This document shows positions 1 through 64,000 of a stretch of 64,000 bases of DNA, one piece after another (the stretch's first letter is position 1; each line of letters begins with the position of its first letter). The position numbers and the translations under genes are program-made. This DNA comes from Stegostoma tigrinum (lineage: Eukaryota): NCBI RefSeq assembly GCF_030684315.1, contig NC_081364.1, positions 12,925,286-12,989,285 on the forward strand, read 5' to 3'. The notes beneath the pieces are model-generated. The model ran no database searches and was not told the DNA's origin. It saw only the letters and a list, made by a program, of their open reading frames with translations.

Positions 1-395
1 TCTTTAAAATCATCTTCTTCATCATACGCTTTCCTAACTTTCCACTTGATGTGTCTACACTATTGGCTTCCGCAACTCCTTCTGGTGACAAGTAATGCAT
101 TCTGTTTTGAATAAATAAATTTTTCCGTTATTTCTGGAATTGTGTTGCAGAATCCAACTGTGATGTACTTGCAACAGTCCAGAACTTAATAAAGAAACAA
201 CTTGTTTAGTTACTACAAAATACTAGTCCTAATTGGAAACTGTTGGTAACGTCAAACAGTTATAAAGTGATGACTCTCACAAGATCAGTCTTCTTTGTCT
301 ATTTGACTTATCTTTCTCACCTCTATTAATCCTGCCCTTCTGTCAGTGACTTTCTTGTGACCACAGCAATTTGCTACACTTCCAATTATACTTAC

Positions 396-451
396 AGTTG
401 CCTGGAGTAGAGGCCTTCATCAATCTCTGTGGAACTTTCGTTTGGATCCAT
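396..451 (-). CDS. UBA7: First coding exon of a ubiquitin-like activating enzyme E1 (UBA1/UBA7 family, probably UBA7); gene continues off the left edge
   Basis: Minus strand reads ttttcttaaactgcag|accATG GAT CCA AAC GAA AGT TCC ACA GAG ATT GAT GAA GGC CTC TAC TCC AGG CAA CT|gtaagt = MDPNESSTEIDEGLYSRQL, containing the E1 motif DExLYSRQL. Whole exon is 396-454. UBA7 rather than UBA1 is inferred from the recalled human order TRAIP->UBA7 on the same strand. Confidence 0.8.
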
Positions 452-624
452 GGTCTGCAGTTTAAGAAAATAAAGATAGATTCTATCAAATGTGAAATTT
501 AAACTGAAATCAACTTTCTCATGAAGGAAATCGGGAAAGTTGCATTCACGTCATACCTAATGAGATAACTATATACAGGAGTGAGAGGCTCAATGGATAA
601 AAAGATGAACTTAGGAAGTCCCAT

Positions 625-985
625 TATGGGGTGGCAATGGCCTAGTGGTGATATTGCTAGACTGTTAATCCAGACACCCAGGTGATGTTCTGGGGACCTG
701 GGTTTGAATCCCACCATGGAAGATGGTGGAATCTGAATTCAACAAATATCTGGAATTAAAGGTCTAATGATGACCTTAAATCCATTGCTAATGGTTGGAG
801 AAAATCCCATCTAGCTCACTAATCTCCTTCAGGGAAGGAAACTTCCATCTTTACCTAGTCTGGCGTACATGTGACTCCAGACCCACAGCAATGTGGTTGA
901 CTCATAACTGCCCTCTGGGCTATTAGGGATGGGCAATAAATGCTGCCTAGCCAGCGATGCCCTCATCCTGTGAATGAATAATATA
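625..985 (+). mobile_element. tRNA-derived SINE with LINE-derived 3' tail
   Basis: A-box-like ggcctagtgg and B-box-like ggtttgaatccc; tail gggcaataaatgctg...ccagcgatgccc..atcc..tgaatgaa. Related copies at about 5480-5760(+), 19880-20070(-), 24930-25130(-), 38530-38820(-), 54210-54520(-). Confidence 0.7.
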
Positions 986-3061
986 AGTTTTACATATCCC
1001 AGGTTACCTTACCTTTAAACTGAAAGCAAAATCTTGCAAATGCTTAAAATCTACAATTAAAAGTGAAAGTACACAGCAAGTCCCCTCGAGGTTTTGTACA
1101 GAGAGAAACACAGCTAATGTTTCAGGCCATGACTTTTTAAATCAGACCTGGGAAGTTTTGAGAAATAACAGGTTTTAAGTAAGTACAGAAACTGTGGAAG
1201 ATGGTAGTGAGGAAAGCACAAGAGGAAAGGGGTGTGATGGGATGCTAGAAGGATGTAACAAAAGGGATAAAGGTATGAGGCAAAATAAGATGGTGACACT
1301 CAAGCCAGAAGGAATATGAGGAAGTTAAATCAGAATCAGAGCTACGACCTTGCTGTCCAAAGCAATGGGGACAGTGATCGTGATCGGACATTATTTTACT
1401 CCACCCCCTGTTCATAAGGCTGTAAAACACCCAAGCTAGAATATGAGGCCTCTGGAGCTTCTGTTGAGCTTCATTGGAACAGTTCAGGAGGCCAGGGAAA
1501 GAGTGGCCAAAGTTGGAGGGAGAGCTGAGAACTAAAATGACAGGGTATTGGAAGCGAGGGTCATGCTTTCAGACTGAATGGAGGTGTTTAGGATGGCAAC
1601 CCTCCAGTCCATGTTCAGTTGTTGTATAAAGAGAAAAGTGCATGAGGATTAGCAAATGCATCATACTCTAATTCTGGCTCTGGTGATTTGTGCATTCTAT
1701 CCTCCCATCAGCACCCCAGTCAAATGCTGGAAGGCAACTGAACTATACTGGTTCTGTGTAGGACGATCAATGAGAAGTTTTAAGAGCATTGGATAGATCT
1801 GTTGAGTTGGGACTTAAGGAAGGCTTAGAGAATGTGGGGTTTTAGAGAAGTCTGCAAGATATTAATGATTAAGTTCCATTGAGAGTTGGTATTGGAAAAC
1901 CTGAAAGCAGCATTAGCATGACGCAATCAAACAAGACTAGAGCTCATGATAATACACAAGTGTAGTACTAGCTTGATAAAGTCAGTTGGTGGTGAAAAGC
2001 TGGATCTATGCCTGCAAGTAAATGCTGTGCCGGAGTGCAGTTTGCACAATCTAGAGAAGCACAGACCCTTCAAAGGAAGGTGAATATAAAAACATAGCAG
2101 TCAACAGAAGTGTCTGTGACATAACGGGTCTTAAGGGACTTTCCAGACCAGATTGTGAAAAGTGAAGAATTGAAATCACTTGTGATATTTTTAAAATTAA
2201 ATTTGATGATCCATTGTGTCATTAAGCTTTTGGAGGGAGGGATAGCTGAGAAATCCATGGGATATGTCTTTATTGCTTCTGAAATTTGACATGCTCTGTA
2301 GGGCAATCAATCACAATTTGTTACCCACATTTGGCTCCCGTTAATTCTGGATGTTAGAATATAATTTATATGTGCGTATATGTACATTGCATTGTATAGT
2401 AAAGATTATCATTATCTGTTTAAAACCATGGAATCTTATGACATTATTCTCTGGGAAATACCTGGGATGTGAAACTATGTCAACTTTAAAAAAGTCACTA
2501 GTCCCTCACAGATCATAATATAAATTTGGTGGTGTGGTCTGGCATCATAAAAGGTAACATGAGCTTTTGGGTGTCCTGAGATGGGGGAGAGTGCTAGATG
2601 AATGGAAATCTTCTAAGGTGTCCCAGCCAGCTGCTTTGCCGAAATAAGGGAAATTTAAAATTTTTAAAATGTTGCAAGGATCAGGAACATACTGTATGAG
2701 GGTATAAAGGAGAATTCGACCATAGTTTTCAAGAGGGAATTGAATAATAATGCTGAGAAGGTATTTTCAGCGCAATAAGGAAAGCGACCCCCTGCGTAGC
2801 TTCGACAGACAGCTATCAGGGATGCTAGGGGCTGAATGGCCTTGCTTTGATCAGCAATCAATCTTCGACTCAAATGCATCCAATCAGAGTTGACAATCAT
2901 ATTGTGAAGAGCATTGGTGGCGGTCGGATAGCAAATCTGTATTTCTGGCACTACATACAACACCTCAACACAATTAATATTTGAAGGTCTAACAGAGGAA
3001 CATACAGGGTTCAGATGCGAGTTGGCAGCAACTTCATTAAAACTCACGGGGAATTAACAAA

Positions 3062-3093
3062 AAAAATCCCCTTTACACTTTATTTCGCTTTCC
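3062..3093 (-). promoter_or_regulatory. IRF/ISRE-like element next to an NF-kB-like site upstream of the E1 coding exon
   Basis: tttcgctttcc at 3083-3093 (GGAAAGCGAAA on minus) and aaaaatcccc at 3062-3071 (GGGGATTTTT); minus-strand donor-like gtgagt at 3042-3047. Confidence 0.45.
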
Positions 3094-3637
3094 TTCTTTG
3101 ACACGATGGGTCGAATGGTCTCTTTCGGTATTGCAACAATTCTGCGGGCATACATCACAAAGTCAACAAATTCAAGTGTAACTTCCCGTCCACGTTGTCA
3201 GAATGATCAATCAAAATGGGAAAAGGGAGTGGGGGGAAGCAAAACAATTTGTCAATTTCATTCATTTGTTAAACTGAAGAAATTTGCAGACGGTCCAGTT
3301 ATCTCATTTCCAATAAATCCACGGAAGCTCAACAACCAAATTTCAACAGGCAGTTTCTCTTTGTAAAATAAAGTCACTCACTCCTACAACAACAGATTGC
3401 CTTTCGCCTCAGTGCAATAGGAAGAAGCTTTCATTCGTAAAGGCAAAATTCTGGTTCCAAATTTGAAAACTCAAAAATATATCTTTGGTCAGCTGGTAGA
3501 TTGTAAAGTCAGTTTCAGTGGAGCAATGATAACCTGAGCTTACCATCCTCAGTAATTGCCTGGGGCACTGTTCTACAGCATTTTACTATAACACGGATTT
3601 TGATGGCTATACCAACATATCGCGAACGCTAACGCAC

Positions 3638-3880
3638 CTTAGTTTACTCTCTTGTCCCTGAGGAAGGTGCTTCTGTCCGGCAGCGATACAAATTGCTCCG
3701 ATCAACTGAATGACACTGCCTGCGCTTGATCTGGGAGAGCGAGCAACAGAAAGGAAACAAAAAGCTTCCTGCCAAATTCTGATCTCTTTAAAAGGGCAAC
3801 ACATTTCAACTCCTGACAGCGTCCTCGTTCAGACCGGACGAGGCTGGGGCGTATAACGGCAGGACCCGGAACCGACCGGT
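3638..3880 (-). other. Probable 5'UTR exon / CpG-rich promoter region of the E1 gene
   Basis: Local CpG enrichment; donor taag|gtgcgt at 3637; strong acceptor tttgtttcctttctgttgctcgctctcccag| at 3731, so 3638-3730 could be an internal exon. An in-frame TAA precedes the donor, so it would be non-coding relative to the E1 ATG. Confidence 0.45.
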
Positions 3881-3939
3881 TAGAAACAGACTGTTCCCAA
3901 CAATTGATGAGGGGTCTAGACTGAAGGGGTCCATGCATT

Positions 3940-4430
3940 AGAGGCTTATAAAGTCATGAGGGGCATGGATGGGGCGAAAAGCCAAGGTCTTTTTCACAGG
4001 GCAGGGCAGTCCAAAACCTGAGGACATAGGTTTAAGGTGAGAGGGGAACGGTTTAAAAGGGACCGAAGGGCTAACTTTTCCAAGCAGAGAGTGGTCCATG
4101 TATGAAATGAGCTGCCAGAGGAAGTGATGGAGGCTAGTACAGTTACAGCATTTAAAAGGCTTTTGGAAAGTTTTAAAAGGGGAACGATAGTAGGAACTGC
4201 AGATGCTGGAGAATCGGAGATAGCAAGGTGTAGAGCTGGATGAACACAGCAGGTCAAGCAGTATCTTAGGAGCAGGAAGGCTGATGTTTTGGGCCTAGAC
4301 CCTTCATCACAAAAGGTTTAAAAGGACATGGGCCATTTGCTGGCAAATGGGACTAGGTTAATTTATGTTAACTGGTCAGCATGGTTGAGTTGGACCAAAA
4401 GGCCTGTTTCTGTGCGGTACATCTCTATGC
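3940..4430 (+). mobile_element. CR1 LINE 3' fragment with a nested short Penelope-derived element (about 4186-4310, minus)
   Basis: CR1 RT C-terminal/3' tail sequence (agaggacataggtttaaggtgagagggg...), interrupted by gatagtaggaactgcagatgctgg...cccttcatca. Confidence 0.7.
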
Positions 4431-4761
4431 CTTTATATACAAAATGAAAAGCCCTCTGTAAAACAATCGGCAGGTGAGACTTCTTTACACACGTTATTGG
4501 GAAATTGTAGATTTTACTTCAGGGACAGTGATTCAGGTAGAAATGAAAGCCTGAGCTTTCATCTGTTTGAATCGGAGGCAATGGGACATAATGTGAGTTT
4601 TTTTGGGGGTGGTGTTGTATTCAATTCAGTATGGCTGGTTAGCAGTCAGGTTAAAATCAGGCCACATGCTAAAATTCCAGGTGACATTGAATAGGTGAAT
4701 GAAGGGTGAGGAACAAGGTGGCTGAGGTCCAGACTACAAAATAAATAAGAGACAATTTTGA

Positions 4762-5081
4762 ATCATAGAATCCCTACAGTGTGGAAGTAAGCCCTTCAGC
4801 CCAACAAGCCTACACTGACCTTCAGAGAATCCCACCCAGACCTATCCCCCTATAATCCACTTAACCTACACATCCCTGAACATTACGGGCAATTTAGCCT
4901 GGCCAATCCACCTAGCCTGCACATCCTTGGACTGTGGGAGGAAACAGGAGCACCCAGAGGAAACCCACACAGACACGGGGAGAACATGTAAAACTCCACA
5001 CAGACAGTCACCTGAGGGTGGAATCAAACCCAGGTCCCTGGCACTGTGAGGGAGCAGTGCTAACCACTGAGCCACCGTGCA
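4762..5081 (-). mobile_element. V-SINE (HE1-like elasmobranch SINE)
   Basis: Minus strand begins gcacggtggctcagtggttagcactgct (tRNA head), V-domain-like gtgtctgtgtgggtttcctctgggtgctcc, CR1-type tail ...ctgtagggattctatg. Second copy at about 49850-50175. Confidence 0.75.
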
Positions 5082-6364
5082 ACTTTCTGGGGATAAATAT
5101 GGATGCAGACTGACAAAACTGAATGGCCTGTCCCCATGTTCTTATTTCCCTGAGATTGGAAGATGTCATGATTTAGAAGAGGAGGGGTAACCAAAATCCA
5201 CTGAAGGGAACAAGCTAGGCTCATATTCCAATTCATGAATTGTTGCATTATTGTCCTTGAGGTGACACACTTAAACTGAGGCCATGTCTATAAATCATGG
5301 TTCATGAAATCGAGGAGTCCTCATCGTGATCTGACAATTATCCTGTGTTCAAGTAACATCATCCAGGTACCTGCTTGTTTATATCATTTCCACTTGTCAG
5401 CCTTGGAAGGTGGAAAATGGCTTTCACATTTGCCAGACATGGCAATAACATATGTAAGAATGTTTGTGAAATGTGAGAAACTACTGTGTTCAAATCCAAC
5501 CATAGCAGATGGGGGCATTTGAAAGCAATAAAGCTTGCGAAGCTGAAGTCTAATGATGACCATTATTGATTGTTGGAAAACCCCACCTTCTGGTTCACGA
5601 ATGTCCTTTAGGGTTGGAAACAGCCATCCTCACCTGGTCTGGCCCACATGTGACTCCAAACCCACAGCGATGTGGTTGACTCTTAACTGCCCTCTGGATA
5701 ATTAGGGACAACCAATAAATGCTGTTTTAGCCAGCAGTATACCCAGACTAAGAATGAAAAATAAAATTCACTTTAATAACCAGTAAGCTAGAGATTTGAA
5801 AGAAACTCTGACTTATGAGGTTAAGAATGTAAGAAATTACAGCAGGAATGGGCTACATAGTCCTTTCAACGGCCCCAACCATTCAATGAGCTGAGTTGAT
5901 ATTTTATATTAAATTCACTTCTTTCTCTTATGTCCACAAGATCTTCTTGTTGTGCCGTGGTAGTGTCTCTACCTCTGAGCCAAAAGGCCTGGGCTTGAGT
6001 CGCCCCTGCTCTGGAAGTGTATATTAATGCATCTGAACAATTAAAAATGCTGGCCTGTTTGCAGCACAGACATTTTAACTAGTATTTTTGAACTGTGCAG
6101 CATGTTGAGCTGCCGCTGTTTACATAGTAACAGCTATTGCAGTTTTATTCATGTTCTAGATCAGTGTAAGAAACACGATATCAGGTTATAATCCAACTTG
6201 GCGTGTTATTTCTGACCTTGTCCACCCCAGTCCATCACCGGCACCTCCACATCATGGCACTGTACATAAAAGAGACAGGGCATTCAATGATTTGCAACAC
6301 AAGTTGTTTTCTGAAGAAGTGACACTGGATTCCGAATGTTAACTCTGCTTTCTCTGCACAGAGG

Positions 6365-7006
6365 CTATGCAGAACACCTCCACTCGGTTCACACTAAATA
6401 ACTGCACCTCCCAGTTGCGAACCATTTCAACTCCCCCTCCCATTCCGCAGATGACATGTCCATCATGGGCCTCCTGCAGTGCCACAACGTTGCTACTCGA
6501 AGGTTGCAGGAACGGCAACTCATATCCCACTGGGAACCCTGCAGCCCAATGGTATCAATGTGGACTTCACAAGCTTCAAAATCCCCCCTCCCCCCACCGC
6601 ATCCCAAAACCAGCCCAACTCATCCCCGCCTCCCTAACTTGTCCTTCCTCTCACCTATCCCCTCCTCCCACCTCAAGCCCCACCCCCATTTTCTACCTAC
6701 TAACCTCATCCCGCCCCCTTGACCTGTCTGTCCTCCCTGGACTGACCTATCTCCTCCCTACCTCCCCACCTACACTCACCTTTACTGGCTCCATCACTGC
6801 CTCTTTGACCTGTCTGTCTCCTCTCCACCTATCTTCTCCTTTATCCATTTTCTATCCGCCTCCCCCTCTCTCCCTACTTACTTCAGAATCCCCTTCCCCT
6901 CCCCCATATCTGATGAAGGGTCTACGCCAGAAACGTCAGCCTTCCTGCTCCTCTCATGCTGCTTGGCCTGCTGTGTTCATCCAGCTCTACACTTTGTTAT
7001 CTCAGA
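6365..7006 (+). mobile_element. Penelope-like element 3' fragment with hammerhead motif
   Basis: Homologous to 28625-29265 (MSIMGLLQCHN..TRRLQE..); ctgatgaaggg..gaaacgtc at 6910-6937. Confidence 0.75.
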
Positions 7007-7104
7007 ATGCCCGACCTGCTGAGTTTCTCCAGCAATTTCTGTCTTTTGCTTCAGACTTCCAGAATCTGCCTTTCTCGTTAGTGTTGTTGTCATTGCCACT
7101 TTAA

Positions 7105-7296
7105 GGGGCGGAGCTTATTGTCAGAGACTAAGGTCCAAATTTATTTGAAAACTCCCAGACTGAGAGGAAACAGAAAGTGAAAGTGAAGAGATAATGGGAA
7201 CTGCAGATGCTGGAGATTCCAAGATAATAAAATGTGAGGCTGGATGAACACAGCAGGCCAAGCAGCATCTCAGGAGCACAAAGTGAAATTGAAATT
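7105..7296. promoter_or_regulatory. GC box, NF-kB-like site and tandem IRF element cluster
   Basis: ggggcggag 7105-7113; gaaaactccc 7147-7156 (GGGAGTTTTC on minus); ggaaacagaaagtgaaagtgaa 7166-7187; aaagtgaaattgaaa 7280-7294. Confidence 0.5.
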
Positions 7297-7639
7297 TTAG
7301 ACTCCGAATGAATTCACATTTGCTGGTGTGGAAAGCTTATTTGAAGCATATAGCAGAGGGTTTGGGTCAAACGGGAATGCTTTCACCCTGTGTTTATTTT
7401 AAAATAACTGATAGAAAAAAGTCGAGCCCAGCTGCTATTATCCTTGAAATGCAGTTTCCTGACATTTCACACTCAACTTTCTGCCGCGTGCGCCCTGCCA
7501 ATGTCCACACAGCAGAGATGTGCAGATTGACTGCCACTGATCTCTCTCTCTCTCCCTGTCGATGACTCGGTGTCTTCTCTCAATGACTCCCTTCCCACAA
7601 CAGCAGCTCCGCTCAAGGGTTAATATCCCGATATCCCTA

Positions 7640-8430
7640 TACATAGATGGCACCAAGATTGATGGTGCAGCAGAACAGTGAAGAAGATTATGGAAGATAA
7701 CAAAGAAGCCATGATCAATTAGCCAATGGGCTGAAGAGTGGCAGATGGAGTTTAATTTGGTTAAATGTGAGGTATTGCATTTTGGTAAATAAAACAAAAG
7801 CAAAAATTATACAATTAAAAGTGGGACCTTGGGTAGCGTTGTAGAACAGAGAGACCTCAGGGTTCTTTGAAGTTTGCATCCCATATAGACAGCGTTGTTA
7901 AGAAGGAGTTTGGCACACTTGTCTTCATTGCTTAGACCTTTGAGAGTAGGAGTTGGCACATTATGTTGAGGTTGTACAGGACATTGTTGAGACCTCTTCT
8001 GGAATACTGTGACCAGTTCCAGTTGCCCTGTTATAGGAAGGATATTGTTAAGCTGGAGAGAGTTCAGAAGAGATTTACCCGGATGTTGCTGGGGAGGGAG
8101 GGTTTGAGTTATGGAGACAGGCTGGATATGCTGGGATTTTTTTCACTGAAGTGTAAGCGGTTGAGGGGTAACCTTTTAATTAGAAGTTTATAAAATCATG
8201 AGGGATGTGGATAAGGTGAATGACAAGTGTCTTTTCCCTAGGGCCAGGGATTTTAAGAGACAAGGGGCAATTTGGTTTTACAGAGAGAATGGTTTGTGTG
8301 TGGAATGACCTTCCAGAGGATGCAGTGGATGGGGTAAAGTTACAATGTATAAAAGATGAGTGGTTAAGGACATGAATAAGAAATGTTTGGGCTAAGCACA
8401 GGCAGGTGGGACTAGTTTTGGGATTATGGT
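7640..8430 (+). mobile_element. Degenerate CR1 LINE RT/3' fragment
   Basis: ORF 7963-8193 MLRLYRTLLRPLLEYC..LERVQKRFTRML is the typical CR1 ORF2 C-terminus. Confidence 0.85.
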
Positions 8431-8871
8431 CCATTGCTGGGAGTTACTTCAAGGATTGAGATGGGAAATACTAAGGAGGGAATTCCAGAATTTAGGACCC
8501 AGATAAGTGAAGGCACAGCTGCGAGTGGCCGGGAGTGACGAAAATTGAGGGATACAGGGAGCTTGGAATTTGGTGTAGGCCACGTTCAGAGGGATGTAGG
8601 CCTGGACCTGAGTACGGAAATGATGAGTCTATTAAGGGATTTGAAGACACACCACAGGAATTTAAAGGTGTACAGTGCACTGTCATCGGGGCATATCATC
8701 TCATTCAATATTTCCATTTTATTGCATTGAACCATCCCTCGCAGATTTGTCTCCTGTATTTTTCAAAATGCTCTCTGCTGATATCTAAATTGACATGAAT
8801 TAACTCCATTCATTTCCACAGATACTGGCAGCTTTGCTGAGGTTTTCTTTTTAAAATCATTTTTGAATCAA

Positions 8872-9088
8872 TCTGAGATAACAAGGTGTAGAGCTGGATG
8901 AACGTTGCATGCCAAGCAGCATCAGAGGAGCAGGAAAGCTGACGTTTTGGGTCTGGACCCTTCTTCAGACGTTTCTGAAGAAGGGTCCAGACCCGAAATG
9001 TCAGCTTTCCTGCTCCTCGGCCTGCTGTAATCAACCAGCTCTACATCTTGTTATCTCAGATTTTCCAGCATCAGCAGTTCCCACTATC
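8872..9088. mobile_element. Palindromic (inverted-arm) short Penelope-derived element with TSD
   Basis: Arms are reverse complements around cccttcttcagacgtttctgaagaaggg; flanked by direct repeat tttgaatcaa (8862-8871 and 9089-9098). Confidence 0.75.
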
Positions 9089-11439
9089 TTTGAATCAAAC
9101 AGCTCAGAGACATTGTTAATCACCTCTGTTGTCAAGGGGGCAGAAGTAGGGACACTACCCCTACCTGCACGAGGTTGTCCAGCATCAATTCAGACATAAA
9201 TTCCTGAGGCCTTTCTTCTAACCCCTTCATAGACTCATCATTCCAGTATCCTACTCCAGTCCCTTCTTCTAGGGATCTTTGACTCTTCAACTTCCACTGG
9301 TGGCTGTGTCTTAATTTATCCAGGCCCCAAATTCTGGAGTTCCTTCTCTGATCCTTTCCATCCGATTCCTTTAAACCCACTCCATAACCTTTCTCTACTT
9401 GTCCGAACATCCGGCTTGTCTTTGCCAAATTTTGCTTGATTATGTTCTTGTGAATTCCTTTGGGCTTATGCTAAGGTACACCGCAAGTGTGGGCTGGAGG
9501 GGATAGTTTCTTGTGAAAATTCCTGTTCAAAATATCTTTAGGCTCGAGGGTGGATGGTGTATTTTTGTTGCCATTTTAAAATGCCATGGAAAAAAAAGCA
9601 CCAACTACTGCTGAATGCAAAGTTATACTCGTCATGAAACTCCAAATTTAGCTTTTCAAAGAAATTGTGCATAAATGGGCTGAATGGCCTCTTTCTGTGT
9701 TCTACGAACAAGATTCATCATTGGAATGAACAAGCTAATAAATGTTGACCATAATGCAAGTCCACGTGAGTTTAAGTACTGGACTGCATTGCAAAATAGC
9801 TGTAACTATTGCCAGGACTTGCCCATGCATAGGGATTTGAGACGCATGTGGGAAGGATGCTGTGCTCAGAGTTCAAGTGCCAATCATACAGAAGGAGCTT
9901 TATTTAGCACAGCATGGTTCTCTCCAGCTGAGTCTACAAGGCCAGCTGTGATGCTGGGAACTTGGAAGAGAGTCAGGATCAATGTAATTCCCAGTGGTTG
10001 ATTACAGATTAACATTTGCATGGATCTAACATGCAGAAGTCTCCATTTATAAAACATCCTCACAGTAGTCAGACACTTTACAGGGGCTTTAACAATTTTG
10101 AACCTGAGCCACTTAAGGCAATATATTGGACAGATGACCAAAAGCTTAGCAATAGGTTTGAAAGGAGGGTCTCAAGAAAAGAATTGGTAGAAAAATGAAG
10201 AAGTTTGGAAAGGCAATACAGAGCCTTAGGAGATGAGTAGTGAGAATTGGATATGCACGAGGTTAGCATGCAGTCTGAGCAAGTTGTAAGACAAGGCAAA
10301 ATGCTTTAGTAAGAAAACTATCTTTGGTATTATGGCATGACAGAAACCATTTCAGGTGCTGTAATTTGTCCTTGTTTTCAATTGTCTCCAGAGCCTCACC
10401 TCTCTATATCTCTCAAATCTCTACATAACTGAAAAACAAGTGCACTCTAATGCTAGCCTCTCGACTTTAACCTTTCCTCTATCAGTGGCTATACATTCAG
10501 CTTTCAGGGCTTTGGGCTCTGGAAATTTCTTTCTCAATCTCTCTACCACAATGATCATCCTTTAAAATGCATCCTAACATCAACCTGCAACTAAGGTTTT
10601 GATTATTTGTCTTAATATTTCCTTGCATGTCTTGGTGTCTCCCAAGACTCCTGTGAAGTGTATGGGGAAATTTTACTGTGCTATAAAGGACTATTCACTG
10701 CAAGTCTATTCACAAGATCAGTTTTTTTTTGGTGCAAACTAGAGGAACAGTAATTCATTTTCTGCTTAGGCACCATGTAGTTTCTAGGTCTCAATGTCAA
10801 ATTTAACAACTTCAGACCATAAGCCCTGTCTTCCATTATGATTGCAGTTCTATTGTGCCCCATCCTATTTGTGTCTTGTTGGATTTGCTCGCAGCAGTGT
10901 GGACCCATAATCCCCTATTCACCCCTATTTTCCATCCACATCGCTACCCCAACTAGCACTCACTTTGCTTTTTGCTCTAGGCACCCTCACCATCTGTTAC
11001 TTTCACTTTTCTTCTGTCAATAGTTTCAGTTCTGAGGAGTCAGGTCAAACTCAAAGTGTTAACTCTCTCCACACTGCTGTTAGACTTGCCGAGTTTCTCC
11101 AGCATTTTGCTTCTTTTTCAGTTTGAACTCACTTGCTTTGAAACATGTACTGACAAGTTATTAGATTTGACCTTCCCCATTCCTCACCGAACATTCAGCG
11201 CAACAGTTGTGAAGGTTACAGCAGGAGGTAAGGAAAACCAATGGAATTTTGATTATTTCCTAAGGAATAGAATATAAAAACAGGGAAGTGTTGCTGCAAC
11301 TGTCAAAGCATTAGTGAGACTGCGCAGAATATTATGTACAATTTCGGGCTCGTTACTTGACAAAGGATGTCGTTATTTTGGAGGCAATTCAGACAAGGTT
11401 CACTAAATTGATTTCAGAGATGAAAGGCTTGACTAATGC

Positions 11440-12878
11440 AGTCAAGTCAAAAATCATGGCACCAGGATATAGTCTAACAGGTTTATTTGAAATCACAAGC
11501 TTTCAGAGTCTCATTCCTTCACGTGTCAGAGAGAGAGGTGGCATCAGACACAGAATTTATACGCAAAGGATCAAAGGATTATAGAACTGATGCAAATGTG
11601 TTGAACAAACCTAAAATGGCTGTTATGTCTTTAATCAGGTTAAAAAATCACATGACACCAAATGATAGTCCAATAGGTTTATTTGAAAATGAAAGCTTTT
11701 GGGTCCACCCCAGTCCAACACCAGCATCTTCACATCAAATCGTTAATCAGTTACAAAGGACTAATATGCAAATTCCACAATTTCTCTCAAGTCACTGCCC
11801 TGTGATTTCAGTTCCCACAATGTACATCCTAGGTCAGACAGTGCAGTTTAGGTGTGAGGCCTTTGTTTAGGATGTGGCTGTATATCAACTTGGAAGTCAA
11901 ACTGGCTTTATTTCCAAAGCCAGAATGTATAAAATACCACATTGATTGACTACAAATTGTGTGCTTTTTGAACAAAAGAGAATGCATCTGCAATTATAAA
12001 TCTGCGAATGCAAATTCACCCCACAGATTTGTGTGCACACGATGTGTGTGGATGGGCGTGTGAGTGAATGTATGAGACAGGGTGAATAGGTGTGTGTGAC
12101 AGTATAGACCGCAATGCAGTCACCTCTAGTGTGGTGTAAACCCAAGATCCCAGTTGAGGCCGTCCTCATGGGTACCAAACTTGTCCATCAGGCTCTGCAT
12201 TGCTGTGTACCCTGAAGTCCGTCTTGGAGAACGTTTGCCCAAAGATCTAAGGCAGAAAATCCTTGACTGCCAAAGTGCTCCCCAACTGGAAGGGGACATC
12301 CCTGTCTGGTGATTGGTATGCGGGGTTAATTCCTCACAAACACACACACACATGCACAGGGGGTGAATTTGCATTTGCTGATTTGTAATTGCAGATACAT
12401 TCTATTGTGTTCAAAAACAATTTGGTCAATGTGACATTTTATAAATTACCCCTTTGGAAAGAAAACCAGTCTAACTCCAAGTTGATATGTGGCCAGATTC
12501 TAAACAAGGTCTCACACCTGAAATGCATTGTCTGACCTGGGGCATCACCTTTGGTACACAGAGGGAACTATTAAAACCTTGAGTTATTGCAGGGCAGTGA
12601 CTTGAAAGAAATTCTGGAATTTTTCGTATTAATCCTTTCAAACTGATCAAAGATTTAACAGCCATCTTAGGTTTGTTCAATACATTCGCATTAGTTCCAT
12701 GACCCTTTGATCTTTTGCTTTTAAGTTTTGTGTTTGATGCCACTTCTCTCACTGGCACCTGAAGGAGTGAGAATTCAAAAGCTTGTCTCTTCAAATAGAC
12801 CTTTTGGATTATAACATGGTATTGTGAGATTTTTGATCTTGTCCACCCCAGTCCAACATTAGCACCTCCACATCATGA
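11440..12878. mobile_element. Fold-back Penelope-like element (long inverted arms) nested in a CR1 fragment
   Basis: 11450-11640 is the inverse of about 12640-12840, and 11750-12060 of about 12340-12640; the track shows near-identical peptides on opposite strands (11487+ and 12794-). CR1 sequence resumes at about 12880. Confidence 0.65.
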
Positions 12879-15800
12879 CTTATGAAGACAGACTGAGCAG
12901 TTTAGGCCTATACTCTCTGCAGCTTATAACAATGAGAGATCTGATTGAGGTATATAAAGATGCTAAAGGGGATTGACAAAGTAGAAAGGATGCTTCCTCA
13001 TGTGGGGCAATCTAGAACACTTTTACGACAAGCTGATTTCAAGAGAAATTACTTCTCTGAAACTGCTGTGAATTGATGGAATTCACTACCCCAGAGTCTG
13101 GTGAATGCTGGGACATTGAGTAAATTTATGGAGTTAGACAGATTTTTAATTAATAATTAGTTGAAGATTTTAGAGAGTGGGTAGGAAAGTGGAGTTGAGA
13201 CCAGCCACGATTGTACGAAATAGTGGAGCAGGCTCAAGGATTGAACTGCCTACTCCTGGTACTAGTTCTTATATTAGTGGTCTGGATGCTATTGTTTATT
13301 GAACAGACGAGTAAGAAAATATTTGAATCAAAATATTTAATCGTGTCACATACTGTACAACAAACGTATATAAATAATCCAATGCATCAATGCCCAAGAT
13401 ATAAACATATATCATTCAGCTTTTTTAAATGACAACTGTACTCAAAACCAGGTTCGTCATTGCAGTGAACCAAATAAATGAACAGGCTGCAAAAGAAGCA
13501 CTGCAACACTATGCAGAACTGTTAAACTATCGGAAGCACAAGTGTGTCAAAAATCAATAGATTTAACAGTGGTGGAAGGCTATGCTAACTGCCACCTGGA
13601 CTGCAAAATGGCTGCAATTAATTCAAGGTGGTCACTTCTTTAATGCATCACATAGGCATCACTTACTATTTCAAGTCCAGAAACTGTAATCCTGTAAACC
13701 TGTAAACCCGGTTTTTGAGTGTGTAGCACAGGCTGCTGTGTGGATGTGACATTGGTGAGAGAATGCCCTTGTTCTGCTTCTCTACAGATTACTAAATATG
13801 CAAAAATTGTGTTTTATATGTTTGACCTTTTATATGGTCCTTTTGCGAACCTGCTTCTCATGCAGCTGTTAAAAGATTCCTTGATTCATCTATTTTTGAT
13901 GTCAAGCAATAAGCATTCAGGACCAAATGAATCAGATGGAAAACCACTGTGAAAAAGTTTCAAATAAAGGGCTTCATACAAACACCCAACACAAATCATA
14001 CCAGAAAATTCACCTAATCTCAAAACAAACAAACAAACATCACTAACGGAGGAAACAAGCCTATGTCATCAAATTCAACCTACAGTTACTATCAATTCCA
14101 AATTCAGTAGCTAAATAGACCTAATCCAAGCACATTTCAGATCCAAAACACAATGTAGGGATGTTTCACTCAAGAAATAAAATCGATTCACTGCCAAGGC
14201 TCACTGGGTAACAGCAGCAGATACTAAATATTATTCATTTCTTTACAGATTGTAATCCCAATGGGCAATTTGAAATCTTTGTACCAGAGCCCATTTAAAC
14301 TCTCAATCTAAAGAAATCTTGATCAAAGTCTAACCTTTCTGGCTAAAGTAGTTCGGGATTAGAGGCCTGAATTGTTGACGTGTTGACTGATAAGATTCTT
14401 TTAAAACATATGGAGACATGGAACTGAAAGGAATTTGATGGATGACATCACTTATTTATTTTACCAGCTGGCTAGAATCAGGCAACACACAAAGTCAAAA
14501 CAGGCCACTTTCTGTGATTTCTTATGTATCTAAGGTGACAATGAAGGAACAGACAGCATTGTTTGATGTACAGTGATAACGTATTAAGTTCCGCTAGAAT
14601 TTCCCAAGTCACCATCGGCATTGGAGGAGCTCATTTATTTCTAGACCAACAGCCTGACCAATGGGATATGTTCTTAGAGATATCTGTTACTCGCACCAAA
14701 TTGAAACAGAGAAACCAGCTGGATAGTCAGAGCAATCCCATACAGAAGTAAAACGCTTTTTAAAAAAAAAACTGCATCCTATTCTGATAACACAAACTAA
14801 AAACCTAAAGTGAAAATCTCACCCAAATCAAGCAATTATTAAAGAATAAAATGCAGTTTTAAACCAACTAAAAACACATTGTTTTTCCAATGTGAAGGAT
14901 AAATTACTTTGATTTCCAATTGTAATGTTAATACAAGATTTAGGAAAGAATTCATGGTTCATAAAAGTTTACATTCTTATTTTTCACCAATTGGTTTTTG
15001 AATAAGTGCTGTTTATATATAGGGCTTTAAAAATATTAGTCCTAAGTTTATACCAACCGAAAAGTTTTAACCTTATTAGACGCACTTGCTACCAAAGACT
15101 TTTAAAGAGGCAGTCTCATCAACAAGGACCTGTCTTTTGAAGAAATCACCAAAGGCACTGCTATTGAAATCAAGAATGGTAAGTAATTAGCCACTGTCCA
15201 CAAAGGACCATTGGCATCTTCTCCCCATTAGAGAAAATTGCTTGTATATAGATGGACGGACACTGTTTGAGGGACACAGTGTGGAGGCAGACATCCTGAC
15301 TTATCACCTGAGAAGAATGATAATTAGATGTTACAGTGAAAGCTCAACACTTGCATAAACAAAGATTGGCTGAAAAACAAATTACTGAGCCTGACAGTTC
15401 AAAGGAGCTGAATGAAAATACAAGATTGTTGAGCCTGCCTCTGTGCTGCTGGCTTTCTTCAGCAATGTTTATTTAGTAGCTGTGTGCACCATTAGGTCAG
15501 GCTTAGGATCCATCCTCTGCCAGTTCCCTCAATGCCATCAGTTGTCATATTGAAAAAAAAATAGAAAAAAGGGAAAACGAAATAAAAAATGGTCATGAGT
15601 AGAGTATAAGAGGTAACCTCTACAAAAGTCATTTCACTTTACTACAGGACTTTAAAAATAAGAGTGTCCTTGATCAGTATGTACATTAAGTGTCTACTAA
15701 AGTAAGAAGTGGAAGCTTACCGGTAAATGGCAATGACCCATTGTCAGGTGGGGATACTGGATACCTCAGTGAATCACAAGAACTGGCTGCTTCTTCTGTA

Positions 15801-16673
15801 TCTTTGTAATATTAAAATGTCAATTAATTCAAACCCTTCCACTAGCTAGGAGTCTTGTGGTGACTGATGTGGTTATCTGCCCCTAAATTGCACACTGATG
15901 TACAAAGTAAATCTACTATTTCATTACTGTGAAAATGTTGCAAATATAAAATCAACTTTGTTCAAAATGATGCTGAAACCTAATAGCCTGTGACAGGAAT
16001 TTGAAGAGTCCAGCTTGACAGTACTGCACCTTGAGTATTTACGCAGTGTTCAGCTGGCATCTGTACTGAGAAGTCACTGGTATATTACAGTCAATAGGCA
16101 GCTCCATGCGTGACTCAAATCGGCAGGTTAATTCAGACCAGGGATTCAGATGATAACAAAGCAAACATAGGAAGCCCTTTACTAGGTGACCATGAACTAA
16201 TTTCTGGGACCAGATTAACTTCAAATCCAACTTCAAATGTAAGTCACTGCTGACGTCAATTCAACATGAAATGGACTGGGACTGGCTCAGGAATTCTTTT
16301 TGCAATTAGATGCTTCAGTACAAGTTTGGATAGTTTCAAAAGCTACAAACTCCTATTTTAAGGCCATTCCAATTTGGCACTAAAAAGTGACACTGTCATT
16401 CAGGGAGGGACACGCTCAAGGAAACAAGAAAATATCACACTTACACAAATAATGGTTGCCTGGCACAGGACAGAGATATACTCTTCACCTAACCCATGCT
16501 ATACTTGACTTGGGGTGTTTGTTGCTGGGTGATTACGGTGTATTCCCTGGTATAAATACCTCACGATCATCAGGTAAAGCCATAGAAATATCTGTTGATA
16601 TTCATAATATGAAATCTGATTTCAATCAAAGTTCTTCTATTCTTTACACTGTCACCTCTTCTTGAGTAAGAGT

Positions 16674-16679
16674 TTTATT
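16674..16679 (-). terminator. Candidate proximal TRAIP polyadenylation signal AATAAA
   Basis: tttatt on plus, about 300 nt past the stop codon. Confidence 0.45.
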
Positions 16680-16977
16680 TAAAACCATGGTGATTTCTCC
16701 TTTTTGAATGCCAATTATTTAAGGCTTTCAGGGATGAGGGTAACATCAGTAGGCTGTCTGGAGTTGAAATGGTTCAATTATTGTGAAGACCAACAAGGCT
16801 TTTTGCGCTTGGGACTGTTGACTTTAACAATCCTGCAGTAGATTTAGCTCGTTTGTCATTTAGTGCAGGCCAGCTGCATTTTTCTAGTTTGGGTTTTGAC
16901 ACTGATGTCAACATTAACATGCTACTGCAGACCTGGCATTCAGTTCAAAGTCAAACTGCATCCCTGAAATTCAAGAA

Positions 16978-17094
16978 TCAAATCAGGAAATCCTCCAACT
17001 TGTGCTGCTTGCAAACAGAAGGCTTGACAGCTGTCCGAGACACTTTCTTCCTCTTTGCCTTTAATGGCAGTGGCCGAACTTCAGTCATTTTGGT
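16978..17094 (-). CDS. TRAIP: TRAIP coding exon 15 (last)
   Basis: TKMTEVRPLPLKAKRKKVSRTAVKPSVCKQHKLEDFLI*; basic patch and PIP box. Confidence 0.92.
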   Translation of the reverse strand, partial: TKMTEVRPLPLKAKRKKVSRTAVKPSVCKQHKLEDFLI

Positions 17095-20000
17095 CTGAAG
17101 GCATGTTAAAGAAAAGTCATTTTTTTAAAAAATATAAGCAACAGTTTAAAAAGCTATTATTCACCCCCTTGTATTTTTGAAATGACACATACACATTTTT
17201 GCCCATCAGGAGAATGAAGTTCTCTGGATTAACAAGTCATGACTACAACACAATCATCCTTAAAATGTAACGGTTAGTATGAATTGTAAAATATTTTAAC
17301 TTATCAACTCGTACTTGTCCCATTGTGGCTGGAGAATATCCAGCATTGACTTCTCTTCACATCCATTCATCATGACTTCTGGCTTCCCAAACGATGCACT
17401 GTTGGTCCTTCCTTCTGATCTATGTCCTACCCTTTAGAGACTGGACCGAGAGAGACAGGCCTTCCCACCTGTCTCACCCTCTCGGTCTGTGTCGACAGTT
17501 TGCTCACTATCCGTACACAGAGGTGCCCAAATTCCCACAAGTTCTGTATCCTCATCACTGATTGCATCCTTCTGCTCCACTGTCCAACTGACCACATTGG
17601 CTACAAAACTGCAAACAATCTGGATACAGAGACAGAAACTTGACTCCTCTCTAGCACAAAACAGGTTGAGCTCCATCTTCATCAGATGCAATATTTTCTG
17701 TCTCTACCTCATTTCACCCAAAAACAATCCAGCAAAAGATACAGGTTCAATAAACTTGGTCCTTCCCCCCATTCCATCGAAGCCGGTCCGCACCTGGGAC
17801 AAGACAAGAGAAATTAACAGTAGCCTGGATTTTGGGTTAAAAATGGTGAGGTTTTTAAGGACTGAACTGAACCCACCTCTGCACATAGCACGGTTAAGTG
17901 CTAAAATCTAAAAGTTTCTGTCCAATTTGCCTTACTCCACAAACTTCACAACATGTACCTCACTGACAGACTCGACATTCAAACAATAAAGGAACATAAA
18001 AGCTTGGCGCTCACCCTCCAGCTGCTCACGAAACATATCAGAGAAAGTGTGCACATACTCATTCAATTGCTAAATACATTTTTGAAAAAAAAGCATGATT
18101 AAATCTTAATTACTAGCAACTTCACTGGTTTGAAGACTAACTTTTAGAATGGAGTCATATTCCTCCAAATTTTAACTATTCCTGAGAATTAAAGTATCTT
18201 AATTTTATATTTCTTCTTACAACACCTCCAATCCCATTTTCCTTGCCCTTGCTATTTTGCTTTCTGTACATCATTGTACACTGAACCAAATATTCCAATG
18301 ACACTTTCTAGTTCAGATTCTGTGTGCTTGATTTTTCAATGTAATTAAAATGAACAGCAAGTGCCTTAATTAGCCATGCAAAATATAAGCCATTACGAGC
18401 GCGGTACACCAACTTAAAAAAAAAACTGAAGAAAACATTGATATCCAGCCTGCTTCTGAACAAAAATGCTGAATTTAACAGGAGGCAGGACACAAAATTA
18501 AGGAATGCTAATTGATGTATGACAATCTCTCTCGGTATAGTCTAACTCAAACAGCCTTTTGGAGATGGTTGACGTAATTTCTTGTGAAAAATAATACCTG
18601 TATTCTAGATACTTTAGGTCAAAATTGTTTGTCTTGATTCCAGGGTGGGTCACTTCAGGTGTTACTCAGACCCACACAGGTGCTCATTCAGAACCGATAA
18701 CCATACAACCTCCATAACCTCTGATCATGCATCTAGGCTGTTACTGCTGCTACCTTGGGTTTTTAATATTTTTTGTTTGGATACTCATCCTGCATAACGT
18801 TAATGATTTTATTATGTAAAAATAAAAATTGCTGAGACAATAATATAAAATTTAGTAAACAGCGCAAGAGCTTAAACTCCTCAGCTCTTCCCACTCCCTG
18901 AATGCCAAACATCTACTGAACGATTATAGAATTTGGGTACAAGTCTAATCGGAAATGGTTAACTTTAACAATAGTACATTGTGACAAAGATGGGCTTTTC
19001 ACAATAGGTCTGAAGGAAGCTGGGCCCAGTTTAGTTCCCACAGCACCTGTGAACAGGAAAGAAACTATCCCCATTACTTACTGATCCTTGGTTCATTTGT
19101 GGAATCAAGAAGCTACCACAACGTTTCTTTTGGAACAGCATTGAGTTTTTGAGGAATGCTGGGAGAATACGATCATCCTCATCATTGTTCATTTTCTTAA
19201 AGATAAAAAGAAGCTTTTTTTAAGGTTTCTGCAATACAGATTCAAATACTTGCTCAAAGCGAAGTCCCCACCATTGCATCACCAGATAAATCCAATCAAA
19301 TTGTCAAACCTAACTCATGTTCGGGTTCATAAATAAAGGCTGAGTTTTCAAATTTAAACTAGATATTTCAGACTTTTATCAAGCTTTTTAAGGACATGCA
19401 TTAGGTTGCACTTCCTTTGCACACAAACATTGCAATAATAACAACTTCAAAGCAGTGCTAAATATAGTAAAATACAGAACACCAGTTTCTATTGGCTGGG
19501 AGGAGGCAGATGTGTCATAGTCCAATTCATCAGAAGAACTGTTTCTGACCTCACCAACCCTTTTGTCTAATATTTGGGTTTACAATAGGTAACATTATCA
19601 TAGGAAGGCTACAATTATTCACAGTGCAAGATTTCATAGTGATTCACATTTGTGTGAATAAACACATATTAAAAGTACACTTGTAAGTGCATAGTTTGAG
19701 TCAAGAAAGACGATCCTGCTGTAATTTTCTACTCACAAAACAGAACAGGCATAGGGGTAAGACTACTGGGTTAGGAATCCAGACACCTGGATTAGTGTTA
19801 ATAAAATTGACGGAATAGTGGACAGGGAAGAAGGTTATCTAAGAATACAAACAGATCTTGATCAATTGGGGCATTAACGAACCAGTTGAGATTTTCTGAT
19901 AATTGATAATGGTTTCTAGGTCATCAGTGGATCCTTAATTCCACACTTTTTTTGCATTGAATTCAAATTCCACCAGCTGCTGTGGCAGAATCTGAACCTG

Positions 20001-23000
20001 ATCCCAGAACATTAGCCGAGTTTCTGGATTAACTGTGCAGTCATAAAACCACTAGGCCATCACCTCCCCTCTAAGCCTGATTAAGTGCCATCTGAAATTG
20101 TTCTGGCAAACCAGATTCAGGGACAGTTAGGGATAAGTATGATTATAGGTATCAACATTCAGATAGATTTGACATATTTTAATGTATATATTTTGGAATT
20201 CTGAATTTCGATTCAGTAGCATATGGGTTTTCTGTGTGATGAGATTTAATGATCAATTTGTAGGTATTTCTGTAAACCTGGTGATTCCTACTGAAACAAA
20301 AGAGATAGTTTGTGGAAGCTCACGAAGGTTTATTTGCCTTGGGAGTGTTCATGAGTCAACATGCCTTAGACTTTCAGATAGAAGACTCTGGAATTAATTT
20401 GGGATTTCGGGGAAATACCCACAGCTTGAGGGGGGAAAAAAAGAACTTGTAATTTCTGTTTGGTAAGCTTGACAGAAGTTGAATTTGTTCTTGATAAGGT
20501 GCTCTTCAGGAAGGGAGGTAGTTTAGGATGGTGAAGAAATTTCATTTGAGATTAGAATATGAACAGACGAGTCCATTGTTGACCGCTAAAGTAAATATTT
20601 AAAGTAGTATGTTATACAATTGCATCAAGAGATGCTTTTTTTTTAAAAAGCATGACACATACAAAATTACATTGGTGGCATGTATTGCATATAGTGACTG
20701 CTCTACATGCTGAATTTAATTCAACTAGAAGCCATCAAAGCTCTTAAGATATGCTACAATTTGACTTTTTTTTTATTCTTTCAAAAGATGTTGACATTGC
20801 TGGCTGGGGCCAGCAATTTTTCTCTACCCTTTTTGCTGTCAAAAAGGTGGTGGTGAACTTTCTTCTCCAACTGCAACAATGTTTGGGGTGTGAGTACTCC
20901 AAAGGAGTTCCACAGTTTCAAACTAATGTCTGTGGAGGAATGATAACATAATTCCAAGTCAGGATGGAGTGCGGCTTTATTGATTATCTTATTTTTACAG
21001 CGTAATGGCTGCTAATGGCCAAACATCCCAAGAGGACTGTCATTGTCCGTGATAAATCATAAACACTCATAATTTTCTCACAATCATTGATAAAAAGGAA
21101 CATCTATGGCTGATATTTGGTGACTGATATTCAAAGTATTACCCTTTTAACATGAAGGTCCAATAAATCTTGTCTCAACACGTTAGTTTCATTTTTGGGG
21201 CCACATGTCAGGTGCAAAACATGTTAATAGTACTTAAATAACCCAATTATCCAAAAACTGGTACTGATCGGCAGGTCCAGGGTGCATATGTATTACAATA
21301 ATGAGATCACTGTGCAATTTCAATGCGTTATACAATTACATGACAATATGACCAATGGAATGCAAGTATATCTCAGAATCTACTTAGACAAGGAACTGAT
21401 CAATACGGAGGTAAATATTGGATGGAAATCCTGATTTTTTTTAAGAAAAAGGTCCTTCAGCCTGGTAAATCTGGAAAATTACTGTTGAAGATTGGACAAT
21501 TCTTAATTTAAAGATCACTAGGCATACTTCATTATTAGGAAGACCAGTGAGGGTGCTAATACAGGGAGTATATTGCCACCCTGTGGGCCCAGCAAAGAGC
21601 GTCGCTGGAGCAGTAACATGATTTGCTGCCAAGTGCTCTCATTGAGCATAGAACCATACTCTCATGCAAGTTCTGCTGTTCATGGAGTAATTATGGCAAA
21701 GGAGGTCATTTGACCCATTGAGTTCATTCCCTGTTACATTCAAAACTTTGATATAATCTTTCGCCTTGTGTTTTCAAATTTCAAAGTAATCACAGGCTTG
21801 TTGATTATTATTAACTGCAGAGTTAAGAGTTATCAGGTGTGATTTCCATGTATTTGTCAAAGGGCACCGATTGATGACAATGCATTTACTGTTGGCTGCA
21901 AAAACAAAAGCAAAATCTGAATGAATGAGTTACCTTTAAAACAATGCTGTACGGAGTTCCAGGTGGTTAAAATTCCTATAATTTGCCTGTTTGTCCTGCA
22001 TTCCAAAAACAATCCTACAATTCAACATATAACCTTGACATACACCTGTACCCCCAATTAGATTACATGGTAATTGCTATTTATTTTTAAAGACAATTTA
22101 ACAAATTCAGTCTTCAAAAGGTAACAATGATACAACTAGGTATGCAAAGATTGTAAGTAAATGCTCACCTTTGATTTGTCCACTGATTTAGTAGACTGAT
22201 TTAACTTTGGTAACCTGTGAAATAGGAGAATAAGGTGGAAAAAAGGCCAAATACAATTAGTGTGCGACATTAAAACAAAAGTAATTTTGGTGTGGCTCAA
22301 ACACTGTCACCTTTCAAAAAGGACTATGCAGTACCTTAGAAAAGCATAACAATCACATTGTCATTAGTTCAATCTGGAGTCTATAGAGCGATGTAGAATA
22401 ATGAATAAAACCTGGTTTCAAATAATCAACTTTCTTCTACGTGTCTATTTTTGTGTTCCTTACGCGTAAGCGGTATTTGCAGAATGCAGATTGACAGTTA
22501 GTTTTAGGGAGGACCAACATAAGGACGGTAGCAAACAGGGAGAAGATATAAATTGTGAAGATGTGCTAGTCTAATAGATTCAAGTGAATGGAAACAGTGG
22601 ATAACTGGTATATAAAGCTAACAAATCTGACACCTGGAATAATGTGAATCCAGCTGACTAAAAGTTAATTTGCTTATGTAAATTGTGTGAAACATCATTA
22701 GATCCATGTTTTTTAAGTAAATATATATAAAACCACAACAACTGAAAGAATTATTAATCTGTTGCATATTCTGAAATGATAAAACCAAACTACTTGAAAC
22801 CCAAATACGTCAGTGACGTAGTCACCAGTTTACTCCCTAAAGATATTCTGACTTTACGTCCTATATGCATTAATGAACTATTTTACCACACTTACCCAGC
22901 AGTGTCTAGTTTTATTTTCTTTGACGAGGTGCTGAGAGATTTTGGAGGAACATGATCAGGGGTATCAAAGTCATATGTCACAGACAGATCAATATCCTCT

Positions 23001-26000
23001 CCAACAGTCGGCTTGTGCAGTTTAGGGTATTGTAAATCCACAGGGGCTGGGCTGCAAGCACCAGAATCATTTCAGCATTAACTGACAGTAATATACGAAC
23101 ATCTTCTGTGAAGCCAGCAAGAACACAACAGGCTGTCTTTGAAACATTGTGGCAAGGCACTTCAGAAATGCAGCATTGTTCATACGAAAAAATACACTAA
23201 CAATTTTTGATTGCCTGCAGTAGCGGCTTTGCTTTTTAGTAAGAGGTATCAGAATGCTAAGTGAGGGGTATAGCAGAATAATGCAGAGAGGAAGGATACT
23301 GCCTATTAGGTCTGTGACAACACAAAGAGCTGACCAATTCATTTGCTCTCTAGGCTTAGTCCTGCAAATTTCACCTTTCCAAGTAAACACCCAATTTCCT
23401 TTTAACAGTTATTATTGTTGAGTGATATTGCAATGCTAAAATCAGTGTCAAGGACATATGCTTATTTGTAGATGAATAAAAACAGCACTCAATGTAAGCT
23501 GCAAGAGTCAGAAATAAAAGGAAGCAAGGAGCTGTGATGGATTGGAGCAGGTTTTTGTAAAATCCTGTAAAGCACTTGCTAGATTACAGTATTGTGTCCA
23601 GATCTGTTTACTGCTTGACAAGAAGAATATGATCACACTGAAGAGAGGACATAGAAGATTTATGAGGATGTTGCCAGGAATAGAAAATTTTAGCTACAAG
23701 GAAAGATTGCTTAGGCCGGGGTTGTCTTTTTCAACACAGCAGACTGATTGGAGAAGGAGATTTCACCGAAGTGTATACACTTATGAAGGACCTAATTGAA
23801 GGGAATGAAAGGAGCAATTTTCCTTAGCAGAAGTCAGCAACCAGACACAACAGGTTTAAAATACTTGATAGAAGGTTTAGAGGGCAGTGAGGACAATATT
23901 TCTTAGTCAGAGGAATGAGAGAATCTGGAATTCTGCCTCAAAAAGGTCACAGGGCAGAAACCTTTACAGCTTCAAAAAGCAATGGATATGCATATGTAGT
24001 GCTGTAACTCACAGGGTAATGGACCGAGTACTAGAAATTGGGATGAAACCGAAAGCTCTTTTCTGCTGGCACAGACACAATGGGCTGAATGGCCTCCTTT
24101 GCCACAAACCTTCCACGCGACCTGCGTTGGCACTGAGGCAAGCGGAAATGGTCAGAAGTACCTTCCCACAGCAATGAGCACAACAAAGGGAAAAATAATA
24201 CATTTACATTGTCAGGCCCAGAGCTGATATGCAACATAGGACAGACACAAAAGAGAATGGGGAGAAATACATCAGGTTTCCTGAATAGTTATAAATAAAA
24301 AGCTGCAAATTAACAGGCACGGAACCTTGAGAGAGAAAATTAGTTCACCCACCTCTCAAAGATTAAGCGGCTGATTGCCTCGTTGGTGCGATTTGGCGTA
24401 CTGAGGGACTTCTGGAGGAACTCCACCTTCTTTTTTAGGTTCTACAAAACAAATATTTTGCGTCTCTTTACGAGGACTGCAAAGCTCAGTTTTCTGCAAC
24501 ATGAAGTGGAGTGGGGAGAGGGGTAACGGTGGAGGATGACTTCAAGGGCAGAAGAAAAAGAAAACAAGGTTCCTTTTGAAGAAAGGAACTATGACAGATG
24601 TAAACGTGGGGGTGGGGCACTTTGCCCTTTACGAAGTGAACAGATTCCACAATGAGATGTTTTCTTCAGACAAAAATTATACCTATAGCCATGTTTCTCT
24701 GTCTGGATAGGACATGATATTGGCCTATGAATGCTATAATGTGTCATTGATGGTCATCTATTTTAAAAATGGCATTGATTGGGTTATTTTTTAATTTGTT
24801 AATGCATGTTAAAATAACTATAGTCATATAATTACAGACTAACATCCCAAACAAAACTTCAAGACGAAAGTTTGTAGTCTCTCGTCAAATTTAAACTTAA
24901 ACCACTTGGACTCAAGCACACGTGACTTTTTTAAAAAAAAATTGTGAATGGGATGAGGGAGTCGCTGACCCGGGCAGCATTTATTGCCCTTCTCTAGTTG
25001 CTCAGAGGGCAATTCAGGGTCAACCACATTGCTGTGGGTCTGCTGTCACACGTAGGTCAGACCTGTTAAGAACTGCAGTTCCTTTCCTAAAGTACATTAG
25101 TGAGACGGAGAGTTTTTACAACCAAAGGAGGTTTTTACACCTTCTCCGTGACATCACCAAACTGATATCCAGAGCTCTTAGGACAAAAAACAAGCCCTTT
25201 GGCCCTCCAAGTCTCGGCTGACACATTTTGCCCTTCCAAATCATAACTGCCTTCACTTATAGGATCCATATCACTATTCCCTTCCTATTCACGTATTCAT
25301 CCAGGTGCTTCCTGAATATTGCTACTGTGTTTGCATCCACCACCTCCTCTAGCAGCACGCTCCAGGCAGGCACCACTCCTTGTGCAAAAAAATGTGCCTC
25401 GCACATCTTGTTTAAACACCTCCTTCACTCAAACCCCCACACCTTGAACCTAGTAATTAACCATTCCACCCTGGGGAAAACCTCCTACTTTTCACTCCAC
25501 CCGCGCCATTCACAAACCTATAAATTTCTATTATGCTGCCCCTCAACCTCCTGCATTTCAGCAAAAACAAACCCAGTCTATCCAACCTTTCTTCATAGCT
25601 AAAATCCCCCATACAAGGCAACATCCTGGCAAAACTTTCTGTACCCTCTCTAAAGCATCCACATCCTTCTGGTAATGTGGTGATCAGAACTGTACATAAT
25701 ATTCCAAATGTGGCCTCGCTAAAGTTCTATAAAGCTGCAGCATAACTTGCCTCACATTATACTCCAACAAAGGTAATCATGCCATAGGACTTTTCTCGCT
25801 ACTGTATCTACCTGGGCTGCCACTTCCCAGATCCCTCCACATATCAATACTCCTCAGGGCTGTGCCACCTGTACCTGACCTTCCAAAATGCTTCACCTTG
25901 CATTTGTCCAGATTCAACTCCATCTGCCATTTTTCTGCCTATACCTTCTGATGGCATCTCAGCTTTAAGGTGTGGCGAACCTCAAAGATTGCTGTTACAA

Positions 26001-29000
26001 ACTGGAGTTTGCTACAGAGTCTCAAAGTAAATTATCCATGTAACTGAGTGAACACCTTACAGGGCTTGTTGATCGAAGCCCAATACATGTGAGAATTTGA
26101 CGTATAAGGGAGGTTTCACAACATTAGTTCTTTGCGACCTAGATTAGACATTCGAATTGTTCACCTGAATCTTTTTAATCTCTCTGAAGGCAGACAGAAC
26201 AAACACTTGGTGTGGTGAGATTGCTTTAGTTGGTTTATTTCAAAGCAAATGAACAAACACGGCCACTGGTTTGATCAGATTCCCCTGGTTTAGACAGGAA
26301 AACCTATCTTAAATGAATATATTAAAAAAAACTGTTTCTCCACAAGTGGGTCATTTTACTTGATAATCTAGACCACTCTCATCGCCACCTATTTTTAATT
26401 TTGGCTCCAGTTTCAGGCCTTAAGTAAATGTTTGTAAATCGGAGACCCTCTGTAGTTGAGCTTAGATTCCAGATTTATTAATGGAATTGAAATTCTAAAA
26501 CCTTTGTGATGGAAGTTGAGCCCATGTCCCTAAAGCATTAACCTGGGCCTGTGGATTACTACTCCAGTGACATCACTTCTCCACCCTCCCTCTGTAAAAC
26601 AAGCATTGGAGAAATGTACACCTCCCCAAGCCTCCAAAATAGACTCAATAAAAGCTAAATGATTAAATAAAATGCTGAAGGAAATGGCTTCACTTCTCTG
26701 GGTCAATGTGTATTAAAGGCAAACCTACCGTGATTTCTCTGTCGGCATTGCGCAAATCCTCCTGTGATGCACGCAGATCCTCTTTCATTTTCTCTAACTG
26801 TGACACATTCTTCTCTAGCTAAATAGGCACAGAAAAACTAGCTTCAGATTAAAGATGGCAAAGTCTTGTACTGCAACACAAGGTATTGTCTTGTCGGCAG
26901 GGACAGAACGACACAATTAAAAATATCAGATAAAGAGAGAAAAAAGAAACAAAGCACATTTTAAGCTCATGTGCCAATGATAGATGACAGCAATAATGTC
27001 TCTATGGGGAGCTCAAGAGGGCAACAATAAAGTCGCAGCAGCTGCAAATAAATTTAAATCCATATTCCTAATTATTTCAGTTGCTGATCACATCATTCTG
27101 ACTTAATAATTATCCACAAAAAGAGATAGCATTAAGAACAGTGCTTTCCAAACTGCCAGGCCTAGAAATCTCAACAAGGCAGTCCAGAATTTGCATTTAT
27201 GATTGCAGATAGGCTTCAGGTTGCCTGGTCTTTGAAGGCCAGCTTCTAAGAGAGGCCACCAAATCCTAAGGCTCTCCATCTCAGCAGTTGCCTACTGTTT
27301 TGCACGATGCACACACAGCCCCATTCAGGTTTGTCTCAGGTAGCATGTTCAATAACGTGAGCTGTGTAAGTACACATCAGTGAGCTTCCATCCATCTCTG
27401 CAATTGTTCATTTGAAATGTCACAATGGGGAATTTCTTATTGAAGTGATTTAGTTTTAAAAATAATCCAAATTTTCTCTTGGGTTTCAGATGTCCTGAAG
27501 CTTAATTTAAGGGGAAGATATGAGCCAGTCTGGAATTAGTTGAGGAACCAAAACTGGGGTTTGCTAGAGGTCGTTCTGATCTAATGGAAAGACAGCTTGC
27601 ATTCACGCTTCCATTTTCCTGTGCCAACAGATTGCCAGCCTGACACCTTCACTGACAGAAATGCCAGCAGCATTGAGGTCATTGCCGGGGATGGGTTTCA
27701 ATAATTAGTTGGGGGAGTGAACGAATGGTTAAATGTGTCTGGGCACAGTGAGAATGTGTGAGAGGGTGACAGTGAGATATGAGGTGGGGGTGAGCAGCAA
27801 GTGGGATGACAAACACACTTGGCCGACTTTCGTGAGGCGTTAACATCACATCCTCTATCAGATCAACGTCCAATATTATTAAAGACACAGAAGTTCCTTG
27901 AGTCTAGTTCAGCTGGGACAAGCTGTTCTGCTGCTCATCTCCAATATCAGGTAACCAGCTAGAAACTGATGTCCATTTCAAGCCCACCGACTCCCACAGC
28001 TACCTCGAATACACCTCCTCCCACCCACCCTCCTGCAAAAATTCCATCCCCCGTTCCCAATTCCTCTGCTGTATCTGCTCCCAGGATGAGGCATTCCACT
28101 CCCGCACATCCCAGATGTCCAAGTTCTTCAAGGACTGCAACTTTCCCCCCTGCAGTGGTCGAGAATGCCCTTGACTGCATTTCCCGCAACACATCCCTCA
28201 CACCCCGCCCCCGCCACAGCCGCCCCAAGAGGATCCCCCTCGTTCTCACAACACCCCACCAGCCTCCAGATACAACGCATCATCCTCCGACACTTCCGCC
28301 ATCTACAATCCAACCCCACCACCCAAGACATTTTTCCATCCGCACCCTTGTCTGCCTTCTGGAGAGACCACTCTCTCCGTGACTCCCTTGTTCTCTCCAC
28401 ACTCCCCTCCAACCCCACCACACCCGGCACATTCCCCTGCAACCACAGGAAGTGCTACACTTGTCCCCACACCTCCTCCCTCACCCCCACCCCAGGCCCC
28501 AAGATGACTTTCCATATTAAGCAGAGGTTCACCTGCACATCTGCCAACGTGGTATACTGTATCCATTGTACCCGGTGTGGCTTCCTCTACATTGGGGAAA
28601 CCAAGCAGAGGCTTGGGGACCGCATTGCAGAACACCTCCACTCGGTTCGCAATAAACAACTGCACCTCCCAGTCGCAAACCATTTCCACTCCCCCTCCCA
28701 TTCTTTAGACGACATGTCCATCATGGGCCTCCTGCAGTGCCACAATGATGCCACCCGAAGGTTGCAGGAACAGCAACTCATATTCTGCTTGGGAACCCTG
28801 CAGCCCATTGGTATCAATGTGGACTTCGCCAGCTTCAAAATCTCCCCTTCCCCCACCGCATCCCAAAACCAGCCCAGTTCGTCCCCTCCCCCCACTGCAC
28901 CACACAACCAGCCCAGCCTGTCTCTGCCTCCCTAACCTGTTCTTCCTCTCACCCATCCCCTCCTCCCACCTCAAAACGCACCTCCATCTCCTACCTACTA

Positions 29001-32000
29001 ACCTCATCCCACCTCCTTGACCTGTCCATCTTCCCTGGACTGATCTATCCCCTCCACCTATCTTATTTTCTCTCCATCTTCGGTCCGCCTCCCCCTCTCT
29101 CCCTATTTATTCCAGAACCCTCTCCCCATCCTCCTCTCTGATGAAGGGTCTAGGCCCGAAATGTCAGCTTTTGTGGTCCTGAGATGCTGCTTGGCCTGCT
29201 GTGTTCATCCAAGTTCACACTTTTTATCTTGGATTCTCCAGCATCTGCAGTTCCCATTATCTCAGATAATTTTCAGACATGTCTGTTGAGTTATACATTC
29301 TTGACTCCAGCAGAAAGCAAGATCCCAAACCAGATAAGAAATATTCTAATTCACAAACTAATTTTATTCTTTCTCCCACTCACACTGATTTGTGTTTTGA
29401 CCACCACAAAAATCCACAAGATTATAACACGCAGCATTACACGCTCAGAGACCTACACCCTTAGCCCATTTAAGTACATTTAAAGGCATCAGAAAAATAT
29501 AAATGGACCTCGACTTTTGTGAACCTTAAACACAGTATTTTACACACAGAAACAGGCCATTTGATTTAACTTGTCCACGAGACATAAACATCCAAGACAA
29601 ATTTCCTCCCATTCCGTTTACCTAGTCTGAGCATAGCCTCCTCATCTTATAAATCACCACTGCATTCAGTGTTTATAAATTGGCCAATGTAAACTCCGTC
29701 TACCTTTATTTTTATCCCATTTGCTTTATCTATGTGCATTTGAAGATTCCTTCTGTCCTCTTCACTACTTCCTTTCTATCTGCCTTTGTATAATTTGACC
29801 CTGCATCCAAGTCATTTAGAAAGATTGTAAACGGTCAAAGCTTGAACATTGAATCCTAAAGACCCACCAATCCTCACATCTTAACAACCTGAAATTGACA
29901 CATCAAGGCATATCCTTCGTTTCTTATTCGCCAACCAGTCCCCTATCTAGGTTTATACGTTACCCCCTACACCACAAGTTCTTGTTTTGCATTGTAACCT
30001 TTGATGTAGCACCTTTTTAAGTGTCTTACAGAAAAGTACAGCATATCAACCAGTTTCCCTTTATCCATGCTGCTCGTAACTTACTCAACGAGAATTCCCT
30101 CCTTAATAACATGTGGGTCCACTTAAAGCACATGTGTTACAATAGTTTAAGAAGAAAGTTCACCATCATCTTCTCAAGGGCAAATAGGGACGGACAATAA
30201 ATGCTGGCACCACCAGCAACACCCATTTCCCACAAGTGAATAAAAAAGCTCCAATAAATTTGTCAAACATGATCTTCCTTTCACTAAAGCCATGTTGACT
30301 CTGCCTGACTGCATTAAGAAATTCTAAGAGCCCTGTAATAACCTCTTTAATAGATTCACTACGATGGGCATTAGATTAAGCTGCCCATGGCTTCCTAATG
30401 CTTCAGGAACCTTTCTGAAGAGGAGTCATATTGGAATTAATGTTAACTCTGTTTCTGTCTCCACAGATACTGCCGGACCTATTGAGCTTTTCCAGCGCTT
30501 TCTCTTTTAATATAGAGATGCATTTGGTTGAAGCAGAGTATGGTGGTGTTCAGTCTTTCTAGTTTAAGAAACATGCATGTCTTTCTTCTTCATTCAAAAT
30601 GGATTACATCAGTGTCTCTTGTACTGAAAATAACTGGTTTGCCGCATCATGCTCCTAATTTTTATGTCTACATGTTCATAAACTGGAACATTAACGCTGT
30701 TTTACTCTCTGGAGATACTGCCAGACTCCCAGAGTATTTCAAGCCCGTCCTGATTTTATGTCGTGGCCAGGGTGAGCCAAATGGTCTGCGTCTGCCTCTT
30801 TTTCATAATCGCCTGGGTAATTTACATCAAGCATCGGAAAACATGGTGAAAACACTTTCAACAGTAACTGTCAAAGAAATAGTGGTATATTTTTCAAAGG
30901 TAAAATCTGAACAGGCACAGCAGAAGTGCAGGGATCTGTGCTCAAAGTGCACACAGAGGCATGATTGGCTGAAAAGTACTGTCAGATCATCATTAAACTA
31001 TTTTAATAAAACTGGAAAGTTTTGAATGTCTTTTATATTAAAAAAACCAACAATGGGAGATAAAATAAATTTCACATCTTCACAAGGCCAAATATCCAGG
31101 TTTACAGAAAAATCAGTGATAGAAGTTTCATACAGTTAACTTGCGGATGTCGTACTAACCTTGCAGCTGGTTACAAAATGCTCTTTCTTCAACTTCTCAG
31201 ACATATCAACAGAAGATTTATATGTCCCCTTCAGGTTTTCATATTCCCTGTGAACAAATTCAACACTAACATTGAATATTGCCACCTGGGCCTCAAATGC
31301 AGCTCAGGATCCTGATTAGTCAAGGTTCCATTTAGTTAAAAAGTTATCAGAACAGATTACTCGGGGAGAATGCATTCCAGCATAAGCTGGTGATCATGAC
31401 CATATGTAAGTTTCAAGATTATACACACTTGTCTCTAACCAGTAACTCATTTGAAAAGTACATTCTGGTGTGAAGGCAAAATAAACTGCTAGCTGACTTT
31501 AAGACAGAAAAGAGAAATGGGGAGTGGAAGGTAGCTACTCCGTGGCAGAAGACAGAAGTTGTGTGTTTCGGAAGGATCAGTGTCGGGACCACCATTGTTT
31601 ATAGTTACAGTCAGAATTTGGACTTTGGAATCCAAAATATAATGTCTAAATTTGCAGATGACACCAAATTAAGTCAGTACCAAGGAGGACTGCAATAAAT
31701 CAAATGAGGACATTGATAAGCTTGCAGAATGTGCAAATATTTGTCAAATGAATGGCAACATAGATATATCTGAGATAGTGGATTTTGGTGGGAGGAATAT
31801 AAAGGTCACTTATTACTCGAAGATGCAAATCCAGGTGGGATAGAAGATCAAAGGGATTAGGGAGCTCGATCACTGTACCAATCACTAAGTTGCACCAGAG
31901 GTTACCAAGCACTGTTTCTAAAGGGATGGAATTGAGAGGTAGCTAAGTTATGCTCAACTATACAAGTCCGACTACAGATAAGAGAAATGCTTGCAGTTCT

Positions 32001-35000
32001 GGTTGTCAAATAATATAAAAGATAGACGGACACTGGAGAGGGCACATACGTCATACATATTAGGAGGAGATTGACAGGCTGATGCTATGTCCTGTATATT
32101 GAGGCTGGGGGGTAATCAACTAGAGGAGGCCTTTAGACCGAATCCAAAGAGAATGTTTCATATTATGCTTTCAATATAAGAGTCACCAAGAAATCCAACT
32201 GGGAACTCAGGTGAAATTTCCTTATCCAAACAATAATGAAAATGTAGGGCTCGCTACCACAGGGTAGTGGGTTAAGTGAATAACATAGATTCATTTTCTG
32301 AAAAGCAGATGATGGAGGAGAAACCCAAGAGGCTCAAATGGAACATAAACACCTTCATGAACTGGTTGAGCCAAATGGTCTGTTTCTATGCCATATATCC
32401 TATGCATAAAAATTAATTTGCAGCCATCTGGAGGTAACCGTTCTTTAAGCCACAGCAGTACAGGAGTTACAGCTGGCCACATTTCCCTCAGCTGGGAAGT
32501 GGGGACAAAAATTAAATGAGGTGTGTACTGCAGATTGCTAATCAGCGATTACTGGTGAAAGGCATTCTTTTAGGTACAGGATTTAGTTAACTGTGATGTT
32601 CATCATGGTTAAACAAGCTGAATTATCTGAGCAAGGCACAGGGTTTATAATAATTCTGAAATTGTGGATCAGCAGGCATTAGCATCTGAGAGAGCGGGAG
32701 GCATCTAAAAGGGCTGCAATGAAACACCTGCAGATGTGAAACAGATTAATGTGACAGAGGTCAAGCACTAGTTCTTGCCTTCAGATGAAAGTTTTGCTGT
32801 CTCAACTACTTAGTGTTGCTCAGATACACGACCCTGCATTTCCAGGCAATTACATTCTCAGCCTTTATTCTCAGATGGATTCTCCTATCAATTTAATTGA
32901 AAAAAATTGCAATGAAACCACAAGGAGTCACAAGCAGCTGGGCCAACAAGGTTGCAAGATACTCCGGTACTTCAGCAGCATTTCCCACAAGCATGAGTAA
33001 GTCAACTGTTTTGTTTTTCTCGAATTAAAACATTGAGAGAACCAAAGGCATGTTTTTAATCCCTACTTCAAAATCTGGTCCTTAGCATCTGACTTCATCC
33101 TCTCTTTGGAAATGAAACATACATGCTCTTTGCAACCTTGGTGTTGTATCTGACCCTGAAATTACCTGTTTACCATATATTCATGCCACTAGTAACAATG
33201 TACTTCCACCTCATTATCATCATCCAACATTACCCCATCTTAGCTTGTCTGCTGCTGGAACCTTCATTCATGCCTTTATTACCTCTAGACTTCACCATTC
33301 CAAGGCACTCCTCTCTAGGCTCTCCAAAAACCTGCTGTTCATGTCTTAACAAACACTAAATCCCACTTTTCTATTAGCCAAGTGCTCATGATCTACACCA
33401 ACGTTTGGGCAAGCAAGACCACACGTTTAAACTTCTCACTCTTGAAGTCAAATCCCTTCATGGCCTCATCCCAGCCCTGTCTTTAACTTTCTCTTGTTCC
33501 ATAAACCTGAGATATAAGCCATAGGCCCATTAGACATAAGAGCAGAATTAGGCCATTGCGTCTGCTCTGCCTTTCAATCATGGCTGAGGTGCTTCTCAAA
33601 CCTGTTCTCCTACATATCTCTATTATAATACACTCAATGATTTGATCTCCACAGCCCTCTGGGGGAATGAGTTCCACAGATTCACCACCTTTTTCTTGAA
33701 GAAATTCCTCATTTCCGTTCGTTCACTCTGAGGTTGTGCCTTTGGGTCGCAGTCGGTCTTACGAGTGGAAATAACTTTCCCACTCTGCATTCTGTAAGCT
33801 TCAATCTGAAATACCCTCATTTCTTCTAAAGTACACACCCAGAGTCCTCAACTGCTCTTCAATGACAAGCCCATCATCAACAGGATCATTCTTATGAACT
33901 TCCTCTGGACCTTCTCCAATGCCAGCAAAATCTTCCTTAGATACAGGGCCCAAACCTGCTCACAATATTCCAAATGTGGTCTGACGAGAGCCTTATACAA
34001 CCTCAGCTGTACATCTCTGTTCCTATATTCTAGCCTTCTGGAAATGAATGCTAACATTGTATTTGCCTTCTTAAGAGAATCCAAAATCTCTTTGTGCCTT
34101 AGATTTTCAAAGCCTTTCCCATTTGGAAAATAGTCTATGCTTCTTTTCTTCCTACCAAAGCGCACGACCTCACATGATCCCATATTGTATTCCATCTGCG
34201 ACTTTTTAGTCTGATCTCCTAGACTGTCCAAGTGCTGTGCAGCTTATTTCCTCAAGTGTCTTGTCCCTCCACTTATCTCTGCGTCATCTGTGCACTTAGC
34301 AACAACGCCCTCAGTTCTTCTAATCCAGATCGCTAATGTTTAACATGAATAGTTGTGATCCCGACACTGACTGCTGAACTTCACTAGTCACAGTCTGCCA
34401 ATCTGAAAGAGATTCCTTTACCTCTACTCATTAGAAATTACATCAAATTTTGCTCAAACATTGAATATGCTTCAGTGCTTGTGCAGGGTAGGAGATTTTC
34501 TTCCCATTGGACTGCATGATTCAAATATTTGAACATAAAACAGTCGCACTCACTTTTTTAAGGATACACAGTAAATGGACAACTGTTCCACTGCTGACTG
34601 TCCTATTCCTATTTCCCGGATCATTTCCTCGACTTCTGGCCTCTGGCTTTGAAGCAGTACCTGAATACTGGAAAGAAAAACAAAAACACTGAACAGGTTA
34701 AGATTTCAAAGTTTGTGCTGCAGTATCTATAGTAGAAACAGAAATGGAGGGCACACAACTCCCCTGAAATTATCAGCTGAGTAATGAAGTCATACAGACC
34801 AGAAAGTTACCAGGTTTGAACTGTGGTTCTTATGGTGTTAGCTGAACTCATGTTAATTGGAGCTACAATTGCTTTCAACATGTCTAGCGTAGTGGGCATT
34901 AAACAAATGACATGCCTCCTTATATGGATAGTAGGAACTGCCGATGCTGGAGAATCTGACATAACACGGTGTACAGCTGGATGAACAGAGCAGGCAAGAA

Positions 35001-38000
35001 TTTTTCTGAAGAAGGGTCTCCACCCGAAACGTCAGCTTTCCTGCTCCTCTGATGCTGCTTGGCCTGCTCTGTTCATCCAGCTCTACACCGTCTTATCTCT
35101 GCCTTCTTATGTGTGTGGTTTAGGTAGTTCCTCTAGATTTTAATCAAACAGTCCTTACTGCAAGCAGCAAATACATCATTTAGGCTTTAAGTGAGAACAC
35201 CAAGATAGATGCCAGCACTCACTATCAAGGATCATACATGCAGCACAAGGCAATTGAAGACAGAATGGACCCTTAGCAAAGGATTAAAATCATAGCACAG
35301 TTTGGAAGACAAAAAAATTGATGAGAAACAAAAAAAATGTTCTAACTGGGAGCAAGAAATCTATGCATTAGAATCAAGAAACGTCCTGTGCCTTTCCTTT
35401 GTGCAGGATTATATATTTGTAGAAATTCCACATTTTGAAAGTTAATTATTTTTGCACGCAGGCATAGAATGCCTCAGACTTTCACCTAAGCCCTAATTCA
35501 CAAGGCACTGATTGTAAAAGGCCTGCAATGATGGCACTTTTCTGACATTTGAAAATGCTGCAGTAAAGAAACATTTCTAAGAGCCTAAAAGCAGCAAACA
35601 GCAATTTTCGTAATTTATTAAAAAAGAGTCTGCTAATAACCTAAATTGCTGTTTTCTAATTTAATTCCCATAGGAAGTTTCAGCAGCATTTCTCCATTTA
35701 AGCCTGCTAATTGTTGGCTGTTGAACAAGAAAAATATTGAAATGTATCTGCGCTGTTCTCTTTTACAGGGCGACATTAAAATGCCTAATGATTAGTGTCC
35801 TGGAGTCAAACAGCATAGAAACAGGCCTTTCTGCCCACTATATCTATGCTGACCAACAAACATCAAACTACACTAATCATATAGCCTACTATGTACTCAT
35901 TCAAATGCTTCTTAAAACGTTGAGAGACTACTTGCCTCCATGATACTCTCAGGGGGAGTGTTCCATGTTCCATAATTCGAGGGCCGTCTGGGTGAAAAAG
36001 ATTTTTTCCTTCAATCTCCTTTAAATTATTTACTTCTTACCTTAACCCTTTGTCTTAAATACAGCTGCCATGGGGATGATATTCTCTCAATCCCTCTCGC
36101 AATGTTATACACCTCAATCAGACCTCACCCTCCTCTGCTCCAAGGAAAATAAACCAACCTATCCAATCTCTCCTCATAACAAACTTTTCATCCCAGGCAA
36201 CATCCTGGTGAATCTCCTCTGCATCGCCTCCACTACAATCATGTCCTTCCAATAGTGTGGTAACCAAAATTGCACACAGTATCCTATCTGTGGCCTCAAT
36301 GTTACATAACTTTGTAACAAAACTCTCTTGCTTTCATATTCTATGCCTCAGCTACTGAAGACAAGCATCACATATGCCTTCTTCACCATCCTGTGTACCT
36401 GTGCTGACACCTTCAGGGATCTATGCATTTGTACACCAAGGTCCTTTTGCTCCTCAGTACTCCCCAGGGACCTGGCATGTATTGTGCATATCTTTTCCTG
36501 ATTAGACCTCTCAAAATCCCAATTATATCTTCTTTGAAGCAATGTTTCTGGATCTTGGCGTGGGTGTGGTGGGTCAAAAAATCTCTTACTATGCTGATTC
36601 ACCTTATGATTACCATTAAATCATTTGAACTTCAACCAAGTTGTGGGATAATCATAGGATGGCACTAAGTGCTCAGCACATAATGCACAGCTGGGAAAGA
36701 AAGAACAAAAATTAGAGGAAAAGTTTAAGCTACATCTCATATTTGTTTAATCTACCAACCATTTCACTTCAACAATTTCTGCAAAGTAATTATACCGTTT
36801 AAGAACTGTTGCATGCTTGTAACTTGATCATTCAAAACTCTGCTGCCCATCGCCTAATTCACATTAGAACATAGAAAATAGAAAAGTACAGCACAGTACA
36901 GGCCCTTCAGCCCACGATGCTGTGCCATAGAATAATCCTAATCCAAAAATAAAATAATCTAACCTGCATTCCCCTCAATTCACTGCTGTCCACGTGCATG
37001 TCCAGCACTCGCTTAAATGTCACTAATGACTCTGCTCCCATGACTTCCACTGACAAAGTATTCCATGCGCTCACAATTCTCTGGGTGAAGAACCTCCCTC
37101 TGAAGTCTTCTCTATACCTTCCTCCTAACACCTTAAAACTATGACCCCTCGTAGCAGTCAATCCTGCCCTGGGGAAAAGTCTCTGGCTATCGACTCTACC
37201 CATGCCTCTCATTACCTTGTACACCTCGATCAGGTCACCTCTCTTCCTCCTTCTCTCCAGACAGAAAAGTCCGAGCTCAGTCAACCTCTCCTCGTAAGAC
37301 AAGCCCTCCAGTCCAGGCAGCATCCTGGCAAACCTCCTTTGCACCCTCTCCAAAGCCTCCACATCTTTCCTATAATAGGGCGACCAGAACTGGACACAAT
37401 ATTCCAAGTGTGGTCTCATCAAGGTTTTGTAGAGCTGCAGCATGACCTCACGGCTCTTCAACTCGATCTCCCTGTTAATAAAAGCCAAAACACCATATGC
37501 TTTCTTAACAACCTTATCCACTTGGGTGGCAACTTTGAGGGAGCTATGCACTTGAACACCAAGATCCCGCTGTTCCTCCACGCTGCCGAGAATCCTGCCT
37601 TTAATCCTCTATTCCACATTTAAGTTCGACCTTCCAAAATGCATCACTTCGCATTTATCCAGGTTGAACTCCATCTGCCATTTCTCAGCCCAGCTCTGCA
37701 TTCTGTCAATGTCTCGCTGAAGCCTGCAATAGCCCTCGATGCTATCAACGGCACCTCCAACCTTTGTGTCATCAGCAAACATACTAACCCACCCCTCAAC
37801 CTCCTCATCCAAGTCATTTATAAAAACTACAAACAGCAGAGGCCCAAGAACAGAGCCCTGCAGGACCACTCAGCACTGACCTCCAGGCAGAATACTTACC
37901 ATCTACAACCACTCTCTGCCTCCTGTCAGCCAATCAATTCTGAATCCAGACAGCCAGATCACCCTGTATCCCATACTTCCTGACTTTATGAATGAGCCTG

Positions 38001-41000
38001 TCGTGGGGAACCTTATCAAACACCTTGCTGAAGTCCATGTACACCACATCCACTGCTCGACCCTCGTCAACCTGTCTCGTGACTTCCTCAAAGAACTCAA
38101 TAAGATTTGTAAGGCATGACCTGCCCCTCTCAAAGCCATGCTGATTCCCTTTAATCAGGCTATGCTTTTCCAAATAGTCATAAATCCTATCCCTCAGAAT
38201 TCTTTCCAAAACCTTGCTGACCACAGGCGAAAGACTGACTGGTCTGTAATTTCCAGGGATTTCCCTATTCCCTTTCTCGAGAAGGGGAACAAACATTTGC
38301 CTCCCTCCAATCTTCCGGTATGACTCCTGTGGAGAGTGAGGAAGCAAAGATCTTCGCAAGTCCCACTCACCCCTGTGCTTGTATTGACTCTTGATCTCAA
38401 TTTTGTTTTCTATCCTCATTGCTGATTCCTCTCCACATTTCTGTGATCTCCTTCATTCCTACAATTCTTTGAGATTTCTGTGTTCCTCTACGTGCTGCCT
38501 TGTGAACGACCCTGATCTCTCATTTTTCTTTTATTTGCTCATAGGGATGTGGGCGTCATTGGCTAGACCAACATGTATTGCACACCCCTAATTGCCCAGA
38601 GACAACCCACTAAGACCAGGTAAGGGTCGTAGAGCTCCCTCTCTAAAGTATATTAGCAATTCAGATGGAGTTTTCTTTTAATAACAATCAATAATGGTTG
38701 CATGATTCCAAATTTTATCTGCCATCGTGAGATTCGAACCCTTGTTGCCAGAATATTGGCCTGAGGTTCTGGATTGTTAGGCTAGTGACATCACTATTCG
38801 GTCAACAACTTCCCTTCACCTTATATTGCTAAGTCCTCAGCCTAAAGCTGTGCGCTCTGGAACCCCTCTTTATAGTTGACAGATAGAGAACAATAGGATG
38901 CTCCTTAAAACTTGCTCATCATCTACCTTGAACTACACCCACAGGAGGTGTTAAAGACAAATCTTGTCTGATGCCCTTCCACTTTGGGCTAACGAACATT
39001 AAAGCTGCTCGGTAAATACTATTTGCTATTCAGATAGTTGCTGCTGCATGCTCGGGCATCAGCATGTACAGCTGCTGCTACGTAAGAGTTTTTTTTCCTG
39101 TATAATTTTTTGTTCCCCTCTTTATTCTACATTGAGTCAATTTGTGACTTAGCATCTGAATTACATATAAATGACAAGCATTGTGCTGTAATAATCAAAC
39201 TGTTTAAATAATAAACTCGATGAATATGAGGAAGAGGGGAACAGAAGATCATACTGATAGGGCCAGATGAAGAGGGGTAGTGATAAGGTCATGTTCAGCA
39301 TAAGTACTAGCATTGACCTGTTGGGCCAGATGGTCTATTTGCACATTCCTATCTAATTAACAAAGAAAATCAAAGACTGTTTACAGTAAATTTGCAACAA
39401 CAAGCATCCCTCAAACCAGAATAATCCTAACCAACATCTCCAATGCAACTCCCAAACTCTGGATATACACATCAGTAAACCGGAAGACCTTCTGACACAA
39501 ACTTGCGATAGACTGCTGTTGGATACTCTTGTTGCCAGAATATTGGCCTGAGGTTCTGGATTGTTAGTCTAGTGACATCACTATTTGGTCAACAACTTCC
39601 CTTCACCAAAGATTCAATTCAGCACTCAAATGCTGACTTGCAACCTTGCAGGTGGATACATAGAGAGGCATGCCTTGAAGAACTCCAGACAAAGATGGTT
39701 ACACTACTGCCATTAATTAGATCTAGGTCAACGCATTCATAACCCATCGTGGAGGGATGCTCTGATCACTTATTGGGAATGACAGCCACTACTAAACATG
39801 AGAAAGCAGCAAGCACTGTGTGTTTTGATTTACCAGCTCGACCTGGTCCCAGTGCTGGCTAGATACTACAAATTTTACTGCATAATATCAAAAAGCAGGT
39901 TTCACCAAACTTTTCCAATGTTTGCAATTTCTGTCGGAGCCTGCGTGCCTCCTCTTTTGAAGATCTAGAATCATCCTGCTGCTGTTCCAGATATCGCATC
40001 TGCTTCTGTGAAAATAAAACCCGGGGGTAAAGTAAAGGCAAGTTCAACAAATGTAAGTAGGCAACCCCCAATCCAATTGGAAAGCTGAGGAGATGTACAA
40101 ATTACCTTGAGAGTCGAGCACAGCATTTCTGTCTCATTCAGTTCCTTGTTCAAAGATTCCACTCTTGCATTGCGTTCATCCAGGGTGTCCCTCAGATTAT
40201 CAATGATTGTCTGGCGATCCATTTTCTCTTTCTCTGAAACCAAATCACCAACCTATGAGTAAACCATCATCCTCAACCTTACTTGTACAGTCAACACATC
40301 CCATCACAAATAGAGTGATAGCTTGGTTCAGTTGTTGATGCTGTGACATTTGAATCAAGATGTCATGGGTTCAAAATCCACTCTGAAATTAGAGTGCCCA
40401 ATCAAACCTGTTATTTGAACACCATATGAGGAGATATTAAACTGCTGGTCATGCCTCCTTTTGGAATGTATCCCATCAGTGTTTAAATGGACATAAAAGT
40501 TCTGCGGCACTATTCAAAGAGCTGAAAAATTTACTAGTGTGTCCTGGAAAGTACATCTCAACCAAGCTCATTCACTAAAACAGCAAATTAACATGTGCCT
40601 TGACTCATTTTATTGTCAGGAGGATCTTGCTAGACTAACATTGCTGCCAATGCAATTTAGCTGATCATTAGTTGCAAATCTTAACTGCCCTCGGAAATGG
40701 CCTCAAGAATGAATCAGTCTTGGATCCGCTACAATTTCCAATTTATATTAATGTTGCTGTTGGGCAGACAATACCAAACTAGAAAGCCCATTAGATTTGG
40801 AGCAAGTGCTGCAAAAACTTAAAGGCAGCTTGGAAGAATAGCTTATTACTGGAAAGGTGAGAGATAGACTGTTTGTTGGGTGGGGTAGAGGAGGAAAGGG
40901 ATTTTAGACTACAAATAAGGCCAGTCACAAGATAACATCAAATTAATGAGACCAAGGCACACTAAGCTTGATTTATAGAGAGAAAAAATTAAAAAATGAG

Positions 41001-44000
41001 AGATTTTGCTCAATCTACAATCAAATCGTGGTGAGAGGCTGGATTACTCTTAGAACATTCTGTCTGAGTCTGATCATCTTATTAGAAAAAAGATATAGCA
41101 ACATTGTTGAAGATGAAGAAAAGATTTACAAGGATGATTCCAGAAATACATGGGGATACATTCAGGAAAGCAATGACAGGTTGTGTCCCTTTTGAAAACG
41201 GAAGATTGATAGCTGAGAAGACGAAGGTGAATCCAAAGAGATTTTTTAAACTATATTAAACGAAAAAGAACAACAAGAGAGAGAATAGGACCCCTCAAGG
41301 ACCAAAGTGGACATTCATGTGTGGAATCGTAGGAGATGAGCGAGGTCCTCAATGAATATTTCTCCTCTGTGTTTACTGTGGAGACAGACATAAAGACTTA
41401 GGAACTTGGGAAGTTAGTGGTGATATCTTGGTGACACGTTGGGAGTATTAGAATGTATGAAGGTCGATAAATCTCCTGGTCCTTATCAGATATATCCAAG
41501 AACACTAAGAGGCAAGAGAAGGAATTATGGGGGCCCTGGCTGATATATTTGCATCATCGTTAGCTATGGGTGAGGCCCCAGAAGACTGAAGGGCAGCAAA
41601 TGTTGTGCCCTTATTCAAGAAAGGCTGAAAAGAAAAACCTGGGAATTGTAGACAAGTAAGCCTAACATCTGTGGCAGGTAAGTCACTGGAGAAGATTCTG
41701 AAGAATAAGCTACACCTTATTTGGAAAGACAGAGTTTGATTAGGAGTAGTCAGCATGACTTCATGCATCGGGGGTCATGCATCACAAATTTGTTAAGAGT
41801 TCTTTGAAGAAGTGACCAAGAAGGTTGATGAGGGCAGGGTGTTGGACATAGTCCACAAGGATTTCAGTAAGGCCTTTAATAAGGCTCCACATGGAAGGGT
41901 GCTCTGGAATGTTAAGATTACATGGAATCCAGGGGGAGCTGGCAAATTGGATTCACAATTGGCTTTATGGTAGAAAGCAGAGTAATACTGGAAGGATGCT
42001 TGTCGGACCGTGACCAGTGGTGTGTCTTGGGTTGGTGCTGAGCCCTTTGCTGTTTTTATATACATCAATGATTTGGGTGAGAATGTGCAAGGATGATTCG
42101 TAATTTGCAGATGACACTAAAATAGATGGTATTGTGGACAGTGAGGAAGTTTATCAGAAATTGGAGCAGGATCTTGATCAGCTGGGTAAGTGGGGCAAGA
42201 AATGGCAAATAGAGTTGAAATTAGATAAGTGTGAGGTGTTGCATTTTGTAAAGTCAACTCAAGGTAGGAGTGTTCATGGTGACTGGTAGGGCCTTACAGA
42301 GTGTAGTGGAACAGGGGACCTTGGAAGCCAGGTGCACAGTTCTCTAAAGTGGAGTCACAGGTAGACAGGGCAGTAAAGAAAGCTTTTGGCATACTGACCT
42401 TCATCAGTCAGGGCACAGAGTACAGAAGTTGGGAAGTTATGTTGCAGTTGTACAGGATGGTGTTGAAGCTGCACTTGTGGAGTAGTGTGTTCAGTTTTGG
42501 GCATCTTGCTAATAGGAAGGATGTTATTAAACTGGAAAGAGTGCATAAGAAATGTACGAGGATGTTGCCAGGACTCAAAGGACCGAGTTACAGGCAGAAA
42601 TTGGACACGCTAGGATATTTGTCTTTAGAGCGTAGGAGACTATGGGAGTATCTTACATAAGTATATAAAATCAGAGAGGCATGAATAGGATGAATGCACT
42701 CATGTCTTTTTCCCAGGGTTGGGACTAGACGGCATTGGTTTAAGCTGACAGGGAAAAAATACAGGGTATACTTTTGTTTTTACACAGAGGGTGGTACTCA
42801 TATGGAATGAGCTGTCAGCAGAGGTGGTTGAGGAGGGTACATTAACAACATTTAAAAGGCATGTGGACAAATAAATAGACAGGAAAGGTTTAGAAAGATA
42901 TATGCCAAGTGTAGGGAAATGGGGTTAGCGTGAATGGACATTTTGATCGGCATAGATAAGTTTGGGCCAAAGAGCCTGTCTCCATGCTGCAGGACTCTAT
43001 GACTCTACCTAATAGAGATAATTAAAATTATTAAAGGCTTGGACAGAGTGGAGACACACAGCGAATTCACCTTCTCATGAGGAAGACCTGAACTAGAGTC
43101 CGTCAAGCGAAGATGGTTACAAAATCCCACAGGTAATTCAGAAGACACTCCTTTATCTTCAGTGGTGGGAATTTGGAACCCACTACAGAAACCATGAGTA
43201 GAAGTAGACTATTTGGCCTTTCAAGCCTGCTCTGCCATTCAACACAACCATGAGTGATCTTCTATCACGCCATATTCCTGCTTTCTCTCAATACTCCACT
43301 CATGCCTTTAATATCTAAAGACCTATTAATCTTTATGTTGAATGTACTCAGTGACTCAGCCTTCACTGCCTTCCATGGTAGCAAATACCCTGTGGGCGAA
43401 GAAATAGTGCATCTAAGTCAATCACCTTTACCACTAACACAGTGAGAGGCTGAAGTGAAATCTATAGATACATTTAAGAAGCTAGTGATGCTTACGAGAG
43501 AAAAAGGAACATAGAATTACAGACACAGATTTTGAAGGAAAAGATTGGAGACAGCTCATTTGGAGGAGAATTGCAAACATGTACTGCTGAGCTGAATGAC
43601 TACAATTCTGCTGGATTTTATTTCCTGTACAAGATACATAACTGGGAAGAACAACATGATTGATATGTTTGAAAGAAAATTGGACAAATACATTGTGAAA
43701 GCATTAAAACAGCAACTGAAGTTAAAAAAAGCTGCAGGAGAGTTTTTGCAGAGTTAGCAGTCAAAATGTCATGAAAAGCAGAAAATCAATCAATAAGGTC
43801 AACACATTTTTATATTATTTACTAAAATAGCAGAATACAGCTCAGAGGAAGTCATGAGTAAACTGAAGTGGGATCACATCCCAGAATTCTCTGTCCACAC
43901 TGACAGATGAGGCAGTTATTCAAAGTTTGGAATTTGTACAAAAACAAGTAACGAGGTACATCCCAACATTAGGAGATCTCAGTTGCAAAACTGGAAAAAC

Positions 44001-47000
44001 AAGAGTACTGAGCATTTGCTGATGACACAAAGTTGGGTGAACTACGTGGGGGATGCTGAGATACTTCGGTGCGGTTTGGACAAATTGCACGAGTAAGCAA
44101 ATGCATGCAAGATTAAGTATAATGTGGATAAAAGTGAGGCTATCCACTTTACTGTTGGTGATTTCTCTCTTGCCAGTAATCAGTACTGTTGACACACACT
44201 ATAAAACACTGTCCCCCTTCACATTGGCATTCTTATGAATTACCCTAATGGGTACAAGTTGAAGAGCTCTGATAATGTGCCTTTTTTAAGCAAACTGTAA
44301 ATGATAAGGGAAAGTCAAATCTAGAAAATTACTTAATTGTGCAAATGGGCCATGTAACCAAAACAAAAACTGAAGATAAATTTAGCAATGACATTAAGTC
44401 AAATTTTTTTAGAAGATTCATCATGGAATGGAATTAACGTGAAGTGGAGATTTTTAAAAAAAACCTGGAGTCATTGAAAAAACAAATCAGAGCACACAAA
44501 TTGTGAATTTTAGAACCGAGTGCAGCATTAGGGTATTTCATTGCATGAGACAATTACAGAAAGCTTACAGTATTCCTTTCCAGACACCAGTCTTGGTAAG
44601 TCACAAAAAAAACCTTGACAAAACCCTGTTGCCATTTGGAATGCAGGTGGAGTGTTAGAAAACTCGCTTGTGCTCACTATTCTTCACATAGCAATGGCTA
44701 AGATGAGGCACCTTCCATCAGAAAGTGTGATCTGGAGTTGCAGTTCACTGCAGCCAGCAACTGGCAGCAGTTTAAGGACCGTTTGATCTGACCTGTCAAT
44801 TACTAATTGATATGCAAGAAACCAAAGTTGAAGTTAAAAAGACAACACTGGGTCACAGAACAGAAATTTTAACTAAAACTGCCTTAAGTATATAAGCCAC
44901 AGCTTAACAATTGCTTTTGGTCAACTTTGCACAGGTAGGGGTGCAGATCTGGACTGTTCTTGTTCATTTTTGCCCCCTTAAATACTGTTTTAGATTAGCA
45001 CGTTTAGAAACTATATCTTTTTCACATTGGAGTAAAAACGGGCATGTCAGATACAGCACGTTTTTACTCTAAATGCATTCACCTGGCAAACTTAATTTAA
45101 ACACCCATTTCGCAATGAATCTCCTCTGATTGTACCAGTGAGCAACATCTATTAAAACACAAAATAAATTCTGACCTTTCTGTAACAGCTGAGACTTGAC
45201 TCTGTCCAATTCATTCTGGAAATTCACATCAAAAAGAAAGAAATCAATCTGACAGATTCATATAGCACAGAACAGAAACAAGAACAGTAAACACCTTTTA
45301 CATCAATTATGAAAAGGTAAATGAAACCCAGCATGTTTAAGAAAAAACTGGGTACTGATAACACGCTACAACAATGTACAAGTGATCTGAATTTAAATTC
45401 AGTTCAATTTGAAATGGCTTAATTTGAATTCTGCAGATAAATTAAAATTATGAATGCGCTTATTGAATTAAAATTCTGATCACATGCTGTTATATAGAAA
45501 TGTTTAATTCAATTTTTAGATAATTTAACTTCTTGAGCAAATAATCCTTCCAATTAAAGAAAGCAAACCATATTGAAATATAGGAACAACATCTATTGGG
45601 ACACTGTAGCAGCTACAAAAGCAATAATTGTGTCAAAACCGGTTTGGCAAAGGGCAATGTTTGAAACATTATTTTCTCTGACCAAATTGCTTATCCCACT
45701 GCATAATATCAAGTATTCATTAGAACTAATTCATAACCCTGGCAGACAACTCATAGGCAAAAGGTCACAGGACTTAAACATTATCTCTGCTTCTCTCCTT
45801 GGATGCTGCCTGGTTTACTGAACAATACCATCATGTTCTGGTCTTATTTCAGCATTGTAGAATCCACACTATTTTAATTTTATGTTCATTCCACAATCTG
45901 TATTCCTTCTGCAAATGTCCAACATTTCTTTTCATCTCTCCACATAGCAAAAACATTGTAGCCTCACTTCCAGTAATAATTATTCAACAAGCCTCCAGTT
46001 AACACATCACGTTTCTGATCTTGACTTTGTGCAACAGACGACCACTAACTTGGCATTTCATTGGCAAAATGAATTGAAAAATTAGTTGAAATTGGAATGA
46101 AGACAAATAACCTTGTTCTGGGAATCAGACAGGCAGTTACAAATTACTTGATGTGTTTCCTAAGATTACAGTTCATTCCTTTGATTAGATTAATCATTAT
46201 TTTCAAAGTCTCAGGGAATTCTAGAAAATTCCAGCCATACCTGAACTCAAGTGAATTGATTTGCAGAACAAAGTAACCTAAATGTTGTAACTTTTCAGGT
46301 TTCTCTCAGTCCTAAACCATCCAAGTGCTCTAAGCCACTGAGTTAATTTGGTTACAGAAGAGTGGCTCCTATTTGTTTACTTTTTAGACTGTGTTTAAAT
46401 CCATAAAAATTGACTTTTTCAATTCAGTGTACAATTAAAAATGAACTTCAGGATAAACATTTCTCTATAGCGGATTATTCCCCAAAATGTCGACCAGACA
46501 TCTGAAAGGAATATGGCCAAGCTGAGCCAAAAGTAGAGCACTGTTTGAATGTGCAGACCACAAATCACACTTTTAAATTGTTTTATATTTGTTTGAGAAC
46601 TACCAAACACAATATACCTGGAACAGTCTATATAGCTCCAAACAGCAAAATACTCAAGACCAGCACCACGTGAGTTACTCTGAAAATCTGATCTGATTAC
46701 TAAAAACTGCAAGCCCGAAGTTGCTGGATTTTCGGTAAAGAGCAGCCTTACCTGGAGAGTTTCGGCATCTAGCACCTGCTCATTCTCGACTATGTTGAAG
46801 AACAGCTTGTTGATGATGTGTTTTGCACTGACCTATTAGAAAGCAAGCACAGCACATTCCTCTGCAGTGTTTCAATTTAAGAATAAATGACAATCCATGA
46901 AAAATAAAGCATACGAAGCTAAGTATTCTGGGTATAATGGAAAAGGAGTCTGTGCTGCGGTACAGAAGTGAAAATTAATTCTGTGGTACCCTATAAAATT

Positions 47001-50000
47001 GATTTGAAGGCATCTATTCCAGCTATTGTACAGATTACCTCTGTAATCCCTTTTGCCACAGATATATTAAGTACACGACTGTCTCTTACCCTGAACTCCA
47101 ATCACTTGCGTGTGATATAGCAACTTAAATGAACAACAAATGATACCAAAATGTCTGCTATGTCTCCACCAATGAGACTGCAATGAAACATGATGATTGA
47201 CAAATTACACAGACAATTCCATGATAAACATAAACATTGAAATTTAACGTGGAAAATTGCAGAGACATTACAGATAAAATATTTCTAGGTCCTTTGATTT
47301 TTCTGGTAGTGTTTGCAATAAACAAGTGCTTGTTGATGGCTATCTCCTCTCAAACAGGCTGCAACCTTGAAATAATCCGCTAATAAAAACTGGATTGAGA
47401 ACATTTGATTCAAGAAATGCAAAATGTGATCTAGGATAGGGTGAGGTAAGTCAGCATTGAGAAACTTTTCTATTTTACACACATTGAAAGGCTCGGTCTA
47501 GCACAGTAAAACAGAGTAAAATCTCCTGTGCTCAGGCTCAAAAATGCTCGTTAGCCCTGAAAAGCAAATCCTTCAACAGTGAGACAATTGGGCGAACAAA
47601 AACAAAGCTTTTGGAAAAGCTCAGCAGGTCTGGCAGCATCAGTGAAGGCGAAGATAGAGTTAATGTTTTGGGTCCGATGACCTTTCCTCACAACAGAGTA
47701 TTTATTAGCGGGTTATTCCAAGGTTGCAGCCTGTTTGAGAGGAGATAGCCATCGCCAGGCACTTGTTTATTGCAAACACTACCAGGAAAATCAAAGGACC
47801 TAGAAATATACTGTGATGTCTCTGCAATTTTCCAGGTTAAATTTCAACGTTTATGTTTATCATGGAATTGTCTGCGTAATAGAGACTATTACATCATTTC
47901 CTTGTAGATGGCAGAGAGGGTATAGTCTGTTGAACAGTGAGACACTTGCTGCAGAACTCCCATCCTTTGACCTGCAGCTGTAGCCATAATATTGATGTGA
48001 TGAGTTCAGTTCCATTTTTACTCAGTGGTAACTCCATGGGATGTTGATGGTGAGGGGATTCAGTCATGATAATGCCACTGAATGCCAGAGTTCTGAGGAA
48101 GGGTCACCGGACCCGAAACTTTAACTCTGTTTTCACCTTCACAGATGCTGCCAGACCTGCTGAGCTTTTCCAGCAGCTTTGTTTTTGTTCTTGATTTACA
48201 GCATCTGCAGATCTTTTGGTTTTTATTTAGACAATTTGGTGACACTGGTTGCAAACTGTCAGTGGGAGATTTGTAAGCAACACTTGTAATGTAACTTTCT
48301 ACTTCCTTCTCTGTCAGACCCTTACAGCCACCAGAAACTAGTAATATTGGTGGCAAACAAATGCCTGGTAATGGCTATCTCCAACAAGAGATAATCTAGC
48401 CATTGCCTCTTGGCATTCAATGGCATTATCATGACTGAATGTCCTCACCATCAACATCCTGTGGAGTTACCACAGAGTAAAAACACAACTGAACTCATCA
48501 CATCAATATTATGGCTGCGGATCAAAGGATGAGAGTTCTACAGCAAGTGCCTCACTTTTCAACAGACTATAGCCTCTCTGCCATCTACAAGGAAATGATG
48601 TAATAGTATCCACATGTCTGGATGAATGTGTCACCAACAACGCTGAAGCAGCTCAATACAATCCAGACAAAGGCAGCCCATTTGATCCACATCCCATCGA
48701 TCAATTTAAACATTCATTTCCTCCACTGCTGACTTAGTGGCAGCAGTGGGCATCGTTTACAAGATGAACTGCAGCAATTCATACATGGTTCTTAAAGGGG
48801 TTGATAGGGTAAATGAAAAGCTGTTTTCCCTGATGGAAGAGTCTGGAAACAGAGTGCATGGCCACAGAATTAAGGGGGGAGGGGTGCAATTTAAGACTGA
48901 GATAGGGAGGAATATATTCTTTTAAAGGGTTGAATATTTGCGAAGCTCCTTCCCAGAGAGATGTCAGGATAGAGACCTTCTGTATATTTGAGGCTGAAAT
49001 ACGTAGATCAGTCAGGGAATCAAGGGTTATAGGAAAGGGGAGGGAAATGGATGTGGGGAATGCTGAATAGCCTACAGAAGGCGGAGGAGGCTCAAGCGGC
49101 TGAATGGCCTATTCCTGTTCTTGTTTCTTATGATCTTATGGTCTCCCCTGTCAGCACCTTCCAAACTCATGATTTCTACCACCTAGCAGCAGCAGGGAAA
49201 ATGATGCAAATTCCCATCCAAGCAACACACTATGCTGACTTGGGACTATAATCGCTGTTATTTTGCTGTTTTGTGCTAAAAAATCTAGAACTCCCTTCCG
49301 AACAGCTCACTGTGTGGATCTAAACCTGATGAATTCTACTGGCTTAAAATGGTCGCAGCCCATCATCACCTTACGAAGGGTAGCTAGAAATATGTCATAA
49401 ACAATGGCCGTGCTAACAATACTCATATGGTTATCCTGAACTAACAAGAAAAATGGACTTCCAGTTTGGTCTGGCCTTGACTTCTGGGTTCTTAGCGAAG
49501 AAAGAGGACTGCTTTCAATTTACCTTCACTGCAGTTTTGAATTTTCTAACTGTTTTTGCTTTATTAAAAATGTAATTTAAAAGTATAAAGGCGAAAATGC
49601 AATTGAGTCACTAGCTTCGCTGCTGTCAAGATATTTGAAAACATATCCCCACTAAGCTAAAAAGGAATATGCCTAAAATTATATATTACATATGCTTGAA
49701 ACAGAATGCATTGTTACATTTGTCTCATTTGTATTTTTAAAATAACAACTATTTCTAATTTAGTCTTTATTTTCAAAGCAACATTCTGATTAAGACAAAC
49801 AGATAGCCAATTATCAAACCTCTGCCCTTTGAGATAGGACACATTCAGAAAATGGAGTTCACAGAATCCCTACAGTGTGGAAACGGGTCCTTCGGTGCAA
49901 CAAGTCCACACCCACCCTCAAAACAGCATCCCACCCAGACCCAAACCCATTCCCCCTACACGTTCCTGCATTTTCCATTGTTAACACACCTAATCTACAC

Positions 50001-52904
50001 ACCCCTGGACACTATGAGCAATTTAGCATGGCCAACCCACCTGGCCTGCACATCTTTGGACCGTGGGAGGAAACCGGAGCCACTGGCAGAAACCAAGCAG
50101 ATATGGGCAGCTGCTGAGGTTGGAACTGAACCCAAGTATCTGGCGCTGTGAGGCAGCAATGTTAACCACTGGGCCTCTTTTAGGCCCCAAATAGGAGTTC
50201 AATAGGTGAAGAAATTATGCTCAACACCACAGGCCTGACACTTTTATTTCCTCAACTAAAGGCCTTCAATCTGAAACATTAAATTGCTTTTCTCTCTGCA
50301 CAGAACCCTGCTCAGAATCAATGACATTGTATTTTTGTTTAAGATTTTCAGTAGCCTTAATACTTTGCAACCACCTTTCATTTTTCTCCTCTTCTCTTGT
50401 GAGTATTAACAGCCTGCAGGTACTTTGCCTGACTGCCTGTTTTTCAGGAAAGAAATCAGACTGAGTGCATTGGAAAACTGCTGGACTAGCAATAAGGTCG
50501 TTCACAGATGAGGTAAACCCTCTCGTTACCAATTTCTCCACACATATGTGTACTTTGTATCAGAAACAATTCTGGCTCATTTTTATCAACCCATAAAACC
50601 TGGTACTCTAGAACAGACCCAGTACTTGTATTACTGCATCTCCATTCTAATTTTTATAGCATGACCATTTGTTTTCAAAAAAGGTCACGCTAGCTTCACG
50701 CTCTTACACTACAGGCACTGCATGAAATCGGCATTTTCAAGGGGTTTTACTAATACGATTTGTCACAGTACCTTTATTCTGCACTGAGGACAGGTCCGAG
50801 ATGGAGCACTGTGAAACCACTGAGCAAGACTGTATGAGGCAATAAAAAAACAAAGATAGTGGATAATCCAGTAGCAAACAAACATGGTTTTAAGTTAAAA
50901 TGTTCCACTCTTGAATGTAATAAAATAATTCAATGCTTTCAGCACCTTGAGAAGCAATTAAATGGTTTCAGAGTACACCCTATTATGTAAAACAGTTTGA
51001 AGAGTATACTTGTTTCATTCTCTACTCAGTCCTTGACAAGAAAAGTTGGACAAATTGTAAAGATGCCTTATCATTGCAGTAGAGAGTAGTAAGGGAATGG
51101 AACGCTTTGCCTGCAACGGTAGTAGATTCGCCAGCTTTAAGTACATTTAAGTCGTCATTGGACAAGCATATGGACGTACATGGAATGGTGTAGGTTAGAT
51201 GGGCTTCAGATCAGTACGACAGGTCGGCACAACATCGAGCGCCGAAGGGCTTGTACTGTGCTGTAATGTTCTATGTATGTTCTAGATTTAAAACTTGAAA
51301 CGTCCTGAAGTACAGCTTCTCACTGCTCTCATCTTCATTTAAATTATAATTCAGTTTTCCACAATTTGAATTCATTCAATCACGCCAAACAATTCCAAAA
51401 CCACTTATTCTAATTCACAAGTTGTTAGGGTGCTTGGGCATGAATGGAATAAGGAACATTTTAGGGTCAGTTGATGCATAGGATTTGGTTAATCTTGAAT
51501 GTTGGAGAATACTGATATTATGGATAATTAACTGCCAGACATTTTTAATCTCACTTTTTCATAATTGATGGCTTATAAGTCATAATTGATTAATTCATAA
51601 TTGATAAATATCAACTCCAATTGAGTCGGGTTCTTTAAAGTGCAATGCAGCATCGATAAAAGCATCTGCTCAGGATACATATTATCTAATTTTCACTTTC
51701 ATCTGCTCCCTATGGGACATGCAACAACTGTGTCCAGGCAGTAATGTGCTCTTGGTCTCTGCTACTGCTTCTCAACCAATGCTTGGAACTGAACAGCAAT
51801 AATCGGGTCAACTCTGATTCTCCCACGTGAGGTGGCTACTGATCTTGGTGCCCTTCCCCTAGTGATTTACTTGTGATCAGAAACATCAGAGTTTTCAGAG
51901 AACCAAATTAACTCTTCCCCATTGCACTGTGCACTGGTGTACCAGTACAACGCAATATCACCTGGGTATGAACATAGAACCATCCCTCCCTATAGAGTTA
52001 TTTGTTTCATGATGCAACAATGAAAAATCCAGTGGCCATCTATGAAACTGGTCAGAAATGCAGGCAAAGGCAATAATGTGGAGCAGAATTACTTAAGAAC
52101 ACAAGAAGTGAGCAGGAGAAAAACATTTTGTGTTTTGAGCCCACATTTATTCATCAATAAAGTCATAGTTGATCTTTTACTTCAGCACTACTTTCCTGCA
52201 CTATCTCTTGAAATTTTTAATATGTAGAAATTTAGCCATCTCAGTCGAGCATATTCAACAACAAGTTTCCCCCACAAGCTCTGGGGGAAAGAGAACACTC
52301 ATGATTCCAAATATAGCACATAATCGCCCAACAGCCCATTCAGCCCAAGTGTCCTACGTAGATTGTTCCTCTGTTCACCTATACCATACTATTTAAGCAC
52401 TATTAGTGATACCATTGGTATTGCTCAAGAGAGTATAGGCTGAGCAAACAAGACGACCCAGTCTTGCTGTATTCATGGCTTGAAAAAGTCCATCAGCAAA
52501 ACAGCCAATTTACTGGTGAGCACTCAGAAGCTTAAAAAAAAACAATTGACGCTAGTCCCACAAACAGATTGTTAACCGGAAGTTTAATTCACTGCTTTGC
52601 ACATAAACAAGCCTTTTTAATAATAGAGATAGCTCTAGTCTTATCCACAATACAATCTCCATTATTTGGCTTGACAAGTTGTATCATTATATCCGTACCC
52701 TACAATCATTCCACTCATTTCAAGGACCAGTAATTGCAGGGCTTTGCCATTTTCAAACGGCTGTTTATCTCATTTGAAATTAGTTGCTTCTTTTTTCAGT
52801 ACTCACCACTCATTGTGAAACGTGTGCCCACAATAGATGGCTGCCACATCCCTGAAATTATCAAAGTAATCAGAACAAATTGTGCAGTGGGCACGGATTG
52901 GCAT
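16978..52904 (-). CDS. TRAIP: TRAF-interacting protein, RING E3 ubiquitin ligase; 15 coding exons, 454 aa
   Basis: Exons splice in frame with GT-AG boundaries: N-terminal RING (CTIC..CGHTFH..C..W..CPQC), coiled coil, VRTGFDGMGGRTKFIEP, C-terminal PIP box QHKLEDFL. Exon sizes 98/58/81/40/128/95/114/88/90/89/156/46/114/51/117 sum to 1365 nt. Confidence 0.96.
17095..17742 (-). other. U12-type (minor spliceosome) GT-AG intron
   Basis: 5'ss GTATCTTTT (one mismatch to GTATCCTTT); TTTTCTTTAAC branch-like motif ending 10 nt before the exon (..ttaacatgccttcag|). Confidence 0.75.
17743..17793 (-). CDS. TRAIP: TRAIP coding exon 14
   Basis: VRTGFDGMGGRTKFIEP, 51 nt. Confidence 0.95.
19082..19195 (-). 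CDS. TRAIP: TRAIP coding exon 13
   Basis: KMNNDEDDRILPAFLKNSMLFQKKRCGSFLIPQMNQGS; ag|..|gtaagt, 114 nt. Confidence 0.85.
22169..22214 (-). CDS. TRAIP: TRAIP coding exon 12
   Basis: (G)LPKLNQSTKSVDKSK; cag|..|gtgagc, 46 nt, restores phase 2->0. Confidence 0.8.
22896..23051 (-). CDS. TRAIP: TRAIP coding exon 11
   Basis: PAPVDLQYPKLHKPTVGEDIDLSVTYDFDTP..., 156 nt, donor gtaagt. Confidence 0.9.
23540..24105 (+). mobile_element. Old CR1 LINE 3' fragment
   Basis: LQYCVQ..RRFMRMLPG..FSYKERL peptide. Confidence 0.7.
24353..24441 (-). CDS. TRAIP: TRAIP coding exon 10
   Basis: NLKKKVEFLQKSLSTPNRTNEAISRLIFES, 89 nt. Confidence 0.93.
25180..25945 (-). mobile_element. CR1 LINE fragment
   Basis: Reverse complement of CR1 RT C-terminus (aatattccaaatgtggcct.., aactccatctgccat). 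Confidence 0.75.
26729..26818 (-). CDS. TRAIP: TRAIP coding exon 9
   Basis: LEKNVSQLEKMKEDLRASQEDLRNADREIT, 90 nt. Confidence 0.93.
27945..29265 (+). mobile_element. Penelope-like retroelement, 5'-truncated, with GIY-YIG endonuclease and hammerhead-bearing 3' end
   Basis: ORF 28165-28935 contains C..C..C then FTCTSANVVYCIHCTRCGFLYIGETKQRLGDRIAEH (GIY-YIG); ctgatgaagggtctaggcccgaaatgtc at 29138-29165. Confidence 0.88.
31160..31247 (-). CDS. TRAIP: TRAIP coding exon 8
   Basis: EYENLKGTYKSSVDMSEKLKKEHFVTSCK, 88 nt. Confidence 0.92.
31560..32405 (+). mobile_element. Old CR1 LINE fragment
   Basis: tctaaatttgcagatgacaccaaa (SKFADDTK RT motif). Confidence 0.7.
33520..34420 (-). mobile_element. 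CR1 LINE fragment
   Basis: ORF 33848-34231 LYKALVRPHLEYCEQVW. Confidence 0.85.
34554..34667 (-). CDS. TRAIP: TRAIP coding exon 7
   Basis: IQVLLQSQRPEVEEMIREIGIGQSAVEQLSIYCVSLKK, 114 nt. Confidence 0.95.
34927..35099. mobile_element. Short inverted-arm Penelope-derived element with intact hammerhead motif
   Basis: ctgaagaagggtctccacccgaaacgtc at 35006-35033; imperfect TSD tgcctccttatatg / tgccttcttatgtg. Confidence 0.7.
35800..36530 (-). mobile_element. CR1 LINE fragment
   Basis: EQKDLGVQMHRSLKVSAQVHRMVKKAY peptide. Confidence 0.75.
36866..38355 (-). mobile_element. Relatively young CR1 LINE 3' portion (RT, frameshifted)
   Basis: PGNYRPVSL, RSCLTNLIEFFEEVT, DFSKVFDKVPH, QGSVLGPLLF, FADDTK, RPHLEYCVQFW; ttctatgttcta tail. 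Confidence 0.92.
39911..40005 (-). CDS. TRAIP: TRAIP coding exon 6
   Basis: KQMRYLEQQQDDSRSSKEEARRLRQKLQTLE, 95 nt. Confidence 0.93.
40106..40233 (-). CDS. TRAIP: TRAIP coding exon 5
   Basis: KEKMDRQTIIDNLRDTLDERNARVESLNKELNETEMLCSTLK, 128 nt. Confidence 0.95.
40320..40660 (+). mobile_element. Degenerate Deu-domain SINE (SacSINE1-like)
   Basis: tRNA-like head (gggttcaaaatccactc) and Deu-core-like ggacataaaagttctgcggcactattcaaagag...gtgtcctgg. Confidence 0.5.
41215..43010 (+). mobile_element. CR1 LINE fragment nested in an older CR1 (about 40880-43600)
   Basis: RT motifs (tttgcagatgacactaaa; KLERVHKKCTRMLPGL); tail gactctatgactcta. Confidence 0.85.
45176..45215 (-). CDS. TRAIP: TRAIP coding exon 4
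   Basis: NELDRVKSQLLQK(E), 40 nt. Confidence 0.92.
46752..46832 (-). CDS. TRAIP: TRAIP coding exon 3
   Basis: VSAKHIINKLFFNIVENEQVLDAETLQ, 81 nt. Confidence 0.94.
47204..48610. repeat. Complex of three interleaved inverted-repeat pairs
   Basis: 47204-47391 vs 47697-47880; 47595-47692 vs 48090-48190; 47883-48090 vs 48407-48610. Confidence 0.85.
50772..50829 (-). CDS. TRAIP: TRAIP coding exon 2
   Basis: LAQWFHSAPSRTCPQCRIK, 58 nt. Confidence 0.95.
52807..52904 (-). CDS. TRAIP: TRAIP coding exon 1 (RING start)
   Basis: MPIRAHCTICSDYFDNFRDVAAIYCGHTFHNEC, donor gtgagt; UTR acceptor candidates at 52939 or 52983. Confidence 0.96.
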
Positions 52905-54519
52905 TCTCTCCTCCTTCTACATGAGCAGATCCATTAACCTGTATCCTTTATCACAACAGCAGCTGCTGTAGTCCTCCTTTGTCTTTTAAGAAAGAAAGTA
53001 AACATCAGTTTTATATTGACACCTGAAAGATTTGTTCACATGGACGTTCACACATTGAAACAATCTGCTGTACAATACAATTATTTTAGAGTGAATTCTT
53101 TTGTGTGCTCATATATGTGACTGTATACAGTATTTGGAAATAAGTGTCTGGACAACTGCACAATCGTGCTCACTGGGGAGGTTTCCAATCAAGCATATAG
53201 TATCAAACACGGATTTTCAAATTGGGATTATGCTATTGGAAATATATAAAAACAAATATTTTATGCCACAAATGCACTTAGGGAAAGCGCATACACTCTT
53301 TTAGAAGCTTGAGCAGAAGATTCCACAGGTCTCCAACAAGGAAACATTTGTACAAGCTCTTATCTAAGTGGCGGCATAGAAGGATCACTTACTAATGCAC
53401 TTACTAGAACAATCTGTCTTTGCTTCAACTAAAAAGTATCCTGCATTTGCAGTATTAAGTGACGATTCTGGGCCAATTCTTCAGGCTGGCATTCCCTCAA
53501 AGCTACATGACCAGCAGAGTATTTTGCATCCCTAGGGGCTTACCAAATTTTCTCTAAACTCATTCTCAGGCTAATGTCCTTCTGCATTTACACATCCACA
53601 TTCGATTTTTGTTTCCTTACTAGTCCCATTTATTACACCTCACTGGGGTAGCATGCTGGAAATCAAGCCCCACTATTTGCACAGTCATCACAAAGTTAAA
53701 GATTTTATTTAAAAAAACTATGCAAAACTGTCCAATTTACTGGTCTTTTAGGCTCAGGTTGACAGAAAGCATGGACCAGTTTTCTGTACTTAACAAAAAT
53801 GACTATTAATTACTACAGATAAATAATTATGAATTGTCAACATAGCTCTACAAGTTTAAACTGCGCTTACGTACAGTTCCGACCAAACACACACAAAAAA
53901 AGGTGTAATGGCTGGAAGGAAGTCTGGGAAGGTAGCTCAATGCTCCTATCTGTAGGGCTCACTGAAGTGATTCATTTGGCTTGTTCCTACTCATCGAAAT
54001 TTTTTTACCAAATTGCTTACAGAAGGCACACAGCGACTGGTTAACACTATAAAGTCTCTGACATATTGATGAAAAGGCACAGTTTACAGCAACTGATAAG
54101 GGGAAATACACTGTCCTTCTTCAGGCTCAAGGTGGTTTTTTTTTAAAACTACAGAGACCTTTTTTTGGAGATCCAATGGCTTCTGATCAAATATTCAGAC
54201 CTTTTCATTGAATTCATTCATGGGATATGGGCATCATTGGTCAGGTCAGCATTTATTACCCATCCCTAATTGCCCACATGGTAGTTAAGAATCAACAACA
54301 TTGCTGTGGGCCTAGAGTCACATGTAGGCCAGATCAGGTAAGGCTGGCAGATTTCCTTCCCTAAAGGACATTAGAGAACCAGATGTCTTTTTTTCTGACA
54401 ATTGAAAATGGTTTCATGGTCATCATTACACTATTAATTCCAAATTCTTTACTGAGTTCACATTCTACAATCTGCCATGGTGGGACTTGAACCTGTGTCC
54501 TCAGAACATTAGCTGGGTC

Positions 54520-54830
54520 TCTGCATTTGCTTTCTTAACTGCCAGCTGAACCTCTATGTTAACCTGAAAAGAATCCTGAACTAGGACTCCAAAGTCCCTT
54601 TGTGCTTCAGATTTCCAAATCCCCCTTCAGTTTGAAAATAGCTTACGCCTCAATTCTTCCTAAGTGCACAAACTCACACTTACGCAAATTGTATTCCAAC
54701 TGCTGTTTCTTTGCCCACTCTCCTATCTTGTCTAATTCATTCTGCAGCCTCCCTGCTTTCTTAACACTACCTATCCCTCCATCTATTTTTGAGTCAACAA
54801 ACATAGCAACGATACCCTCAGTTCCAGAAT
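54520..54830 (-). mobile_element. CR1 RT fragment
   Basis: LQNELDKIGEWAKKQQLEYN..KCEFVHLGR. Confidence 0.7.
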
Positions 54831-55084
54831 CTAAAACAACCCTGATTTTTAAAGTCCTTTTCCCTTTACACAATCAAAAATGCAGAAAAATAAAGATACG
54901 GCTTCTGTGTATGGCCATTCCCATGTGCACACCATCACCCCGCTTGCTTTTGAATCTTGTATGCCTATCACTTTTCTTGATATTAATTCCTTATTCCAGC
55001 ATTGCTTAAAACTTTTAAACCTCAGCTAAGTTCCAGTAATGATGAAAAGTTGAACGCACGAAGTGCTAACTCTCTTGTTCTTTA

Positions 55085-55572
55085 CAAGATAATGAGAGGC
55101 ATAGAGTTGATAGCCAGAGACTATTTCCCAGGGCAGAAATGGCTAACACGAGGGGTCATAGTTTTAAGCTGGTTGGAGGAAAGTATAGAGGGGACGTCAG
55201 AGGCGGGTTCTTTACACAGAGAGTTGTGAGAGCATGGAATGCGTTGCCAGCAGCAGTTGTGGAAGCAAGGTCATTGGGGACATTTAAGAGACTGCTGGAC
55301 ATGCATATGGTCACAGAAATTTGAGGGTGCATACATGAGGATCAATAGAAAGCGGGACATAACACCGGCGCTTCATCGGAGGCTCACTGATGATGTTACC
55401 TAGTATGGTGACGAAATGTCGGAAAACGAACCTTCCAGCTCAGCGAGCAAACTCACATCCAGAACCTCAACCTGAGCTACAAATCTTCTCAAAACTCGCT
55501 ATGCGGATCAATGGTCGGCACAACATCGTGGGCTGAAGGGCCTGTTCTGTGCTGTACTGTTCTATGTTCTAT
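55085..55572 (+). mobile_element. CR1 3' end with a nested 154-bp hammerhead-containing insertion (55347-55500)
   Basis: TRGHSFKLVGGKYRGDVRGGFFTQRVV..; tail tgttctatgttcta; insertion flanked by atgaggatcaat / atgcggatcaat. Confidence 0.8.
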
Positions 55573-56009
55573 CCTGACCTGCTGCATACTGCCAATAATA
55601 ATATATGATGGTGACAACAGGCTATACATATACATGATTACATTTTGGAATAATTTCTTTGGGGAGATATGGCTGGTGATTAAGCCACCAAATTATCAAT
55701 AGGATTTCAGACTCTGGTTTTAAAAAAAAATTGCAATAGAACTAATCCACAAACTGAAAACTGATGAAGGGAGAGGAGTTGTCCCTGACACTGAACATGG
55801 TGACTCTCCTGCACACAGCTTGGGGGCCCACAGTGACCTTCTACCGCCATTTCCGGATTAGAGCAGAGTAACCCTCAGGAGGCACAGAGACCCACTGTTC
55901 CCCAAATCTCATGGCATATGACCCTTAAGCACCCACCTCAGGGTCATAGCAACCTCCAACACTCACTCACCCAACCCCAGGAGCACAGCAACCATCGACC
56001 TCCAGGGGT

Positions 56010-56590
56010 CCACCCAAAGGGCACAGCGACCACCGACACCCCGCCCACAGGTCCACCCCAGGGGCACAGCGACCACCGACACCCCGCCCACAGGTCCACC
56101 CCAGGGGCACAGCGACCACCGACACCCCGCCCACAGGTCCACCCCAGGGGCACAGCGACCACCGACACCCCGCCCACAGGTCCACCCCAGGGGCACAGCG
56201 ACCACCGACACCCCGCCCACAGGTCCACCCCAGGGGCACAGCGACCACCGACACCCCGCCCACAGGTCCACCCCAGGGGCACAGCGACCACCGACACCCC
56301 GCCCACAGGTCCACCCCAGGGGCACAGCGACCACCGACACCCCGTCCACCCCAGGGGCACAGCGACCACCGACACCCCGCCCACAGGTCCACCCCAGGGG
56401 CACAGCGACCACCGACACCCCGCACACAGGTCCACCCCAGGGGCACAGCGACCACCGACACCCCGCACACAGGTCCACCCCAGGGGCACAGCGACCACCG
56501 ACACCCCGCACACAGGTCCACCCCAGGGGCACAGCGACCACCGACACCCCGCGCACAGGTCCACTCCAGGGGCAAAGTGACCACCGACCT
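56010..56590. repeat. GC-rich minisatellite, 43-bp unit, about 13 copies
   Basis: Unit ggggcacagcgaccaccgacaccccgcccacaggtccacccca (starts at 56061, 56104, ...). Confidence 0.95.
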
Positions 56591-56639
56591 CCACAGGGCA
56601 ATCCCAAGGCCCAGTGACCACCGACCCCCTCCCCCCAAT

Positions 56640-57160
56640 AAAACAGCTTAACCCCGGGGGCAAAGTGACCACTGACCCCCCAAAACAGCTCCATCCCGGG
56701 GGGCAAAGTGACCACTGACCCCCCAAAACAGCTCCATCCCGGGGGGCAAAGTGACCACTGACCCCCCAAAACAGCTCCATCCCGGGGGGCAAAGTGACCA
56801 CTGACCCCCCAAAACAGCTCCATCCCGGGGGGCAAAGTGACCACTGACCCCCCAAAACAGCTCCACCCCGGGGGCAAAGTGACCACCGACCCCCCCCAAA
56901 ACAGCTCCACCCCGGGGGCAAAGTGACCACTGACCCCCCAAAACAGCTCCACCCCGGGGGCAAAGTGACCACTGACCCCCCAAAACAGCTCCACCCCGGG
57001 GGCAAAGTGACCACCGACCCCCCAAAACAGCTCCATCCCGGGGGCAAAGTGACCACCGACCCCCCAAAACAGCTCCACCCCGGGGGCAAAGTGACCACTG
57101 ACCCCCCAAAACAGCTCCACCCCGGGGGCAAAGTGACCACCGACCCCCCAAAACAGGGGC
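56640..57160. repeat. GC-rich minisatellite, 42-43-bp unit, about 12 copies
   Basis: Unit aaaacagctcca(t/c)cccggggg(g)caaagtgaccac(t/c)gacccccc. Confidence 0.95.
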
Positions 57161-57314
57161 ACAGCGCCCACCCTGTCACCACCCCGTTCGGGCCCTGTAA
57201 CAACCCACACGAAATCCCCCTCACGTATTTATTTTATTTTATTTTATTTTACTTCACCACCTCCCCCGGCCCCATTCTCCCTCTCTCACACATATTTATC
57301 TTACATTACTTCAC

Positions 57315-57395
57315 CTTCTCCGGCGCCGTTTAGTTTGAAAATCTCCTTCACTTCCGCCTGGAACACACGCAACATCCGTTGACGTCACCGCGAGG
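57315..57395 (-). promoter_or_regulatory. Probable TRAIP promoter and short non-coding exon 1
   Basis: CpG-rich; CRE TGACGTCA 57380-57387, ETS CGGAAGTG 57349-57356, CHR-like TTTGAA 57334-57339, ggcgcc, and donor gaag|gtgaag at 57314. Confidence 0.65.
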
Positions 57396-58299
57396 CCTTT
57401 AGGGTTTAATTCATCCCCAACGCCCCACAGACTGTTCCCCTGGGAATGTGGGATAATGCGGGGATTTACTATGGGAATTAGTCGGGGAATGTTGAATCAA
57501 TGAGAATGTGGGATAATGGGAAATGTGGGGCTTAGTGTGGGAATAGTGCAGGAATATGACAGTAATGGAAAAGTGTGGGGCTACCATGGGAATGTGAAGT
57601 TAATGGGGAATATAGCAATATTCTGGGTGTAATGAAGAAATCTTGATATCATGTTAGAATGGGGGATTATGGGGCAAAGGGGGGATTATGCGACTAATTA
57701 TGTGGAATGGTTGTTTTAGGAATGAGAATTTGGGGGTAATGTTAGAAGAGTGATAATTGGGAGCTTAGAAAATAGGGATAATATAGAAATGGGGTTTGGG
57801 GTAATGAGATCTGGGAAGGGAGATTGATGGCAAAGGATTCGGTTGGTGGAAGGGTGTTATTTGGAAATGGTAGGCAGTGGGTACGGAGAGTGCATCTATT
57901 AGGGGTAAGTGGTAGGGAGGGGAAATATGGTTGACCAATAGCAGCTGGGAACAATGATGAAGGAATGAAGTGTATGACCTATAGGAGGCAGGTAAATGCT
58001 AGGTAAGAAACTGAGGGAATGAGGTAACAGCAGTGCCAAGGATGGTGGGAGAATTGTTAGCAAAAAGAATGATTAGGCTTGCACTGCATGTGGCCTGAGT
58101 TTTAGGGAAACAGGAATGGAGATTTGAAGGTTTAGATGAATTTGGGGGGGGGAGAGAAAGAAGGGGATTGGAGTGGGTTGAATAGGAAGGTGAAATAAAT
58201 GGACAAGGGATACATTGGGAGTGGTTTTAGGGAGATGCAGAGGGAAAGAGTGCGCAGTGTAATAACATATTAAGAATAGTTCTTTGATAGTTTGAGAGA

Positions 58300-58685
58300 G
58301 CTGGGGCTTTTTAGAACGACGAAGGATAAGAGGTGACTTGATAGAGGTGTACAAAATGATCAGTGGTACAGGTAGAGTGGATAGCCAGAGACTTTTTCCT
58401 AGGGTGGAGGTAGCTATTATGAAGGAGCATAGTTTTAAAGTGAGTGGAGCTAGATATAGGGGAGATGTCAGAGAATGGTAGGGGCGTGGAATGCATTGCC
58501 GGAAAGGTAGTGGAGTCGGCCTCATTAGGGGCATTTAAGCGGCTATTAGATAGGCATGGGGTGATAGTATAAGGTAGGGGTGGAGGTTGGATAGACCTTA
58601 GGTTTAGGGTGAAAGTTCAGCACAACATTGTGGGCTCAGGGGCCTGTACTGTAGATTTCTGTGTTGTATGTTCTATGTTCTATGG
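58300..58685 (+). mobile_element. CR1 3' fragment
   Basis: gaggtgacttgatagaggtgtacaaaatg...; tail tatgttctatgttcta. Confidence 0.8.
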
Positions 58686-59349
58686 AAACTGCTCTGCCGT
58701 TTAATAAGTTCATGACTGATATTCTACTTCACCACTTTTGCACTCTATCTCCATTTTCCTCGATTCACTTTGGAGGGAAGTACCAGCAAACGTTTCCACT
58801 CTTGAAGCCAGTCATCAGGAGATTTGGAAGGAATTGCAGGCTGACAGTGTTATTAATGCATAAATCCCGGTGTACAGTTTGAACCTAAAGTATCTGGCTT
58901 AGAGGTAGATTCAAATACCACTGCTCCACAATACCACCTAGTTGCTTCCTTAGGTAGGGAAACAGAATGTTTGCACACTCCAGCTTTGGCCTCCTCAATG
59001 TCTTAAATAATTGAAGAATGATTTCTTGATTTGTAAACCACAAACCCCTTGAAAATAAACGTCAGTGTATCATTTGTCTACCTAGTGGTTCATGTACAAG
59101 GGCATCCAAATGCCTCTGAATCCCAGCATTTTTTAAAAATTTGACCTTTTTAATCAATCTGTTTGCAGATGTTATTACACACTTCTGGAGCAGAGAGCAC
59201 TTGAACTCAGTTCTCTTAGTCCAAGGGTAGGGACACTACTACTGTGCCACAAGAGGGTCCCAAAAACAGTGGGAGAGTTTATGTCAAAATTATATAGGGA
59301 GTGGAGGGAAAGGGAAAAAAAGAATCTGGAGAGAATCACAAAAATATGG

Positions 59350-61515
59350 TTGACTTTCAGTTGCCCTCCGAAATGGCCTGGCAAGCCATTCAGTTTTACC
59401 AATTGCTACAAAGTCCCAAAGAAACGAAATTGCATGAATCACCTAGCACTGGAAAAGGCAATGGCAGAAACAGCCCTGTCGACCCTGCACAGTCCTCCTT
59501 GCTAACATCTGGGGGCTAATGCCAAAATTAGGAGAGCTGCCTCTCAGCCTAATCAAGTAACAGAATGACATTGTCATTCTCACAGAATCATACTTTACAG
59601 ACAATGTCCCAGATACCACCATCACCATCCCTGGATATGTCCTGTCCCATCAGAACAGGCCCAGCGGAGGTGGTGGCACAGTGGTATACAGTCGGGAGGG
59701 GATAGCTCTGAGAGTTCTCAACATTGACTCTGGACCCCGTGAGGCCTTATGGCTTCAGGTTAAACATGGGCAAGGAAATGTCCTGCTGATTAGTATGTAC
59801 CATCCTCCCTCAGCTGATGAATTGGCACTCCTCCATGTTGAGCAACACTTAGAAGAAGCACTGAGGATGGCAAGGGCAAAAAATATACTCTGGGTGGGTG
59901 ATTTCAATGTCCACCACCAAGAACGGTTTGACAGCAGCACTACTGATCGAGTTGGTTGGGTCTTAAAGGACATTGCTGCTAGACTGGATCTGTGGCAGGA
60001 TGGAAGAGCCCAACACATCAGTGCCAAAGGGAAGGCTGAAGCTTTAGCAGCAATCTTCAGCCAGAACCACCGAGTAGATGATCCATCTTGACATTGTCCA
60101 GTGATCCCCAGCATTACAGATACCAGTCTTCAGCTAATACAGTTCAGTCCACGTTGTATCAAGAAACAGTTGAAGACACTGGACACAGCAAAGGCTATGA
60201 ACATAAGAACTAGAAGCAGGAGTAGGCCATGTGGCCCCTCAAGCCTGCCCTGCCATTCAATAAGATCGTGGCTGATCTTTGAGACTCAGCCTCACTTGCC
60301 TGCCCGCTCACCATAACACTTAATTCCTTTGCTTTTCAAAAATTTGTTTAGCTTTCCCTTAAAAACATTCAGTGAGGTAGCTTCAACCGCTTCACTGGGC
60401 ATCCACTGATTCACAACCCTTTGGGTGAAAAAGTTCCTCCTGACCTCAGTCGGACATCGGTTTATTTTGAGGCTATGCCCTCTAGCCCTAGTTTCACCTG
60501 CTAGCAGAAACAACCCCCCCGCCTCCATTTTATCTATTCCCTTCATAATCTTATATGTTTCTATAAGATCTCCCCGCATTCTTCTGAATTCCAATGAATA
60601 TAATCCCAGTCTACTCAGTCTCTCCTCATAATCCAACCCTCTCAACTCTGAAATCAACTGAGTGTATCTCCTCTGCACCCCCTCCAGTACTAGTATAATC
60701 CCTTCTCAAGTAAGGAGACCAAAACTGCACACAGTCCTCCAGGTGTGGCCTCACCAGGACCCTATACAGCTGCAGCATAGCCTCCCTGTTTTTAAACTCC
60801 ATCCCTTGAGCAATGGCAGACAGAATTCCGTTTGCCTTTTTAATCACCTGCTGTACCTGCAATCCTGCCTTCAGCACAAGGACACCCAAGCCCCTCTGCA
60901 CAGCAGCGTGCTGCAATCTTTTTTTACCATTTAAAAGATAGTCCATTTTGCTGTTATTCCTGCCAAAATGGATAACCTCACACATATCAACATTGTATTC
61001 CATCTGCCAGACCTTTACCCACTCACTTAAACTATCTATAGCCCTCTGTAGACTTTCAGTGTCTTATGCACACTTTGCTCTACCAGTCAGGACAAAGCAG
61101 CCCATTTGATTGGCATCACATCCACAAACATTCACTCCATCTACCATCGATGGTAGCAGGAATGTGTACTATCTTCAAGATGCACTGCAGAAATCTGCCA
61201 AAGATCCTCAAACAGCACCTTCCAAACCCACAAACACTTCCATCTAGAAGATCAAGGGCAGCAGATACATAGGATCACCACTACCTGCAAATTCTCTTTC
61301 AAGCCATTCACCATCCTGACTTGGAAATGTATTGAGTTTCCTTCAGAGTTGCTGAGTGTCCTGGAATTCCCTCCCTAAGGGCATTCTGGGTCAACCCACT
61401 ACAGATGGATTGCAGCAGATCTAGAAGGCAGCTAACCACCAATTTCTCTAGGGCAACTGGGGACAAACAATAGATGCTGGCCCAGCCAGCAACACCTGGA
61501 GCCTTCAAATGAATT
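59350..61515 (+). mobile_element. Internally deleted APE-type LINE (CR1/L2-related) interrupted by an antisense CR1
   Basis: APE endonuclease motifs YHPPS, WVGDFNVHH in ORF 59681-60091; resumes at about 61085 and ends in the same tail as the 625-985 SINE. Confidence 0.75.
60200..61082 (-). mobile_element. CR1 LINE fragment
   Basis: LYRVLVRPHLEDCVQFWSPY; YEERLSRLGLYSLEFRRMRGDLIE. Confidence 0.88.
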
Positions 61516-63872
61516 TATTAAAGAAAATTAAAAGAAGATAGGAAGACAGGTACTGGGCCTGAGAGTTGGGCGCTGGATAGTCACAACCTCTCGTAGATAT
61601 TGACTCTCTGCAGAGCACAAACACCCGGGTTCTGTCGTAACAAGACTTAAGCCTTCTGTTCCCTGTGTTAGCTGAATACCTGTTGGCACCAAATATTGAT
61701 TTCAACCTGACCCAGTGGTCCACTGATATTCTTTTCTCACTTCTGTAATCATTGCCCCAAACTCCCTCTTCCCAACCTGACACTGCACTGTGCTAATCTT
61801 GCTTACCTACACCAGCTGCAAACCTCTCAATTTAAAAATGATCTTCCTTGTGTTCTTATCTCTCTATTGCCTCAACCCTGCCACCTCTATATCCTCCAGA
61901 TCGACAAACCATAGAAATCTCTTCAGTCCCCTCGTTTTAAATTTTCTGATTGTAACTGCTGGATGTGCTTTCTGCTACCAAGACCCTAAACTCTGGATTC
62001 CCTCCCGAAACATTTGCACCTCTTTAGCTTGTTTTCCATCTTGAGGATACACCTTAAAACCAAATTATTTGACCAAAAGTTGGGTCATCTATCTTGCTAT
62101 CTTCTGCCAGGGCTCAATGTCGAAAACATTTACTTATAATGGTTATGTAGTGTTTTGAGATATTTTCCTCCGATGGAGAGATTGTGTAAGTGTGAGTAGA
62201 TACTATTGATTTTGTTGTCACCTAGCTTCAAGCAGACCTGCATTCAGGTCACAGCTTAAGTCTGCACTGTCAATGAAAGATTCACAAGTTTTTATTTTGT
62301 GTTGGACTTGTGCTTTGTGTTCAGGATGCTGAAAGCTTTAAATGAAAATAGCTTCACTTTAGAATTCATTAAGTAATTTAAAAATGGTCAGGAATTATAG
62401 CTTTGCGTGCAATACCTGAACAGCTTTGCAGTATGCATCAGAGAGGTGGTGAATTACAACTGTACTGAAAAGATTAAAAATATAGTAACTTGTAACCATG
62501 CCAACCACTGAAGCATCATCACTCTTGGGTATTATGTTTCTTTAGTTGCTATGTGCATTTGTTTCCAAGGCTAGATTTCAGCGTATGCACCACATTCTGT
62601 TGGATTATATTTGAATAATTCAACTGTGCTATTTCTGCAAAAAACATCTATTTATTGTGCTGTTTATGTAATAAAATACCCTGAAGTGCTTCACAGCAAT
62701 AAGCAAAAGCACTTAGAAACCAAGCAATCAATAGGAGAAGGGTCAGGAATGCTGGCCAGTAGGAAGAGACTTGTTTTAAGGAGCAACATGACAGAGTGGG
62801 AGAAAGGTAAGAACGTTAGATGTAGGAGCAGAAACAGGCCATTCAGCCCATTGAATCTGCTCTGCCATTCAATGAGATCATGGCTGATCTGATAATTCTC
62901 AACTCCACTATCCTGCCTATTCCGCTTAACCTTGCAAATAGTTCTGTGTTTTGTTAGTTGAGTCCATTTGCAACATTCCCTTGCAGATTAAAATATCTGT
63001 CTATCTCAGCTTTGCATATACATAATGACTCCGCCTCAACAGCCTTCTATGGCAAAGAATTCCACCAATTCACTACGCTTAGAAGATCATAACTCTCAAA
63101 AAGGAGAAGGAGGAAATAGCCAGATAGTCATCCCACCTCTGGTTGGGTATATTCCTGGAGGTTTCATCATGGGATCTGTAGCCTCAAAGTGACCCATTCA
63201 GGCAATGAGCCATTTGTTTCCCCATACACAGTAATCTTATAACTGATTAATAACAGAATTCAAATAAAAAGAAAATGCCAAATTTATATTTCTCTTGGTT
63301 TGCTCACAGGATCCCTGGAGCCTCTATGGTAATCCTGATAATTTATAATTTATTTACATTATGTGACACGTTCCAATCCCCAAAGTATCTGTCTTCATCT
63401 CTAGCTTACTGAGATAAGGACTGAGTTAGAATCATTATCTCATTTATTCTGTATAAAATAACTCCAAGAAGGCAGACTGTCCTGTCACCAATTCTTTACA
63501 TGAGCACAGTAAATGGACTCTGACTACCTTGGTCAGAGTCAATCCATAGAGTGAGGAGACTCTCTGAGACTCCTGTTTATTTATTTATTTTGTTTGTACG
63601 CACAGTACACTGCCTGTGGCCAGTCAGCTTGGAGTTAGTCCCTGAAGTTAGGAGACTCTCTTAATTCATTGTTTTCATTTTCTTTTCTTCTCTTTTTCCT
63701 ACACTGGCACTGCACCCAAAGGGATCTCAGTAGTCATGCTTATATTTTCCCTAACACTCCTGTTTTTATCTGTCAGCCAGGGGTCCCTGATCAGCCCATG
63801 TTAACAACCCAAATCTGGGATCTCATACTCTGAGATTCACCTGGTCCTAAGTCCAGTCACTACATTGTACCC

Positions 63873-63942
63873 GAAACATCAGCTTTCCTGCTCCTCTGAT
63901 GCTGCCTGGCCTGCTGTGTTCATCCAGCTCTACACCTTGTTG
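63873..63942 (+). mobile_element. 70-bp Penelope-derived fragment with 13-bp TSD
   Basis: gaaacatcagctttcctgctcc...ctacaccttgttg flanked by ctacattgtaccc at 63860-63872 and 63943-63955. Confidence 0.7.
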
Positions 63943-64000
63943 CTACATTGTACCCATAGCCTTTTAGCAGAACTGCCTGTTGCCACTGACTGAATTCTAC

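What the first reader, a model, noticed from the sequence alone, without database searches (positions are those of the whole stretch)
47204..48610. Palindromic retroelement that has captured inverted copies of both of its flanks
Seen: a short inverted-arm element (left arm about 47595-47692, right arm about 48090-48225 with hammerhead motif ctgaggaagggtcaccggacccgaaa, imperfect TSD agacaatt(g/t)gg(c/t)ga near 47582 and 48229) is split at its centre by about 390 bp. That insert is an inverted copy of 47204-47391 (left flank) joined directly to an inverted copy of 48407-48610 (right flank). Each source block is about 190-205 bp long and lies about 180-200 bp from the insertion site, so the layout is nearly symmetric. 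Inference: a single event, either template jumping during Penelope-type insertion or repair of a break at the palindrome centre using both neighbours. The roughly nucleosome-sized spacing could be chance. The result is three competing long duplexes in the TRAIP pre-mRNA about 370 nt upstream of coding exon 3.
Basis: partly seen in the sequence, partly recalled or inferred. Interest (0 to 1): 0.7.

Follow-up and report, generated by a model that had tools for sequence, protein, structure and literature searches.

The report
Jumping-gene insertion copied both its flanks
An old Penelope-type jumping-gene insertion in an intron holds, between its two back-to-back halves, backwards copies of about 190 and 205 bases from both of its neighbours, likely made when both cut DNA ends folded back and copied their own strand before being joined, a two-sided form of a scar known one-sidedly from human LINE-1.

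Summary
A head-to-head Penelope-type pair of pseudo-LTR arms (tail on one side, 14-bp target duplication) encloses inverted copies of both flanks, which are the best genome-wide matches (91%/89% against at most 77%). The central junction is present in short-read contigs of this organism and of a second organism; a third, more distant organism appears to have the empty site. Seven sister insertions carry local copies, all one-sided, from about 0.1-2.8 kb away, and as diverged as their arms (rho 0.93, n=8), so capture most likely happened at insertion. The ~190-bp 'nucleosome' spacing is not a family rule. Only two of the three RNA duplexes form together. Best mechanism: both cDNA-extended ends snapped back on their own strand, then joined nearly blunt. 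One-sided fold-back is published for L1 and R2, and this scan has noted one-sided Penelope captures many times, also in this genome; I found no two-sided case in 5 answered look-ups of earlier notes or 7 paper searches. A long shot: the B-A junction is a copied intron lariat.

The parts
46752..46832 (-). Host coding exon (third coding exon of a RING-finger gene; the name TRAIP is recalled); the structure lies in the intron upstream of it
   Evidence: AG..GT borders and open frame; earlier exons at about 52904-52809 (RING fragment, Pfam zf-RING_11 E 1.4e-5, below cut-off) and about 50830-50770
47204..47391 (+). Source block A (left flank, single-copy apart from its copy)
47582..47595 (+). Target-site duplication, left copy
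   Evidence: 12 of 14 identical to right copy
47596..47694 (-). Short (tail-less) Penelope pseudo-LTR arm, 5' end facing the centre, intact to about position 2 of the arm
47697..47880 (-). A': inverted copy of the left flank, next to the left arm
   Evidence: 12 substitutions in 181 columns
47880..47882 (.). Central A'|B' junction, at most 1 nt of microhomology
   Evidence: spanned by contigs of runs X1 and X10
47882..48088 (-). B': inverted copy of the right flank, next to the right arm; 2-nt microhomology with the arm end
   Evidence: 17 substitutions in 200 columns; junction
48089..48228 (+). Long arm: starts at the inferred transcription start of the pseudo-LTR, holds a minimal hammerhead-like motif (about 48089-48131) and a ~38-nt one-sided tail (about 48191-48228)
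   Evidence: Rfam blank
48229..48242 (+). Target-site duplication, right copy
48407..48610 (+). Source block B (right flank; partly an old repeat whose other copies are at most 77% like the insert)

Best explanation
This is one Penelope-type insertion of two head-to-head arms whose centre holds inverted copies of both flanks, likely made in the same event when each cDNA-extended DNA end folded back and copied its own flank before the two ends were joined. Steps: (1) inferred from the 14-bp duplication and from in vitro work on an anole Penelope protein: the endonuclease cuts both strands; (2) inferred: both 3' ends prime reverse transcription, one at the tail start and one about 38 nt inside, and both run to the RNA 5' end; (3) inferred: the two ends stay unjoined, their 5' strands are resected by at least 370-380 nt, and each cDNA 3' end anneals by a few bases to its own single-stranded flank about 300-320 nt back and is extended by about 190-205 nt; (4) inferred: the new strands are displaced and joined almost blunt, and gaps are filled. 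Which polymerase copied the flanks (element reverse transcriptase or a host repair polymerase) is untested. The near-equal far ends (378/368 bp) may mark equal resection on both sides, which is a guess from one case.
For: Shown: order and orientation are the ones same-side fold-back predicts (left copy beside left arm, right copy beside right arm). One target duplication encloses everything. A 2540-nt contig of organism C is collinear across the site with 563 nt where the window has 567 nt of flank, so it has room for neither arms nor insert (record 16). Both arms reach the inferred RNA start, as do only 14 of 49 directly joined pairs, so no centre erosion is seen. Copy-source divergence follows arm-arm divergence in 8 capture loci (Spearman 0.93, p 0.0009; paired Wilcoxon p 0.55; pooled over the 7 sister loci 89/760 against 65/625, p 0.49). 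5 of 7 sister captures are inverted. Known: the anole element cuts and extends both strands and starts at two sites that define the tail (PMC11167929, main text read); L1 fold-back duplications of 52-220 bp (PMC10191854, section 11 read); R2 full-length cDNA ends snap back on nearby target DNA (PMC11371274, passages); yeast fold-back with displacement and end joining (PMC11724301, abstract and passages).
Against: At this locus the copies look slightly younger than the arms: non-CpG 24/369 against 9/93 pairwise (p 0.27), and 24/738 against 13/222 per copy against the family majority (p 0.11). Microhomology at the arm junctions is only 2 nt on the right and imperfect on the left. 2 of 7 sister captures are direct, so invasion of the other strand also occurs. 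No second two-sided case was found among 171 other focal loci, 551 arm 5' ends in 1.27 Mb or 27 pattern-selected loci. The symmetry is not explained by any tested step. The part of organism C's contig over block A did not align at 85%, so the empty site rests on length and collinearity. A target duplication is clear by eye in only 4 of the 7 sister loci. The correlation could partly reflect regional mutation rates.
Confidence: 0.62

Rival explanations
1. The arms were first joined directly; a later break at the centre of the palindrome was repaired by fold-back on both sides.
For: Copies at this locus are nominally less diverged than the arms (not significant). Most head-to-head copies are near-perfect palindromes with centres of 0-14 nt, which established knowledge says are fragile. 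An earlier unchecked note (e1-8654215) reads another capture in this genome this way.
Against: Both arms are intact to the inferred start. Across 8 loci the copies are as old as the arms. The junction is shared with organism B (about 79/1399 differences over the listed pieces), and copies differ by 29/381, so the window for a second event is narrow.
Confidence: 0.17
2. One growing end made the whole insert by serial template switches (for example the right cDNA copied B, jumped to A, then joined the left arm), on looped DNA or on the host's linear pre-mRNA.
For: Both blocks have the strand that a right-hand cDNA would get from the minus-strand pre-mRNA. Co-insertion of local pre-mRNA was seen once for L1 (PMC10191854, section 11). 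Direct captures (L114, L274) show that strand invasion happens.
Against: The B-to-A jump has at most 1 nt of microhomology; it needs a jump across the break to a point mirror-symmetric to the first one; the resected strand would not be available as template.
Confidence: 0.12
3. The B-A junction existed in the template: the reverse transcriptase jumped onto an intron lariat of the host gene and read through its branch point.
For: On the transcribed strand block A ends at a TAAT with the first AG (a CAG) 27 nt downstream, and a GT lies 3 nt outside the end of block B; such a branch-like site falls within 3 positions in 1.7% of window positions, a GT within 4 positions in 22%, jointly about 0.4% (motifs chosen after seeing the data). 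One switch plus one join would give the whole insert.
Against: The donor (GTGGAT) is poor against the gene's real donors. The junction lacks the first G of the donor instead of showing a mismatch at the branch A, whereas bypass from the 2' arm gave mostly single mismatches and 10% deletions with M-MLV enzyme (PMC5399748, passages). It does not explain why the insertion site sits in the middle of the loop. No RNA data.
Confidence: 0.06
4. Assembly artefact, or the insert derives from unrelated repeat copies.
For: Block B is partly a repeat with hundreds of candidates.
Against: Copies differ from their sources by 7-9%; the junction is in contigs of two organisms; flanks match far better than any other place.
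Confidence: 0.01

Closest known systems
Inverted-pLTR insertions with one-sided 30-40 nt tail of endonuclease-bearing Penelope-like elements (PMC3846280 passages; PMC8557442 passages; PMC11167929 main text)
   Same: Head-to-head arms, tail on one arm, one target duplication, TATA and initiator-like start, hammerhead-like motif, GIY-YIG-like reading frame with upstream CX4CX2C in longer copies
   Different: The passages read describe capture of host DNA between pLTRs but not copies of the insertion's own two flanks
L1 fold-back inversion / local inverted duplication (PMC10191854 section 11: 4 events, 52-220 bp; bioRxiv 10.1101/2024.12.14.628481 passages) and L1 templated insertions (bioRxiv 10.1101/2024.08.27.596794 passages: 22 events, mostly <250 bp, within 15 bp of the site)
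   Same: Inverted copy of target-flanking DNA of similar length inside a target duplication; self-annealing of a resected end proposed
   Different: Described one-sided, with small hairpins or templates next to the site; here both ends folded back, after cDNA synthesis, with loops of about 300 nt
Snap-back 5' junctions of R2-protein insertions (PMC11371274 passages)
   Same: Full-length cDNA 3' end primes further synthesis on nearby target DNA before joining
   Different: One cDNA end, engineered system in human cells, site-specific target
Fold-back templated insertions at yeast double-strand breaks (PMC11724301 abstract and passages)
   Same: Hairpin priming, displacement of the new strand, end joining
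   Different: Mostly 5-34 bp, 41-nt loop, one end, no retroelement

Membership tests
Endonuclease-bearing Penelope-like element (Neptune/Nematis type) | Inverted pLTR arrangement with a 30-40 nt tail on one arm only | tested here: met
   Right arm about 38 nt longer than left; same pattern in most two-arm copies
Endonuclease-bearing Penelope-like element (Neptune/Nematis type) | Target-site duplication around the whole unit | tested here: met
   14 bp, 12 identical; family mostly 12-15 bp
Endonuclease-bearing Penelope-like element (Neptune/Nematis type) | C-terminal GIY-YIG endonuclease just upstream of the pLTR, with CX2-5CXXC motif before it | tested here: inconclusive
   Longer copy L039 shows the motifs by eye; Pfam GIY-YIG only E 0.21, 12.3 bits, below the 22.6 cut-off; blank on the longer piece
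Endonuclease-bearing Penelope-like element (Neptune/Nematis type) | Telomerase-like reverse transcriptase, placed by phylogeny | not tested
   No full-length copy was sought
Endonuclease-bearing Penelope-like element (Neptune/Nematis type) | Minimal hammerhead ribozyme in the pLTR | tested here: inconclusive
   Core, stem II and stem I visible in the right arm; Rfam 0 matches; this copy has T where many sister copies have the G of the short palindrome; cleavage not testable
Fold-back inverted duplication at a retrotransposon target site (L1/R2 type) | Inverted copy of flank DNA inside the target duplication, source retained | tested here: met
Fold-back inverted duplication at a retrotransposon target site (L1/R2 type) | Microhomology at the fold-back junction | tested here: inconclusive
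   2 nt on the right, imperfect on the left; 4-5 nt in L282 and L274
Fold-back inverted duplication at a retrotransposon target site (L1/R2 type) | Formed in the same event as the insertion | tested here: inconclusive
   Supported across 8 loci; at this locus not significant either way
Self-propagating palindromic element (MITE/retrozyme) carrying cargo | The unit with its cargo occurs in further copies | tested here: not met
   The 391-bp insert matches only itself and its two flanks in full; arm pairs differ in length and centre from copy to copy
Reverse-transcribed intron lariat | Branch A joined to GT of a 5' splice site, usually with a mismatch at the branch | tested here: inconclusive
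   Branch-like TAAT and CAG 27 nt on; weak donor; first G missing

The most novel reading that the evidence does not exclude
The insert is a fossil intron lariat: the Penelope reverse transcriptase left its own RNA, jumped onto a lariat of the host intron still at the locus, read through the 2'-5' branch and wrote the branch junction into the germ line.
Probability: 0.06. Interest if true: 0.8.

Novelty: new variant of a known kind. Interest (0 to 1): 0.38.

Why it matters
How Penelope-like elements finish insertion is open (PMC11167929 says the steps after priming are not validated). A centre that holds copies of both flanks, each next to its own arm, is the clearest kind of fossil evidence that both target ends are extended with cDNA and are free, resected break ends at the same moment. 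It gives a testable prediction for cell assays. For the host it adds two predicted ~180-bp hairpins to an intron 370 nt upstream of an exon, with no evidence of function. As a single rare scar of a kind already known one-sidedly, it is of moderate interest.

Tried and rejected
Rfam search of 46500-49500: nothing. PDB sequence search with two host exons: nothing, so the gene name stays recalled. No RNA holder listed among sequencing runs, so editing and splicing were not examined. A second look at reads of other organisms over the left flank was not obtained, so arms-without-insert in organism D and the layout in organism B stay open. Short centres (8-60 nt, 17 loci) showed no flank templating beyond shuffles, except L201 whose match is element sequence. 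Apparent captures rejected: L087 and L209 (two independent insertions), L065, L176, L217 (element-derived centres), L200, L007, L017, L025, L086 (neighbouring repeats), L243 (insertion into an older duplication), L133, L261 (repeat matches); L055 (24 bp, E 2e-6) left undecided and not counted. L285 and L287 have non-element centres with no source within 5 kb. Back-splicing as origin of the B-A junction rejected: no GT after 47204 and no AG before 48610 on the transcribed strand. Gene conversion in organism A considered for four positions where organism B differs from both copies; not needed (one is a CpG site, three can be changes in B). Nucleosome spacing rejected as a family rule. Literature: 7 answered searches showed no two-sided flank copy at a retroelement insertion; supplements of PMC10191854 and of the two bioRxiv L1 papers were not seen and may hold such cases.

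Full report
1. Observation. The layout A - x - TSD - left arm - A' - B' - right arm - TSD - y - B is in the sequence. A' (47697-47880) is the reverse complement of 47204-47391 (12 substitutions in 181 columns), B' (47882-48088) of 48407-48610 (17 in 200), and the arms differ at 11 of 99. The target duplication is 47582-47595 / 48229-48242, 12 of 14 identical. In a search of the own 3.2-Gb genome with the insert, the two flanks were the best matches (E 1e-69 and 5e-69); the other 37 listed places matched only the B part, at 71-77% (40 of 874 candidates scored).

2. Reads. Four runs were laid on 46700-49100. A contig of run X1 (same organism, possibly the assembly's own sample) spans the central junction without a difference. 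A contig of organism B (X10) also crosses it, with 7 differences in 176 bases, so the junction predates the split of A and B. A 2540-nt contig of organism C (X16) aligns to 46744-47014, then 563 nt later to 48229-48348, then to block B; the window has 567 nt between 47014 and the first duplication copy, so C most likely has the empty site (its block A did not align at 85%). Differences over the listed pieces are about 79/1399 for B and 67/584 for C, and the copies differ from their sources by 29/381, which places the event between the two splits. Organism D (X18) gave no informative piece.

3. What the element is. The arm has at least 1697 candidates in the genome. Longer copies share sequence upstream of the arm that encodes a GIY-YIG-like end with a CX4CX2C motif before it (Pfam support weak, E 0.21; none), which fits the Neptune/Nematis type as described in PMC8557442 (passages). 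A TATA-like box lies about 30 nt before TCAGTT, and most short arms begin at that AGTT, so they are likely complete copies of a transcript starting there (inference; compare PMC3846280, passages). One arm has the tail and the other not, matching the two start sites of reverse transcription and the cutting and extension of both strands shown in vitro for the anole element (PMC11167929, main text read). So the palindrome is a known insertion outcome, not a family of its own.

4. How common is flank capture. Of 180 search loci, 172 were non-redundant (one more duplicate, L065 = L194, was seen later); 67 rows had two arms, and 57 of these had 0-14 nt of non-element centre. Among the 171 loci other than the window one clear capture appeared: L024/L114, a direct copy of about 100 bp from about 830 bp away whose only two matches in the genome are itself and that flank. 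A second screen over 211 loci (1.27 Mb, 714 arms of two main families, 551 with intact 5' ends) found only the window and L114. Four pattern searches for arm pairs with centres of 375-405, 60-90, 180-210 and 100-130 nt gave 29 places, 27 of which were fetched. Eight had a non-element centre of 50 bp or more; six of these had a local source: inverted in L279 (about 1.3 kb away), L282 (about 0.12 kb), L284 (0.7 kb), L289 (1.2 kb), L268 (1.0 kb, only 57 of 181 bp explained), direct in L274 (2.8 kb). All seven sister captures are one-sided. There is no preference for about 190 bp. Only four 30-nt size windows and exact-match arm ends were searched, so this is a small sample.

5. Timing. For the seven sister loci, non-CpG copy-source divergence is 89/760 and arm-arm divergence 65/625 (p 0.49); with the window, the two correlate (rho 0.93, p 0.0009, n = 8). 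At the window itself the copies are nominally younger (24/369 against 9/93, p 0.27; against the family majority p 0.11). Capture at insertion is favoured for the class; for this locus a slightly later event cannot be excluded. An earlier unchecked note (e1-8654215) reached the opposite view for another locus of this genome.

6. Mechanism. Each copy lies next to the arm of its own side and is the complement of the strand on which that arm's cDNA grew. That is what fold-back on a resected end gives. The loops would be 303 nt (left) and about 320 nt (right), the copies about 190 and 205 nt, and their far ends 378 and 368 bp from the duplication. The right junction shares 2 nt with the arm end, the left is imperfect, the centre shares at most 1 nt. 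All enzymatic steps are inferred. Published parallels: L1 fold-back duplications of 52-220 bp in 4 events, 0.4% (PMC10191854, section 11 read); self-annealing of resected L1-made ends (10.1101/2024.12.14.628481, passages); L1 templated insertions (10.1101/2024.08.27.596794, passages; lead from notes e1-9593129 and e1-9913065); R2 snap-back after full-length cDNA (PMC11371274, passages); yeast fold-back (PMC11724301, abstract and passages). None of the passages read describes both flanks copied in one event; supplements were not seen.

7. The long shot. Read on the bottom strand the insert is B followed by A, the junction that a circle of the empty site would have, and on the strand a pre-mRNA template would give. 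Back-splice signals are absent. A lariat is not excluded: block A ends at a branch-like TAAT with the first AG 27 nt on, and a GT lies just outside block B (joint chance about 0.4% in this window, after the fact). Against it: a weak donor, and loss of the donor's G rather than a mismatch at the branch A (PMC5399748, passages). I give it 6%.

8. Consequence for the host. The structure lies in the intron upstream of exon 46752-46832 of a minus-strand RING-finger gene (name TRAIP recalled). In the predicted fold of 47190-48630 the two flank hairpins form together (172 and 189 bp) and the arm-arm duplex does not (duplex energies -282, -330 and -157 kcal/mol). No expression, editing or splicing data were available.

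9. Verdict. Real; a two-sided variant of a known repair scar in a known element class. This scan has noted one-sided Penelope captures many times, at least six in this genome (unchecked notes; e1-8654333 may be the same place as my L114), and none two-sided in the look-ups made. Interest 0.38.

Noticed in passing
window 47838-48484, run X10 record 12 and record 11: In organism B one contig reads right arm end - y - B - A, and the A' contig has about 1.6 times single-copy depth while source A is uncovered: either an inversion between B' and B with homogenised A copies, or a short-read assembly collapse.
   Followed up: partly
L222:1477-1501, L204:1478-1501, L013, L023, L093: Short centres often consist of repeated re-copies of the arm's own 5' end (for example several tandem CAGAAC-like units in L222), suggesting iterative priming at the RNA or cDNA end.
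   Followed up: partly
L286:1380-1850; L280, L283, L288: Centres made of further arms: L286 is a four-arm nested palindrome with near-identical inner copies inside one target duplication.
   Followed up: no
L295:4808-5206 (L274): A 398-bp direct capture from 2.8 kb away that duplicates a tRNA-like SINE with its unique flank; 5-nt microhomology with the arm start.
   Followed up: partly
L243:263-392 and 1382-1511: Local duplication with an arm of the second Penelope family inserted in one copy (12-bp duplication).
   Followed up: partly
window 48338-48382 and 47303-47347: 45-bp 73% direct similarity between y and block A, probably two old fragments of one repeat; it explains a weak extra inverted hit to the insert.
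   Followed up: no
window 38738-38820 and 39525-39607: 83-bp direct duplication, 96% identical, of sequence not seen in other fetched loci.
   Followed up: no
L248:6715-10000, L082:1-1263, L032:1422-2405: Long minisatellite arrays (periods of about 34, 26 and 40 bp) beside element copies.
   Followed up: no
1.27 Mb of fetched loci: A second abundant hammerhead-bearing palindromic family (227 arms) coexists with this one (437 arms).
   Followed up: partly
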